Shown in pieces: positions 1 to 64,000 of a stretch of DNA of 64,000 bases. The DNA is from Monocercomonoides exilis PA203 (Eukaryota; Protista; Preaxostyla), in the NCBI GenBank assembly GCA_001643675.2, contig LSRY02000054.1:186001-250000 (forward strand), in the 5' to 3' direction. A program made the position numbers and the translations under genes. Each line of letters begins with the position of its first letter. Positions within the stretch are counted from its first letter, which is position 1. Below the pieces are notes generated by a model, which saw nothing but the letters and a program-made list of their open reading frames with translations, searched no databases and was not told the DNA's origin.

Positions 1-1140
1 TTGAATAATTCTCTCTTTGTTGCCTTCAGTTCGACAGAATTGAATTTTTTGAATTTAATACCCAGTTTGCATGAGATAACTTCAAAAAAATGTAAGCAGT
101 TCATGCGAAGTTTCTCATTGAACGTGTGCTCGTAAATCTCCTCCAAAGCAACATCAAGAACTCCTCCAAGCATTCGCTCAGCCACGCTCACAGAATTAAA
201 GTTTGCCATTGCATCAAAAATATTAACGCAGGAACTGATAATTCTTTTCATCCCTTTTTTGCTGCTCTGCATAGTCTAACGAGGCAAGCGATAAGTTGTG
301 AATTTTCTTCTTTTTTGTTCACGCAGCAATTCGAAAAAAACGCATCAAGAAAACTGAGCCATCTCATTATTATCCAAACCTCTTTTATTGTTCCGAGTTA
401 TTTTGCATTTTTATTCCAATTAACCTTTCGTATCAACTTCTCCAATTCTTTTCTTGCTTCATTCTTAAAATTCAATTCATTGACGATAATATCTTTCAAA
501 CTTCTGCCATATCTTAACCTATCCACAAGAATAGTCCAAACAGACTGATAAGCAAGTTGAGTTAGATAATGATGCATCTGTTGATATCGAATGATTTCTA
601 TTCTCTCTTCCAAGCATTGTTTTTTTTCAAAAAGCTGAAAAAGAAAGGAAGGAAAATTTCAATCAACGAAAAAGAAAAAAGAGAATTCAAACAACAAATG
701 AGTTCATGCCACTCAAAGCCAACAAAGCCATTTCCACATCTTATTGCATCTCTTCGCTTTTGTCCCTGTTCAAAGCAACGTTCAAAAGATGAGATACACA
801 CACTGTCAGAATCTTGTTTATTTTGCCAACTTTTAGCAAAAGAAAGAATTCACAAAGTTCAATCAGCTTCTTTTCGTCTTTTTCTTTCTTTTTCATGTCT
901 TCATCAATGATCATCTCCTCAAATCTTTCGTAAAACGAAGATTCTTCAACTCCATAAATCTGCGAGAATTTCAATACCTTGTTATATCCAAAGTGTTTCA
1001 ACAGCACGAGTGAGTCATTCATCAAAAGCTTCTTTTCTTCAATCATTTTGTGCATATTGTCAAAATCTTTGATTGTTAAAAGATATTCCAAATCAATTTC
1101 ATCTATTTCATTAAGCATTCAAGCCAATTCTTGAACCTTC
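1..1140 (-). pseudogene. Decayed copy of a multicopy lineage-specific helical protein family (LTxLAYQS motif)
   Basis: ORFs 741..1118 and 398..613 share motifs with the copies at 28.5-30 kb and 35-36.5 kb (KMIEEK, LLKHFGYNK, LCE, DVEMALLALS, LTQLAYQSVW, ELNFKNEARKELE). There is an in-frame TAA after EEMQ and further disruption downstream. The copy appears to run off the window start. Confidence 0.7.
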
Positions 1141-2320
1141 TTTATTTTTTTTTTTTTGTTCTGCTTTTTTAAAGAATTTCATCAAAAAAATATTTTTCTC
1201 AATTATTTTTTTTTTAAAATAAGAAAACTCATATTGAAAAACGAAAAACTGCAATTATAATAATAAATGAATACCAAAGAATCTTTCGACTAATGAATCT
1301 GTTGCATAATTGTTATGGTTTACAGTCCATATTTAACCATTTTGGTTTCATTGTTAAAAATTGAATTGTCAAGTGGAAATTCATAACATCAAAACACGTT
1401 CAAGTGTACGCAAACTTTTTTATGCTTTCCTCCCATCTGCGTGCAAATCGAGCTCAAATGAAAATAGTTTTAAAATTCTTTCCTTTTGAACTTTCAAAAT
1501 GGGAATGCTTTAGATCTAATTCTAGAATATGGAACGGAATTCTTTCATAATGAAAAATTCAATGATTTGTTCCAGACTTTTTTTGCAATCGCATAATTAC
1601 AAAACTAATATTGGAGTGCAATTTTGAATATTGAAATATTAAAAAGTTGAAAAAATCTTTGAAAGAATTGTGTGGAACAAAATTCATAAAGCAAAAAATT
1701 TCTTCTCAAATGAAGTTATCTGATTCCTTCATTTAAATGTCATTTATTGGTAAATAAGAGAAAGAAAGTTTATGAAAATGGTGAAAATATCTGCTATTGA
1801 ATGAATCTGAGAAGAATTGAGCTCAAAGAATCTTATGCTGTCTTCGAAATGAACACAAAATGCAGAAAAATGCTGAATATAGTTTTGCTGTTCAAAGAGG
1901 GATTTTAAGAAGAGATTGAAAAACAATGCTCTTAGCTAACAGTTTTTATGATTCGAAGATTTAACAATTTAAGAAAGAACGGCCAAGAGAAAAATGAGTT
2001 GTTAAAGAAAAAATTCTATTGTATGAAATGATAAAATAGAAAAAATTACCAAAAAAAATTTTCAAAATGAAAAATAATTGGATGGCATTTCGTGATAAAA
2101 ATATGATAATGTTCAAAAAGAAGAATAGATTTGGTTCATTCATTTATTGTGGAGAACTAAATTGCAATGGAACAAACAAATGAATAATTATGATAAATCA
2201 TTTTAAATTGCAAATAAAAATTACAAATAATTCACTTAATTGACAAAAAACGAGTCTTATAAAAGTTGAACTTGATTTAAAAACAATTCATTCTCATTCA
2301 TTTTTAACAAAATAATTCAA

Positions 2321-2515
2321 AAAATAAAATAAAATAAAATAAAATAAAATAAAATAAAATAAAATAAAATAAAATAAAATAAAATAAAATAAAATAAAAT
2401 AAAATAAAATAAAATAAAATAAAATAAAATAAAATAAAATAAAATAAAATAAAATAAAATAAAATAAAATAAAATAAAATAAAATAAAATAAAATAAAAT
2501 AAAATAAAATAAAAT
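2321..2515. repeat. (AAAAT)39 perfect pentanucleotide microsatellite
   Basis: Read directly: 195 bp of uninterrupted AAAAT units. Confidence 0.97.
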
Positions 2516-2712
2516 TTAAATTTCTTTTAAGGTTAAATAGATATAACATTCAAAGATGGAACTTTCCATTGGGATAGCAGCACTTTAATCTTCTGAAGTG
2601 AATATTCAGCTTCGCATGTACAAAAATAATAGATATACATATAAAAAGAAATAGAAATAAAAGAACTTCAACATATTAATACATATTGATTTCATTAAAA
2701 TATTGATTTTCA

Positions 2713-5700
2713 TCAATCCTCAAGATAAGGCTCCTGTGAATCTGAAGGAATATCGATAAGCTTTGCGAGCGTGCCGTAGTCGTTAACAAAATTCAAATAC
2801 CTTGGGTTTTCTCTCTTATTTGCAGTTATTTCAGAAAAGTCTGAATTAATCGAATTTAAAAGGTTTTCATTTTCATTGTATTCTGCAATCCGTCTTTTTT
2901 CCTTCCACTTTTTGCGCACAAAAAGCAACAGGATAATAAATCCGATTCCAACAGTTGGAATAACAGTGGATACAACAATAATCATCACTGTTGATGCGTT
3001 GTCAGCTCTGCCCAGATCCTTTCCATCACTCACACGCAGAGGATAAGTTTCCTGCTCTTTCATCAACGACCGATCATCAAAAAACTTCAAAACTGCAAAC
3101 ACTTCAGCCCCATTTGAACGTTCCACAACGTCCCGAGAGAAAAATGCAGATATTGCATTTTCGCTGCTGCTGCTCAAATTTTCCGTCACTGCAATTTCTG
3201 TTAGCTCAGTGAGCACTTTCCCTCCACTTGTTTTATTTGCCAAAATACGCATCATCAAATAACAGTTGAAAAGATACTTCCCTGTCAGCTGAACTTCGCA
3301 TCCTTCTCCAACAATCATCTTTGAAACATTTTCAGGAAGAGGTGTAAACAGACAAGACATCAGATCATTAGGAAACCCAGTAAGCGAGCAATTGTTGTTT
3401 TCAATCCAAAAGTTATCAGGTAATTCTTCGTAAGTTTCTTCAAAGATTCTTCTTTTTTCGCTTTTGGCAGAATGCTTAGAATAGATCGAGCTTCCAGCAT
3501 CATTAACAAGTTCAATAACACCTTTTCCTTCTTTCTTTGTTTCATCGCTTCTGCATATGATGTTGTGAGCAACACTCGGAAATCCATCTAATTCAATAGA
3601 ATTCCCTTTCATTGATGCAACGTCAATCGATAAATAGCTGTTTTTGGAGTCAATGGCACCAACAAGCTTTGTTCTGAATGTTGTATTTTGCATATCCACC
3701 GAGGAATTAACAAAACTCACAAAGGAGCTGTCCCACATACAGATAGCATTTTCTGTATTTTTCTGTTTATCGTTTGCCGAAGATGCCAAATCTACATAAA
3801 AAAAGCAGCAATCCTGAATGTGAACAGCGCTGCATCCACTCGCTGCCAAAAAGAAACCCTTTCCTGCTGAACGAGAACTGAGGGAGATGTTAGTTCTAAT
3901 CAACTGCAGAGAAATATTAACTGGAATTGAAGAGTTTCTAATGCACGTTGAAATGCGAGAAGGCAAAGAAGAGAGAGAAATATTATGTTGAAATGAAGGA
4001 ATATCTGAAGGAATAGAAGAAAGTGAAGAAGAAGAAGAAGAATGTTCGAATGTATGCTGATTTTCATTATTTTCAATGAAATTTTGTTCCTTAATTGAAA
4101 ACACGATCAAAGATTTCTGATCGCTCACCTTAATTTCCTTGAAGCAGCAATCTTTCAGCTCAACTCTCACTTTGCTTTTTTCGTCAATCCCTGAGCAGTC
4201 AATGAAAAATGAGCCTCTATAAAACAGGACCTTGCTCAGGCTCAATAAGACGCATAGAAGAGTTCCTGTTTCAATTTTGAGAAAAGTTGGACTGGTTGTC
4301 TCCTGTTTCGCAGAGGAGATTGCACATCTTTCTATTTCAAATGCACTTTCATCGTTGATTAAAAAGAGACAGCTCACGGGCAAGTCAGCATTGATCTTCA
4401 CATTCGTGTTATTCATTTTGCAATTTCCTTTAATCGCTACATGGTAATCTGTTGTTCTACTACCTTCCCTCAGCTTTGCTTGCTGCTTTATTCCCTCCTC
4501 TCTATTCACTTCATTCCAGATGCTTTCAAGCTTCAGTCCAGCACCTTCCGTATCACCTTCAATAATAATTGATATCCACGTAACAGAATTGATAAGATAA
4601 ACTTCGCCAATAATGTGCAGAGAAGGCTGCTCTTCTTCTTTTTCAAGACTTCGAATACGTCTTTCGAAATATGAATTGTTTCCTGAGGAATCATGTGCTT
4701 CTTGTGTTGTCGATGGTGATGAAGAAAAAGTGGATAAATGCGTCATTGCATAATTCACTGTGCGGCATGGATCGTCTTTGCTTCCACAGAAAAAGATGTC
4801 CCAACCTCCTTTATCCTTTGAATATTCATCGTTCATACACCGCAAAGAAGTGCAAGATAAGCATGAAGCAGAGGAAGATAAAAGCTCACTTCTGAATTTC
4901 TTCGTCGAGTCTTCCATTCCGCTAACGTAAATGACAGAATTTCTGTATGTGATGAATTCCAGATAATCAACAACTTTGCCTTCTTTTTCGCTTTCTGCTC
5001 CGATAGAGTTTTTCTCGTTCCAAAGTGAATGGTTGAAATTTACGCCAAATTTCTGCGATTCTCCTTTATCTGAGATGCTCGGACATCTGATGAAGATGTC
5101 GCGCCCGATATTCGCCTTGTTCTGAAACAAAGCAACTTCCTGAAACACAAAAGGAAACGTCTGCGAATGAAATGCCAAATATACTGCTCCTCCTTTTGTT
5201 TGATCAAAATAAATATTCGTATCGAGACTGTTATGGCTGAATGTGCAGTTTGTAAAATAAAGCTCACAATTCTCTTCTTCTTCAGCAGCAGCTTCTGAAG
5301 AAACTATTCCTTCTTGATTTTTCTCGCTCCAATAAATACATCCTCCAAAAGGCTCATAATCCTCAGGGCACATAAACCAAGATAATGATGAGTTGTTTAT
5401 TTCCAGCTTAAGCTTTGCGCTTTCCCTACTTCGAAGAAAACGTCCAACCAAATTATTCTCACCTGCACTTTTATAGTATTCTTCTGATTCAGTCAAGGAA
5501 CGCATTTTGTTGCTCGAGAAATTCGATATCAAGATATTTTGAAGATGCTTCTCTTTCATCTTTTTCACCTCGCAGCACTTTATATTTGAAACAAAAATCA
5601 CATCATGCCAAAACCTCAGGTTATCAAATGAAACGTCTTTCAACTTCAATGAATCAGCTTCAAATGCAAGGTCAAAAAAAGTTCCAGTGATCGAAGTATT

Positions 5701-8700
5701 TTCCCCTTTGATACTCAGGTTATTAAAAGATATTCCTCCTCCTTCAATGTTAAAGATCGTGTAATTAATAGACTGCTCTTTAATCATTGAAGAGAAAGAA
5801 ATAATAACATCCTTCCATATTGAGAAACCTCTGATGAAAGTTATTGCGTTCTTTGTCCTACTTGTCATCGCTCGCAGTACAAAATTTATGCCAATAACTG
5901 TAACACTGTCACTTATTAATACAATATCCGTCCAGCTGTCGCTGTATTTAATGTTAACCTCAATTTTCCCCATCATCCCCGTTTCTCTTGACGAACAAAT
6001 TTGAGCCTTCTCCAATGACACAGGAAGTGTTAGATACACAAGATCAATAATTATCAGCTTGCGAGGTTCACAAAGATGAGTCCAACCATACGTTAAAGAA
6101 CGACAAGGTAATTCTTGTGTTCCACAGCGAGTGAAATCCGTTCCAAGCGAAGAAGAAACAAATATTGTGGAATGTTCGTAAGTTGTTAGCAATTCTGCAA
6201 TGCTAATTCCAAACATATAATTTAAACTATCGAAGCAGCCAATTTCCATCCCGTCAATTTCTTTATCAACAAAGCTAAAAATCCCTTGAATGTTAATATC
6301 AAGAAGAGAATATGAATAAAATCTCATATCGCGATATTTTTCGGCAGAATTATTAAAAAATGATAATTGGTCCAAAATTAATGATGCTTCTTTCACTATG
6401 TTTATTGACAATGCGCCTCCGTTGTTTGTCGCTGAACATGACTGAAACGAGCTATTTGTAATTGCTAAGCATGTTCCTTCATATAATGAACAGCCAATAA
6501 ATCCTCCACAGATTGAGTTAGTTGTTATTAAGTCTGCGGTAATATTTCGAATTGAAACAAAATTTCCTTGAAAAAATGCTCCATTAAATAAAATCGGAGA
6601 ATTAATATTTGAACTGATATTTTTAAAAGCACAGTCAACTATCGTAAGATTCAGGATATTCCACACAAAAATTATTGATCGTATTTCATCAGTTGGTGCA
6701 TCAGAAAAAGTTGTTTCAACAATTGTTAGATATGCAAAATTATCCAACATAAAGAAACAAAAATGTTCAGCTTGATTCGAGATTAATGGCTTTCCAGTTG
6801 AAACTAATTTCCTTTGAAGATCGAATGATTGTTCGCTTATGCTGGAACATCTAAAAATCACATGATCCACAATAATTGAAGAAGGTGTTAAATAATCAGC
6901 TGTACCTACAATACTTGAATATGGATATAATTTCATTTTTGGATAAATAACAGCCAGATTTCGCATTGTAAACGTGCTATCTCCAATATCTAAAACAGAA
7001 AAAATTTTTTCATCAAAATTCTGAATATCAATTTCAATCGCTCCTCCACCATTTCCATCAATCTCTAATTCCATCTCCTTTATAGAACAACTGCTTCTAA
7101 CAAACGATTTTGCATTTGAATGAATAACGCATTTTAAATTTTCATTGGACGAAGAATGACTTAACACTTGGGAAAGCGTCTGGCACTGCTGATGTTCCGA
7201 AGAACCGCAAGCAACACTAAAAGGAGCAGTGGAATCCAATTCTATAATTCGTCGAGCAACTTCTAGTGACTTTGACAGAAAAAAAATTTCATCAGGTTTG
7301 CTCCGTTTCATCTGAACGACTGCTCCTTCTTTCAGCTCGGACGTTTTGCACAGAGAAAAGAGCTTGAGTCCATCATCATAATCAGCTTCACTCGCAACAA
7401 AAGCATCATGCCCATATTTATCTGCCGTATTTACAGCGAAATAGCTCATATATATGCAATAAAAATCTTGGTTTCGCAATCGTCTATCACAGCTCAAAAA
7501 TACTGCATTTGCTACAACCACGTAAATTGCTCCTCCATAATTAGCCTTGCAGCCGGAAAAATCACACTCATAGATAAGAGCCCGTTCTTCAACATCCTTA
7601 AGATAAAGTCCGCCTCCGCTTCCTTGTGAATAACATCTCAAAAAGGTACATTGTATGAGCACTGGCTCGACTTCTTTGAAGAATTCGTCTGGATCGGAAT
7701 TCCACTTTGTTTGCATTTTTAAGCAGTTGCCTTCAAATGGAAAGTTGTTTCTTTCACGAATTTGTGAGTAATTATTTTGATGCCATATTGTGTGATTTCC
7801 GCAAAAGTCAGTTTTTCTTTGAGGTATCTGTGATAATTTGCGCTCGAATACGACACATGCATCAGCATTCGAACTGCAATCGAAAAACAGGCATTTCCTG
7901 ATTGCTGGAGAACGAATGCTGATCACATGAACAGCTCCAGCAGTTGTTTCAACATTTTTATTTTCATTTTCACCGTTTATATCTTGGAAAGAAGAGTTTT
8001 CTATGGTTACAGCCACATTTCCAGTCACAAAGATAGCTCCTCCTGATCCGATATAGCTTGCGCAATCTTGAAAATTACAATTTTTTACAGTAAGAGTTAA
8101 AACGGTCTGATCTTGTGTTCTTGCAAAGATGCATTGTCCAAATTCATCGCCTTTAATTCCCTTCCAAGTGCATGAGTCAAACGTAAATTCCTTATCAACT
8201 GAAGGATCTAGGACAACTCTTTCGAGTGTTTCATTTGAATAACGCTTGTTTACCCACCGCGTGCATGAAACGTGTGTTGAGTTAAAATCAATCAATGAAT
8301 GAACGTCAAAAGAGATTGAAGGGATTAGCACGCCATCATACACTCCGTACACATGATTGAAAGCAGAATTTGAAATTGTTATAGAGCAAGAGTTCGGCTT
8401 TTGTTCTTGTATGCTCGCATTTTGCGTTGCACTGATATTGAAAAAAGCAGAATCATGAAACTCCAATGTTGAGTCAATTACAGATGAAGCAAAAAATGTG
8501 GTCGATATTAAAACAGATGAAAATGATGAAGATGACACAGTAACTAAAACAGAAGGATTCCAAATAGGAGAATCACTTTTCATGAATACAAACGAATTCA
8601 TTTCCATGGAATCTATCTGTGATAAAAGTGAGATGTTTTTGAGCTGTAAAAGGCTTCCTGTTTTGGCAAATGAGCTGCCTAATTGTTGTTCTCTCGAAAA

Positions 8701-8958
8701 AACAATGCAACTAACAACAGAAACATTCGAAAAGCCATCTTGCAAAATCGTAGCATCATCGCAGCTTGAAATAATACACTCTTTTTGGATCAATATTGTC
8801 GAGTTTGCGATTCTCATTTTCGTTAGAAAACAGCTCATTTCGCAAAATACTAATTTAGTCCAATCTCCAATCAATTTACCTTCAGCAAGCGCACCATTGC
8901 ATTTTATCTGACCCATATATAATTCAAATTTTCTGTTATCGCCTAAACCAATTGCCAT
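2713..8958 (-). CDS. Large single-pass surface protein with Pmp/pectin-lyase-like beta-helix repeats (at least 2081 aa; 5' exon uncertain)
   Basis: Uninterrupted 2081-aa ORF. Repeated GGAI/GGGL/GGAV and FxxN motifs, CGxxxxPC modules (DFTRCGTQELPCRSL, DIFFCGSKDDPCRTV), and a C-terminal TM helix VMIIVVSTVIPTVGIGFIILLLFV followed by RKKWKEKRR. Confidence 0.85.
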   Translation of the reverse strand: MAIGLGDNRKFELYMGQIKCNGALAEGKLIGDWTKLVFCEMSCFLTKMRIANSTILIQKECIISSCDDATILQDGFSNVSVVSCIVFSREQQLGSSFAKTGSLLQLKNISLLSQIDSMEMNSFVFMKSDSPIWNPSVLVTVSSSSFSSVLISTTFFASSVIDSTLEFHDSAFFNISATQNASIQEQKPNSCSITISNSAFNHVYGVYDGVLIPSISFDVHSLIDFNSTHVSCTRWVNKRYSNETLERVVLDPSVDKEFTFDSCTWKGIKGDEFGQCIFARTQDQTVLTLTVKNCNFQDCASYIGSGGAIFVTGNVAVTIENSSFQDINGENENKNVETTAGAVHVISIRSPAIRKCLFFDCSSNADACVVFERKLSQIPQRKTDFCGNHTIWHQNNYSQIRERNNFPFEGNCLKMQTKWNSDPDEFFKEVEPVLIQCTFLRCYSQGSGGGLYLKDVEERALIYECDFSGCKANYGGAIYVVVANAVFLSCDRRLRNQDFYCIYMSYFAVNTADKYGHDAFVASEADYDDGLKLFSLCKTSELKEGAVVQMKRSKPDEIFFLSKSLEVARRIIELDSTAPFSVACGSSEHQQCQTLSQVLSHSSSNENLKCVIHSNAKSFVRSSCSIKEMELEIDGNGGGAIEIDIQNFDEKIFSVLDIGDSTFTMRNLAVIYPKMKLYPYSSIVGTADYLTPSSIIVDHVIFRCSSISEQSFDLQRKLVSTGKPLISNQAEHFCFFMLDNFAYLTIVETTFSDAPTDEIRSIIFVWNILNLTIVDCAFKNISSNINSPILFNGAFFQGNFVSIRNITADLITTNSICGGFIGCSLYEGTCLAITNSSFQSCSATNNGGALSINIVKEASLILDQLSFFNNSAEKYRDMRFYSYSLLDINIQGIFSFVDKEIDGMEIGCFDSLNYMFGISIAELLTTYEHSTIFVSSSLGTDFTRCGTQELPCRSLTYGWTHLCEPRKLIIIDLVYLTLPVSLEKAQICSSRETGMMGKIEVNIKYSDSWTDIVLISDSVTVIGINFVLRAMTSRTKNAITFIRGFSIWKDVIISFSSMIKEQSINYTIFNIEGGGISFNNLSIKGENTSITGTFFDLAFEADSLKLKDVSFDNLRFWHDVIFVSNIKCCEVKKMKEKHLQNILISNFSSNKMRSLTESEEYYKSAGENNLVGRFLRSRESAKLKLEINNSSLSWFMCPEDYEPFGGCIYWSEKNQEGIVSSEAAAEEEENCELYFTNCTFSHNSLDTNIYFDQTKGGAVYLAFHSQTFPFVFQEVALFQNKANIGRDIFIRCPSISDKGESQKFGVNFNHSLWNEKNSIGAESEKEGKVVDYLEFITYRNSVIYVSGMEDSTKKFRSELLSSSASCLSCTSLRCMNDEYSKDKGGWDIFFCGSKDDPCRTVNYAMTHLSTFSSSPSTTQEAHDSSGNNSYFERRIRSLEKEEEQPSLHIIGEVYLINSVTWISIIIEGDTEGAGLKLESIWNEVNREEGIKQQAKLREGSRTTDYHVAIKGNCKMNNTNVKINADLPVSCLFLINDESAFEIERCAISSAKQETTSPTFLKIETGTLLCVLLSLSKVLFYRGSFFIDCSGIDEKSKVRVELKDCCFKEIKVSDQKSLIVFSIKEQNFIENNENQHTFEHSSSSSSLSSIPSDIPSFQHNISLSSLPSRISTCIRNSSIPVNISLQLIRTNISLSSRSAGKGFFLAASGCSAVHIQDCCFFYVDLASSANDKQKNTENAICMWDSSFVSFVNSSVDMQNTTFRTKLVGAIDSKNSYLSIDVASMKGNSIELDGFPSVAHNIICRSDETKKEGKGVIELVNDAGSSIYSKHSAKSEKRRIFEETYEELPDNFWIENNNCSLTGFPNDLMSCLFTPLPENVSKMIVGEGCEVQLTGKYLFNCYLMMRILANKTSGGKVLTELTEIAVTENLSSSSENAISAFFSRDVVERSNGAEVFAVLKFFDDRSLMKEQETYPLRVSDGKDLGRADNASTVMIIVVSTVIPTVGIGFIILLLFVRKKWKEKRRIAEYNENENLLNSINSDFSEITANKRENPRYLNFVNDYGTLAKLIDIPSDSQEPYLED

Positions 8959-9864
8959 AGCATATTTCTTAATGTTAAATCATATAAAACAAACTATCAA
9001 TCCAAATATCCGATTCATATTCAACTTGAGTGCAAGCAGCATGTTGAAATAACATCACTTCAATTACGCATTTGGTGTACAGGATAAAACCAAGCATTTA
9101 GCTGACATTTAAAAGAAGGGCACTCTTTTTAATATTATTTGATAATTATAATGTTTTAATGGGTGTATGAATAATAACGAAATCTCTTTTTCTAAATTCT
9201 TTCTAAAGTCTGTATATGAAAGAATATACTAAAAATAAATTTGATTTCAGTATTGAAAAATAAAGATACAACTAATTTCAAAAACTTTGTTGAAAAGTTT
9301 TATTATTATCTTTGCCCAAATAGGAATGAAATCGATTTTAATTCATTCCCTACAAAAAATTGTTCAATTTAATATTCAACATGTTTCACATTTCACATTG
9401 GTTTTTGCCGATTTTTAAAAGCCAACAAGAAGAATAATTCTAAAATTGTTATTTTCATGAAATCATCATTTTTTCGAAGAATAGATTATTTAACTGCAAC
9501 ATTCGTTGACAACAATATTTGAGTCGCAATATTCGGCTCTTCAAAATTATATGTCTGAGTAAAAAATGAAATTAATAATTTTGAGTGAAGTGTTTTCACA
9601 AAAATTAATTATCTATCGAATAAGTTTCAATCTTAATCAAATTTCTTGCTTGCAATTTTGACATTTCGAAAAACTTCGAAGTTTCAAAAAGAAAACAAAA
9701 ATCAATAAAAATCAAAGAACATTTTTGTTGTTGAAATGCTGTATGTAACATAATATTTCTGACATTTTCTTTGAAAAATTGTGCACTTTTTATTTGCTTT
9801 TATTGAACAAAATATATCAGCAAAATGGGTTCATTTTTTGAAATATTTGTGAGATTTTAAAACA

Positions 9865-10380
9865 TGGGTTATTATATTTGAATTCAAATAATTTCATTCA
9901 TTATTATCTGTTCGAAAATTTCCCGCGAATATAAAAAAAAGAACACTGAAAAGAATGAAGGCATATTTTGTACATGGGTAATTCTTTTTGAAATCATAAC
10001 ATTTTACGGAGTGCTATTTTTATAAAAGATTGTTTTCCATTGTGTAAAGATTTTTTATTCAAGTGCTAAATTCATCAGAACTGTTTCAAAAATAAATGTT
10101 ATAGCTGAATTGAAAACGATGGGCTTTTGAAAAATGCATATTCTTTTATCTATGTTCATTTGTTCATATCCAAGAGAGCCTTTTCGGATCGAAAATTTAA
10201 AATGGAAAAATATGATTTAAAAATAAACACCCACATCTTCATTTTTCATTCAGTTATAGCATTGGTTTCTGCAACATGTGTGATGAATTTGGCATTTGAG
10301 AACAAAATGTTTTTCCGTTGACAAACAACCTTTGAAAAATCAAAATCTGAAAAAAAAGTTATGATTCCAAAAATAATAGT
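9865..10380. mobile_element. About 255-bp MITE (family B) carrying a nested 259-bp MITE
   Basis: 9865-9962 and 10236-10380 align by eye with the reverse complement of the MITE at 32705-32959 (TGGGT.ATT..TTTGAA start; GAACACTGAAAA; TGACAAACAACCTTTGAAAAA). Removing the insert leaves about 255 bp. Confidence 0.65.
9975..10233. mobile_element. Inner MITE with TGGGT...ACCCA termini
   Basis: Starts TGGGTAATTCTTTTTGAAATCATA and ends TATGATTTAAAAATAAACACCCA. CA lies on both sides. Confidence 0.6.
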
Positions 10381-10555
10381 TTCTTCATGTTATTATGTCT
10401 TTTAAACTAGTTTACTGATTTGATAATCTAATATATCTTAAAATCTGAGCCTGTTTAATGAAGAAATGAATGAAACAAAAATTTATCGCTTTGTGGGGGG
10501 AAAAGCTCAAAAGAACAAATTTACCATCATATCTCCACAAAGAATTTTGTTATTT

Positions 10556-10558
<3 letters not shown>

Positions 10559-10594
<36 letters not shown>
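10559..10594. repeat. poly(T) tract, 36 nt
   Basis: Read directly. Confidence 0.9.
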
Positions 10595-10595
<1 letters not shown>

Positions 10596-13500
10596 AATAA
10601 TTTTTATCAAACAGTTGTCCACTTTTTTCGTTTTTCAATTTTTGTGTATTCATTGGACATTCTTTTCTAAATTTTGAAAATAATATTGTTTCTGTTCTTT
10701 GTTGATTATTGAATCACACATTTGGTTTTCAAGATCAATGTTTCATTTCTAACATTTCAATGAGTCAAATCTTTAACAATAAATACAACTGAATACAAAA
10801 TAATTCTCGAAAGAAACACGAATTCGATACAATTCCACATGTCATCCGATTGAATATTTTCGAAATATTTCTAAAAGTTAATTTTTTAAATTTTGCATTT
10901 CTGTCAAATAATTATTATTATGAACAAAAATCTTCAATAAATGAAAATGGTTGAAACGAAATTTCAAGATTGTCAAAATTTCAATTAAATCGCTTCATTC
11001 TCATCATTTGATTTTTGTTCTCTCTTTTATATTTAACATATTTTTTCCAACGATGCTGATAGATTTATTTCACTCCTTTGCAATTTCTTCTCTCAAAAAA
11101 TCAAAAATAGTCACAAACATTAAAAATTCAAAAAAAAAATCTTCTTGGGATAAATCAGTATTTCATAACAAGCATAAAATGAGAAATCATCGTTTCACAG
11201 AAAAAAGTCGAATCTCAAATTTGGAATTTTTGAAAATAAACATGGAACGTTTGAAATTAGAATAATCCCTTAAAAAAGAAAAAGAAGGACATCATGAGTC
11301 AAATGTTGGAAGAGAAATAGTCACACATATATGTTTAATACAAAGTATATAAAATTGAATTAATCACTTGTTAAATCTCATTTTTTCTTTCATTCAACCA
11401 TAATAGATGATTTGACAACTGTAAATTCTTCGTCAAACCTTATTTTTGGAGCGGCATTGAAAAAAAAGGTCATAAATTATTTAACTCTCTATTTGTGATG
11501 GAGTTGCAGAAGCATAAAGATTGGAAGTGAGGTTTTATTTCAAAGGAAGGAAAATCTTCAAATCATAATTCAACCAACGCAGCTCAACAACGCGAACAAA
11601 CAACATCGGAAGAATAACAAAACATCCAACACATAGTTCAATGACAGTCCCTCTTTTATTTGCCAGAACCAAATTGTTGTTGACAATGGAGGAGATATCA
11701 ATTTCTTCCACAAAACACAGCAATTTTCAGATAACTGACAAGGGTGCACTTGAAGGCTCCACCATTTTTTGTGCAACATGCCCTTGATAGTTTATGCATT
11801 TATTTGCCTTGCTAGGGGAAACCAAAAGAATAATGCTGATTTCAACAGTTTTCACATAAATAACATTCAGTTCTATCAAAGCCTTCATTCTTCGTTGAAC
11901 ATGCTGCCATTTTCATTGTAATCTTTTTGAATTTGCTTAAAATGTATTGGTTGCTTTTTATTGAAAAATGAAGTTTGGAACAGTCGTTGGACATCAACCA
12001 CTCTGCATTTGTTGTGAGGTTTGAATTTTTTATACATTTGTTCTGTGCCATTCGCTTTCACATTATCTTTTCCTTTTTAGGTATTTCAACAAGATGCATT
12101 TTGGAGACATTCCAGATTTTTATTCAAAGGCATGCAATTGATCAGAAAAGGCTGTGATGTTGAACGATTGTGCATTGGAAGGCTTTGCATGAGTAGAAAT
12201 GACAACGTTATTGGAAGAATTGAAAGCGAGCGATGATAGACAGGAAAAAGAAGAAGATGGAAAAGAGAATGAAAGAATGGAGTTATTTGGAGGAAGAAGA
12301 AAGAGATGGAGGCAGGGCAAATGAAGAACGGAAAGCGAGGAACAAGAGATTGAGAAGAGAGAAGAGTCAAATGGGATTGTCGATATTTCGCAATGGGAGT
12401 GCTTAGCAAACGAAGAAGGACAAAATGAGCAAGTGTTTGCAGAAAAAGTTGATTTTATTGAATGATGAAAAATTTGAAGAATTGAAAGAAATAGAAAACT
12501 TTTTGATTTGTTTTATTTTATTTTTTTTGATTTTTTTTGGAAAATGAATTTTTTGAATTGTAATAACAAAATATAAAAAGCTTTTATTTTTATTTTTTAT
12601 TTTTTTTTTCAAGAATATATGCAGAGAAGGTTTCACGAAACATTTCCTTTCAATCAGTACAAACGTTCTCTAAAAAGTTTCACCTCGCAGAAAATAAACA
12701 GATGGGTATTTTTGAATGTCAAACATCGAATGTTTTCCAAAATGGATGAAAAAGAAAAATTGAGAAGGAGTAAGAAAGGGGAGGACGAATAAAGGAGAAG
12801 AATGCATTTGGATGTTTTGGGTGAAGAAGCTGGAGAAGTGGTATAACAAGGTGAAACAGGAGGGAGTGTGAAGAGAAAAATGGAGAAGAGAGAAAATGAA
12901 GAGAAAGTTTGAGGGAGGGGATGATGATGATGAATCACTCCCCACAAGACTTCTTTGAAGAAGAGGAGATTTGGAGTTTGAGGTTTGGGCAGAAAAAAGA
13001 TTTCAGTTGGAGGGAAAAGATGAATTTTTTTATGATGATTGAGAAGAATGAGAGGAAAAAAAAGAAGGAAAAAAAAAGAGAGAGAAAAGGAAGAGAAATT
13101 GTGGAATAGGATTGAGGGAAAGAATAAAAATCTGTCAAGGGAGAAAGGTCAAATGAAGAGAAGATGAGAAAAAGAGAGAAGAGGAAGAAGAAAGAGAAGG
13201 CGGATGAACGCTTGCAACAACAAAAACAGAATGACGAAGAAAGATTGTCACCTTATGTTTTCAGTGAAGATTGGAACAATTGGTGAAGAAGGAATCTCCA
13301 TTTAATTGCATTAGGAGAGGAGACTTTTGATAATTTGAAACAACACCTTTTCAAGGGTAATTATTGAGGGTATGTGTTTTGAAATAGAAGTTTCAACTTT
13401 TTGTTCCTTTATTGGATCGATATTTCTGTTTGATGGTTTCTTTTTTTTATGTTCAATACAATCAATGCCACAAACATGAAGAATTCTACGTTTTCTGAAA

Positions 13501-13920
13501 AACCAAAAATTTTCAGAAAAAATAATATTTTTTTGTTGATTCACAAGTGATGCAAGATTGGTTCTTATTTTATTTGTGATATATTGATTTGAGCATATTT
13601 CATATCCCCAGATTTTGCATTTCTTTTTCAATTATTGTTCATTTTTTTCAAATTTCATCCTTTTTATTGTTTATTTTTTGTTTTTTGAAGTGAAAAATTA
13701 TCACATGAAACAGCAGACACCGATTCATGGCTGGCAATAATTGAAGAAATGACATTGCTTTGGAAGTTACTCAGATGTCTTTCACATGCTCTCAAAATGA
13801 TTGCTGAATGAAATCCTTTTTTCTTTCCAATTGTGTTGACAACCATAATTTATTTCTATTTGATCGTCCGGAAAAAAATTAAAATTTTCAAATCAAAATT
13901 GATTATCATTCCATTCGAGA

Positions 13921-16900
13921 ATGCATTTGCTCCTTTTTGCATGTTTGATTCTTGGAAAGGCATTTGAAGCACAAGATATCTCTGGAGCAGCCACATTGGA
14001 GAACAAAGGTATTCTTTCGAATTTTTGTATTTTTCATTATTTGTGTTTATTTTGGTGAAGGAAACTCAAACGATGCGCAATTTCAATCGAAAGTCGATAA
14101 CAATCATTTGTTCCGGCAGAGTTCATTTTCAGGAGAGAAAACATTGCAACCAAGAATATCTACAGTGAAAAACACATTTTTTGGATTCTTCAATTCTACA
14201 GTTGGACTGAAAAATGTGGCACTTGAACATTCTTCTTCACCTTTGATGCTTATCGCAGATAAATCAAGCGTGATGCTGGATTTGTGCATTTCCCACCAAG
14301 AATCAGCATCTCCTTTTCATTTGCAAAGTGGGACTATCAACATGGTGAATCTGAGTTTGACCCCCCAAATGAATGTCAGCCCTTCCAGTCTTGTTTTTTC
14401 ATGTGATGATTCAAATTCTGCCATTTTGAGGAATTCCATCGTTGCAGATCTGGCTGTTTCAGCTTCAGATTATCTCCTATTGTCTGGAAAGAGCAAAAGT
14501 GAAGAGATTTCTAACTGTGCCTTCAGGAACATGTCTGTGAAATCAGGCAAGAACAGTGATTATCAGATGGAGCATTCATGCTTGTTGAGTTCAATGGAGA
14601 ATTGCCTCATTTATGCATGTGTGAATACCTTTGAAGGAGGGATTTCGAGTGGATTGCTTTCTTCAGAGAAATTTGTCTGTAAAAACACAACTTCACACAA
14701 TGGGAAAAGAGAAACAAATGCACTTGAGAAAAAAGGGCAAATGAATTTGACAGATAGCCAATCCTTTTCATTGTGTGAATGGACTGATTGCACAGCACCA
14801 CAAGGAGGTGCTCTTTTTATTCACGACAATGAAAATGCAATTTTAACAGTTGAAAATTCTTCATTCACAAGATGCAGCGCTTCTTTAACAAGAGGGGGAG
14901 GAATATATGCTCAAAGAATTGCTAAATGTGTTGTGCTTCATTCTACATTTTCTCAATGCACAGCAGCAGAGATAAAAATTTATGGGGGAGGGGGAATTGA
15001 TTTAGAAATAATAAATTCACAGTCTATGGTTGATGATTGTTCATTTTGTAACTGTTCTGCTGCCAATGATGGAGGAGCGTTAAGTTACTATCAGGTTAAT
15101 GCTCAAAGACAAAAGTATTGCATTACAAATTCATTCTTCAAATTTTGTCGATGCAATTCTTCACGAGATGGCACAGGAGGCGCCATTCTGCATTGGAGTT
15201 GTACAGACCAAATTATTTTCTCAAATTGTTTATTTTATCATTGTTATTCAATGCATGGAGGAGGCGCTGTTGGCATAATAATTAATAGCAACAATTGCGG
15301 AAAATTATTTTACTACTGCTTTTTTCACAACAATACATGCGATATAGCAGGACATGATATAATGCTCCAAAATTCAAAAGAAAACAATATTGATTCCACA
15401 TGCTATTCTACAAGGCAAACAGAGAACAGAATAAGCTTGGATAATGACAGAATTGTCGATAAAAGCGAATGGCTTCGAAACGATTTTGGAAGAACCAGAT
15501 TTGTCTCTTCGGTACAAACAGAACCCAATGCCATTGATACATATGCATGCGGACGGGATGAAAGCCATCCTTGCTGCACCATCAGCCGCTGTCTCACACA
15601 GCTGATTCCAGAATTTGTTTCCGATATAGAGATACTCACAGGAACGATTTCAGAGACAAAATGTGGGGACTGCAATATCAATTCTTACACAATATATGGC
15701 CAAAGCGATTTGAGCACAACAGTTCAAATTGAATTAGAGGCATCTAGTTTGTCTCTTTTTTCAGTCTCCACAGGAACGTTATCTGTCAGGGACTTTGTTC
15801 TTGTGCATGACTCGGCTCATCCGAATAACGGTGAATCAAGGCTATTTGAGATAAGTGGAACAGGAGAGATGCATATTAGCAGATTGAACATATCAACAGG
15901 ATATGGGCAAACTTCAGAAACAGCTTTTTCAACAGAATTGATAAACATTCAGAATGGGATGTTGCAAATGGAACATGTGAACTGGGCAAAGACAATCTCA
16001 ACAACTTCATTGTTTTCACTTTCTTCAACAAATGAAATTTCATTGACTCTTTCAGAATGCACTTTTAATGAAATAGAAAGAACAACAAGCGGAGCAGCTG
16101 TGATGTCATTTTCGAATGACAAGGCAAACATCGATCTGAATTCGAGCACTTTTGAAGGATGTGGAAGCACAAATTCAGAAAATGGAGGATCGATGATGCT
16201 ATGTGCAGGGAATGAAAACGAAGTGAAAGTGAAAGGCGGGATGTTTGATGGATGCTTTTGCTCAACATCCAATGGTCTTGGAGGAGGAATTCTTCTTCGA
16301 TTATTGAATGAAAATCCAGATTTCCTGATTTCTTCCTCATTTGGATCAAACACAGCCAAATGGGGGAATGATATCTTTGTTCTTTCACCAAATTTGGAAG
16401 TGACTGCAAAATCACAAATAATCACTTGTGTGACAGCCTCTTTGGATTCTTTTGACAAAGTTCGAGGATATGACAATGGAAACATCAGTGTGGCCATTCC
16501 ACTGTGCATCTATCTCCTTCCCACTCCAGAAGAAATATATGTGAGCAATTCTGAGGCATCCGATCATTCACATTGTGGAATTGCTCAATTCCCTTGTTTG
16601 ACAATAAAGCACTCACTCACAAGGCAAACAGAAGAAAAGAAAGTTGTTGTGAATGGAAAGGTTTTGATGAGCGATGAATTGGCATTTGGTGAACAGAAGC
16701 ATGAAATCAAAGGAAACGATGATCAAAGTGGCTGGATAGTCTCCGATATTGAAATTGAATCTGATTTTGCGATGATAACAACAAATGTTGAAACGGACTT
16801 GTCAAAGCTCATCTTCTCTCTTCCATCTTCTCTTTCGTCACATTCCACTTTTATTTCATCAACTTCTTCTTCGTTGACTCTGTCCCATTGTTCTATTTCT

Positions 16901-19900
16901 CTTCAAAATCCATCATCAGAATTGACATTTCTGTTTTTATCTGTCGAATCTGGCACCTTGGCCATTGATTCGTTTTCAGCTTCGTCAATCACTTTGAGTG
17001 GAAATCCGTTAATCTCTTTATGTGGAAGTGGAACAAATACCGAGTCAATGAGCACCAAATGGTTGAACATGACGAAAAGCAATTACACAAAAATCGAAAG
17101 AGCAGCTGGAAGTGGAGGCTGCATCAACATTGACAACATCGTTGATGAAAATACGAACACACAAATAAATATTGAAGAATGTGATTTTGAGGAATGCTCT
17201 GTGCAGGCTGATGGAAGCAGAGGAGGGGCTATCAATGCCCAATTGAAGGGGAGCACTCAAATGAATATTATTTCTTGCACATTCACAGGATGCACAGCTC
17301 CTGCCGAAAAAGAGAAGAATGGATTTGGGGGAGGGATGGCACTGAAGGTGATTGATGACGAAACTTCTTTTGTGATAGCATCGCCCATTTTCGATGCAGA
17401 CAAGCCAAATTCTGCAAAATATGGAAATGACCTGTTTGTTGTATCATTCAACTTGACGAAGAGCATCACAAATGACTCACTTCCATTTGTGTCTGGGCAT
17501 CTGGATGATATTTCATTGGATTCAATGAGGGGCTTTGATGGAAGCGACACAACAAATGCGATTCCACTGGTATATTTCTGGCTTAAACTCGGATCGGAGA
17601 TATTTATTGGAGACAAAGGAAGAGATACGGGTGCATGCGGATTCTCAGATTATCCTTGTCAATCAATTGATTATTCATTGGAGCGAATACTTGAAGGAAA
17701 TAAAAGAAAAATTAACATCATTGGTAAAGGAATTCTCCAGAAATGCGTTTATCTCAGTGGAATATCAGTGAAATCGGATGATGAAGAAATGTGCTCTTTG
17801 GAATGTCACACATCACTTGAAGGAGCAGAAGGAGCAGCAATGAAGATTTCTGGAATTGCCAATTTCGAACTGATTAGCTTTGTGATGCCATCTTCATTCA
17901 CAAATGGAGTCAATTATTTGATGGATGTTGGATCAAGTGAAGGAATATTGACTCTGAAAGACTGCTCGTTCACAAAAAATGAAGAAAGTGGAGAAGAAAT
18001 AATGAATTTTGGACTGATCAAAGCAGATGGAGGCACAGTTGTATTGGAGTTTGTGACAATGCAATTGTTGAGCTTTTCAAAAGATGTAATTTCTGTGTTG
18101 TCAACAACGATATTGAATGTGAAAAACCTGACAATGAAGAATGTTGAGCTGGAGGGAGCAAGCGGATTGAGCATTTCAAAGAGTTCAAGAAGAGAGACAA
18201 ATGAAGAGGAACAAGATGTTCTTATTGAGTGGAGTTCATTCGAAGAAGTCACCCAGAACATAACCAATGATATTCCTATCATTCGAAATGTGAATGATGA
18301 GCCATTGAAAATAGTGATAAGAAACACAACGATGAAAAAATGTGGGGGAACAAGGTGCGGAAAGGGAGGAGGGATGTTTTATGTTTTGAATGAGGAAGGA
18401 AGCTTTAACTGCTCATTTTGCACGATTTCTGAGTGCTTCTGCTCCACCACAGGAAGAGGTGGGTGGCTGTTTCTGGAATGCGCCACGGTGGTTGAGCAGC
18501 CTCTGAATTTTGTTCTTTCCAATATCACGTTCAGAGATAACTCTGCATATAGAGGGAGAGATGTGTATGTTCGATGCCACTCAATCGAAACACAAATTGT
18601 TGAAGAGCAATTCTTGTTGGATTTCAGATCGCCGTTTGTGAAAGAACTGGCTTTATGGGGCTGCACAACAGATTCTTTTGTGAGGGAAGAAGATCTTTTG
18701 CTGAGAGTTGTGAAATACCAGAGCGAGACGATATTTGTGTCATCAGTTGCAGATAATCACACAGACAGCAAGCAATGTGGAGAGTTCAGTATGCCTTGTC
18801 AATCGCTGAATGTTGGAATCCAGCACGTTATTCCATCTCTGTACTCACAGCTGTTGATATCAGAAGAGACAATAATCAATGGAGAAAGCAGTGCTTTGAA
18901 TGTGATCATCCGCTCATTGCAATCTCCTTCAGCTGCTTTGGTGCATCTGAACTCAACAATTGCAGGTGATTCTGGAAATCTTTTCACAATCTCAGAGAAA
19001 GTTCGGATTGAGAGTGTGAAATTCAACATTGGCCAGTTGTTTTCGTATTCGGGCAGTTCAATTATTCATGAAGAAAATGGACAGCTTTCTCTTTCATCTG
19101 TTTATTTTTCTTCGATTTTGGAATCAGAAAACATTGAATCTGTTCTCAATTCAACATTGTTGAGCATCGAAAATGGAATTCTTCATATTGACAACTGCTC
19201 AATATCAATGCTTTCGTTCAAGAAGCCTTCATTTTTGCTGAATGGAGATGGTGTCTCAATCACAAATGTTAAACTGGAAAATATTGATTCAATAACAAAT
19301 ATATTTGAGATTGGCAGTTGTGGAAATGTTGCTTTCAATGGAATTGATGCTAATGGGATGAAGCTGTCTGATTGCTGTATCATTTCGATAAACTGTTCAG
19401 CTTCAGGAACAATTACTCTTGTTGATTCATCATTCAATAACTGCTCAAGGAACTCAGAAGGAGCTTCAGTTTTCTCAGCATCTTCATCATCCGCTCACAC
19501 AGTTCTTTCCAATTGTTCGTGTTCCAACTGCGTTTCTCACTCTGATAAAGGGAGCATCATGGAACTTGACAACATGAAAGATGCTCATATGAATATGTGT
19601 GAGCTTGAAGGAATTCTTTCAAAAGAAAGTGAAAGCGAGAGAAATAATGATTTCAGAGAAATATGTGAATGGAATGGATCGCTTGTCCATTCAGCGAATT
19701 CTTCACTGGTGATGAAATATGTTACAATATTGAATTCTTCATCTGGTGGGTTATCCATATCTGCTGGCAATATGACGATTGAAAAAGGTGAGTTTGTGAA
19801 CAACAATCCATTCATTGTAAAATATCCTTCTCTTCGAAGAAACATCATTTGTTCAGGTTCTGCTTCATTAACCATCACCAGCTTGAAAGGTGGAGATGGA

Positions 19901-21670
19901 CAAGAGAAGAATTCTTCTCTTTGGATTCTGAATGATGGATGTGATTTGAGAGGGATAGCAGGAGAAAGGTCATCTCCTTTCTTCATTACAGTTCTGGACA
20001 AGGCGTCTGTGAAAGAAAAGGACAGCGATATTGTTTTGAAATTCAAGGGATCACTTCTTCTTCCTTGTGACTTGTCATTCAGATTGATATTCAAAACAGG
20101 GGATGTGGAGTTGGTTGAGACATATCCATTTGAGGAAGACAGTTTCATATCAGAAACGGAAGTGATTGGGAAAATCCCATCAGAAAATATTTCAACGATT
20201 GCAGATGAAACAGAGGTGTCGGTGATGATATTGTTTGGAAAGCAATTGGCTGCGACAAGCCCACAGATTGTGAAAAACAAAACAGAATCAAAGGTGAAAG
20301 GAGATGAAAGGATTGTTGAAGGAGGAAAAGAAGGAAAATCTTACTGGTTGTTGATTGTTCTTGTTCTTGTTGTGATTTTATTGATAATTCTAATCTCACT
20401 TGTGATTTTCATTGTTCGATGGAGGAAGGCAAAGAATGAAGCGAAGGATTTGAGAGAGATTGTGAATGACAACATCAAAAAGGATCCGAAAGCGTTTGAG
20501 ATGGTGACGATGGAGATGTCACCAGAAGAGCAATGGAGGAGAGCAGAGAAGGAGGGAGAGAAGAAGAACGAGGAAAGGATAATGAAGAGAGTGTATGATA
20601 CGAATATGCAACACTCGGAGTCATCAGAGCATCTTCTATCTGAAAGTGGCTCCACTGAATGCATATTGGGAAATGATTCAGACAAGATCCCAGAATGGAT
20701 GTTGGAGAAGGTTGATGATGAAGAAGAGATAAGGAAGAGAACGCCATCGCCATCTATCTCATCCACTTCAACGACCGATTCTGATTCCACTTTTATCCGA
20801 CCAGAGAGTCTGTGTCCCACCACCTCATCGATGTCGAATCTGGTGGATGCAATGGCATGCTCTTCGCCACATGAGAAGCTGATTGTGGATCTGAGAGATT
20901 CACTGTTCATGCTGCTTCATGGAAGGAATAAGACAAAAGAGATGGCGATTGGCACATTGAAGGAAAGAGAACAAACAGCTGCTCAGATCCTGTTCTGGGT
21001 AGCTAATCTGGCACTCCACTCATTTGACGAGATGGAAAACCCACTTCAGTCACTTGCCAATCTGAGTCCTCACATTGTTCTCTTCTCAGAGCACATGGTG
21101 ATTTGTATTGTGATGCATTCTGACTTATTGTCAGATGATGATTCAGATTCATCCTCCATCTCTTCATCAACAGTTGTGACATCTGCCAGTGATAACGATG
21201 AAAGTGACTCTCTACCCTCATCAGCGTTTGAGGAAGAAGATAGCTTCAAAAAAGAGTGCTTGAGATGGAAGGCACCAGAGCTGTTGATCAACAAGAAGAT
21301 GGGAGCAACGAAAAAGACAGTGGTGTTTTCGATTGGGATGATGCTGTGGGAGTGTCTGACTCTTCAAATCCCATTTGGAGAGTATGAAGCAGAGGCAGCT
21401 GGGCAGAAAATTGTGAATGGAGAAAGGCCGAAGAATGAAGCCAACAATGGAAGCATGAGCGCACTGATTGGACAGTGTGTTTCAGCAGTTCCAGAACAAC
21501 GACCTTCTCTGATTGGACTGAAACGAGAGTTCATTCAGCGTTTTCCAGCAGGAGCTGTTATCATGACTGTGTCAGATGCTGTGGATGTTGAAGAAGACAC
21601 AAATAGAAGGAACAATGAAAGTGGAAGTGGAAGAGGGAGTTGGGGTGGGAGCTTGTTCAGTGAGAGATGA
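13921..21670 (+). CDS. Giant receptor-like surface protein: signal peptide, beta-helix ectodomain, TM helix, degenerate TKL-like pseudokinase tail
   Basis: Exon 1 (13921-14008, MHLLLFACLILGKA signal-like) joins the 2572-aa ORF in frame through a 52-nt GT..AG intron (14009-14060). GGA/GGG motifs, CGxxxxPC modules, TM WLLIVLVLVVILLIILISLVIFIV, then kinase C-lobe motifs RWKAPEL, VFSIGMMLWE, IPF and QRPS. Confidence 0.85.
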
Positions 21671-23034
21671 AAATTATGAAAGATGTTGGTTCTTGCAGTT
21701 TTATGGATCTTCACAAAATGCGCTTTGGAATTGGATGAGCCTGCAGAAGGTTGTGAAGGCAGAAAAAGATGTGACATGAAATGAATGGGAAGGGGATGAA
21801 AATAATGGTGAATGGTTTAGATGAAAACAAAATTTTTTTGTTTGTTTTTGCGTGAAACTGGCTCTTTCTTTGAGAGAGTCTGATGCTTTTCATTTGTTTT
21901 GGAATATGGGCGTACTTTTTATGGAATATATTTTTTAAGTTTTTGTTGAAAAATATTTTCTTTTGTTGATAGTTTTCTTTCGTCAATTGTAACTCAGACT
22001 TCTATATCAGCAACTGTTTCATAAATGGATGAACATTTCAGTTATTTTTTTTCAAACATTTTCACTATTTTTATTTGTTGTGATTCCATTCATAGAAAAC
22101 CCGTTGAATTGATTTTTTCCAACTTCTGTTTTCGCTCTTCATTTTTTTAAATAGCTAACCTTTTTTTTTATTTATAGTTCATTGTATATGTGTATATTCA
22201 TGTATCTCTTTCAAAATTTATTATTCGATTCTTCATATTTCATGCTCATTACATATTCGCATTCATCTTCTTTATTTTTCGGAGAATGATTTATCATTTT
22301 TTCAATTCTTGTAACAAATTAATAAATGCTATTTCAAAGAAATCTGACAAATATATTTCATCAGAAAATGAACAGATTCCAGTTATCTTTTTAAGTTCTC
22401 AGAGACTTGTTTGTTTTCATGTTTAAATCTCTCACCTTCGCAAAAACAATTTGATAAATAACTCTTATGTGACACTTCATCCAATGACTCAAATTTATCA
22501 CTTCTCCCTGAATTCTTTGCATCAAATGCAGTTCAAATTTTCTTCTTCCATCTCCATCCTTCGCTCCTCTAACTTCTGTCTCTGCAATGCTTCTTCCAAA
22601 GTATCCTTTCAAAAATGCTGCAGCTGTTATCAGCTTTTCTCGCAAATATTTTCCATCCCATTTCCATTTGTTATTCTTCTTTAATCACAACAAATACAAA
22701 AAATAGCTTTGTTTTGTTTGTGATCCACAAGCATTATCTTCTTCTTTTTTACGGCCTACACCATCTTTTCCAGCCAAACCTCCATCATCAGACTCATTCT
22801 CCCTTGACAATTCACAATGGAGCGAATCAACAAACACAAGGAGCGGGTTTGCTCCTCAATAATGAGTATTATTTTTAATTATGGGTAGTTTGAGATCAAA
22901 CTTCGCCAACAATTTAACCTCCTTTGCATTCCATTGTCCACAGGAAGAATGACTCAAGATACTGTTAGAGCGCCAAATAGCGACGGCGAGGACAGAGGAT
23001 ATGATCTTATTCACAGGCTATCAAGGGTAGAAAA

Positions 23035-23845
23035 CATGATCGAAGAAATCACCAGAAGCCAAGCATGACCAAGTCAGTTCGGAGCTACGGGGATGCTGCC
23101 AATGAGAAAAGTGAAGAGGGAACGACTAAGGAGTTTTTTACAGGACACACAGACACAAGCTGGAACTCGCTGGCCAAAACTGCTATCACAACATAGGGGA
23201 GATGAGACTCACCAAAAGCGAGCCGAGTAATCGAGCTCCTCCAGCCTGCTCTTGAATCGGGCTTTGAAGCAGCGAAAGTGATTGCATCCCTCACAGCAAA
23301 GGAGCTGAAGAGAATTCACCTTTCTGAGGAGGAGAAAGAACGACTGAGAGGACTGTTTTGCGCCTATGAGCTTATCTCCGGCTGTATCAGCAGAATTAAC
23401 CTACTGAAAGTTATACCCCAATCGGGCTGGGAGAGCGCGAAAGGCTTTTTAGAAGGTGGAATGTCCAAGGAGGTGCCAGTGAATCTAAGAAAGTTGGTTG
23501 ATAGCACCGGCTTTTTTCGAGCAGAGGGAGATGCAACAGTATGCTGTGCATCTCACGACTCCTCGGCAGGGTTCGGCCTTGCAACGGCCAGAAGCGAGAC
23601 CACCGAGAAGATACAGTTCGGAAAGGAGCACCCAGGGATTCGTATACAGACAACTTCAGAGAAGGGGATACGGAAGGAGCTTCACAGACTTCAGGGGAAA
23701 GAAGAGAATGCCCCAGTTCCAAGCGCAGTTTGTCCCAACCATCGCTGGGAGGCCAGTCCCTATCACTGAGCCATTGCCCCAAGCTCCTCCAAATACTCAA
23801 GGAGGGACAGCTGTGGAATCAACAGTTGGAGCCAACAAATGGTAG
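23035..23845 (+). pseudogene. gag-like ORF1 of the DIRS element (fragmented)
   Basis: Overlapping ORF fragments 23278..23769 and 23498..23845 lie between the left ITR and pol. Assigned by position only. Confidence 0.45.
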
Positions 23846-23914
23846 CAGGAGTAGAAGGGGAGAGGGGAGAGAGAGTAGAGAGAGAAGAGTGAGAGAGTAT
23901 CAGATTTTAGCGAA

Positions 23915-26311
23915 ATGACAACGCGACAAGAAACCGCAGCTCTTGGCGAGATGAAATTGAAGACGGAAGCGCCGAAACAATCCGTGAATATCGGAAATGT
24001 GGTGAGCATGCTAGACCAAAAGAAGAAAAGAGAACGAGAAATTACAGAGGATCGTGTGATGGAGAGACCGAGAGAAGAGGCGCAACACGAGGCAACGAGA
24101 ACAGAAGGAGACTGCGTATTTCTTCGCAGGACAAGACAGAAGAACGATCGGAGCTCCGGGAAGGTGAACGAGAAGGGAGTCTGGAGAGCTTCTGGGATTG
24201 TTATCGAGTCCCCAATTGGGAGCACTCTGGAGGAGGGCTCGAAGACAGTAGTTGCAAATATTTACGAAGGGGAAGAGAAAACACGGATGCAGTATGGCCA
24301 CAAGACACCAGAAGTGAAAGAGAGTATAGCGATTGGACCACTGAGGGAACCACTTCCTGGGAGACTGGTGAACAGACTGAGCGAATGGAAGAAGATTGGG
24401 GGAGACAAACTAGTGAGCCGTGGTATAAGAGCTCAATAGAAAAGGCCCCAATCCTCAATCTCACTCGAGGAGAGAAGACACAAACAGAAGTTTCGAAGGA
24501 CGACGGAGATGACGAACAATTATTTATCCCTCTTGGAGGAGGAATTGAAAGACGGAGTGTTGAAGCCCATACAGAAGTCGGAGGTGAAGTGGTTCAACCC
24601 GACATTCAAGGAGATAAAGTAGAACGGAAAGTGGAGGAAGATCCTGGATTGCAGAGCTCTAAACGAGGAAGTACAGGGAAAACACTTCAAGATGGATACC
24701 CAGGAGACAGTGGTAGAACTCCTGGAGGAGAACGATAGGATGACAACACTGGATATATCGAGTGCATATCAGCATGTCAAGGTGGACGAACAATTCATTC
24801 CCTTTCTGTACTTCAGCTTTCAAAGTCAATGTTACGCTTACGTAGGGATGCCATTTGGAGCGAAAGACGCCACCAGAGTTTTCACGAAGATAATGAGACG
24901 GGCAGCCTCGTTCATCAGAGAGAAGTAGAAAGTGAAGTTAGCAATATATATGGACGACATTCTCCTCATGCACCCAGACAGGGATGCATTGAGATCGATC
25001 TCACAGGAGATAGCCCAGTTCTTGAGAAGTCTGGGCTGGATACTGTCGGAAGAGAAACTGAGTTTTTAATCCACAAGGAGTGGGGAGTTTTTGGAATGTC
25101 TGTGGAATTCGGAGAAGATGGAATTGACGCTCCAAAAGAGGAAGAGAGTGTTGCTGCTAAAGGATGTGCGAACCTGGATAGCACTGGCAAAGAAAAGGAA
25201 GAGACATAAGACGAGGGATCTAGCAGCACTCCTCGGAAGGCTGAACTTCGTGAGGCTGTAGCACACACCAGCGAGCTTGTGGATGAAGCGAATGCAACAC
25301 GTGCTGAGGCAGGCAATAGCCAGCGTGGGCTGGAATGGAACGGTCGTATCCAACCCTATGATTTTGGGAGAATTAACACATTGGAAGAAGACCCTGAAAG
25401 AAAACAAATAGAGGTGTCTGAGGAAGAGAACAAGGCAAGCAGTACTTACAACGGATGCGTCAGAGCTGGGATGGGGTGCAGTGTTTGCAATACCGAAAGA
25501 GAACAAGGAAGAGAAGATTTATGTCCATGGAAGTTGGACCCCCCAGGAGAGCACGCTTGCAATCAACGAGAAGGAGTCAAGAGCTGTGTTGAGTACATTA
25601 GAGAGAAAGGGAGCATGGCTGCAACAACAGAAGATTGATCATATTTGTCTGAAGACAGACAACATGTCGACGAGACGGACAATACAGAAGAAGAGGGGAG
25701 CGCCATCGCTCATTCCTACACTGAGGGCTTTGGAGAAGAAACTGAACAACCTGGACATTACGACACAAACGAAACATCTCCAGGGAGAGCAGAACACGAA
25801 AGCAGACGTACTCAGTCGGATGGCAAGAAAGCCGGACTATGCACTGAAGGGGGAGAAAGTCGCAGAGATATGACAATTAGTCTCACCTAGAACACGAGAT
25901 ACAAATTCAGAACGGATTGCGCCTGTGCCCTGCGGAAGTACTTGGAGACTATCCTCTCTGAGAAGGAGGAGAGAGAGAGAAACACCAGAAGACGACATAG
26001 TGTTAGTCCATCCGTTCCTGAGAAACATTGGACGGGTGTTGAAAGAGAAGATGAAGGAGGCCTGGAAGGAACTGACGATTCTGATTCTGCCAGACTAGCG
26101 GGGGCAGACCAGGATACCGCTGCGGCAGCCTGGGCCTTCGACAAGAACCCTGGGGACCTTTCAGAAGTGCATGATATAAGGAGCCAGGATGAGAAGGGAA
26201 GGCTGGAAATTACCCCCAGGAGAGGTAATAAGCGTTATACTGGAGAAGAGAATATACCGGGAAGGGACCTTTTCCTCGCATGAGGAGAATTTGTTGGAGC
26301 AAGAGATATAG
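23915..26311 (+). pseudogene. pol: reverse transcriptase, RNase H and degenerate DIRS MTase-like domain
   Basis: One frame with in-frame stops. RT motifs GKWRKILDCR, TLDISSAYQHV, YVGMPFGAKDATRVF and IYMDDILL (YMDD at 24947-24958). RNase H motifs TTDASELGWGA, INEKESRAV, KTDN, NTKADVLSR. Then VHPFLRNIGRVL..ILILPD*RGQ. Confidence 0.9.
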
Positions 26312-27200
26312 CAGCAGCAATACTGAGAAACCAGAAGAGTGAAAGGGATACGTGGAGAGCGTTGCGAAGATTTAAGCAATTTTTCGATAGAGAGAGCATA
26401 GATGACATTGACCCACTCACAACCAGAGATGCCAAAAGGATTATGGCAGAGTTTACCGAAATGCTTTCAAATACTAACCTGTCTGTTGGAGTGATTCATC
26501 AGACAGTACGGAAAGTACTGGAGTCCATCAACCTTTTCAGGGAGACTAAGATTGATGGGAACGACATTGAAATATTTCTAATAATTTATGTTAGTTAGAA
26601 GCCAAGAAGAGGCAAACGATACAAATCAATGTGGGACTTAACAATCATCACGAAGTGGGCCTAAACCTCCTACGACGCAAAGGACATACCAACACTCCAG
26701 TGGAGAGCCCTCATCTCTACTATGATTTTTGGTGCATTAAGGCCAGCAGATCTGGAGAGAATGAGAAGTGAGACAACGATATTAAAAAGGAATATGGTAC
26801 AAACACAAGTTCAAACAAAAGCATCCGGGGGAGAGACAGTTAAAGTTTATATTAATAAACATCCAAACTCACGTATCGATGCGGTTGGAGCGCTCCAACG
26901 TTGGATGGATAACATAAGGACAAATTTTGAGGATGGACATGTGTGGTTGGACATAGAAGTGAGTAGACCTACTAAACTACAAAAAATTTAGGAAGAGTTA
27001 ACAGCGATTTTGAGAGAGAACGGAATACCCGACACACTTGCCGCGCACTCGATAAGACATGCAGTGATTACGCACTTGGCAAGACGAGAAGGAGCGGACT
27101 GGAAGGCTATCAATGCTTATGCGAGATGGGCGCCAGGTTGGAGAGTGGCCAGGAATATTATACCATTTTACCCGTGCAAGACACAAATTGGATCCTGGAG
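26260..27200 (+). pseudogene. Tyrosine recombinase (integrase) of the DIRS element
   Basis: Catalytic-type motifs GALRPADL (R), QTKASG (K), HSIRHAVITHL (HxxR), ARWAPG (W) and EYY (Y, after a frameshift). Several stops. Confidence 0.85.
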
Positions 27201-27759
27201 ACAATCGGCGGACCAGCACCCCAGAGTGGAGAAGACAACAAGCCACATAAGAGTGGAGAATCGAAGGAGGGGAGGCTGGAGATTGCAGAGGCAGATATGA
27301 AAGATTGCACCGAGGAATCACCAAAATCTGGTCTTGAAGAAGGGAAGAAACCTACGAGAAAGCGATCAAAAAGAAGAGAGAGTCAAGGAGGGAAGAAAGA
27401 AAGAAAAGGGAGACGATGCAACCTCGAAGCTCAACACCCCGACTACCAGGTAGTCAGAGGAAACCCTCCATAATCCCCAGCAGCATAGGTGAGCTGATTG
27501 GAGAGAAGGACACAATTCCACTGAAGAAGAGAGGCAAAGATCGGAAGAAGCGTCACGGAAGAAGAACATGTCAGATGGGGAATGACACTGAAGAGGCAAG
27601 GGCCAGGCCGATGTCGCCTCAAAAATATTCTAAGAAAGGGAGGTTGTAGAGACAGAGGCAGCACCTTCGTCCACAATCCCTCCAGACATTTGCCACACTT
27701 TATTGTGCTAGGAAGGAGGGTTTTAGATCACATATACAGAGATAAAAGGGATTTCGAGA

Positions 27760-27855
27760 CTCATTATTGAGGAGCAAACCTGCTCCTTGCGTTCGTAGAT
27801 TCGCTTTATTGCGAATTGATAGAACGCAGTGAGAGAGAATTTGCTCCGAAATAAT
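27760..27855. repeat. Internal complementary region (ICR) of the DIRS element
   Basis: 27760-27817 is the reverse complement of the left terminus 22808-22866 (CTCATTATTGAGGAGCAAACC exact). 27823-27855 is the reverse complement of the right terminus, about 28464-28495. Confidence 0.92.
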
Positions 27856-28502
27856 ACGAACGCGGATGGAGGGAATCAAAGCGGCTGGGTGTGAAAGAGA
27901 GAAACATATTAGGAGGAATATGACGAGGAAAAGGGCGAGATAGCAGAGGAGATGGGAAAAGAATAACCGCCCAGAATGATCTAACGCACCTAAACCTGTA
28001 TTGAGAAGCAGTGAAGGAATAAAAAGTTTGAAGAATAATCATTATCCTCTAATTGGTATCGAACAAATGCAAAGAGAAGAGTCAGATCGGTCCATACAAT
28101 GCGCGATGATAGGGTTTGCTCTGCTAGATCAACATAAGAGCGGGAGGCAGAGCACATCACACGCAGTTTTCTTTTCCACGCCTTGCGGAAGCGAGAGTGG
28201 TTTTTCTTTCTGCTCCAAGAATACTCGCCTCACCGGACCCCTGCACTGACTGCAGGAGACAGCTCCGAGGGGCAATGTCCCCTGCCCTCTGGTCTTCGAG
28301 ACCATGGCAAAAGGCGAAGTCGGTGGTGAAGTGAAGCGGACAATGCATTATTTTATTTCTTAATTTTAATGTTATTGTTTTGAATTTTATTTCGCCCTTT
28401 TTTCCACATCATTTTTGGGAGGGCGAAGTTCTCACTTAAACCACCCATAATAAATTAATACTCATTATCTCGGAGCAAACCTGTCTCACTGCGTTTTTAT
28501 TA

Positions 28503-29995
28503 AAAATGAATTCAGATCTGTTTTCACAACAGAAATGTTCAACAAAATTGATGAAATGATTGAAGAAATAAAATTGTCAATTGAAAATGCAATTTTGTTG
28601 TTGAAGCATATTGGATATGTCTGTATTTTTTTGAAAAGTTCTTTTTGTTTAATTTTCAAATTTAATAAAATTTTCATATTTCGATCAAATTTATGTTCTC
28701 TCTTGTGAAACTTCACTAAAATGGAAATAATAACATTGTCAAGATTTTGTTTTCATGACAGCGAAATTTGGTGAGTGGAAACAGAAATGTGATCGAAATA
28801 TGAAATGAATATCTTATTAGAAAAATAAACAAAAGGAACTTTTCAAAAAAATTATGACATATTATAATACGTTGAAAAGTGCATTTCAAAGCAATTTTTT
28901 GTTTTCTTCTTTGAACAGCAGAATCAAAAAGATGATTATTAATGAAAATAAGAAGAAAAAAAAGGAAAGAACGAAAAACTGCTGAATGATCTTTGTGAAT
29001 GCCGCATTTCTTTGAGATTCGATTTCTCATATGAACTTCGGTCTATTTGCGTACGTTGCCTTGTGAAGGCTGCATTGAACAAGAAAGTAAACGAAGATAT
29101 TCGAAAAGAAGTGGAAACAGCTTTGCTGGCACTGAATAATTTTGACGAATTTTATGTATGAGAACATGTAACTAAATTTTTGATATTTTAAAATTTCATC
29201 AATTTTTTTATTGTTAATTGAAAAAGAGATGCATATGAATGAAGTCAAAGAAATTGTCAAGTTTCATCAGGAGAATCGCAATCTGACTCGTCTTGCCTAT
29301 CAATCAGCTGAGAAGTTTTTGATAGACGGATTTTTCAAAGATTATAAATTGGAAAAAGCGATTGTGAACGAGCTAAATTTTGCAAGAGAAGTCAAGAGAG
29401 AATTGGACGAGCTGACAAAATGCGCTAAGGAAAGAAAAGGAGAGGAAAGAGGAAAAGCGACTAATGTAGAGATTGTTATGTTAAGATGGTTGCAAATACT
29501 GGATATTTATTTTAAAAGGTGTCATTTGCATTGTGAAGAATATGTTGGGGTTGACAATAGCATTGTTCGGGTGCTCCGAGAAGCGACGGATTATCGCAGA
29601 GTAATTAGCAACTGGTGTATTCATTTATTTGAAAAGGCAGAGAAAGCAGGGTTGTAAACGTAGAAGATTTATTGAAAATTGGAGCCATAGGCGCAGTTTT
29701 GGTAGGATTTCATTGTTCAACAATGAATTATAGAAAAACATATGATTGCTTGTTTTTCTTTTTAAATGTTTCAAATCGATTGAAAGAAGAGACTTATAAT
29801 GAAGTGAGAAAAGTTAAAAGAAAGACAATTAAAAGGGAAGTTTATGAAAATATTGTAGAAGAAGGATATGAAGATTCTGTTGTGAGCTTTCATAAAATAC
29901 TTGGCTTTCTCAACGAAAACTGCTTTATTGAATTATCGTTGAATATTTCTGATTATTACGTGAATGTTAACCAAATTCATTTCATTATGCTTTGA
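28503..29995 (+). pseudogene. Second decayed copy of the LTRLAYQS family, 5'-truncated at the DIRS end and interrupted by a MITE
   Basis: NEFRSVFTTEMFNKIDEMIEE..LLLKHIGY begins immediately after the DIRS end. ORFs 29211..29657 (NLTRLAYQSA, ELNFAREV) and 29672..29995 (EEGYED). Confidence 0.8.
28618..28859. mobile_element. 242-bp MITE (family A) with TA duplication
   Basis: TIRs TGTCTGTATTTTTTTGAAAAGTTC / GAACTTTTCAAAAAAATTATGACA. TA at 28616-17 and 28860-61. Excision restores the host frame GYYNTLKS. Confidence 0.88.
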
Positions 29996-30750
29996 AACAC
30001 TAAATGTTTCATTTTTTTGATTTTCATCATTTTGCAAAATAACAAACAAAAAAATTAATTGAAGTATTTTAAATATTGTTTTTGTTCATTTTTTGAAAAT
30101 AAGAAAAACGATAATTCTTTTCAATTTTCCATCATCAAGAATCTTCATTGAACAAAGATTTACAAAACATCTTCATCAAATTCATTCATTTTTCCAAAAG
30201 ATAATTCAATTGTGAAGTTGCAACCCCCTGAAATCTCTTGTTCACTCTGGTTTTTCTCTTTCTCATCGCATTCTCGATGAATTCGAGAAGGAGAAGCGGA
30301 AATATGAAATGATAATTATTGAGATGAATGCAAAGACATGAAAGAAGAAATGTTTGTTGAATAATAATGCAGGCATTAACTTAGTGAATTTTAAATACAA
30401 CAGCAAACATGGCTGAAAAAGAAGCCAATTCAGCGTTTTAATTCGAAATTTGAAAGGTTGACAAAGACATTCATGTTAAGGGTTAATTTTCTAATGGGAC
30501 TTTTCCCCTTTTTGGCACTTTTTTTTGTTTTTGACTTCCAACTTTCAACAAACGTTGAATCTTTTTCTTCACTTTAATACAGTGTATTAACATATTTCAA
30601 ACTATTAATTTCTCGTTTGTTTTATTATTAAAGTTTGTTTTCCATTGAGTTGGAAAGTTTTTTTATATATATTAAATAATCACTTTTCTCATAGAACCAA
30701 GCTTTTCCAAAGAATGTGATATGTAATTTCATAAACTGTTTTCATTTATC

Positions 30751-31222
30751 TATTTGTATTTCAAATTTCAAATTCCACAATAACAAATTTTGAAATTTTT
30801 TTAACATTTCATTTTTTCACAAGCATGCAAACATCAATGTGAAATTTTCTACAAAAAAAATAATAAGTTAAAAATAAAAATATGCAATATAATATAAACA
30901 CTCCAATAAACATTTCAACAAAAATTGGAACTTTAATATTCTCTTGTTGTCTCGAACAACCAAATGTTACCAAAATTGAATGGTTTTTGATCAAATTACT
31001 GTGAAGGAAACAAGTTTTAGACAACAAGAGAATATTAAAGTTCCAATTTTTGTTGGAACGATTAATAAAGTGTATATTGTATGTGGAATATTTTTATTTT
31101 AGGACTTCATTTTTAAAAACAAAGAAAATTTCATATGAATACTTGCATGTTTGTGAAAAAATGAAATGAGAAAAAAGTATCAAAATACAATATCTTGAAA
31201 CTTGAAATTTGAAACATAAATA
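30751..31222. mobile_element. Foldback element / long inverted repeat, about 470 bp
   Basis: Perfect 37-bp inner arms (CAACAAAAATTGGAACTTTAATATTCTCTTGTTGTCT and its reverse complement), with degenerate pairing out to both ends. Confidence 0.75.
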
Positions 31223-31477
31223 TGTGATTATTTTTGTAATTTTTTCATTTCAATCTGATATTTCGATTTGAGAATTTGTTAATAACATTGAGTATGTTAA
31301 CTGAAAATGAAAAATGCAATTTCATTGAAATTTTTTCTTTTGCATTTATCTCAGGCATTGGTTGACGTGACAATTATTATAATTTAACATTTGTTTGAAA
31401 AAATTATTACGAACAACATTGGACGGCTTAACAATCAACACACCTAAAAAAGATATGATTTCAAAAATAATCATATA
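31221..31477. mobile_element. Degenerate family-B MITE, about 256 bp
   Basis: Starts TATGTGATTATTTTTG and ends AATCAACACACCTAAAAAAGATATGATTTCAAAAATAATCATATA, like the copy at 54751-55006. Confidence 0.55.
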
Positions 31478-32251
31478 TTTCCAAAATGATGACCTATCAT
31501 TTGAAAAGATATAAAATAGAATCACACTTATAATGAAGTTATTTTTGACTTTTTTAAACAATTGTGCTTTTTTTGAAGGAAAATATTTCTGCAATATTTT
31601 TTACCAAAAAACGTTCATGATTTCAAAAAAACGGCTATCTTCTCTTTTCTAATTTCGTTGAAAAAAATAGTGTTAAAATTTGTCAAGACGTTTTCTCCAA
31701 AAAAAGTATTTTTGATAAATTGTATTTTTTTAATTTATTCAATAAAAAAAATCGATAAAACATTTTTGACAAGTTTGATCAAAGATATTCTATCAATTCC
31801 ACAATCTTTTTGCTTCAGACATCCTGTGGCTGTATTTTTATTTTCTTTGAATATGTGAACAATAAGACATAAGTCTTCTCTGATAAATGAAATTAAATTG
31901 AATAATAGGGTGATTTATAAACCCGAACTTTTTTTTAATTTTGGTTTGAAATATAAATATTTATTTTACAAGCAATCATGTTTTAATTTCGAAAATTGAA
32001 ATGATCAATAATAAACATAATCAACAAGTTCTCTTTTTACAATTTTTCTGGAATTTTTCTGCTTTGAAACATCATCCAAAATATTATCATTCAAAATGTG
32101 AGATTTGTTTAATCTTTTTTTTGGGTTTTTCAGCTGCGAAAATAATTTATTCTTCTTTTTTATCATTATTATCTTTTTTTTCTTTTCTCATCTTATCTTC
32201 TTTTCTTTTTTTCCATTCTTAAAGAAATTGTTATTCTGTTATAATTTTTTT

Positions 32252-33856
32252 TTAAAAATCAAACCTATGTGTTCTCTTTTTCAGTGTCACTGAAGGTTCC
32301 TTTGGAAGTTTTGATAATACTGAATTCCACTCGTTTGGTTGCACGCCACTTTTTTTAAACGAAGAAACAACAGTTGCAGGAAGTAATTCCGTCTGAAGCG
32401 GTTGTTGAAGAACGTTTGAAATGGACTCCCGTCGGAGAAAAATAAAAGAATCCGGAGGTACAGAGTGTAGAGAGTTGATGCATTTTTTGAATACTGCAAA
32501 CACACCACGATCAAGAGGTTGTGTGATGTGTAAGCTGTGCGGAATAAAAGAAACGAATTTAATGTTGTTATCGGCAAATTTCTGCCAGATATCTGACTGA
32601 GCCCGAGAAGAATGAGAATCCAAAAGAAGAAAACATCTTTCATAGTTCTTTATTTAAATATCACTTCTTTTGATGATTCCATTCAATAAAACCTCTTCTG
32701 CATATGTGTGATTATTTTTGAAAGCAAAACTTTTTTCGGGGTGTTTTTTTTCAAAGGTTGTTTGTCACTGGGAAGAGGTTTTGTCCACAATTTGTGTAAT
32801 TATCACAATTGTTTAATAAACAAATCTTTTAACTCAAATAAAGATGTTAGTGTTTTGAAAGGCCTTTTCATTTTTCAGTGTTCATTCATTGACATTCGAG
32901 AAATACTTTTTAACCGAAAATTTTGAATGAAAAAATTTGATTTCAAAAATAATCACCCATATCTTTTGAAAATGCTTTCTGTCATCCATCCTTCATTGTT
33001 GTACCAAACATCAATGCTTACGCTCAGCAGAACTCGCATTTCCTTTGGTAATTTGTGGCATGGCCACAACACAATGCTTTTGAGAGAATATCCATCTGCA
33101 GCAGCTGTTACAACCAAAGTGGCATTTGGCATGTTTGTGGGTGTTGTATGAAATCCAGCTGGAACTCCTGTGGGGTGAATCACAAGAGTTTTGAAGGAAT
33201 CCGATAAGCGGAGTGAAGATTCATCGGTGTTAAAGATTAAAGAAGGTGAATAATGATGTGAATTGTGAAGATTTTGCAGAAGCTCGTAGAAAGGAAGAAG
33301 AACTTGTTGATTGGATACCGAAAGACGTTGGATATCCACATTTCTGGGCATGGAAGCTTTGAGCTCAGAATTCCTTTTTGCAAATAGATATGGATATGAT
33401 TTGGACACACTGGTGGTTTCATCAACATCAGTTTCTGATCGTCTTTTTTTGTCGGAAAGGACGGATTCCATCTGAAAAATATTTATAATTATAAACGAAA
33501 GATAAATAAATGTGTAATCAAACTAATTCTCTTGTTCTCTTTGTATTTAAACTTGTTCCGGATAAACTTTCGATTTTAATAACTCCAACAATTATATTTT
33601 TGTCCTCTTCATTGAATAGTTCTGGCCTGCCAGGTTTTGCAACAGCTCTGCCGCTTTCAATTGCTGAAACTGCTCTTATTATTGCTGAACGAGAGAACTC
33701 TTTGGTATTTATTGCGTCAACGATTCTGACATGTCCGTCAACAACTATGCGCGCCATGCGTTCCAAAAGATTTTCTATTTGTCTGTAGTCAAATGCCATC
33801 ATTTGATTTCTAATGTTTAACAATCCTTGTTCTGTTTTGATTTTGAAAACACTCAT
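32252..33856 (-). pseudogene. DDE_1 (pogo/Fot1-like, DD35D) transposase with one intron, one stop and a MITE insertion
   Basis: KPGRP; FNTDES; GWMTESIF; LLDSHSS, 35 residues, QPLD. 52-nt phase-0 GT..AG intron at 33472-33523. In-frame TAA at 32654-56. Removing 32705-32959 plus one TA restores FKRYAEEVLL. Confidence 0.88.
32705..32959. mobile_element. 255-bp MITE (family B) inserted in the transposase
   Basis: TIRs TGTGTGATTATTTTTGAAA / TTTCAAAAATAATCACCCA. TA at 32703-04 and 32960-61. Confidence 0.88.
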
Positions 33857-33960
33857 GATAAAAAAATTTTGGTAATGATCTTTTTTTATTTTTTTAAAAA
33901 AAATTTTTTTAAGAAATGAAAAAAATTAAAAAAAAATTTTTTTCGATTAAATTCTAACTT

Positions 33961-34084
33961 AGTCAGCCCCGTTGCTATTACCCAATCTCCTCAGGGGAGG
34001 CACTAATCAGAGATGGAGGAGCTAACCCCCCCCATCTCTCCCCATCAGAGATTAGGTATAGTAATTTGATCTTAATTTCTGACT
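33961..34084 (-). ncRNA. Candidate structured RNA leader upstream of the transposase
   Basis: GC-rich island forming nested stems whose non-Watson-Crick positions are G.U only on the minus strand. TATATAAG lies just upstream (34103-34096). Confidence 0.45.
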
Positions 34085-35038
34085 TCTGACTATTCCTTAT
34101 ATACTGAAAACAATATAAAAAATATAAAAAGTGGGAAAAATCAACTTATTATTAAAAAAAAAGTCCGGGTTTTTAAAAAAGTTCGGGTTAATAAATCACC
34201 ATACATTTTTTTCTAAATAAAGTTAAAGATTAGAAATTAATTATTATCCTAGTGTTTCAATTTTTTGAAAATAAGAAATAATAAAAAAAACAGAAAAAAT
34301 AATCGGATAAAAATAACAGCAAGCACGATGCTTGAAACAAAAAGATTGTGAAAATCAGAAAGTGTCTTTTATCATGCTCATCAAACAAAAAATTATTTCG
34401 TTTTTTTTATGAAAAAATAAAAGAAAAATAAATCAAAGAGAAAAAGGAGTATTTCGTTTCATAATTATTAGTCAATTTCTTTTTATAATTGAAAAATGAT
34501 TGCGAAATAACTAGTAATTGAGTATTTTTCAAAAAAAAAAAATTATTTTGAATATGCTTAATAACTAGTTATTTCACAAACAAATTTTCATTTTTTCAAA
34601 CTTTTTCATAATAAAACATCGAAAGAAGTTATTATGAATTCAAACTTTGAGTTTGAAATAGAGTTATCTCAAATAAAAAAGTTTCGATTCAAAGTTTTGG
34701 TTATTATTCTTAATCTTTTTTTTTTCTTTGTTCATTCATTTTCTTGTAAATTCCATTAATAGACTGAGATTATTATTTTGTGAATTGTTTCTTTCTTTCT
34801 TTTTAAACTTCCTTTGAAATTTCGATTATAATCATTTTTTCTTCATTTTGTTCAGCTCTGATAAACAAGATAGAATTATATTTATTTTTATTTTTATTCT
34901 TTTGCTTCAATGTTTAATTTTGAAGAAATGAAGAAGTGAATTTAATGATTGAAAAAATTATAAAAGAAAGCCTCAAATATTTGTCAAAATAATTATAAGA
35001 AGAAAGTAAATAAAAATATTACAATAGAGTCACAAAAT

Positions 35039-36486
35039 TCATGGAGCTTCGTTTCCTTTATTATAAGTTAAACAATCTTCAATATTAAAATAAAAACCAT
35101 AATGATTTTCTTTGTTAAAAAGAGAAATGAATCCATGAAAGCTTGAGATGGAGTCTTCGAATCCTTCTTCTTCCATCTTTTTAATCATTTTCCTTTTCAT
35201 CATTTTCCTTTTCGCTTCTGTTTCATCAACCTCCTTTCCTTTCAATCGATGTGAAATTGCACTTAACATGCTCAAGCATTCTTTTGGGACTTTCTCTTCA
35301 AATGTTGATTGCCAAATGTTCCCACAAATCACATCAATAACTTCATTCTCCAACAAAGCGTCAATTCCAATTGCATTATCACCCACTGCAATGGTGAATA
35401 TACAAATGCACATGTTGCTAATTTCTTTGTGATTATCCTTTGCTGCTCGAAATAACTGAACAACACTGTCAATAAGCACTATGCATTCTTCATTCATCAC
35501 TTCTTGTAATCCGCAGAATGAATACACTGTTTGGAGCCATCTCAATAAAACAAGCTCTTCTTTCTCTCCTTTTCCTCCATTTCTCTCTTCTTCTTTTCTC
35601 TTCCAATCCACTTTTCCCTTCAGCTCTTCCAATTCTCTTGCTGCCTCTCTCGCGAAATGCAACTCATACACAATCGCGCCTTTCAAACTTGAGTCAGCCA
35701 ACAATTTGTTCACCAAAAACTGTCAAGCACACTGATACGCAAGACGTGTCAGGTTATGATGCTCCTTATGATATTGGAAAATATCTTCGATTTCATTCAA
35801 ATACATCTCTTTTTCAACTTCCTTACAAAAAATGAAATAGAAATTCAAAAACATTACAAATTAAATGAAAAATTTCACACATAATATTCAACATTGCTCA
35901 ATGCAACAAAAGCCATTTCCACTTCTTTTTGTAACTCCTTGCTTTCTTTTTTCTTCATTGCAACTTTCAGAAGATAAGAGACACAGATTGAAAGTAATTC
36001 ATATGGGAAGGCGTAGCCTAAAGAAATAAAGCATTCAGAAAGATCCATAAGCAGCTTTTCATTCTTTTCTTCTTTTTCCTTCTTTTCTTCTTCATTTATC
36101 TTCTTCTCAAAAAAATTGCAAAGCTCAGAATACGAGAAGTTTCTATTCCGATGACATTTCAGCATTTTGTTGTATCCAATGCACTTTAAGAGCATAATCA
36201 TATTTTCAGAAGGAAATAACTTTTCTTCAATCATTTGTTTCATTCTATTGAACAGATCTGTTGTGACCACAGAATCAAATTCTTTTTCATCCATTTCCTC
36301 CATTAGTAAATTCATCTCTTAGTTTATTCTTTTCTGTTCAATTTCTGTGCTACGCGCCAGTTCAGAAAACAATTCTTCAACAATAAAAATGAGAAAAGTA
36401 ACGGATCATAAAGAATTGAATTCCATAAACAATTGGACACCATTGAACTTTATTGAGTTCTCCATCTCCTGCATTTTCTGAAACAT
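35039..36486 (-). pseudogene. Third copy of the LTRLAYQ family (intron-containing, two in-frame stops)
   Basis: ORFs 35875..36315 and 35039..35716. NLTRLAYQCA*QFLV has TGA where the first copy has Trp. TAA near 36320. Confidence 0.8.
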
Positions 36487-38548
36487 ATTGCAAACAGAAA
36501 ACAACGAATATTCGTCATTCAAATTGAATTCGAATAATGTTGGATTGAAGAATTAGTGAAAAATAAAAACTCAAAAATACCATAAAAACTATGAGTTCAC
36601 ACTATATTTCTATACACAAATATATTTGGCAATGTTTTATGAAGAAAAAATAAATTTAATCTTCTTTTGTTTGATGTTATGGATGTGTTGATCGATTTGT
36701 TTTGTTTGAACAGGAATAACAATTGGCTGAATGAGAATTCCAGAGTGAACATTACCTATAGAACTGGGAATATTATTTCCTGTGGAGATAACAAGAAACG
36801 AGGCAATGCAATATTTTTGAAATTCTAACATTTGATTTTTGTTAATTGGATGACCAAGGGGAATGCAACAATTTCATCAATAACACAAAAAGACATTATG
36901 TATGTAATTTTTATTGTTCTATTGATTGTGAAGATATTTCCATCTGTATCCTCTCCAGAGTCCAGAAATCCTGCTTATTGTTGAAATGGCCAATCTCCAC
37001 TTTATGGAGCAATACGATGTAAATGGAGCAGATTGTTATATAGCAATTAGGATATAAAGGAAGTTACACAGGATACATTATTTTCATAATTTTTATTTGG
37101 TGCAAGAGGTGAAAACAAATTCGACTGATGTTTTATTGAATGAAGATTTATGGATGGAATTCTGTGAAGGACAAAATCTGCACAAAATTATATAGAATTT
37201 GGAATTTAATGCAGTGGAGCAGTTTGTGGTATTTTTTGGGCAAGGAAAACAACTGGCAATATCAAGGGAAGGATATTAGTCACAAAAAAAGGCAATAATT
37301 CAACGAAAAAAGGAGAACCCCAAAATATCGGTTTTATTAGTAAGGTTTTCCTATTTCTTGGTCTGTGCCAGACAGACATGGAAAGCGACGAATTTCTATT
37401 TCTGATTCCGCTTATGCTCCAAAAAAGTGGAGAAACGCCAACTACGAGACATCCAATTATCGAATACTTGTTGGCGGTCGAACAACATTCAGGCCAATCG
37501 CTTTTGGATTTCATTCTTCGAAGGGACAGCCATTTTGAGCAAGCAAGGCGATTATCATTCGAAGTTTGCTTTCTTCGATGCCACAGGCAACTACAGAAAA
37601 ATGCAGAATATTTTTGATCAGCCTCTTCAAGCTCAGCCATCCAGAGATTTTATTGTAATGTTCCATTTGCGTGGCATCGATGCAGAGTTGATTTGTGGGG
37701 ACTTTGTTGCTTCGTTTTGGGTGCTCTGAGGTTTTTGCAGAAATTAGACAAGACAGCCATGTTTTCTCAGACGAACATCGAGAATGAAGAATTTCTCTGG
37801 CGACTGTTTTAAATATTTATTTCTGATTGTTATGATGTTGGTTTGTGATTATCTTGTGTTGTGGCTTCTATTAGAAATGGTTTTTAAAAATGGAGAATTC
37901 TTCAGATTCTGCTTTCAAGCGAACCTATTTTCTGGTGCTGATTAAGTTCGCTCTGCTGCTTGTGCGCCAACAAGACGAATGAAGTATCATGCATTCATTC
38001 ATCTTCTTTGCGAGTTGCATCAATGATTGAAACAGTGGCATTTTTTTAATGTGAGAGTGCATTCACAGCGCGTTGTAGCTAATGCAATGAGACGGGGAAT
38101 TCAATTGTTTATTGGTGGGAGACAGCAGCGGAGATGCAAGAAAAGCCAAAGAATGCTTCAATCAGATGGAGGACAAGGGAGACATTTGTTGCAGAAGCAG
38201 AACTGCAGAGGAAGGAGACGAATGACAACGAAAGAAAAAGGAGAGGAAGAGGAAGGGGAAGAGGAAGGGGAAGGGGAAGGGGAAGAGGAAGAGGAAGAGG
38301 AAGAAGAAGAGGAAGGGGAAGAGGACGACATTTCGGAGAAATATAGAGAAATAAAGGAATGTTGTCTCTGATGAGGATAATGTGCGGATGAAGGAAAAGG
38401 AATAATTCGATATAGAACGTGGCAATAATATAAATAATATGAAATGAAAACAGAAAAGATGTGAACACATGCATTCAAATCAAACTTCTTCTTCTGCGAT
38501 TAAAAATCATCTATCTCCATCAGCTTCAACGATGTTCCACCTTATTCT

Positions 38549-39650
38549 TCATTCATTGCCAAACCTTTTATGTTGTTCCTTATCTTTTCCCACACCCTCT
38601 GCGCTTCCATCTGAAGTTATACCCAAAGACCCATCTACTGTTTCTTCTTCTGCTTTCCTGTTGTCCTGCTGAATGCCATCAGATGGAGAAGAACTGCACA
38701 CTTCACTTTCCATTGAATGCTGCTTGTCTATATCTGTCTTCACCTCTGCCTTCATAAACCTCAGCAAAACCAGCCCAAGCGCCTCCACAACCAGCTGCGC
38801 CATCGCTTCTTCCAGCTTCCTATGATTCTCTTTGGTTTGTTTTTTAACGAACTCTCTGCGTGCTATCGGATAGCCGCCTTTCATCTCATCCCCTTCACCT
38901 TCCTTTGCCTCTTCTCGCTTCTCTAACACCGCCAGCTCAATAGCTGCTGGCGACAGAACCACATCCTCCATCCCAAGCCCCGCCGCCGACAACCCCTTCT
39001 CCATAATCTCCCCCACTTCACGCACTGCAACCCATCTCCCCACATTTCATCTTTCAACTTCTCCATCAAATATTTCAACTGAGATGATCGCCGTATGTGC
39101 ATTGAAGGGCCAAACTGATCGTAGATCGATGGGAACACATTCACATCCGCTGCAGAAAAGAGTCGATTATTCTCCTCCTTCATGCCCACCGATGTTGCAA
39201 GCGACGGAAGCGGCTCCACCAGCGGAACCGAAAGCATCGCCGAAAGCGCCACATCGTACGCACACGCAACACCCCCAATCAGCGCAGCCAGCCGAGCAAC
39301 AACATATCCCCGCAGCGTCTGCAGTACATACACCTTGGCTGCCTCAGTTACAACAATCAGCTGCAATCTCTCTATGTCGTCCATCACTGCTGCTTATGTA
39401 AATGGCGCTACCATCTCCGAGGCATCCAAAGGATCAATCACAGACGCGTTGAATGATGAAAGTGATAACTACTCAACCACTGCCGCCTTCTTCTCTTCGC
39501 TTCTCAACCTCAGGAATGGCGAAGCGGACAAAGATTACTAAAGGCGCTGAGTGAAGATACAATTACTGAGCTGCCCATACTACAAGAATCTTTTTTGGAT
39601 TCCCCACCACGACTTCTGGCAGCTCCACCGGCGACACAAACACCATGTCT
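38549..39650 (-). pseudogene. GC-rich decayed coding sequence of unknown product
   Basis: Overlapping ORFs 38923..39387 and 38549..39043 (frameshift). The upstream frame continues through five TAA/TAG codons. Confidence 0.5.
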
Positions 39651-40299
39651 TCATTCAAAGAAAAAAATGTGGGTCATCCGTAAAAGCTCGCTGTTATCGT
39701 GCAGCAAGAAATGATGAAGCAGAATGTATTCAGAAGTTGCACAGAAATAAGAAGAAAAAGAAAAGCGAGCGATATTTCATGAAAAGAAAGCTTCAATGAA
39801 TATGAATAATGATTTTATCCAAAGATGAGCAATTTTATTGTCAGTTTTATCGATTTCATTGTGTGCTTTTCAAAATACACATTTTTCATTCAGTTGAAAT
39901 ATCAATCGTTTGTTTGATGCTCTGGACATCTCTTGCAACATTGATAAATACTTGTCGCAAAACTCTATCATAAATAATTGAAACTTTGTATCTCAAACGG
40001 ATATTTTTGAACTGGCATTTTTGATTGGAATGAATGAAAAAATCAAAAAAAATAAAATAATTAAATTATTCTCAAATTTAGCTTTCTTTCGAAAGATTAT
40101 TTTGCGATTTTCGGAGTTACAGCGCTCAAAAAAGAAAAAAATGCAATCTCAAAACAAGCAAAGTTGAACTGAAAAAGAAAATAAAAATTGATGATTGAAA
40201 ACTGAAAACAAAATTTGCTTCAAATGAAAAGAAAAACTCTTTGTCTCAATGAAATAGCAAAAAGAAAAGAAAAAATCAAAACACTCAAACAATGCAATA

Positions 40300-42329
40300 T
40301 TACAGAATCAAATAAACTGCAACAACAAACAAAGCAAGCAAACACCTGAAAAGCGCAGATTCCACGATTTTGAAGAGATTGAATGCAAAGCATCCAGCTT
40401 TGCCAACAAAGCTTTCCCACCATTTGCAATCCGAGCCTTCGAACCTTGCATAATAATCCCTTCGCATTTTCAATGCTTCTTCGGTGTCTGACTTGCTCAG
40501 CCGAAATCGTGATGTGTCTCTCTTTGCGCTCCCAATGTCTTCCTCTGGTATCCAATCAAGCCTTTTGTGGAACTCGCCAAATCCAACAACCGCCTCCCCC
40601 TTTGAAAGCTCGCTCAATCCAAGTTTCATCCTCAGCCACTCAAACTTCTGAACCGCAAAGCAATGCTTGCTAACACCCTCTTCGTGCATCCACGCATATC
40701 CCAACTCCAAATGCCCGCGCTTATTTCCATAAAAAGTCAAACAAATCTCAACAGCAGCAAAAGGAACAATCAAAGAAGCAATGCAAAAGCCAAAATGCAG
40801 CTTGATTGAGCCATCCAACTTCAGCGGGACAAGAATCAAAAATGGAAGCACAATCACACTGGCGCCTGCCAGTCCAACTAAAATAAGCGCTTTGTCAGTG
40901 TGTGTCAATGCTTCTCCAAATTTTCTATCACAACAGAACATGACAAAGAAGCGGGCACAGATGATCGAAACACTCAAAATTGGCAGCATAAATATGTCGT
41001 GCCATTTGTGTGATGTCAAACTCACTAAAACTCGATAAATGTGTGCTGTTTAACATCACGCAATGAATTTGACAACAAAGAAAGAAAAAGAAAAGATTAA
41101 TTTTCAAAAATTTCAAATTCATCAACCAGATCAAACCGTCTGCTTTCAGCGAAGCAATCACAAAAAACATCAGCATAAGACCAGCTGAAATGACATCCAA
41201 CAGCAAATACAGGTATTTTGAAAATGAAGCTGCCTGCTCATATTCACACACCAATATTGCTGCAAATATCAAAGCAACAAGTCCAAAATATGGCCATATG
41301 AACAGAAATATCGGAATGTGCTTCCAAAAATAGTCGAAATACATCGCAGTCAAAAGAATAATTCCGCTGGCAATATACCACCATTTGTTTGAATACTCGT
41401 GCTTTTTCAAGTGCGAACTGAAATGATATATCAAATAAGACAATCCAATCAGAAGTGTTGAAAATGTCAAAGTGTCTGCGAACGACTTATTGGTTGCTTC
41501 TCCATTCATTCTTTCTCTATAAGCAATTTCGCTATTCCTCGAGAAACTGAGCAATCCAAGAACTAATAAAATTACAGCTGTGATTAGCATGATGGAACAA
41601 AGAGTTTCTATAAGGGTCTTTTTTATCAATTTTTTCCTATTCTCCCCAGAGATCCGTGGAAAATCTCGTATGTATGCCAACTCTTTGTATATTCTAAATG
41701 AAACAGAGAATATTCGCACAAAACACATAAATTAAAGACAAACAACCAGTTAAAAAATAAAAAATGTTCAAATGCTTCAGAATACAAACCGCAATGTCTC
41801 GTTCCATCCCTTTGTGCTCACCCCGTATTTGTGGCTCTCTTTCCAGCCTTCTTCCGAATTTGGCTGAAATTTGGAAATGTCTCGAAATGCACAATCTGGC
41901 AGAAGGCAAATCTTGTGCATGAAGGGAATTATCGCTTGACACTTGATTTTCGCACATCTGTACAACCAGTGGGAAAAGGCAATAAAAAGCATCAAATGTT
42001 GATTCTTTCTTTGAAAAATATGAAAAAACAAAAAAGACGAACTCTTCCGTTTTTGAGAGGAGATTGAATCGGCGATTCACCTGCGATAACGAAAGAACCG
42101 TTGAAAAGTTACATTTCCCAAAGATCCTATTTGCAACAATCACACACAAAAAGGGCAAATCTTGTTTCATCAATAGATTTCATGAATTAAAACTCAAACA
42201 TCTTCAAAATATCATCGGGAAGGCTGCCTGAAGAAAACGATTCCAAAACATAAAATATTGCAAATGTTGCACATCCACACCTAAACATTCATCTACAGCA
42301 CCCTTGGAAGAGCTTTCTCTCGTTTCCAT
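40300..42329 (-). CDS. F-box domain plus multi-pass TMEM185-like membrane protein (multi-exon)
   Basis: Splicing the GT..AG intron 42127-42199 gives SLPDDILKMIFGKCNFSTVLSLSQVNRRFNLLSK, a typical F-box. Downstream are many hydrophobic helices with LKADGLI and LKLDGSI motifs. The start and remaining exon borders are approximate. Confidence 0.7.
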
Positions 42330-43749
42330 GTAAAACTGAAACAATATTTTATGGGGTTGTTTTTCAAAAAATCAAAAAAGAATTGGAATACACTTTCTAT
42401 TTGATAAAATTGTGCATTATAACAAAATGTCAAACAATTCAAAAATCTTGCAACAAATATGTTTCATTCCTTATTTCATCAAAAATCATTCAAATAATAA
42501 CTATTGCATCAACCAATCTCTCGTTTTGTGAAAGTTTTTTCATATGTTTCATTTCGTTTTTCATTCACTATTGCTTGTGAATGTCTTTCATCATCCTTTT
42601 TCTGCATAAAGAATTTTCAAATAGAATAATTCAACATTGAGGTGGTTGAATGGAGCATAAATATGAAACCACATTTAACAAACATGAGAAAGTGTCATCT
42701 TATAAAAATTGATATTAATCCATTTCAACATTTAACAGACACTGTCATGGTGTTTGTCTAAATGAACAAGACTTGACTTGCAGCGTTTCATTTTACAGAA
42801 TCGTTCAACTCACACACAACTTTGTATTTTCAGGTTCATTTATCTGTGAAAGCCTCTAGATTTTTACTGACATCCTAGCTGATATCATGAAACTGCCAAT
42901 ACAAAATCATGGGAAGGGTTCATTTCAAACGTTGATTTCGATAAATGCTCATTGCAAATATCGCTATTGTGTATTGTTTTTATGTTTCACCTCCTCCAAA
43001 TGTTCAACAATGAACTGAGCTTGGCTCCAGATGAGACAGATGAGAAAGAACAATATAAGAAGCTTAAGGAAGATAGACACTCTCTCGGAAACAAAAACAC
43101 ATTAATATAGATTTTAATAAATATCACAATGAAACGGTTTATTTGGAAATACGATCGAAGAGTGAGTCAATTATATTGATTTGAAAAAGAAAGATATCAC
43201 AATATGTGAGCTATTTCAATTCTTTTGGAAGAAACAAGAAAATAAACTGAAATTTTCTTAAGAGATGGTGAATCAACATAAAATTGATAATATTTTTTAA
43301 AACCTCATTTTTTCTGTTGTCCGCATTTAATGTGAAAGAAACAATTTTTGAGTAAAAGAATTATTTCAGGAGTTTCTGCATTGAAAAAAATTGAAATCTT
43401 TCATGTTCATAACATGAAAACCAATAGTGAAACATTTTTTTTTCATGATTTTTCTTTATTTAGTTGTCTTTATCAATCACTTTGTCTTGATCAACTTTTT
43501 CAAACATTTTTAAAACCATCTCTGAAAAAGTGGGTTGATCGAATATATACAAGGTATTAACTTTTGCTTCGATTCCTTCGTCAGTTACTATTCCAAGTTG
43601 AGTTTTTATTTGTTGAGGTATTTTTCCAAAGATAAAAAATCACTTTTCAAACGATCTTGGATTGAAGAAAACCATTTATTGAATCGGTTTGCATTTGCAT
43701 TAAGGATGTGTTGATCATTTGTGATATTGATCAAGAAACATCAAATTTC

Positions 43750-46176
43750 ATGCTTTTTGTTTTATTGACTTTCACATTGTCAGTTACACAAGCAGCGAAT
43801 GCAGCAGAGATCTATGAAGTTTTCGTGAAGCAAACAGGAGATAACAACAAAAGTGGCACTGAGATCGTTAAGGAAAGGAAATCATTGAAAAGTGCATATG
43901 ATCTGCTTGGAGATGATGAAGCATGTGAGATCTATGTTGTTTTTGATGAAAAAGTTCTTTCAGTTGAGAAAATTACATTCAACAAAAGTTATGGAATAAC
44001 TATTGAAGGAATTCACAGCGATGGAAATGGAAACACAATGGTCGCAATAGATTGTGATGTGCATTCAAATGGAAATCTTTTCGCATGCCTAAAAAATGTG
44101 GAATTCACTTTTTTGGCATTCCATTTTCCTGAAATTTTGAGTAGTGGTGGAACATTTCCATTGATTCATGGATACAAGGGGGAGCTAACAATTAAAAATT
44201 GCCAATTTATTCTGACATAATCATCTGGATCAAAAGTTAATTATTATCTTGTACTTTTTGAAGTCGGTAATATATTTATGGATAATGTTGAGTGTGCTGA
44301 TGATAGTCACAATGTGGTCATTTCATATCCAGTTTTCGTGATAAGAGATCAAAATCATGCATTGTTGACGAATGTGACTTTGAATAAAATGTCAAGTGAT
44401 TACTCAATTGTGTATATATATTGTGGAAGTTCCAGTAAATAAGATGTTGCTCTGAATAACTGCACATTCACTGAATGTCAAACAGAAATGTTTGGAACAT
44501 TGGAAGTTTATAACAATAACAGTGAAAGCGCATTAACAGTAGGAGATGTCGGTGTGACATCTTTCACCTCTTGCAGTTGCACTGGCGGCCAATCCGGTGG
44601 AATCTATTTGGAAATGCCAAACATTCAATCAGCATCTCAACTGAAATGGCCAACAAATGGAAGGAACTTGGTATTTCAGGATTGCTTTTGTGGAGAAGGA
44701 GAGTCAAAAAGAAACATTGGGCTGTTCATTCGAATGAAAAATGATTCTTTGTTCAAAGATATTGCAGATTCAATGATGAACAGTTTTGCAGCTGATTACA
44801 CAAGAAAAGATAACTCTTGGTATGTTGTTGGATATGACAATAGCACTAGAAAATAATATAATTTCACAAGTTTATATTTTGATCCTCCTCCTCTAAAGCT
44901 AGATAATATAACAAGGGCATTTGTGAAGAAAGGAGGGAAGGGAAATGGAATCGATGTTAATTCGGCAATCAACAGCATATATGATGCTTATGATTTCTTG
45001 GAAAAGAATGGGAAATGTTTCATTGACATTATCAAAACAACTGATCTAGTCAAAGCAGAAGCAATAAGTTTCGACATAGCTAGTGGAATAACATTCGAAG
45101 GAGTGAATGACAATGGAGAGGGAAATACAGAAGTTTCCATTGATTGTGATGTTTCTGTTTCATCAATTCTCTTTTCTTGTCAGAATGTCGTGGAATTCAA
45201 GTATTTGGCCTTCCAATTCTCTTCAACAGAAAAGAATTGGGACTCATTGATCAGCGCTGGATCAGGTTCAACATCATTGAAAATATCAACAAGTCGATTT
45301 GTCAGAATTGGTTCACAATCACAAGAAGGAATGAATTCAAATGCTGATGGAGACAGCCCGTTGGCAAGCAGTCTTGTGAGTGTGACATCTGGAAGTGTGG
45401 AAATGGACACAGTGAAATGCACAGATGAAACCTCATTTGTGACATTCTCATCATCACCATTTTCATTTTCTGGAGCCAGTGAAGTGTCATTGAGTGGAAT
45501 GGACATCAACAAAGTGAATATGGAAAGTGGAGCAGCAATCAGCATCAATGATGGGAGTGATTCATCTTCGAAGGTTTCAATCGAAGGATTGAACATGAGT
45601 GAAGTGAAATCGGAGAAAGGAGCAGCAGCAGGGTTGGATATCACCCTCGGTTCAGAAGAATCAAGAGTGGCCATTGGAAGGTCAAGCAAATGCTCATTCA
45701 AGTCATGTTCAGCACCAGAAGGGAAATCAGGAGCAATATTCATTGACATGCCCAAGGCAACATCGAATCTGCAACTCCCATCAGAACACAACCTGGAGAT
45801 TGACAGCTCAAACACAGCTGGCTCGAAAACAACATCTCTGCTTATCATTGCCCCAGACTTCGAAGAATTCTGCAAACAAGAAGATGCCTTTGAGTTTGCG
45901 AATGATTATGATGATTCCACTGTTGGTTGGATTGTGGGAGCAAAAGATGCAGAATCAGAGCCTGAGGATGTGTATGAGAAGTATGTGAAAGTGAGACAAG
46001 AGAAACTGAAAGATCAAAACAAAAAGAATAAAATAGGGATCATTGTTGCTATTGTTGTGCCGATGGTTGTTGTTGTGGCAGCTGTTGTTGTGATTGTGAT
46101 TGTTGTTGTTGTTGTAAAGAAAAGGAAATCAAGAAATGAAGAGAATAACGGAAAGGAACAAGAAATGAATGAATGA
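43750..46176 (+). pseudogene. Single-pass surface protein with internally duplicated module; three in-frame TAA stops, no frameshift
   Basis: Signal-like MLFVLLTFTLSV. ORFs 43708, 44488 and 44923 share one frame, with TAA at 44218, 44440 and 44854. Duplicated motif AYD.L..GIT.EG...G.GNT.V.IDCDV..VEF..LAF.F. C-terminal Val/Ile-rich TM followed by KKRKSR. Confidence 0.8.
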
Positions 46177-46739
46177 TTTTAAAGGGATCCATCATTTATT
46201 TTCAAAAACAACATTTGTTCTTGTTCTTCATAGTGTATTCATTTGTATATTATTATCATGTTTTTTTTATTTCTTTTTCAATTTGTTTAATTGTTTTTTT
46301 CAATGATATTTTTACCCTTGTTTGTTATTTATCACTTGATTAACACAATAAAAACTACAAAAAATCGTCAAATTCATCTTTTTATTGATAAATGTTGATG
46401 CAATTTAATATTTGTATTTTTGTTGAATGAGAAGAATTAACTATCTCTTTTGAGAAATCAAAAAGCAACATCCTCAAAAATTACAAAACACTCATTTCAA
46501 AAATTGTTATTCATTTGTTGTTGTTTTTTATAAACAGTAACTTCTTTTCGAAAAATACTTATAAACTTTGTTGAGTCATTTTCCATTCAATTACTGAAAA
46601 AAAAAAACAATTCTTTCGATTCAATCAAAAAAATGATAATCAGATCATAACAAAATAAAAAAGGAATTAAACAGTTATTTCACATCATCCATTAAGCATG
46701 AAATTGTTTGTTCCAATTTTACGATCAAAATAAGAAGTA

Positions 46740-47136
46740 CAGTTTGTGCAAAAAATACCGGACATCGCAAAATATACCGGACAAGATCGATATCTCAACA
46801 ACCGCAAGAAGAAAAATTCTGATAATTTTCCTCAAAATATATCTCATTAATTCAAACTCATTAGATAAACGTGACTCTCAAAACTTCCTCGTTTATGTTC
46901 AGAAAAAATTAATGATTGAAATCACGGAGAAACTCAAAATACAGTTTCTCCGAAATATTAAAAATAAATTTCTCTGAGGACGAATGAAGCTATTTTGAAA
47001 ACCTTGTATATCAATTGAGTTTGCATTGATGAGATGAATATTGAGGAAAATTATCAGAATTTTTCTTCTTGCGGTTGTTGAGATATCGATCTTGTCCTGT
47101 ATATTTTGCGATGTCCGGTATTTTTTGCACAAACTG
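46740..47136. mobile_element. 397-bp Tc1/mariner-type foldback MITE
   Basis: TA|CAGTTTGTGC...GCACAAACTG|TA. About 95-bp nearly perfect TIRs containing a duplicated ATACCGGACA. The interior is also palindromic. Confidence 0.9.
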
Positions 47137-47236
47137 TACCATCGTTCAGAAACCCGGGTATTTTTCAAAAACCTGGTCTTTCTTTAAAAATTCATATATT
47201 GGTGATAATATTTGAAATCATAATTTTTTCGAGGTG

Positions 47237-47396
47237 TCAATTCGCAATAGAGCGAATCTATTAACGCAAAAAGCAAACCTGCTCCTAGATAATGAGTTTG
47301 ATCTTAAATTATGTGTGGTTTGAGTGAAAACTTCGCTTTCCCCAAAATGACGTGGAAAAAAGGGTTAGATGAATACAAAACAATAACATTTAAATT
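47237..47396 (+). mobile_element. Solo left terminus of the same DIRS family
   Basis: TCAATTCGCAATAGAGCGAATCTA matches the left end and ICR of the 22.8-kb element. The remainder matches the reverse complement of its right ITR (CCCAAAATGACGTGGAAAAAAGGG..AAAACAATAACATT). Confidence 0.82.
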
Positions 47397-47670
47397 GTAT
47401 AGGGTGGTTTTTTATCCGGAAAATTTTTTTTATCCAGACATTTTTTGATGTTGGCTTTTCTCATTACATACAAACTTGAAATAAAAAAATCAAAACACAC
47501 CTGGTTTGCAAGCTAATTTAGTGTTAATTTAAAAATAATTATTTTTCAATTTTTGTTTTTGATAAGGATCTTGATATTTCAAAATTTGTTTTTGATCATT
47601 TGTTTTGTCCACTTTGGACTATCTTTCTTTTTTTGTTTATTTTTAACAGTAAGACCATGAAACATACATA

Positions 47671-47912
47671 TGTCTAAATTTTTTTGAAAAGTTCCATATA
47701 TTTAATTTTCAAATTAAATAAAAATTTCATTTTTTAATCAAATTTCTGTTCTCTCTCATGAAACTTCACAAAAATAAAGATTATACCCTTGTTAAGATTT
47801 TATTTTCTTGACAGGAAAATTTGGTGAGTGGGAACAGAAATTTGATTATAAAAAGAAATATTTTCTTTATTTGAAAACAAAACAAAAGGAACTTTTCAAA
47901 AAATTTTTGACA
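47671..47912. mobile_element. 242-bp MITE (family A) with TA duplication
   Basis: Collinear with 28618-28859 (TGAAACTTCAC, AAATTTGGTGAGTGG, AACAAAAGGAACTTTTCAAAAAA). TA on both sides. Confidence 0.88.
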
Positions 47913-49398
47913 TATAGAAGTTTTGCCGTTCTGAATATTATTTGTTTTTAACTATTTTTTCGATTGTTTTTTAGCATTTCACCGTTTTTATCAATAAATA
48001 TGAAAATTTCAAGTTTTCTGAATATTTATGTTACATATAAATTATATTCTTAAATTGGTTTGTAAATAAGATAAAAGCACATTGCAGTTTTAAATTTTTT
48101 GTTAGGGCTATCATTTTATCTAGACCTTTTTCTTTTTTTCCATGCTTTTAGCTTTACACAAGCTTGTTTAAAATATAAAATAGCCAGAAATGTTTGAAAT
48201 GTTCTTATTTTCTTATTCTGAAATATTTTTCGATAATTTCATATTTGACATAAAGATCGAGGATTATGATAATTTTATGTTTTGATCATTGACTTGCTGC
48301 TTTTCCAGTGTATATTTTTAATCGGAAGTTTTAAGCTTCCATTTCATAATACATCGTTTATTTTTTACATGATTTTGTTGTTTAAAACTTTTTTTTCTTG
48401 TTTTTTTAACACTTTTTCTCATTTCACACATTTTTTCAAAAAACACGATTTTAAGGACAAATATGAATTTGTTTTTAAATTTATTGAAATGATAAATAAA
48501 CATTATTAAAATAAAACGATTCTCGTATGTTAAAATAGTTATTTATTTGTATATGTTGATAATTAAAATAACAAAAAAATCATATGTACTTGCTTTTTAG
48601 TTAATATTCTTGAAAAGTTCTTTTTCATTTCAAAACTTAATACAAATAAACGATAATTAAGACTTTGTGTATTTTTTTCGTTTTTTTTAAAATTTGACAC
48701 AAACACTTGTTTATATAAAAAATCGTGTTTTAAACAAAAACAGTGAAATAAGAAAAAAAGGTCAAAAATTAAATTGAAAAAGTTAAAAACAAGTTATAAT
48801 AATAATATAGGAGTGTAGAATTATGATGTTGTGGCTTTTAACGTTTCATATAAAATATTCGCTTCAAAGCCAGCAAGTCTTTGATCTGGGTACTAAAATA
48901 AAAAAAATTTTAACAATTTTTTGTATATAAAATTTTTAAAATTATTTTCCACAGAATTCTGAAAAACAAAAATGTCTTGAAGTCTATTTATTTTGTTTTT
49001 GTTTTAAGCCTTTTTACAAATCAAAAAAGCAAAAATAAGTTTCAAAAAAATAGGGTTGAGATAAAATTTTAAGGTCAAGATATAATTTGCACCCTATATT
49101 TGATTGAATCAAAAATGAAATGAGCAAAAATTATAGAATCAAGAATTGATTGATACAACTGCTGCAACAATATTTCGCAAAGTTTTTACCAAATGAAGAC
49201 ATAGTACAAGTATTTTTCTTTTCATACGCATCACTTTAAATATCAAATAAACAATGAATCGCTCAGAAATTTCAGTTTTTCAAATTATTTGAAGAAAATA
49301 ATGAAATGTGAAAAACAATCGAAAAAATATGGAAAAAAAACGTCAAACAATTAGAATAATAAATGTTCAATTCGCATTCTTCATAAATAATATATATA

Positions 49399-49640
49399 TG
49401 GATAATTCTTTTTGAAAAGTCGCAAATGTTTAATTTTCAAATAAATCAAAAATTTCATATTTTGTTCAAATTTCTGTTTGCATGCACCATACTTTGCTGA
49501 CATGGAATCAAAATCTTGATAATGCTATTTAACACATTCCTGTGAAGTTGCATGAGCGGGAACCTAAATTTGATCAAGATATGAAATTTTTAATTTATTA
49601 GAAAATTAAACATTTGTGACTTTTCAAAAAGAATCACCCA
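49399..49640. mobile_element. 242-bp MITE, family-A relative in opposite orientation, inserted in (TA)n
   Basis: TIRs TGGATAATTCTTTTTGAAAAGTCGCAAATGTTTAATTTTC / GAAAATTAAACATTTGTGACTTTTCAAAAAGAATCACCCA. Confidence 0.82.
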
Positions 49641-50499
49641 TATATATAGGCCTATGCTACCGACAGACATTTTTTATACAACTCGACAACTCGACCGACA
49701 ATTTTGTAAAGTTTAATTTTTTATTATTTAGAAAATGTTTATTTTTGATGTTATTTTATTAATACAAAAAATATAAAATGAAATCTTTTTCTATATTTTT
49801 TGATTGATAAATATTAATAATTTAAAATGGATATGAATAATCATTGATTTTTTTTTCAAAAATCATTATTTTTATAATGGGTTATCGATAGATCTTTATT
49901 TGGATCTATCGAACGACAAAGATCAGTTGAGTTGAAAGATAAAAATGAAAATAAATGATTTTTTAACAATTGCAAATTATATTTATTATGACACTTTCAC
50001 TCACTTGAAGATTTCACTTTTTTTCATTTTTGAATCATGCTTGCTTTGATTTCTTATTTTGAAGTTTAATGATTTTGTTTAATTTCGTTAACAATTTTGT
50101 AATTTTCAAACAAGTCATTTTGTTCATCATTTGAAAGAGGAAATGGCGTTTTGAATATTTCAAACAATTCTTTTTTTTTCTTTTTGGTTTTGATTTTTAA
50201 TTCAAATTTAATCATCGTTTCAAAAATAACATTTTATTGTTGTGGCAATTCTATGAAACGATAAAGCGGTTAATTGTGGACAGTTATTATTCCTTATAAT
50301 TGTAAAAATATTTTGTTCAAAGTTCAAATTTGCACAAAACCGTATGATGCGATTCTTTTTCTAAAACATGAAACGGTGATAATATCAAAGTGAAGGAATA
50401 TTTTTTTTAAACACAAAAAGTGAATGAAACGAAGTTCAGAAAATTTCGTATTATCCAGAGAATGGAATGTCGCTCTATTGGAGAGTGTGCGAGATGGCA

Positions 50500-52992
50500 T
50501 GAATATTAGGAAACAACAATGGTGATGAAGGAGCAGATGGAGCTGCATGCGAAGCCGAAGAGGACAGTAGAAAAGAAGGTTGCTGAAATGAAAAAATAGT
50601 CTGATGGAGTGAAGAACATCTCATTTGTCGGAAAGAAATTGTTTGAAAGAAGAGAGAAAGCGAAAGGGGGAAGAACGAGAATGAGAAAAAGAGGAAGAAG
50701 AAACAAAAGATTAAAAAAAATCATGTGATGAAGAGGATGAAGTGGAAGAAGAAGAAGAAGAAGAAAAGAGGACGATGAAGTTAAAGTACTTTTTTGTTTG
50801 AGTTTTTTTCGATTGCTTTCGCGAAAGTTTACATTAACTTGGCTTGCTATATGCTTCACTATCATCTTTTTCTTTTTCTTCATCGCTTTCATCATCGTGA
50901 TTTTCATCATCATCATCATCATCATCATCTCGATCCTTCTTCTTCATCTTCCTCGTCTCCTTCCTCTTTTTTATCTCTCTCTCTCTCTCTCTCCGAACTC
51001 GCATCAAACAGCCTGAATTCATTCCACCAGACACACACTTTCCTCTTCACCTTGTCTGGAATTATCACTTTTGGCGCTTCATATTCAAATCTCCCCTCTT
51101 TCGAAGAGCAAAAAGAGCTGTCTGAAACAAGTGGGCGCTGAAAAGAGATCGGAATGAGCAGCTCAAATTCGAGCAGAAAATACAAAGTCAAAAATGAGTG
51201 CGGATAGCAAAAGCGAACAAAAGATGTTTTTTTTGGCTTTAGAAGGAGGGAAGTGATTGACAATGTTCATCTTTTTAGCGACTTTGCATTTCATCGAAGA
51301 AGCTTTCCCTTTTACAAGAAAATCGAAATAGGCTTTTCAGACAGCATTTTGTGGGTGTTGTGCACGAAGACATGAAGGATGGGGAAGAGGATAGTGAAAG
51401 ACTGATCATCTAAGGGGGAAAAAAAATTTATAAATAAACAAAAAAAAAAAATAAAAAACAAAAGCAAGTAGTTAATTAATTGATTAATTAATCATAATCA
51501 CTTCAAAAGCACAAACCGTTGTCTATCCCATTTTCTGCTAGTCTGATGAAATTCACTTTTGTTCTGATCTGTTCTTCGAGTGATGCATCCATCTTCACAC
51601 ACTCTCTCTCAAATTTCAGTGTCAGCGGTACAACTTCAATCGGATTCGCCAGGCGGTTTCCGAAGAAGAGAGGGCGCTGTGTCACAACTGCACGAAGAGC
51701 GCGATAACAAGAAGGGAAAAGAGAAAGAGAGAGGGTGCAAGAAGTTGAAATCTTGGTTCCTCTCTTTCGTCTGCTCCTTCTCTGTGATACTGGGCTGTTC
51801 GCAGAAGTCGCTCCGCTCCCAAAAACACTGGTCCAGCCAGGATGAACCAAGAAAGGGAACATATTTTGATTTTGACAGATCTTCATTCTCAATCTCTTCA
51901 CTCAGCGTTGCTTCCTCTTTTTCTTCTCCTTCTTCTCCTTCATCGACGTCATCAATGCTTTCATCCTCACCATCATCATCTTCTTCGTCTTCATTACAGT
52001 CTTCTTCTTCTTCATCTTCATCGTCATCTTCGTCGCTTCCCTCATATGAAATCCTTCCTTTTATCTTCGATTTCTTTCTCTTCAAATAAGAATTTGTTTT
52101 TTTCATCTGCCCACCCTTCTTCTTCTTCTTTTGAGTTGCTTACTTATTTTCATTGCTTTTTGATGTTTTCTGCTTCTGAATTTTTTCCTTTGTGAATGCG
52201 TCGATAATCCTCTGCTTCTCTCTCATTTCTTCTTTTTCTGATTCTTCCAGAACTGATTTTATCAGATTCAACGTCCGCTCCAAAATTAGAACTTGATGTG
52301 TTTTTTTTTGCTTTTGCGTGGCATCTTCTCTTTCTTTTCTGTTTTTTCCCTTTCAACTGGCTCGCCTTCATTTTCCCAGTTTTTTTGTTTTTCACTTGGC
52401 TTTTTGATGAAAGCTTGCCACTTCTTCCTTTTGGATTTCTGTCTTCTTCAAACTCTTCCATGTTTTCAGCTCCGCTTTCATCAGCATTTTGTTCTTCTGC
52501 TTTCTTTTTCTTTCGAGAAGGATCCAGTTCTGCTGGCTCTGCTTCAATGAAGTCTTTTTGCTCGAGCAATTCTTTCTTCATCGTTTGCTTCAAAATCACT
52601 CGATGCGCTGGAGATATGATACCCACATGCAACAAAGATTCATTACGCTCTTCGATGATTGTATATGAAGGCTAAACCTTGATGGGCTTTGTGAGCATCT
52701 TGCGAGGAATTAATGTGAAAGTTTGTTCTGATTCTTGCATATGAAGGAGATTGGCTGAAAAAACAAAAGAAACAATCATTTTTTGGACAAAAATGCAAAT
52801 TAGCAAAACAACAAACGTTGAACAATAAGATCTGTTTGCACAAATAGCACTCGTGGTGAACCATATGATAGCTTTTTTGTTTAATAATCGAATAAATAGA
52901 ATAAATCCAATAAGAAAAATATCAACACACTTTTTTTGTCTTCTTTGAATAAAAAAGGAAATATGCAAAAGTTTCAGCGTATGATCAGTCAT
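50500..52992 (-). CDS. Probable multi-exon or decayed gene for a Lys/Asp/Glu-rich protein of unknown function
   Basis: Chain of minus-strand ORFs (52150..52635, 51636..52106, 50925..51263, 50834..51034) with coding-like acidic and basic tracts. Exon structure not resolved. Confidence 0.35.
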
Positions 52993-54750
52993 TTCAGCAA
53001 AAAGCGAATAAACCTCTTCTCACAACGTCTTTTTGGCTATTGACAGACGCACTTCTACACGTTGATGCCTCTTGAAAAGAGAACAAATATGAGAAAAGAG
53101 AGAAATAAATGGAAGAATAAGAGGAAAAAGATGATGATGATAAAATTAAAGAAGAAAAAATCGTTAAAGGAGTTAGACAAAAAATTATTAAAAGAAATTT
53201 GTTCTTTTTTTTCCTCTTCTTCTCCTTCTTTCACACAGAAAACAATACAAAAAAAGAAAAAAAGAAAAAGATAAAGAAAAATATGCATTTTCTTTATTGT
53301 TTCGAAGAAAATGATTAAGATAAAAAACAATTCTTCTCAAAAACGATCGAAAGCATACGAAAGTCAATTTTCATCAGATTTTACTGAGGAAATGTTTGAG
53401 ATGCAAATGAAGGAAGATTTGAGGAAGAGGTGGAGGAGGAAGAGGAGAGTTGGGAGAATTGTGTTAGAAAAGAAAAGAAAGAGAGAAAGAGAGAGAGAAA
53501 GAAGGAGAAGAAAAGGAAGGAGAAGAAAAGGAAGAGAAGGAGGAGTAAGAAAAAGTTAAGGCATTTGTGATGCGAAAGATGGAGTTGTGGAATGCAATGC
53601 GAGATGCTGTGATGAAGTTGAATGAAATGGAAATTGAGTGTCAATGGAAGATGGCTGTGTTGTGGCAGGTGGAAGCAAAGGAACTGGTGAAATGGAAGAG
53701 GAAGAGGAGGAAGAAGAAGAATAGAAAAATTTTAATGCATGAGTTGTTTTTCTTCGAGCTATAATAAAAACAACGTTATAATTATCGCTATTTATCAAAT
53801 CCACATCAGCAGCACAGACATCTCAAAAAACTTCAATTCATAATCATTGCATTTTATAAAAAAACAACAATCTCTTTGATTCCTTTCATATATCTTCTCC
53901 AGTTTTTTCAAAAATTTCTCATTTGTTTTCAATACACATAAAATATAATTATTATTATGGATAAAAAAAAATAAAAATAAACAGTGAAGTTAAGGAAAGT
54001 CAGTAATATTCATGAATTGCAAAAGAAGGGAAAAAACAATCATTTTAATCGTTTCGACAGATGAATAATTTCTCGACCGACAAATTGCATGAAAAAAATG
54101 TGTCGCAGAGGCAAAGAGAAAATATTTCACTTCATGAGTTTCCACTGAAAAACAATGCTCTTTTTATTGACTTTTATATGTCAAAAAACACTATAAATAG
54201 CAGTCCATTTTTTTGCATTCGTGAAAAGTTGGAAAACTTGATGTTATTATTTCAACGATTCCTGCTTTCGGATCTGAATATCATCTTTTTTTTGAAATCT
54301 GAAAAAGTCTATTAATGTTTAATGTAACAAATTATTGTATTTTTTGCAAAAAACGCTTGAAAGTCTGTATTTTCCTCCACATAAATTTAACATCATCAAT
54401 AGTGTTTGTATTATTATTTTTTTCCCCATCTTTTTATTATTTGATTCAAAAAAGAATAATAATAATACGAACTGCTCTGTTTGGATGGCTTCTCAAATGA
54501 TATTGCCAATTACGTATTCATCTGAAAAATTGGTTGTGCAATATTGTGGTGTAAGATTTTCTTATTGTTTTTATCAAATGATGAAGAAATTTTGACGACT
54601 GATAAATTGGAAAAAGCATGGATCTTACTATGGTTTGAGAAAAAAAATTGTACCGAATTCTTAACTTTTTTAATCTTACAACAACTTTTTTTCGAGAATT
54701 ATTTGTATGATAATAATTAATCAGAAAAGGAATATCAATCAATGGACATA

Positions 54751-55006
54751 TGTGTGATTATTTCTAAAATCATTTTTTCTTTAATCAAAATTTTGGGTTT
54801 GAGTTCACTTATAATGCTGATAAAGGAACACTGAATAGTTTTAACACCTTTCAAAAATATTTTTTTCATGAATAAATTCTCAAACATTTTCATTCTGAAC
54901 AATAACAATTCATTTCTTCTTTCGAATAAATAAATCCTCTTCAGAGAAATTAAACTTTAAAAAAATCAACACTCCGAAAAAAGTTGTGATTCCAAAAATA
55001 ATCTTC
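54751..55006. mobile_element. About 256-bp MITE (family B)
   Basis: TA|TGTGTGATTATTT start. Internal GAACACTGAA, CCTTTCAAAA, CCTCTTC and CCGAAAAAAGTT match the reverse complement of 32705-32959. Confidence 0.7.
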
Positions 55007-55049
55007 TAAATGGATTTGTAATTTTTTTTTGTGATTTGAAACCAATTTT

Positions 55050-56155
55050 GTCACGATTATTCAATGAAAAAGAATCGCAATATTTGGTTTTTGAATACAT
55101 TGTTTTTGGAAAAATATTTAGTGGGAAAGATTCAGTGTTTAACATGTGCATCAAAAAGAGAGGAAATGCATCATATTGTAAATTCAAAAAATGCAGATCT
55201 TAAAAATCTTTGTTTTTAACATTGGTTTGCAAGCTTCATAAAATATGGTTAGAAAAGATTCTGCTGTTGATTTTTTGTTTCGACTTAGGGACACTAAACA
55301 AAACTGCAAAATATATTTTGGATTTATCATATGGAAGCATTGGTTGTTGGAACAGTATTTGTGGAGTCGCAAGGACGAAATTTTTGATCGAGCATTCAAT
55401 CATTTTTGGGGATTCTGGAATCATTGTCGAAATCGATGAAGCCATTATAAGGAGAAGAAAGTTCAAAAGAGTAACTCATAACGTCAGAAATGTGTTTTTG
55501 GAACCATTGAGAAGAAAATAAATGGAACAGTTCTGAAAAAAATTTTTGTATCGACAATTGAGAAAAAAATTACACTTGCTATCAATAATTCAACCAAACA
55601 TTTTTGCAAGAATCAACAATTATGAATGATGAATGGGCTCCCTTCTAAGCATTATCAGGTTTTGGCTATCAATATGAGATTGCTTCTCATGAAAAAAACT
55701 TTTGAGATCCAACGACAGAAGTTTGCACAAGTTCATTCGAAGGCATGTGGCACCGTATGAAATCATTTTTTCCAAATCAGGACTTCACCATAAGTTTCTT
55801 CAAGATTATTTCTCAAATTTTGTTAAAAAAAGTGCATGAAAAGTTGATAAGGTTCAATAAATCAAAGCGGTTCAAAACATTCGAACAATTTCAGAAAATT
55901 AAAGAAGATGAGAAAGATAATATTTTATTGGATGAAGATGATACGAACAACATATCCGCAGACATAGATTTATCAAGCAATGAAACGAATGGTGATCATT
56001 TTGGTGATGGTGGCAACTCTTTTGCAACTTGTAACTCACAAATATTTAAATTAGAATATTTATTTTTTTCTTTTTATCACTCATTTCGAATGATTCATCG
56101 TATTATTTTGAAAACAATGAATGACTTTAAAAAACATATTGTTCCAAAATTGTAA
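55050..56155 (+). pseudogene. Merlin / IS1595 (ISXO2-like) transposase relic
   Basis: GIIVEIDEAIIRRRKFKR (VEIDE at 55426-55440); TIMNDEWAPF*ALSGFGYQY..SHEKNF*DPTTEVCTSSFEGMWHRMK; Cys-rich N-terminal remnant. Stops and frameshifts. Confidence 0.8.
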
Positions 56156-56685
56156 TTATTTGTTAATTTTTTAATAGAAAAACTCGTACCCATTATATTA
56201 CACTTCACCTTTTTTTTTCACTGATTCTTCTTCAAATAATAAAGTTAAATAATTAGAAATAGCATCCATAATTTCAAGAATATCCTTTCAAATTTACAAA
56301 TCACCAAAAAAAGCGAACAAATGCAAAGTACAATTAAAACAACACAAAGCACACAATTTTTTCAAAAAGTCATTAAATACACTTACTTGTTACAACCTTG
56401 CTCTTTTAAATATTCACCAATAGACAAATAATGACGAAAATGCGAAAATCAAATTCAACCTTTTCATCTTATTTTTGACAGTTCCAAATGTTTCAATAAA
56501 ACAGCTCGATTCCGTTGCAAACACACTGATATAATTACTCACTAATTTCATTTTTCGCAAATAAAATACACTTCTTTCTCAATGAAATAAATTCCCTTCT
56601 CCATTTGTATGATTTCAAGAAATGCTCGACAAATCTCCTAAAATGCTCTCAATTGGAGGAAAGATTTCATTAAAGGAAGTGGGCT

Positions 56686-57705
56686 TCAAGCGGGGCATTT
56701 GTACACTTGGAATAGAAAAAGAAGGGGCAGTCTAGTTGTTTTTATCAAATAATAACAATAATAATAATAATAAGTCTATTTGAATAACGAATATTTTTTG
56801 AAACAAACCTCCGATAAATAACACAAATCCTTCTCTTTTATCAGCAATTCATAAGTCTTTTCCGTTGTGGGATCAAGTTCCTTTCGATATGACGCAACCG
56901 AAAACAATTCAAGTATAAGATTATTCAAATGATCCTGATAAATACGTTTATTTTATTATTCAAAATGAATTAACTCTTCATATTGTGAAATAAAAAAAAT
57001 TCAACAAACCTTAACAACTTCACTGATAAATCCATACATTGATGGAAGAATTCTCATTCCATTAGATTCTTCGACATCTTGTTGGATTTGCGAAAATTTT
57101 GACTTCAGCAAAATCGGTTCAATAATTGAATCAAATTGAAGAGTTTGAACTTTTTTTTTCTTTTCAAAAACTTCTTCATCATCTCGATCAACGTCTTCTA
57201 ACCTTTCTTTTTCTTCTTCAATTTTCCTTCGATTTTTTTCGTTCTGACGACGAAGTTCATTTCTTTCTTTTTGATCTTCTCTTTCCTTTTTTCTTTGCGC
57301 TCTTACAGCTTTAAACGCTTCTTTGACTGTTTTCAAAACGGAAATAGTGTATGATTCGATTTCCTTAATAACATCATGCGTAATAGCAATCTGAAGAATA
57401 TTTTATAATTTTAATCTCAAAAATAAACTTCAAATGAAAATTAAACTGCATACATCTTGCGTTTGTCCTGGTATTTGCTCGAACTGAAGCAGCAGTTGTA
57501 TAAGGATAAACGTTTCAGTTTCTTCGCCAACGATTGCTCCTATACTTCTCTCAAAATCTTCAATAGATATTCCACCGGCCCTATACTGTTGCACAATCTT
57601 AACAAGCATCTCCCCTGCTTCTCTTGTTAAATATGGACGTATTTTCTCAATGAACGAAGGTAATCGAAGTTCATCCGGAAAGGCAACCTGGTTTTGTTCC
57701 GACAT
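56686..57705 (-). CDS. TAF4-like protein (RST-like domain plus histone fold), 4 predicted exons
   Basis: Exons 57705-57454, 57390-57010, 56934-56809 and 56731-56686 with GT..AG introns. RST-like LPSFIEKIRPYL..QQYRAGGISIEDFERSIGAIVG. Histone-fold-like LLKSKFSQI..ISEVVKDHLNNLILELFSVASYR. Confidence 0.55.
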
Positions 57706-57838
57706 TAATTTGATCTTAAATATATATTTACAAAAAAACTGTAATTAATTTTTTTTTCATTTTAATTTTATTTATTAATTGAAGTTGCCAGGAAAGCTTA
57801 ATCACAAGCTGCTACTTACATTTTTTCTGTTCTAACAA

Positions 57839-59555
57839 ATGGCCTCTTCAATTTATCAAAACAGAGAGTCTAATTACAATATCATCCAAATAATTGGTGA
57901 AGGCTCTTTTGGAAAAGTGTTTCAAGTTTGGAATTATTAATTAGTTATATTCATTTTCAAACATATTATCATACGCTTTTTTTTCTATTTTGACAAGGCT
58001 CGACTTAAATACACTGGAAACATTGTTGCAATGAAATATATTTCAAAGTTTGGAACAAAATCAAAAGACACAAAACCATTAGCACAAGAAGTGGATGTTT
58101 TAAGATCATTATCACATGAGAATATTGTGAAATTTTTGGATTTTTTTGAAACGGATACAGATTTTGTGCTTGTTACTCCCTTTGCTCAAAGTGATCTTTC
58201 TAAATTGCTGGATGAAGATAAATCATTTTCAGAATCTGAAATTCGCTGGATTACCAAACAGCTAGTTTTTGCGCTGAAATATATTCACGAGAAGAATGTG
58301 ATTCACAGAGATTTGAAACCACAGAACATTCTTATTGACTCAACTGGAGTAATAAAATTGTGCGATTTCGGATTTGCGTGCATCATCGAGCAAAAAAACT
58401 CAAAAAAGCATTCAATCAAAGGAACCCCGCTGTATATGGCGCCAGAGATCGCCAACGAGCAGAAATACACCTGGAAAGCAGACCTGTGGTCGCTGGGGGC
58501 GCTTCTGTACGAGCTGTATGTGGGCGAGCCGCCATTCAAAGCCGACAACTTTGTGTCGCTGCAGCGCAAACTGAAAGAAGATGAGGTGCAATACCCAGCC
58601 ACGATGTCTCCCACCTTCACCTCCTTTCTAAAAGGGCTTCTCCAAAAGGACCCAGAGAACCGCTTCCAGTGGCCCGAGCTGCTGAACCACCAGTTTGTGG
58701 TGATGCCGACGGTGGGGCGGCACATGTTCACGAAATTCAATGCAGGGCAGAAGTTCCAGGAGCAGTTCAACGACCTGGACAACCACGTGCCCATCTTCCA
58801 CCAGGAGATCCAGCTGAGGGAGCCTGTCCTGTGGAGCCAGCAGGAGGCGACGCTGAATGCGAAGAGGCGGAAACTCCAGGAGTGGCTGAGCGAGCTGGCG
58901 AGGGAGAGGGGGAGAGGGAGAAGGGGAGGAGGAGGAGGAGGAGGAGGAAGGGAGAATGTACAGAGAGAGATGGGGAGTGAGTCAGAGGATGAGGAGGATG
59001 AGGAAGAAGAAGATGAGGAGGAGGAGGAGGAAGAAAGAGAAGGAGAGGAGGAAGAAGAGGAAGAAGAGGAAATGGGGGAGAGCGGGTCGGGTGTCTTTGG
59101 GAGAGAGAGAGAAATGCCAAAGGGAAGAGGAAGAGGAAGAAGAGGAGGAAAGGGAAGACGAGGAAGAAGAGAAGGGAAAGAAATGAGCGGGAAACGAGGG
59201 GAAGGCAGAGGGAGAAGAGGAAAAGGAAGGGGAGAAAGAGGAGGAGGAGGAGGAGGAGGAGGAGGAAGTTTGATAAGTGCGTCAGGTTCTTTGAGCACAT
59301 TTCCGCCTCGTCCTTCTTCTCCGCTTGTGTTCCCGTTGCCTGGAGGAAGGATGCAGATGGCACAGAAATTGGCATTTACTTTCTCGCCGTTTTTGACAAA
59401 GACGGAAGAAGAAGAAGATGATGATGAAGAGGACGATGAGGACGATGAGGAAGAGGAGGAGGAGGATGAGGAAATAGAAGAAGAGAGGGAAGAGCATATT
59501 GAGGAATTAAAAGAAGTTAAAGGAGGAGAAGGAGAAAAAGAAAAAGGAAAAATAG

Positions 59556-59587
<32 letters not shown>

Positions 59588-62500
59588 GATATATATGATG
59601 ATGACTCAATAATCTTTGAAGGCAAAAAAGAAGTGAATGAAAATCGAAGTGTTTCAAAACTCAAAAAAAGAGAAAGAAACGAAAACGAAGAAGAAAATGA
59701 AGAAGAAAACGAAGAAGAAGAAGAAAACGAAGATGAATTCGAAATGGAGAAAGCAAATGAAAAATGCTTGTTTCAAGAAAAACGCAACAAAAGAAGTGGA
59801 TTTTCGAGTGGAAAACAGAAATATTCAGAAATGCCGATGATTTCTGAGCTTCCAGACTTCACGTGGATAAACAGGGATGTGGCACAGGGAAAAGAAGAGA
59901 AGGAAGAAGAAGAAGAAGAAGAGGGAGAAGGAGAAGGAGAAGGAGAAGGAAAAGGGAAAAAAGAAGGGAAAGAGAAGAAGAAGGAAGGAGAGAAAGAGAA
60001 AGAGAAAGAGAAAGAATGGGAGAAAGAAAGAGAGAGAGAGAAAGAGAGGGAAGAAAGGAGAAGGTTGATGATGGGACTTTATGAGAGTTTTGAGACAGAA
60101 AAATATGATGCGACGAAGGGGATGCTTCCGAATGAGGAGGAAAAGAGAGAAAGAAAGAGAGAAATGAATGAGGAAGAGAGGGAAGAGAAGGAAGAGGAAG
60201 AGGAAGAGAAGGAAGATGAGGAGTTGAGAAAGAGAGAGGGAAAGGAAGAAGAAGAGGAAGAAGATAATGAAGAAGGAAATGAAAGAAGAGGAGGAGAAAA
60301 TGAAGAAGAAAATGAAGAAGAACAACCAAAAAATGAGAAGAAGAAAGAAAAAGAAAAAGAAAGCAGAAAAAATGAAATAAGTTCGAGTTTTGAAACTTGC
60401 TTTGGAAATCTTTCTGTTTTGGAGACGTTTTTGAGTGTTGCTGATACAAATGAAGTGATGAAGAAGATAAAGAAGATGAAGAATGAAGGAGAAGGAGAAG
60501 GAGAAGGAGAAGGAGAAGGAGAAGAGGAAAAGGAAAAGGAAAAGGAAAAGGAAGATGAGGAAAAAGAAACGAATGAAAAAGAAAAAGAAAAAGAGAAAAA
60601 TGGAAAAGAAGAAGAAAGAGAGAAAGAAAGAGAAGAAGAAGATGGATGGAGTTTTGAAGAGAGATTGAATGAATATGAAAGAAATGTGAAAAGAAGGAAA
60701 TATTTTGAAGAGGAAGAAGAGGAAGAAGAGGAAGAAGAGGAAGAAGGGGAGGAGGAAGAAGATAATGATGAAGAAATAAAAGGAGAAAGAGAAAGAGAAG
60801 AGGAAGAAAGAGAAGAAGAAGAAGAAGAAGAAGAAGAAGAAGATTATCTTGAAGAATTGTTGAATGAAGAAGGAAAAAAGAGAAAAAAGATGATGAAGAA
60901 GAAGAAAATGAAAAAGAGAGGGAAAAAGAAAGAAACAATAGAAAAAGAAGAATTTTCGTTTGAAAAGGCAAAAGATGAAGAGGAAATGAACGAAGAACAT
61001 GAAGAAAGAGATTTTGGATTGGGAAAAGAAGAAGAAGAAGAAGAAGAAGTAAGAGGAGAAGGAGAAGGAGAAGAAGAAGGAGAAGGAAGAGAAGAAGAGG
61101 AAAGAAATGAGGAAGAAAAGGAGGAGGATGGAAAAGAAAGAGAAGAAAATGTTGAAGAAGAACAAGGAGAAGAACTAGGGGGAGAAAAAGAAGAAGAAGA
61201 AAGAGGGGGAGAAGAAGGAGACGATGAAGGAGAAAGAGAAGAAGAAAGAGAAGAAGGAACAATAAATGAAGAAATGATAAATCTAACAATAAACATGCCA
61301 AATGAAAAGGAATTGAAACTAAAAGTCTTCAAAAGTGACACGATTTTGAATGTGAAGGAAATTATTGTGGAGGAAATGAAGAAAGAAAGAGAGGATAGAG
61401 AGAAAGAGAAAGAAGAAGAAAGAGAAAGAGGAGAAAGAAAAGAAAGAGAAGGAAGAGGGAAAGAAGAAAACAAAGAAGAAGAATTAAACAAAGAAGAAGA
61501 AAGAGAAGAAGAAAGAGTAGAAGAAAGAGAAGAAGAAGAAGGTGACACTTCTAATTCCCTCATTTATGTTTCCGAGCGAATAATTCTGGTTGTGGAAGGA
61601 GAACAGCTGCTGAATGAATATTCATTGGAAGAGTATGAAATAGAGGATGGGACAGAGATGAAGGTGATTGTGATTCCGAAAGAGGAAGAGGAAGAAGATG
61701 GGGAGGAAGGGAAAGAAGGAGAAGAAGAGGGAGAAGAAGAGGGAGAAGAAGAAAGAGAAAGAGAAGAAAGAGAAGAAGAAGGAAGAGGAGAAGAAGAAGG
61801 AGAGAGAGAAGAAAATGAAGAACAAGAACAACTTAAAAAGGAAGAAGAAGAAGAAAGAGAAGAAGAAGAGCAACAAGAACAAGAACAAGAACAAGAAGAA
61901 AAATTAAATAGATCTTATTCACAGTTGATTCATCAGCAATCTTTGCCAAATTTTTCTGTTTCACAAAAAGAAAGGTTTTTGCTTAGAAGAAGCAAAAGTG
62001 AAATTTCAAAGAAAATTGAGGGAAAGAAGAAAGAAAAAGAAAAAGAGAAGGAAGAAAGAGAAGGAGAAGAGGAGAAAGAGGAGAAAGAGGAGAAAGAAGA
62101 GAAAGAGAAAGAGGAAGGAGAAGAAGAAGAAGAAGATTATGGAAGAGAAGGAAGAGAAGAAGAAGGAAAAAAAGATGGAGAAGGAGGAGAAGAAGAAAGA
62201 GAAAGAGAAAGAGAAAGAGAAAGAGAAAGAGAAAGGGAAAGAGGAGGAGAAGAGGAAGAAGAAGAAGTTCAAATAGAAGGTTTACAACAAGAACAAGAAG
62301 AAGAACAAGAGGAAATTCAAATAGAAGAAGGAGAGGGAGAAAATGAAAAAGGAGGAGAAGGAGAAGAAGAAGAAAACGAAAGAGAAGAAAGAGAAAAAGG
62401 AGAAGAAGAAAGAGAAGAAGAAGGAGAAGAAGAAGTGAGTTTTGAATGGGAGTCAGAAGAAGGAAGAAAGAGAAGAGAATTGCACAAAGAAGAAAGTTTG

Positions 62501-64000
62501 AGGAAAGATTACAATAAAATGGATAATGATGATGATGATGATGATGATGAGGAAGAGAAGGAGAAGGAGAAAGAGAAAGAGAAGGAGAAGGAAGAAGAAG
62601 AAGAAATAGAAAAGGAAGGAGGAAGAGGAGAAGAAGGAGAAGGAGAAGAAGAGGGAGGAGGAGAAGAAGGAGAAGGAAACGAAAACTTGAGTGAAGAAGG
62701 AAATATAAGTTCAGATTCGATAAATTCGATAGAAGAAATTAAAGAAGAAGAAAAAGAGAGAGGAGAAGAAGGAAAAGAAGAAGGAGAAGAAGAATTCAGC
62801 AGGAAATATTCAATTGAACTTGGAACATCAGAAGAAATTCACATAACATCAGCATCATCTTCTTCTTCTCTTTCTTCTTCTTTTCACAAAAATAATCCCT
62901 CTTCCGCCCATTTGCACATGTCAAAATCGGCCCATTCTTTCAGCAATTCCAATGGCAACATGTCAAATTCTGGCTCTTTGAACATGTCAATTTCTGCTTC
63001 TGCTTCAATTTCTCATCCTCATCCTTCTTCTTCTTCTTCTTCTTCTCTTTCTTCTTCTTCTTCTCATTCTATTTCTCCTTCTCCTTCTCCTTCCCCTTCT
63101 CCTCCTCTTTCTTCTTCACTCTCTTCTGAAGCAACAACAGAAACAGCTGTTTCAACCGCTCCTGTGACGCCTTCTTTGAATGAAGCGGAAAAGAATTCAT
63201 TTTTGGATGAGGAAGAGGAGGAAGAAGAAAAAGAAGAGGGAAAAAGAGAAAAGGAAAGAAGAGGAGAAGAAATGAAGATGAAGATGAAGGAGAAGGAGAA
63301 AGAAAAAGAAAAAGAGAAGGAAAAGAAAGAGAAAGAAGGAGAAGGAGAACAAAAAACACGTTCTTATGCTTCTTCATCTTCTTCTTCTTCTTCATCATCT
63401 TCTTCTTCTTCTTCATCTTCTTTTTCAACAACCAAACCAACAAAACCTTCAACTTCTTCTTCTTCCTCCTCCTCCTCTTCTCAAATAAGAAGCGAAACAA
63501 AAGCAGAAAGCAAAAATGACATGAAAAATGACATGAAGTTGCCTTTGCCTCTTGTAGTGATCCATCCGCCTGTTTTGATGACAAAGTCATTGGCAGAACA
63601 GCTTCAGAAGCAAAACGAAGGAAAAAATGGGAAAAGAAATGAAAATTGGAATGAAAAATGGAATGAAAAAGGGAATAGAATGAGAAAAGATGGAAGAAAA
63701 GAAGGAAATATTGAGATAAATAGAGAAAAAATGGATGGGAATAAAGAAACAGATTTAAATTTATCTTCTTCTAATTCTTCTTCTTCTTCTTCTTCTTCTT
63801 CTCAATTTAATTCAAATCAGATAAATGTTGTCAAAACAAGAGAATTTTTGCCTTCTTCTTCTTCTTCTTCCAATCAAAATAATGATATTTCATCATCATC
63901 ATCATCATCTTCTTCTTCTTCTTCGTCACCTTTTCTTCAGTCAAAATCTTCTCCTTACTTCCCACTCCATTCAGAAGACAATACAACTTCATCATCATCA
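57839..64000 (+). CDS. STK36: Fused/STK36-family (ULK group) Ser/Thr kinase with a long low-complexity tail and a ubiquitin-like domain; 3' partial
   Basis: Exon 1 (57839-57925, IGEGSFGKVFQ), 72-nt intron, exon 2 from 57998: VAMK, HRDLKPQNIL, KLCDFGFA, SIKGTPLYMAPE, DLWSLG..LYELYVGEPPF, FLKGLLQKDP..WPELLNH. The frame was open wherever checked, and the ORF track lists no terminated ORF in it. Confidence 0.88.

Follow-up and report, generated by a model that had tools for sequence, protein, structure and literature searches.

The window, as we call the whole 64,000-nucleotide stretch of Monocercomonoides exilis PA203 DNA analyzed here, carries a decayed pogo-type (DDE_1) transposon of ~2.3 kb on the minus strand (31908–34201), delimited by its inverted repeats, a DDE_1 match, and copy boundaries. 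The element has TA flanks and terminal inverted repeats that start with GGGTGATTT; the repeat pair at 31906–31934 and 34175–34203 is 29 nt long and 93% complementary, and TA is found directly outside GGGTG in four aligned pogo copies, as a target-site duplication would leave it. The transposase domain DDE_1 (PF03184) scores 24.8 bits on the broken piece in the window and 53.6 bits (E 2.7e-14) on an intact copy (L032). The DDE_1 domain, the inverted repeats, and the TA duplication identify the host element as a pogo/Tigger-type DNA transposon. Two subterminal direct repeats, AACCCGAAC and AACCCGGAC (34163–34189, minus strand), emerge from the alignment of four intact representatives and are presumed to be transposase binding sites. 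They vary by subfamily, with two copies of AACCCGAAC in some of the four representatives and two copies of TATCCGGAC in others, and the repeats of distant pogo clades read TATTGGCAC or ATCTYGACC.

The transposase is encoded by two exons on the minus strand. Exon 1 (ORF1, 111–112 aa; 33518–33856) has no Pfam match, the CENP-B/psq-type helix-turn-helix included, in searches run with the exons singly rather than joined. A 52-nt GT..AG intron (33472–33523, minus strand) joins ORF1 to ORF2 in frame, and the same junction, UUA/GUUUG ... CAG/AUG, recurs in other clades; in all pogo clades examined (L032, L070, L072), the two ORFs are joined in frame by a spliceosomal intron of ~50 nt whose donor, GUUUG(A/U), is unusual. 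Exon 2 (32252–33471) contains the DDE_1 domain and is broken in the window copy by frame changes and by a ~250-bp MITE (32711–32960), a private insertion that other copies lack. This MITE, whose ends read ATATGGGTGATTATTTTTG..., has a related copy 1.2 kb away at 31218–31480, matches the pogo ends over its first ~10 bases only, and lacks the leader hairpin. Elsewhere in the window lie two very long intron-free ORFs, 13952–21670 (2,572 aa) and 2713–8958 (2,081 aa); the former ends with a protein kinase domain, which fits the reported expansion of the kinase family in M. exilis.

Immediately past the TATA box that the transposon carries, a domain of ~130 nt (34071–33945, minus strand) is encoded in sense orientation and is predicted to consist, at the RNA level, of a closing helix P1, a central hairpin P2, and a spacer or small hairpin, P3. 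The TATA box (TATATAAGG, 34095–34103, minus strand), the presumed core promoter, is a single match in the window and is kept in all clades; its first T lies exactly 58 nt before an upstream AUG in every lineage, including the leader of a second transposon family (DDE_3) described below. About 32 nt past that first T starts the 5′ strand of P1 (GAUCAAAUU, 34063–34071, minus strand), which abuts P2; the 3′ strand (AAUUUAAUC, 33945–33953, minus strand) starts 23–29 nt beyond P2, leaving the two strands ~100 nt apart. The 5′ strand was assigned from the consensus fold, a C-G/U-A switch, and a matrix of cognate duplexes, and the 3′ strand from folds and the same matrix; the P1 helix of the window copy has a C.A mismatch. 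The upstream AUG (34043–34045, minus strand) sits at the start of the first G tract and is present in every intact copy examined, across all clades, being lost in a few decayed copies. All five structural variants keep the G-tract core (34026–34043, minus strand) unchanged, with the family consensus G7/8-ARAU-G7; the window copy has an interrupted first tract (GGGGAGAG) and a second tract of G8. The long hairpin P2 (33975–34061, minus strand) is built from an outer helix, an internal loop, the G-tract region, an inner helix, the apical loop UUAG, and a 3′ bulge, as assigned from the fold, conservation, and covariation. In the spacer (33954–33974, minus strand), where P3 is weak, a GGGG motif (CAACGGGGCUGAC...) corresponds to CAWGGGGYAU, found in three of the four pogo variants; P3 forms a clear hairpin in the C42- and C91-type variants.

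Farther along the leader, 15–35 nt before the ORF1 ATG, alignments of the pogo clades reveal the motif GATCATWACC (GATCATTACC in the window copy; 33871–33880, minus strand). It is kept in nearly all pogo clades, hairpin-less ones included, is replaced by GATCTTAAAA in the C42-type variant, and is missing from the DDE_3 leader. Its resemblance to a TCAYW initiator makes it a possible initiator element or, alternatively, a translation context. An A/U hairpin, U8-CAUUUC-A8, is conserved downstream of the domain in main and C42-type copies (~33903–33928 in the window). Splice-donor-like strings, GGUAAUAG, GGGUUACA, or GGGUAACA, lie directly 3′ of P2 (33975–33982 in the window and equivalent positions in other clades), and the element's own donor string GUUUGU occurs within the P1 3′ strand of the C33 and C42 variants. 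We considered a leader intron starting from the GGUAAUAG string at the base of P2 and rejected it, as no consistent acceptor is found across clades.

A first-pass annotation had proposed that a strand-specific structured RNA lies in the transposase leader of a eukaryotic DNA transposon. This proposal is borne out: all of the elements that it listed are found on the minus strand of the window, and the hairpin belongs to a DDE_1 pogo element. The outer stem of P2 pairs 34061–34047 with 33990–33975 and contains one bulged A. Above it follow a GAU/UGA internal loop, GGGGA paired with UCCCC, a bulge of 11 nt (9–11 nt overall), and an inner stem, GAGAUGG.../...CCAUCUC, closed by the loop UUAG; AGUCAG lies upstream and GGGGCUGAC downstream. 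RNAfold assigns the minus strand of 33950–34110 an energy of −55.1 kcal/mol (z −3.3; 0 of 200 shuffles as stable), and the plus strand of the same segment −42.8 kcal/mol (z −2.5). Several finer points need adjustment. The internal loop described as tandem G.A is present in the window copy, but its positions are Watson–Crick paired or unpaired in other clades. The distance to the ATG, given as ~105 nt, holds when counted from 33961 and is 119 nt from the 3′ end of the hairpin to the ORF1 ATG (33856). The claim that imperfect positions are G.U on this strand and A.C on the other is sustained across the variants, which have many G.U pairs and almost no A.C, but the outer-stem G.U of the window copy (UUGGG, 33983) arose from an A>G change found only in this decayed copy, and the family consensus pairs perfectly there. 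The two additional pairings once envisaged are lost. Intact subfamilies have GGGGUAUUAC or no GUCAG in place of the sequence that would form a pseudoknot between the apical loop and GGGGCUGAC, and the outer pairing AGUCAG/CUGACU is likewise gone from them, in both cases uncompensated.

The sequence G7/8-ARAU-G7 satisfies, in all five variants, the sequence rule for an RNA G-quadruplex (four tracts of at least 3 G, separated by short loops), with tract lengths that rest on a nanopore-based assembly. When quadruplex energies are included in ViennaRNA, a G-quadruplex enters the minimum-energy fold of the C48-type variant only. Even where a U lies opposite, the tracts keep G in place of the better-pairing A, which suggests a second role, either as a G-quadruplex that rivals the hairpin or in protein binding. 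The second tract is expanded to 18–26 G in four copies (L084, L087, L094, L100), through slippage or nanopore homopolymer error. A functional peptide from the upstream ORF was also considered and rejected: although the AUG itself is kept, neither the reading frame nor the peptide past MGG is conserved.

We searched 82,301,135 bases in 101 contigs of the nanopore-based genome assembly and recovered at least 40 full-length matches to the 161-nt hairpin segment, at 86–96% identity, together with 1,235 candidate places for the transposase ORF2, whose amino-acid identity ranges from 46 to 100% among the 103 that were scored. Clustering 42 distinct copies by ORF2 gave four main subfamilies, for which mean nucleotide identity was computed within and between groups. 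The hairpin is the most conserved part of the pogo element, with an identity of 0.878 within and 0.875 between subfamilies. The corresponding values are 0.87 and 0.83 for the TATA region, 0.77 and 0.66 for both the transposon ends and the downstream leader, 0.89 and 0.61 for ORF1, and 0.91 and 0.60 for ORF2. Among the four intact subfamily representatives, the hairpin is 0.94–0.98 identical and the rest of the 2-kb element 0.5–0.77. No fixed hairpin differences separate lineages whose coding regions diverge by 40%, and within a subfamily, the hairpin decays like the rest of the element. Constancy between lineages together with decay within subfamilies points to selection on the active lineage, not on the inserted copies. 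The first-pass annotation had made its proposal depend on sister elements, and there the hairpin is both present and under selection. One pogo lineage with an intact ORF (L076, G000:C7:800530–800880) has a different leader without the G-tract hairpin module. The same lineage has three TATTGGCACC end repeats.

Covariation, which had been named as the test of the structure, gives opposite answers at two levels of comparison. Within the main clade, there is none: 92.6% of cells are paired versus 92.4% in shuffles, the RNAalifold covariation term is ~0, and substitutions among copies of the closest clade hit pairs at random. Neutral decay of copies after insertion accounts for this null result, which is uninformative about the active element. 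Random breakage of pairs, the outcome that was to count against the structure, is real at this level but is overturned by the comparison between clades.

Pogo clades at 46–49% amino-acid identity share the same leader architecture with different arm sequences. Common to all five variants are the TATA box, the 58-nt spacing, the core AUG-G7/8-ARAU-G7-UU, the inner helix, the outer P2 helix, and P1. The core 5′-AUG-G7/8-ARAU-G7 has 66 exact matches in the genome, versus 0 for the reversed pattern. In the inner helix, the second G tract pairs with a pyrimidine strand in which C and U are the only alternatives; the helix is 100% paired and undergoes only G-C to G.U switches. In a 15-sequence alignment across clades (A6), five pairs of the P2 outer helix are changed on both sides, compared with 2.8 ± 0.9 in shuffles (9 of 500 reach five) and 0–2 in slid registers, and the P2 covariation score is 0.223 versus 0.138 (0 of 500 shuffles reach 0.223); the set amounts to about five related, non-independent lineages of one genome, and these shuffle counts overstate the significance. 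When each 5′ strand of P1 is paired with every 3′ strand, cognate duplexes average −12.2 kcal/mol and non-cognate ones −4.6 ± 1.8 kcal/mol; for the P2 arms, the energies are −15.0 and −7.1 ± 3.1 kcal/mol, respectively. At closer range, two compensatory pairs in P1 separate L091 from L092, copies of the fifth variant, and a C-G to U-A switch in P1 distinguishes main-clade subfamilies (24 concordant versus 5 discordant copies). Folds of the sense and antisense strands give −57.9/−47.9, −41.3/−29.9, −49.0/−22.3, and −34.0/−27.3 kcal/mol. The C42-type variant has the sharpest contrast, with a sense fold at z −6.1 and an antisense fold (z −0.6) that is no better than shuffled sequence. The sense strand is 7–27 kcal/mol more stable than the antisense because of its G.U pairs. 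Both the covariation and this strand asymmetry support an RNA structure on the sense strand.

The fifth variant was recovered with a model of the module (R2) and precedes a DDE_3 gene instead of a pogo gene. The DDE_3 transposase (530 aa, 80.4 bits) is intact at L105/L106 (G000:C91:1638700–1640950), with its ORF ~110 nt past the end of the domain and ~200 nt past the upstream AUG, and BLASTP finds no similarity between this protein and the pogo protein. At least 12 copies make up the family, which splits into two subfamilies with 60% identity to each other, and at least 4 copies have an intact core just upstream. The module therefore heads at least four diverged pogo clades and one unrelated DDE_3 (Tc1/IS630-like) family in this genome, and it has stayed constant in active lineages while the transposases and the end-binding sites diverged. 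Every module instance sampled, in the fraction of genomic hits inspected, adjoins a transposon. Because the module is common to two transposase superfamilies, it is likely to act through host machinery and to have been exchanged or captured.

Known RNA classes do not account for the module. In Rfam 15, the window has 0 matches at the gathering threshold and its best sub-threshold scores are at chance level; at permissive thresholds, nothing is found for the window copy, a consensus copy, or three distant variants, in keeping with the earlier suggestion of an undescribed RNA. A tRNA scan found none. The UGAU/UGAG-like loop recalls kink-turn or box C/D motifs (RUGAUGA and CUGA boxes, conserved tandem sheared G.A pairs beside a 3-nt asymmetric bulge), but the loop GAU/UGA is symmetric, the C33- and C42-type variants have C-G, A-U, and U-A/U.G pairs at these positions, and the C48-type columns are unpaired; the score for SNORD90 is 18 bits, below its cutoff of 41. 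A guide or bridge RNA, by analogy with IS110-type elements, was set aside because the end repeats change from one subfamily to another and the hairpin does not. A transposase-binding repeat was likewise rejected, as the hairpin motif occurs only once in the element and does not vary along with the ends; the only 8-mer that the hairpin shares with the rest of the element, direct or inverted, is one UCUCUGAUU string within the coding region. Beyond this genome, an exact 28-nt pattern has 0 matches in metagenome and viral contigs, and a transposase profile search of metagenomes returned one relative, at 24% identity, without the hairpin.

The hairpin module is very probably a new regulatory RNA element, as judged from comparison of its sequence across lineages. 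The mode of action that we favor, which we rate a little short of an even call, is that the module forms the 5′-terminal part of the transposase mRNA and is a cis-acting gate on transposase expression, operated by host machinery and not by the transposase. In eukaryotic initiation, a stable structure with an AUG near the cap should strongly limit scanning. The start site, predicted from the TATA box alone to lie 25–35 nt past it, would put the start of P1 no more than a few bases from the 5′ end. Folding energies of −34 to −58 kcal/mol so close to the cap, combined with the upstream AUG, would then limit or gate scanning and, in turn, transposase synthesis. The G tracts could alternatively form a G-quadruplex, which would turn the module into a two-state gate. 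Three considerations weigh against a gate of this kind. First, the mean 5′ UTR in Monocercomonoides exilis is 62 nt (PMC8767320), and GATCATWACC could be the real mRNA start, with the domain in a separate transcript. Second, the main ATG lies ~120 nt downstream and is not sequestered. Third, the lineage L076 has an intact ORF without the module, so the module is not indispensable.

The main rival takes up the first of these points. The module could be a separate, trans-acting small non-coding RNA of ~130–150 nt, driven by the TATA box and with its ends paired in P1, that binds a host protein or regulates transposition or silencing, for instance, while the transposase mRNA starts farther downstream. 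We regard this as unlikely. P1 joins the predicted 5′ end to a strand 23–29 nt beyond P2, an arrangement that many stable small RNAs share, and the main, C42, and C91 variants have runs of at least 4 T within ~15 nt after P1; such runs are lacking after P1 in C33 and C48, however, and T runs and AAUAAA-like strings abound in DNA as AT-rich as this. The initiator-like GATCATWACC, 15–35 nt before the pogo ATG in hairpin-less lineages too, agrees with a downstream mRNA start, as does the short typical 5′ UTR, and the portability of the module between two transposon families also counts in its favor. On the other hand, the DDE_3 leader lacks GATCATWACC and yet keeps the same ~110-nt distance between domain and ORF, for which one promoter serving the ORF is the simplest explanation, and among the instances inspected, no copy of the module lies away from a transposase gene.

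Selection could also act on the DNA itself, with the G tracts as a promoter-proximal element (a non-template G-quadruplex or a nucleosome-excluding tract) and the arms as factor sites or a cruciform. The rigid 58-nt spacing to the TATA box and the persistence of G opposite U, on the sense, non-template strand, would fit. We nevertheless consider this improbable: the arm sequences turn over completely while their complementarity is kept, unlike protein-binding sites; the variants have many G.U pairs and almost no A.C, and the C42 antisense fold stands at z −0.6; and the two strands of P1 are ~100 nt apart.

It is distinctly improbable that the hairpin serves as a Dicer-type substrate, a hairpin-RNA or microRNA-like precursor whose small RNAs would hold the activity of the element in check. 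In its favor are the length and stability of the hairpin, its presence in a repeated element, and weak microRNA-precursor scores, far below threshold (mir-627, 19 bits versus a cutoff of 86). Such precursors do not typically have a 9–11-nt bulge, internal loops, and homopolymer G tracts of this kind, however; this reading would leave unexplained why certain unpaired bases are invariant, why P1 exists, and why the promoter spacing is fixed; and selection on a transposon to silence itself should be weak. A self-cleaving ribozyme or pseudoknot switch, as the first-pass annotation had entertained, is hardly credible: ribozymes are known in retrotransposon leaders, and the window copy has mutual complementarity among its apical loop, GGGGCUGAC, and AGUCAG, but these pairings are not conserved in intact subfamilies, and no Rfam ribozyme family, HDV-like, hammerhead, and twister included, reaches E ≤ 10.

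A broader hypothesis takes in the cis-acting gate and the small RNA alike. Promoter and three-helix RNA of ~130 nt, with its G7-N4-G7 core, may form a portable cassette that moved between DNA-transposon superfamilies and works as a two-state hairpin/G-quadruplex switch read by a host factor or as a stable, trans-acting small RNA that controls transposition. We advance this tentatively and think it somewhat unlikely; if true, the regulatory RNA carried by these transposons would belong to a class that has not been described among eukaryotic cut-and-paste elements. The near-invariance of the domain across transposases of 46% identity, its covarying helices, its fixed distance from the TATA box, and its occurrence in both pogo and Tc1/IS630-like elements point to a host-dependent expression step that both families must pass. 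The G7-N4-G7 core, P1, and P2 would offer a handle on how genes are expressed and transposons controlled in an amitochondriate protist whose promoters and leaders are almost uncharacterized, and the module would qualify as a candidate for a new RNA family.

In bacteria and retroelements, structured leader RNAs that regulate transposition genes have been studied in depth, and our literature search found no such structure described for eukaryotic cut-and-paste DNA transposons. In bacterial insertion sequences, leader structures limit transposase translation, as in the fold-back inhibition of IS10, the 5′ stem-loop of IS200, and the 5′ UTR of ISPpu9 (see PMC8450116 and PMC5006887). The module resembles these in being a stable structure in a transposase leader, selected at the level of the element and plausibly keeping transposase low. 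Whereas the bacterial structures sequester the ribosome-binding site or start codon, the main ATG is free here; the module also differs in belonging to a eukaryote with scanning, in its three helices and invariant G-tract core, and in its presence in two transposase families.

RNA G-quadruplexes are known in 5′ UTRs, such as that of NRAS, and G-quadruplex motifs occur in the LINE-1 3′ UTR and in plant LTRs. The G7-N4-G7 core likewise fits G3N1G3-N4/5-G3N1G3, lies near a presumed mRNA 5′ end, and is conserved in a transposable element. Unlike in the known cases, the tracts are also paired to a covarying pyrimidine strand, and the candidate quadruplex would compete with a helix. To our knowledge, there is no G-quadruplex case in a cut-and-paste DNA transposon.

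Constitutive transport elements and HDV-like or hammerhead ribozymes sit in retroelement RNAs, and LINE-1 5′ UTR promoters undergo modular replacement. The transport elements of simple retroviruses and IAP are, like the module, extended imperfect hairpins with conserved loops that are read by the host. This likeness is a functional analogy only: they occupy the 3′ part of an unspliced retroelement RNA and have twofold-symmetric loops, with no match in sequence or structure to the module. As with the HDV-like and hammerhead ribozymes of non-LTR retrotransposon 5′ leaders, the module would be a structured RNA at a transcript 5′ end, but it lacks the nested double pseudoknot, the catalytic core, and any Rfam hit, and its candidate pseudoknot is not conserved. 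In LINE-1 5′ UTR replacement, a promoter-leader module is exchanged between lineages independently of the coding regions, as appears to have happened here; in M. exilis, the shared module is predicted to be a folded RNA domain, and the exchange would have taken place between two DNA-transposon superfamilies.
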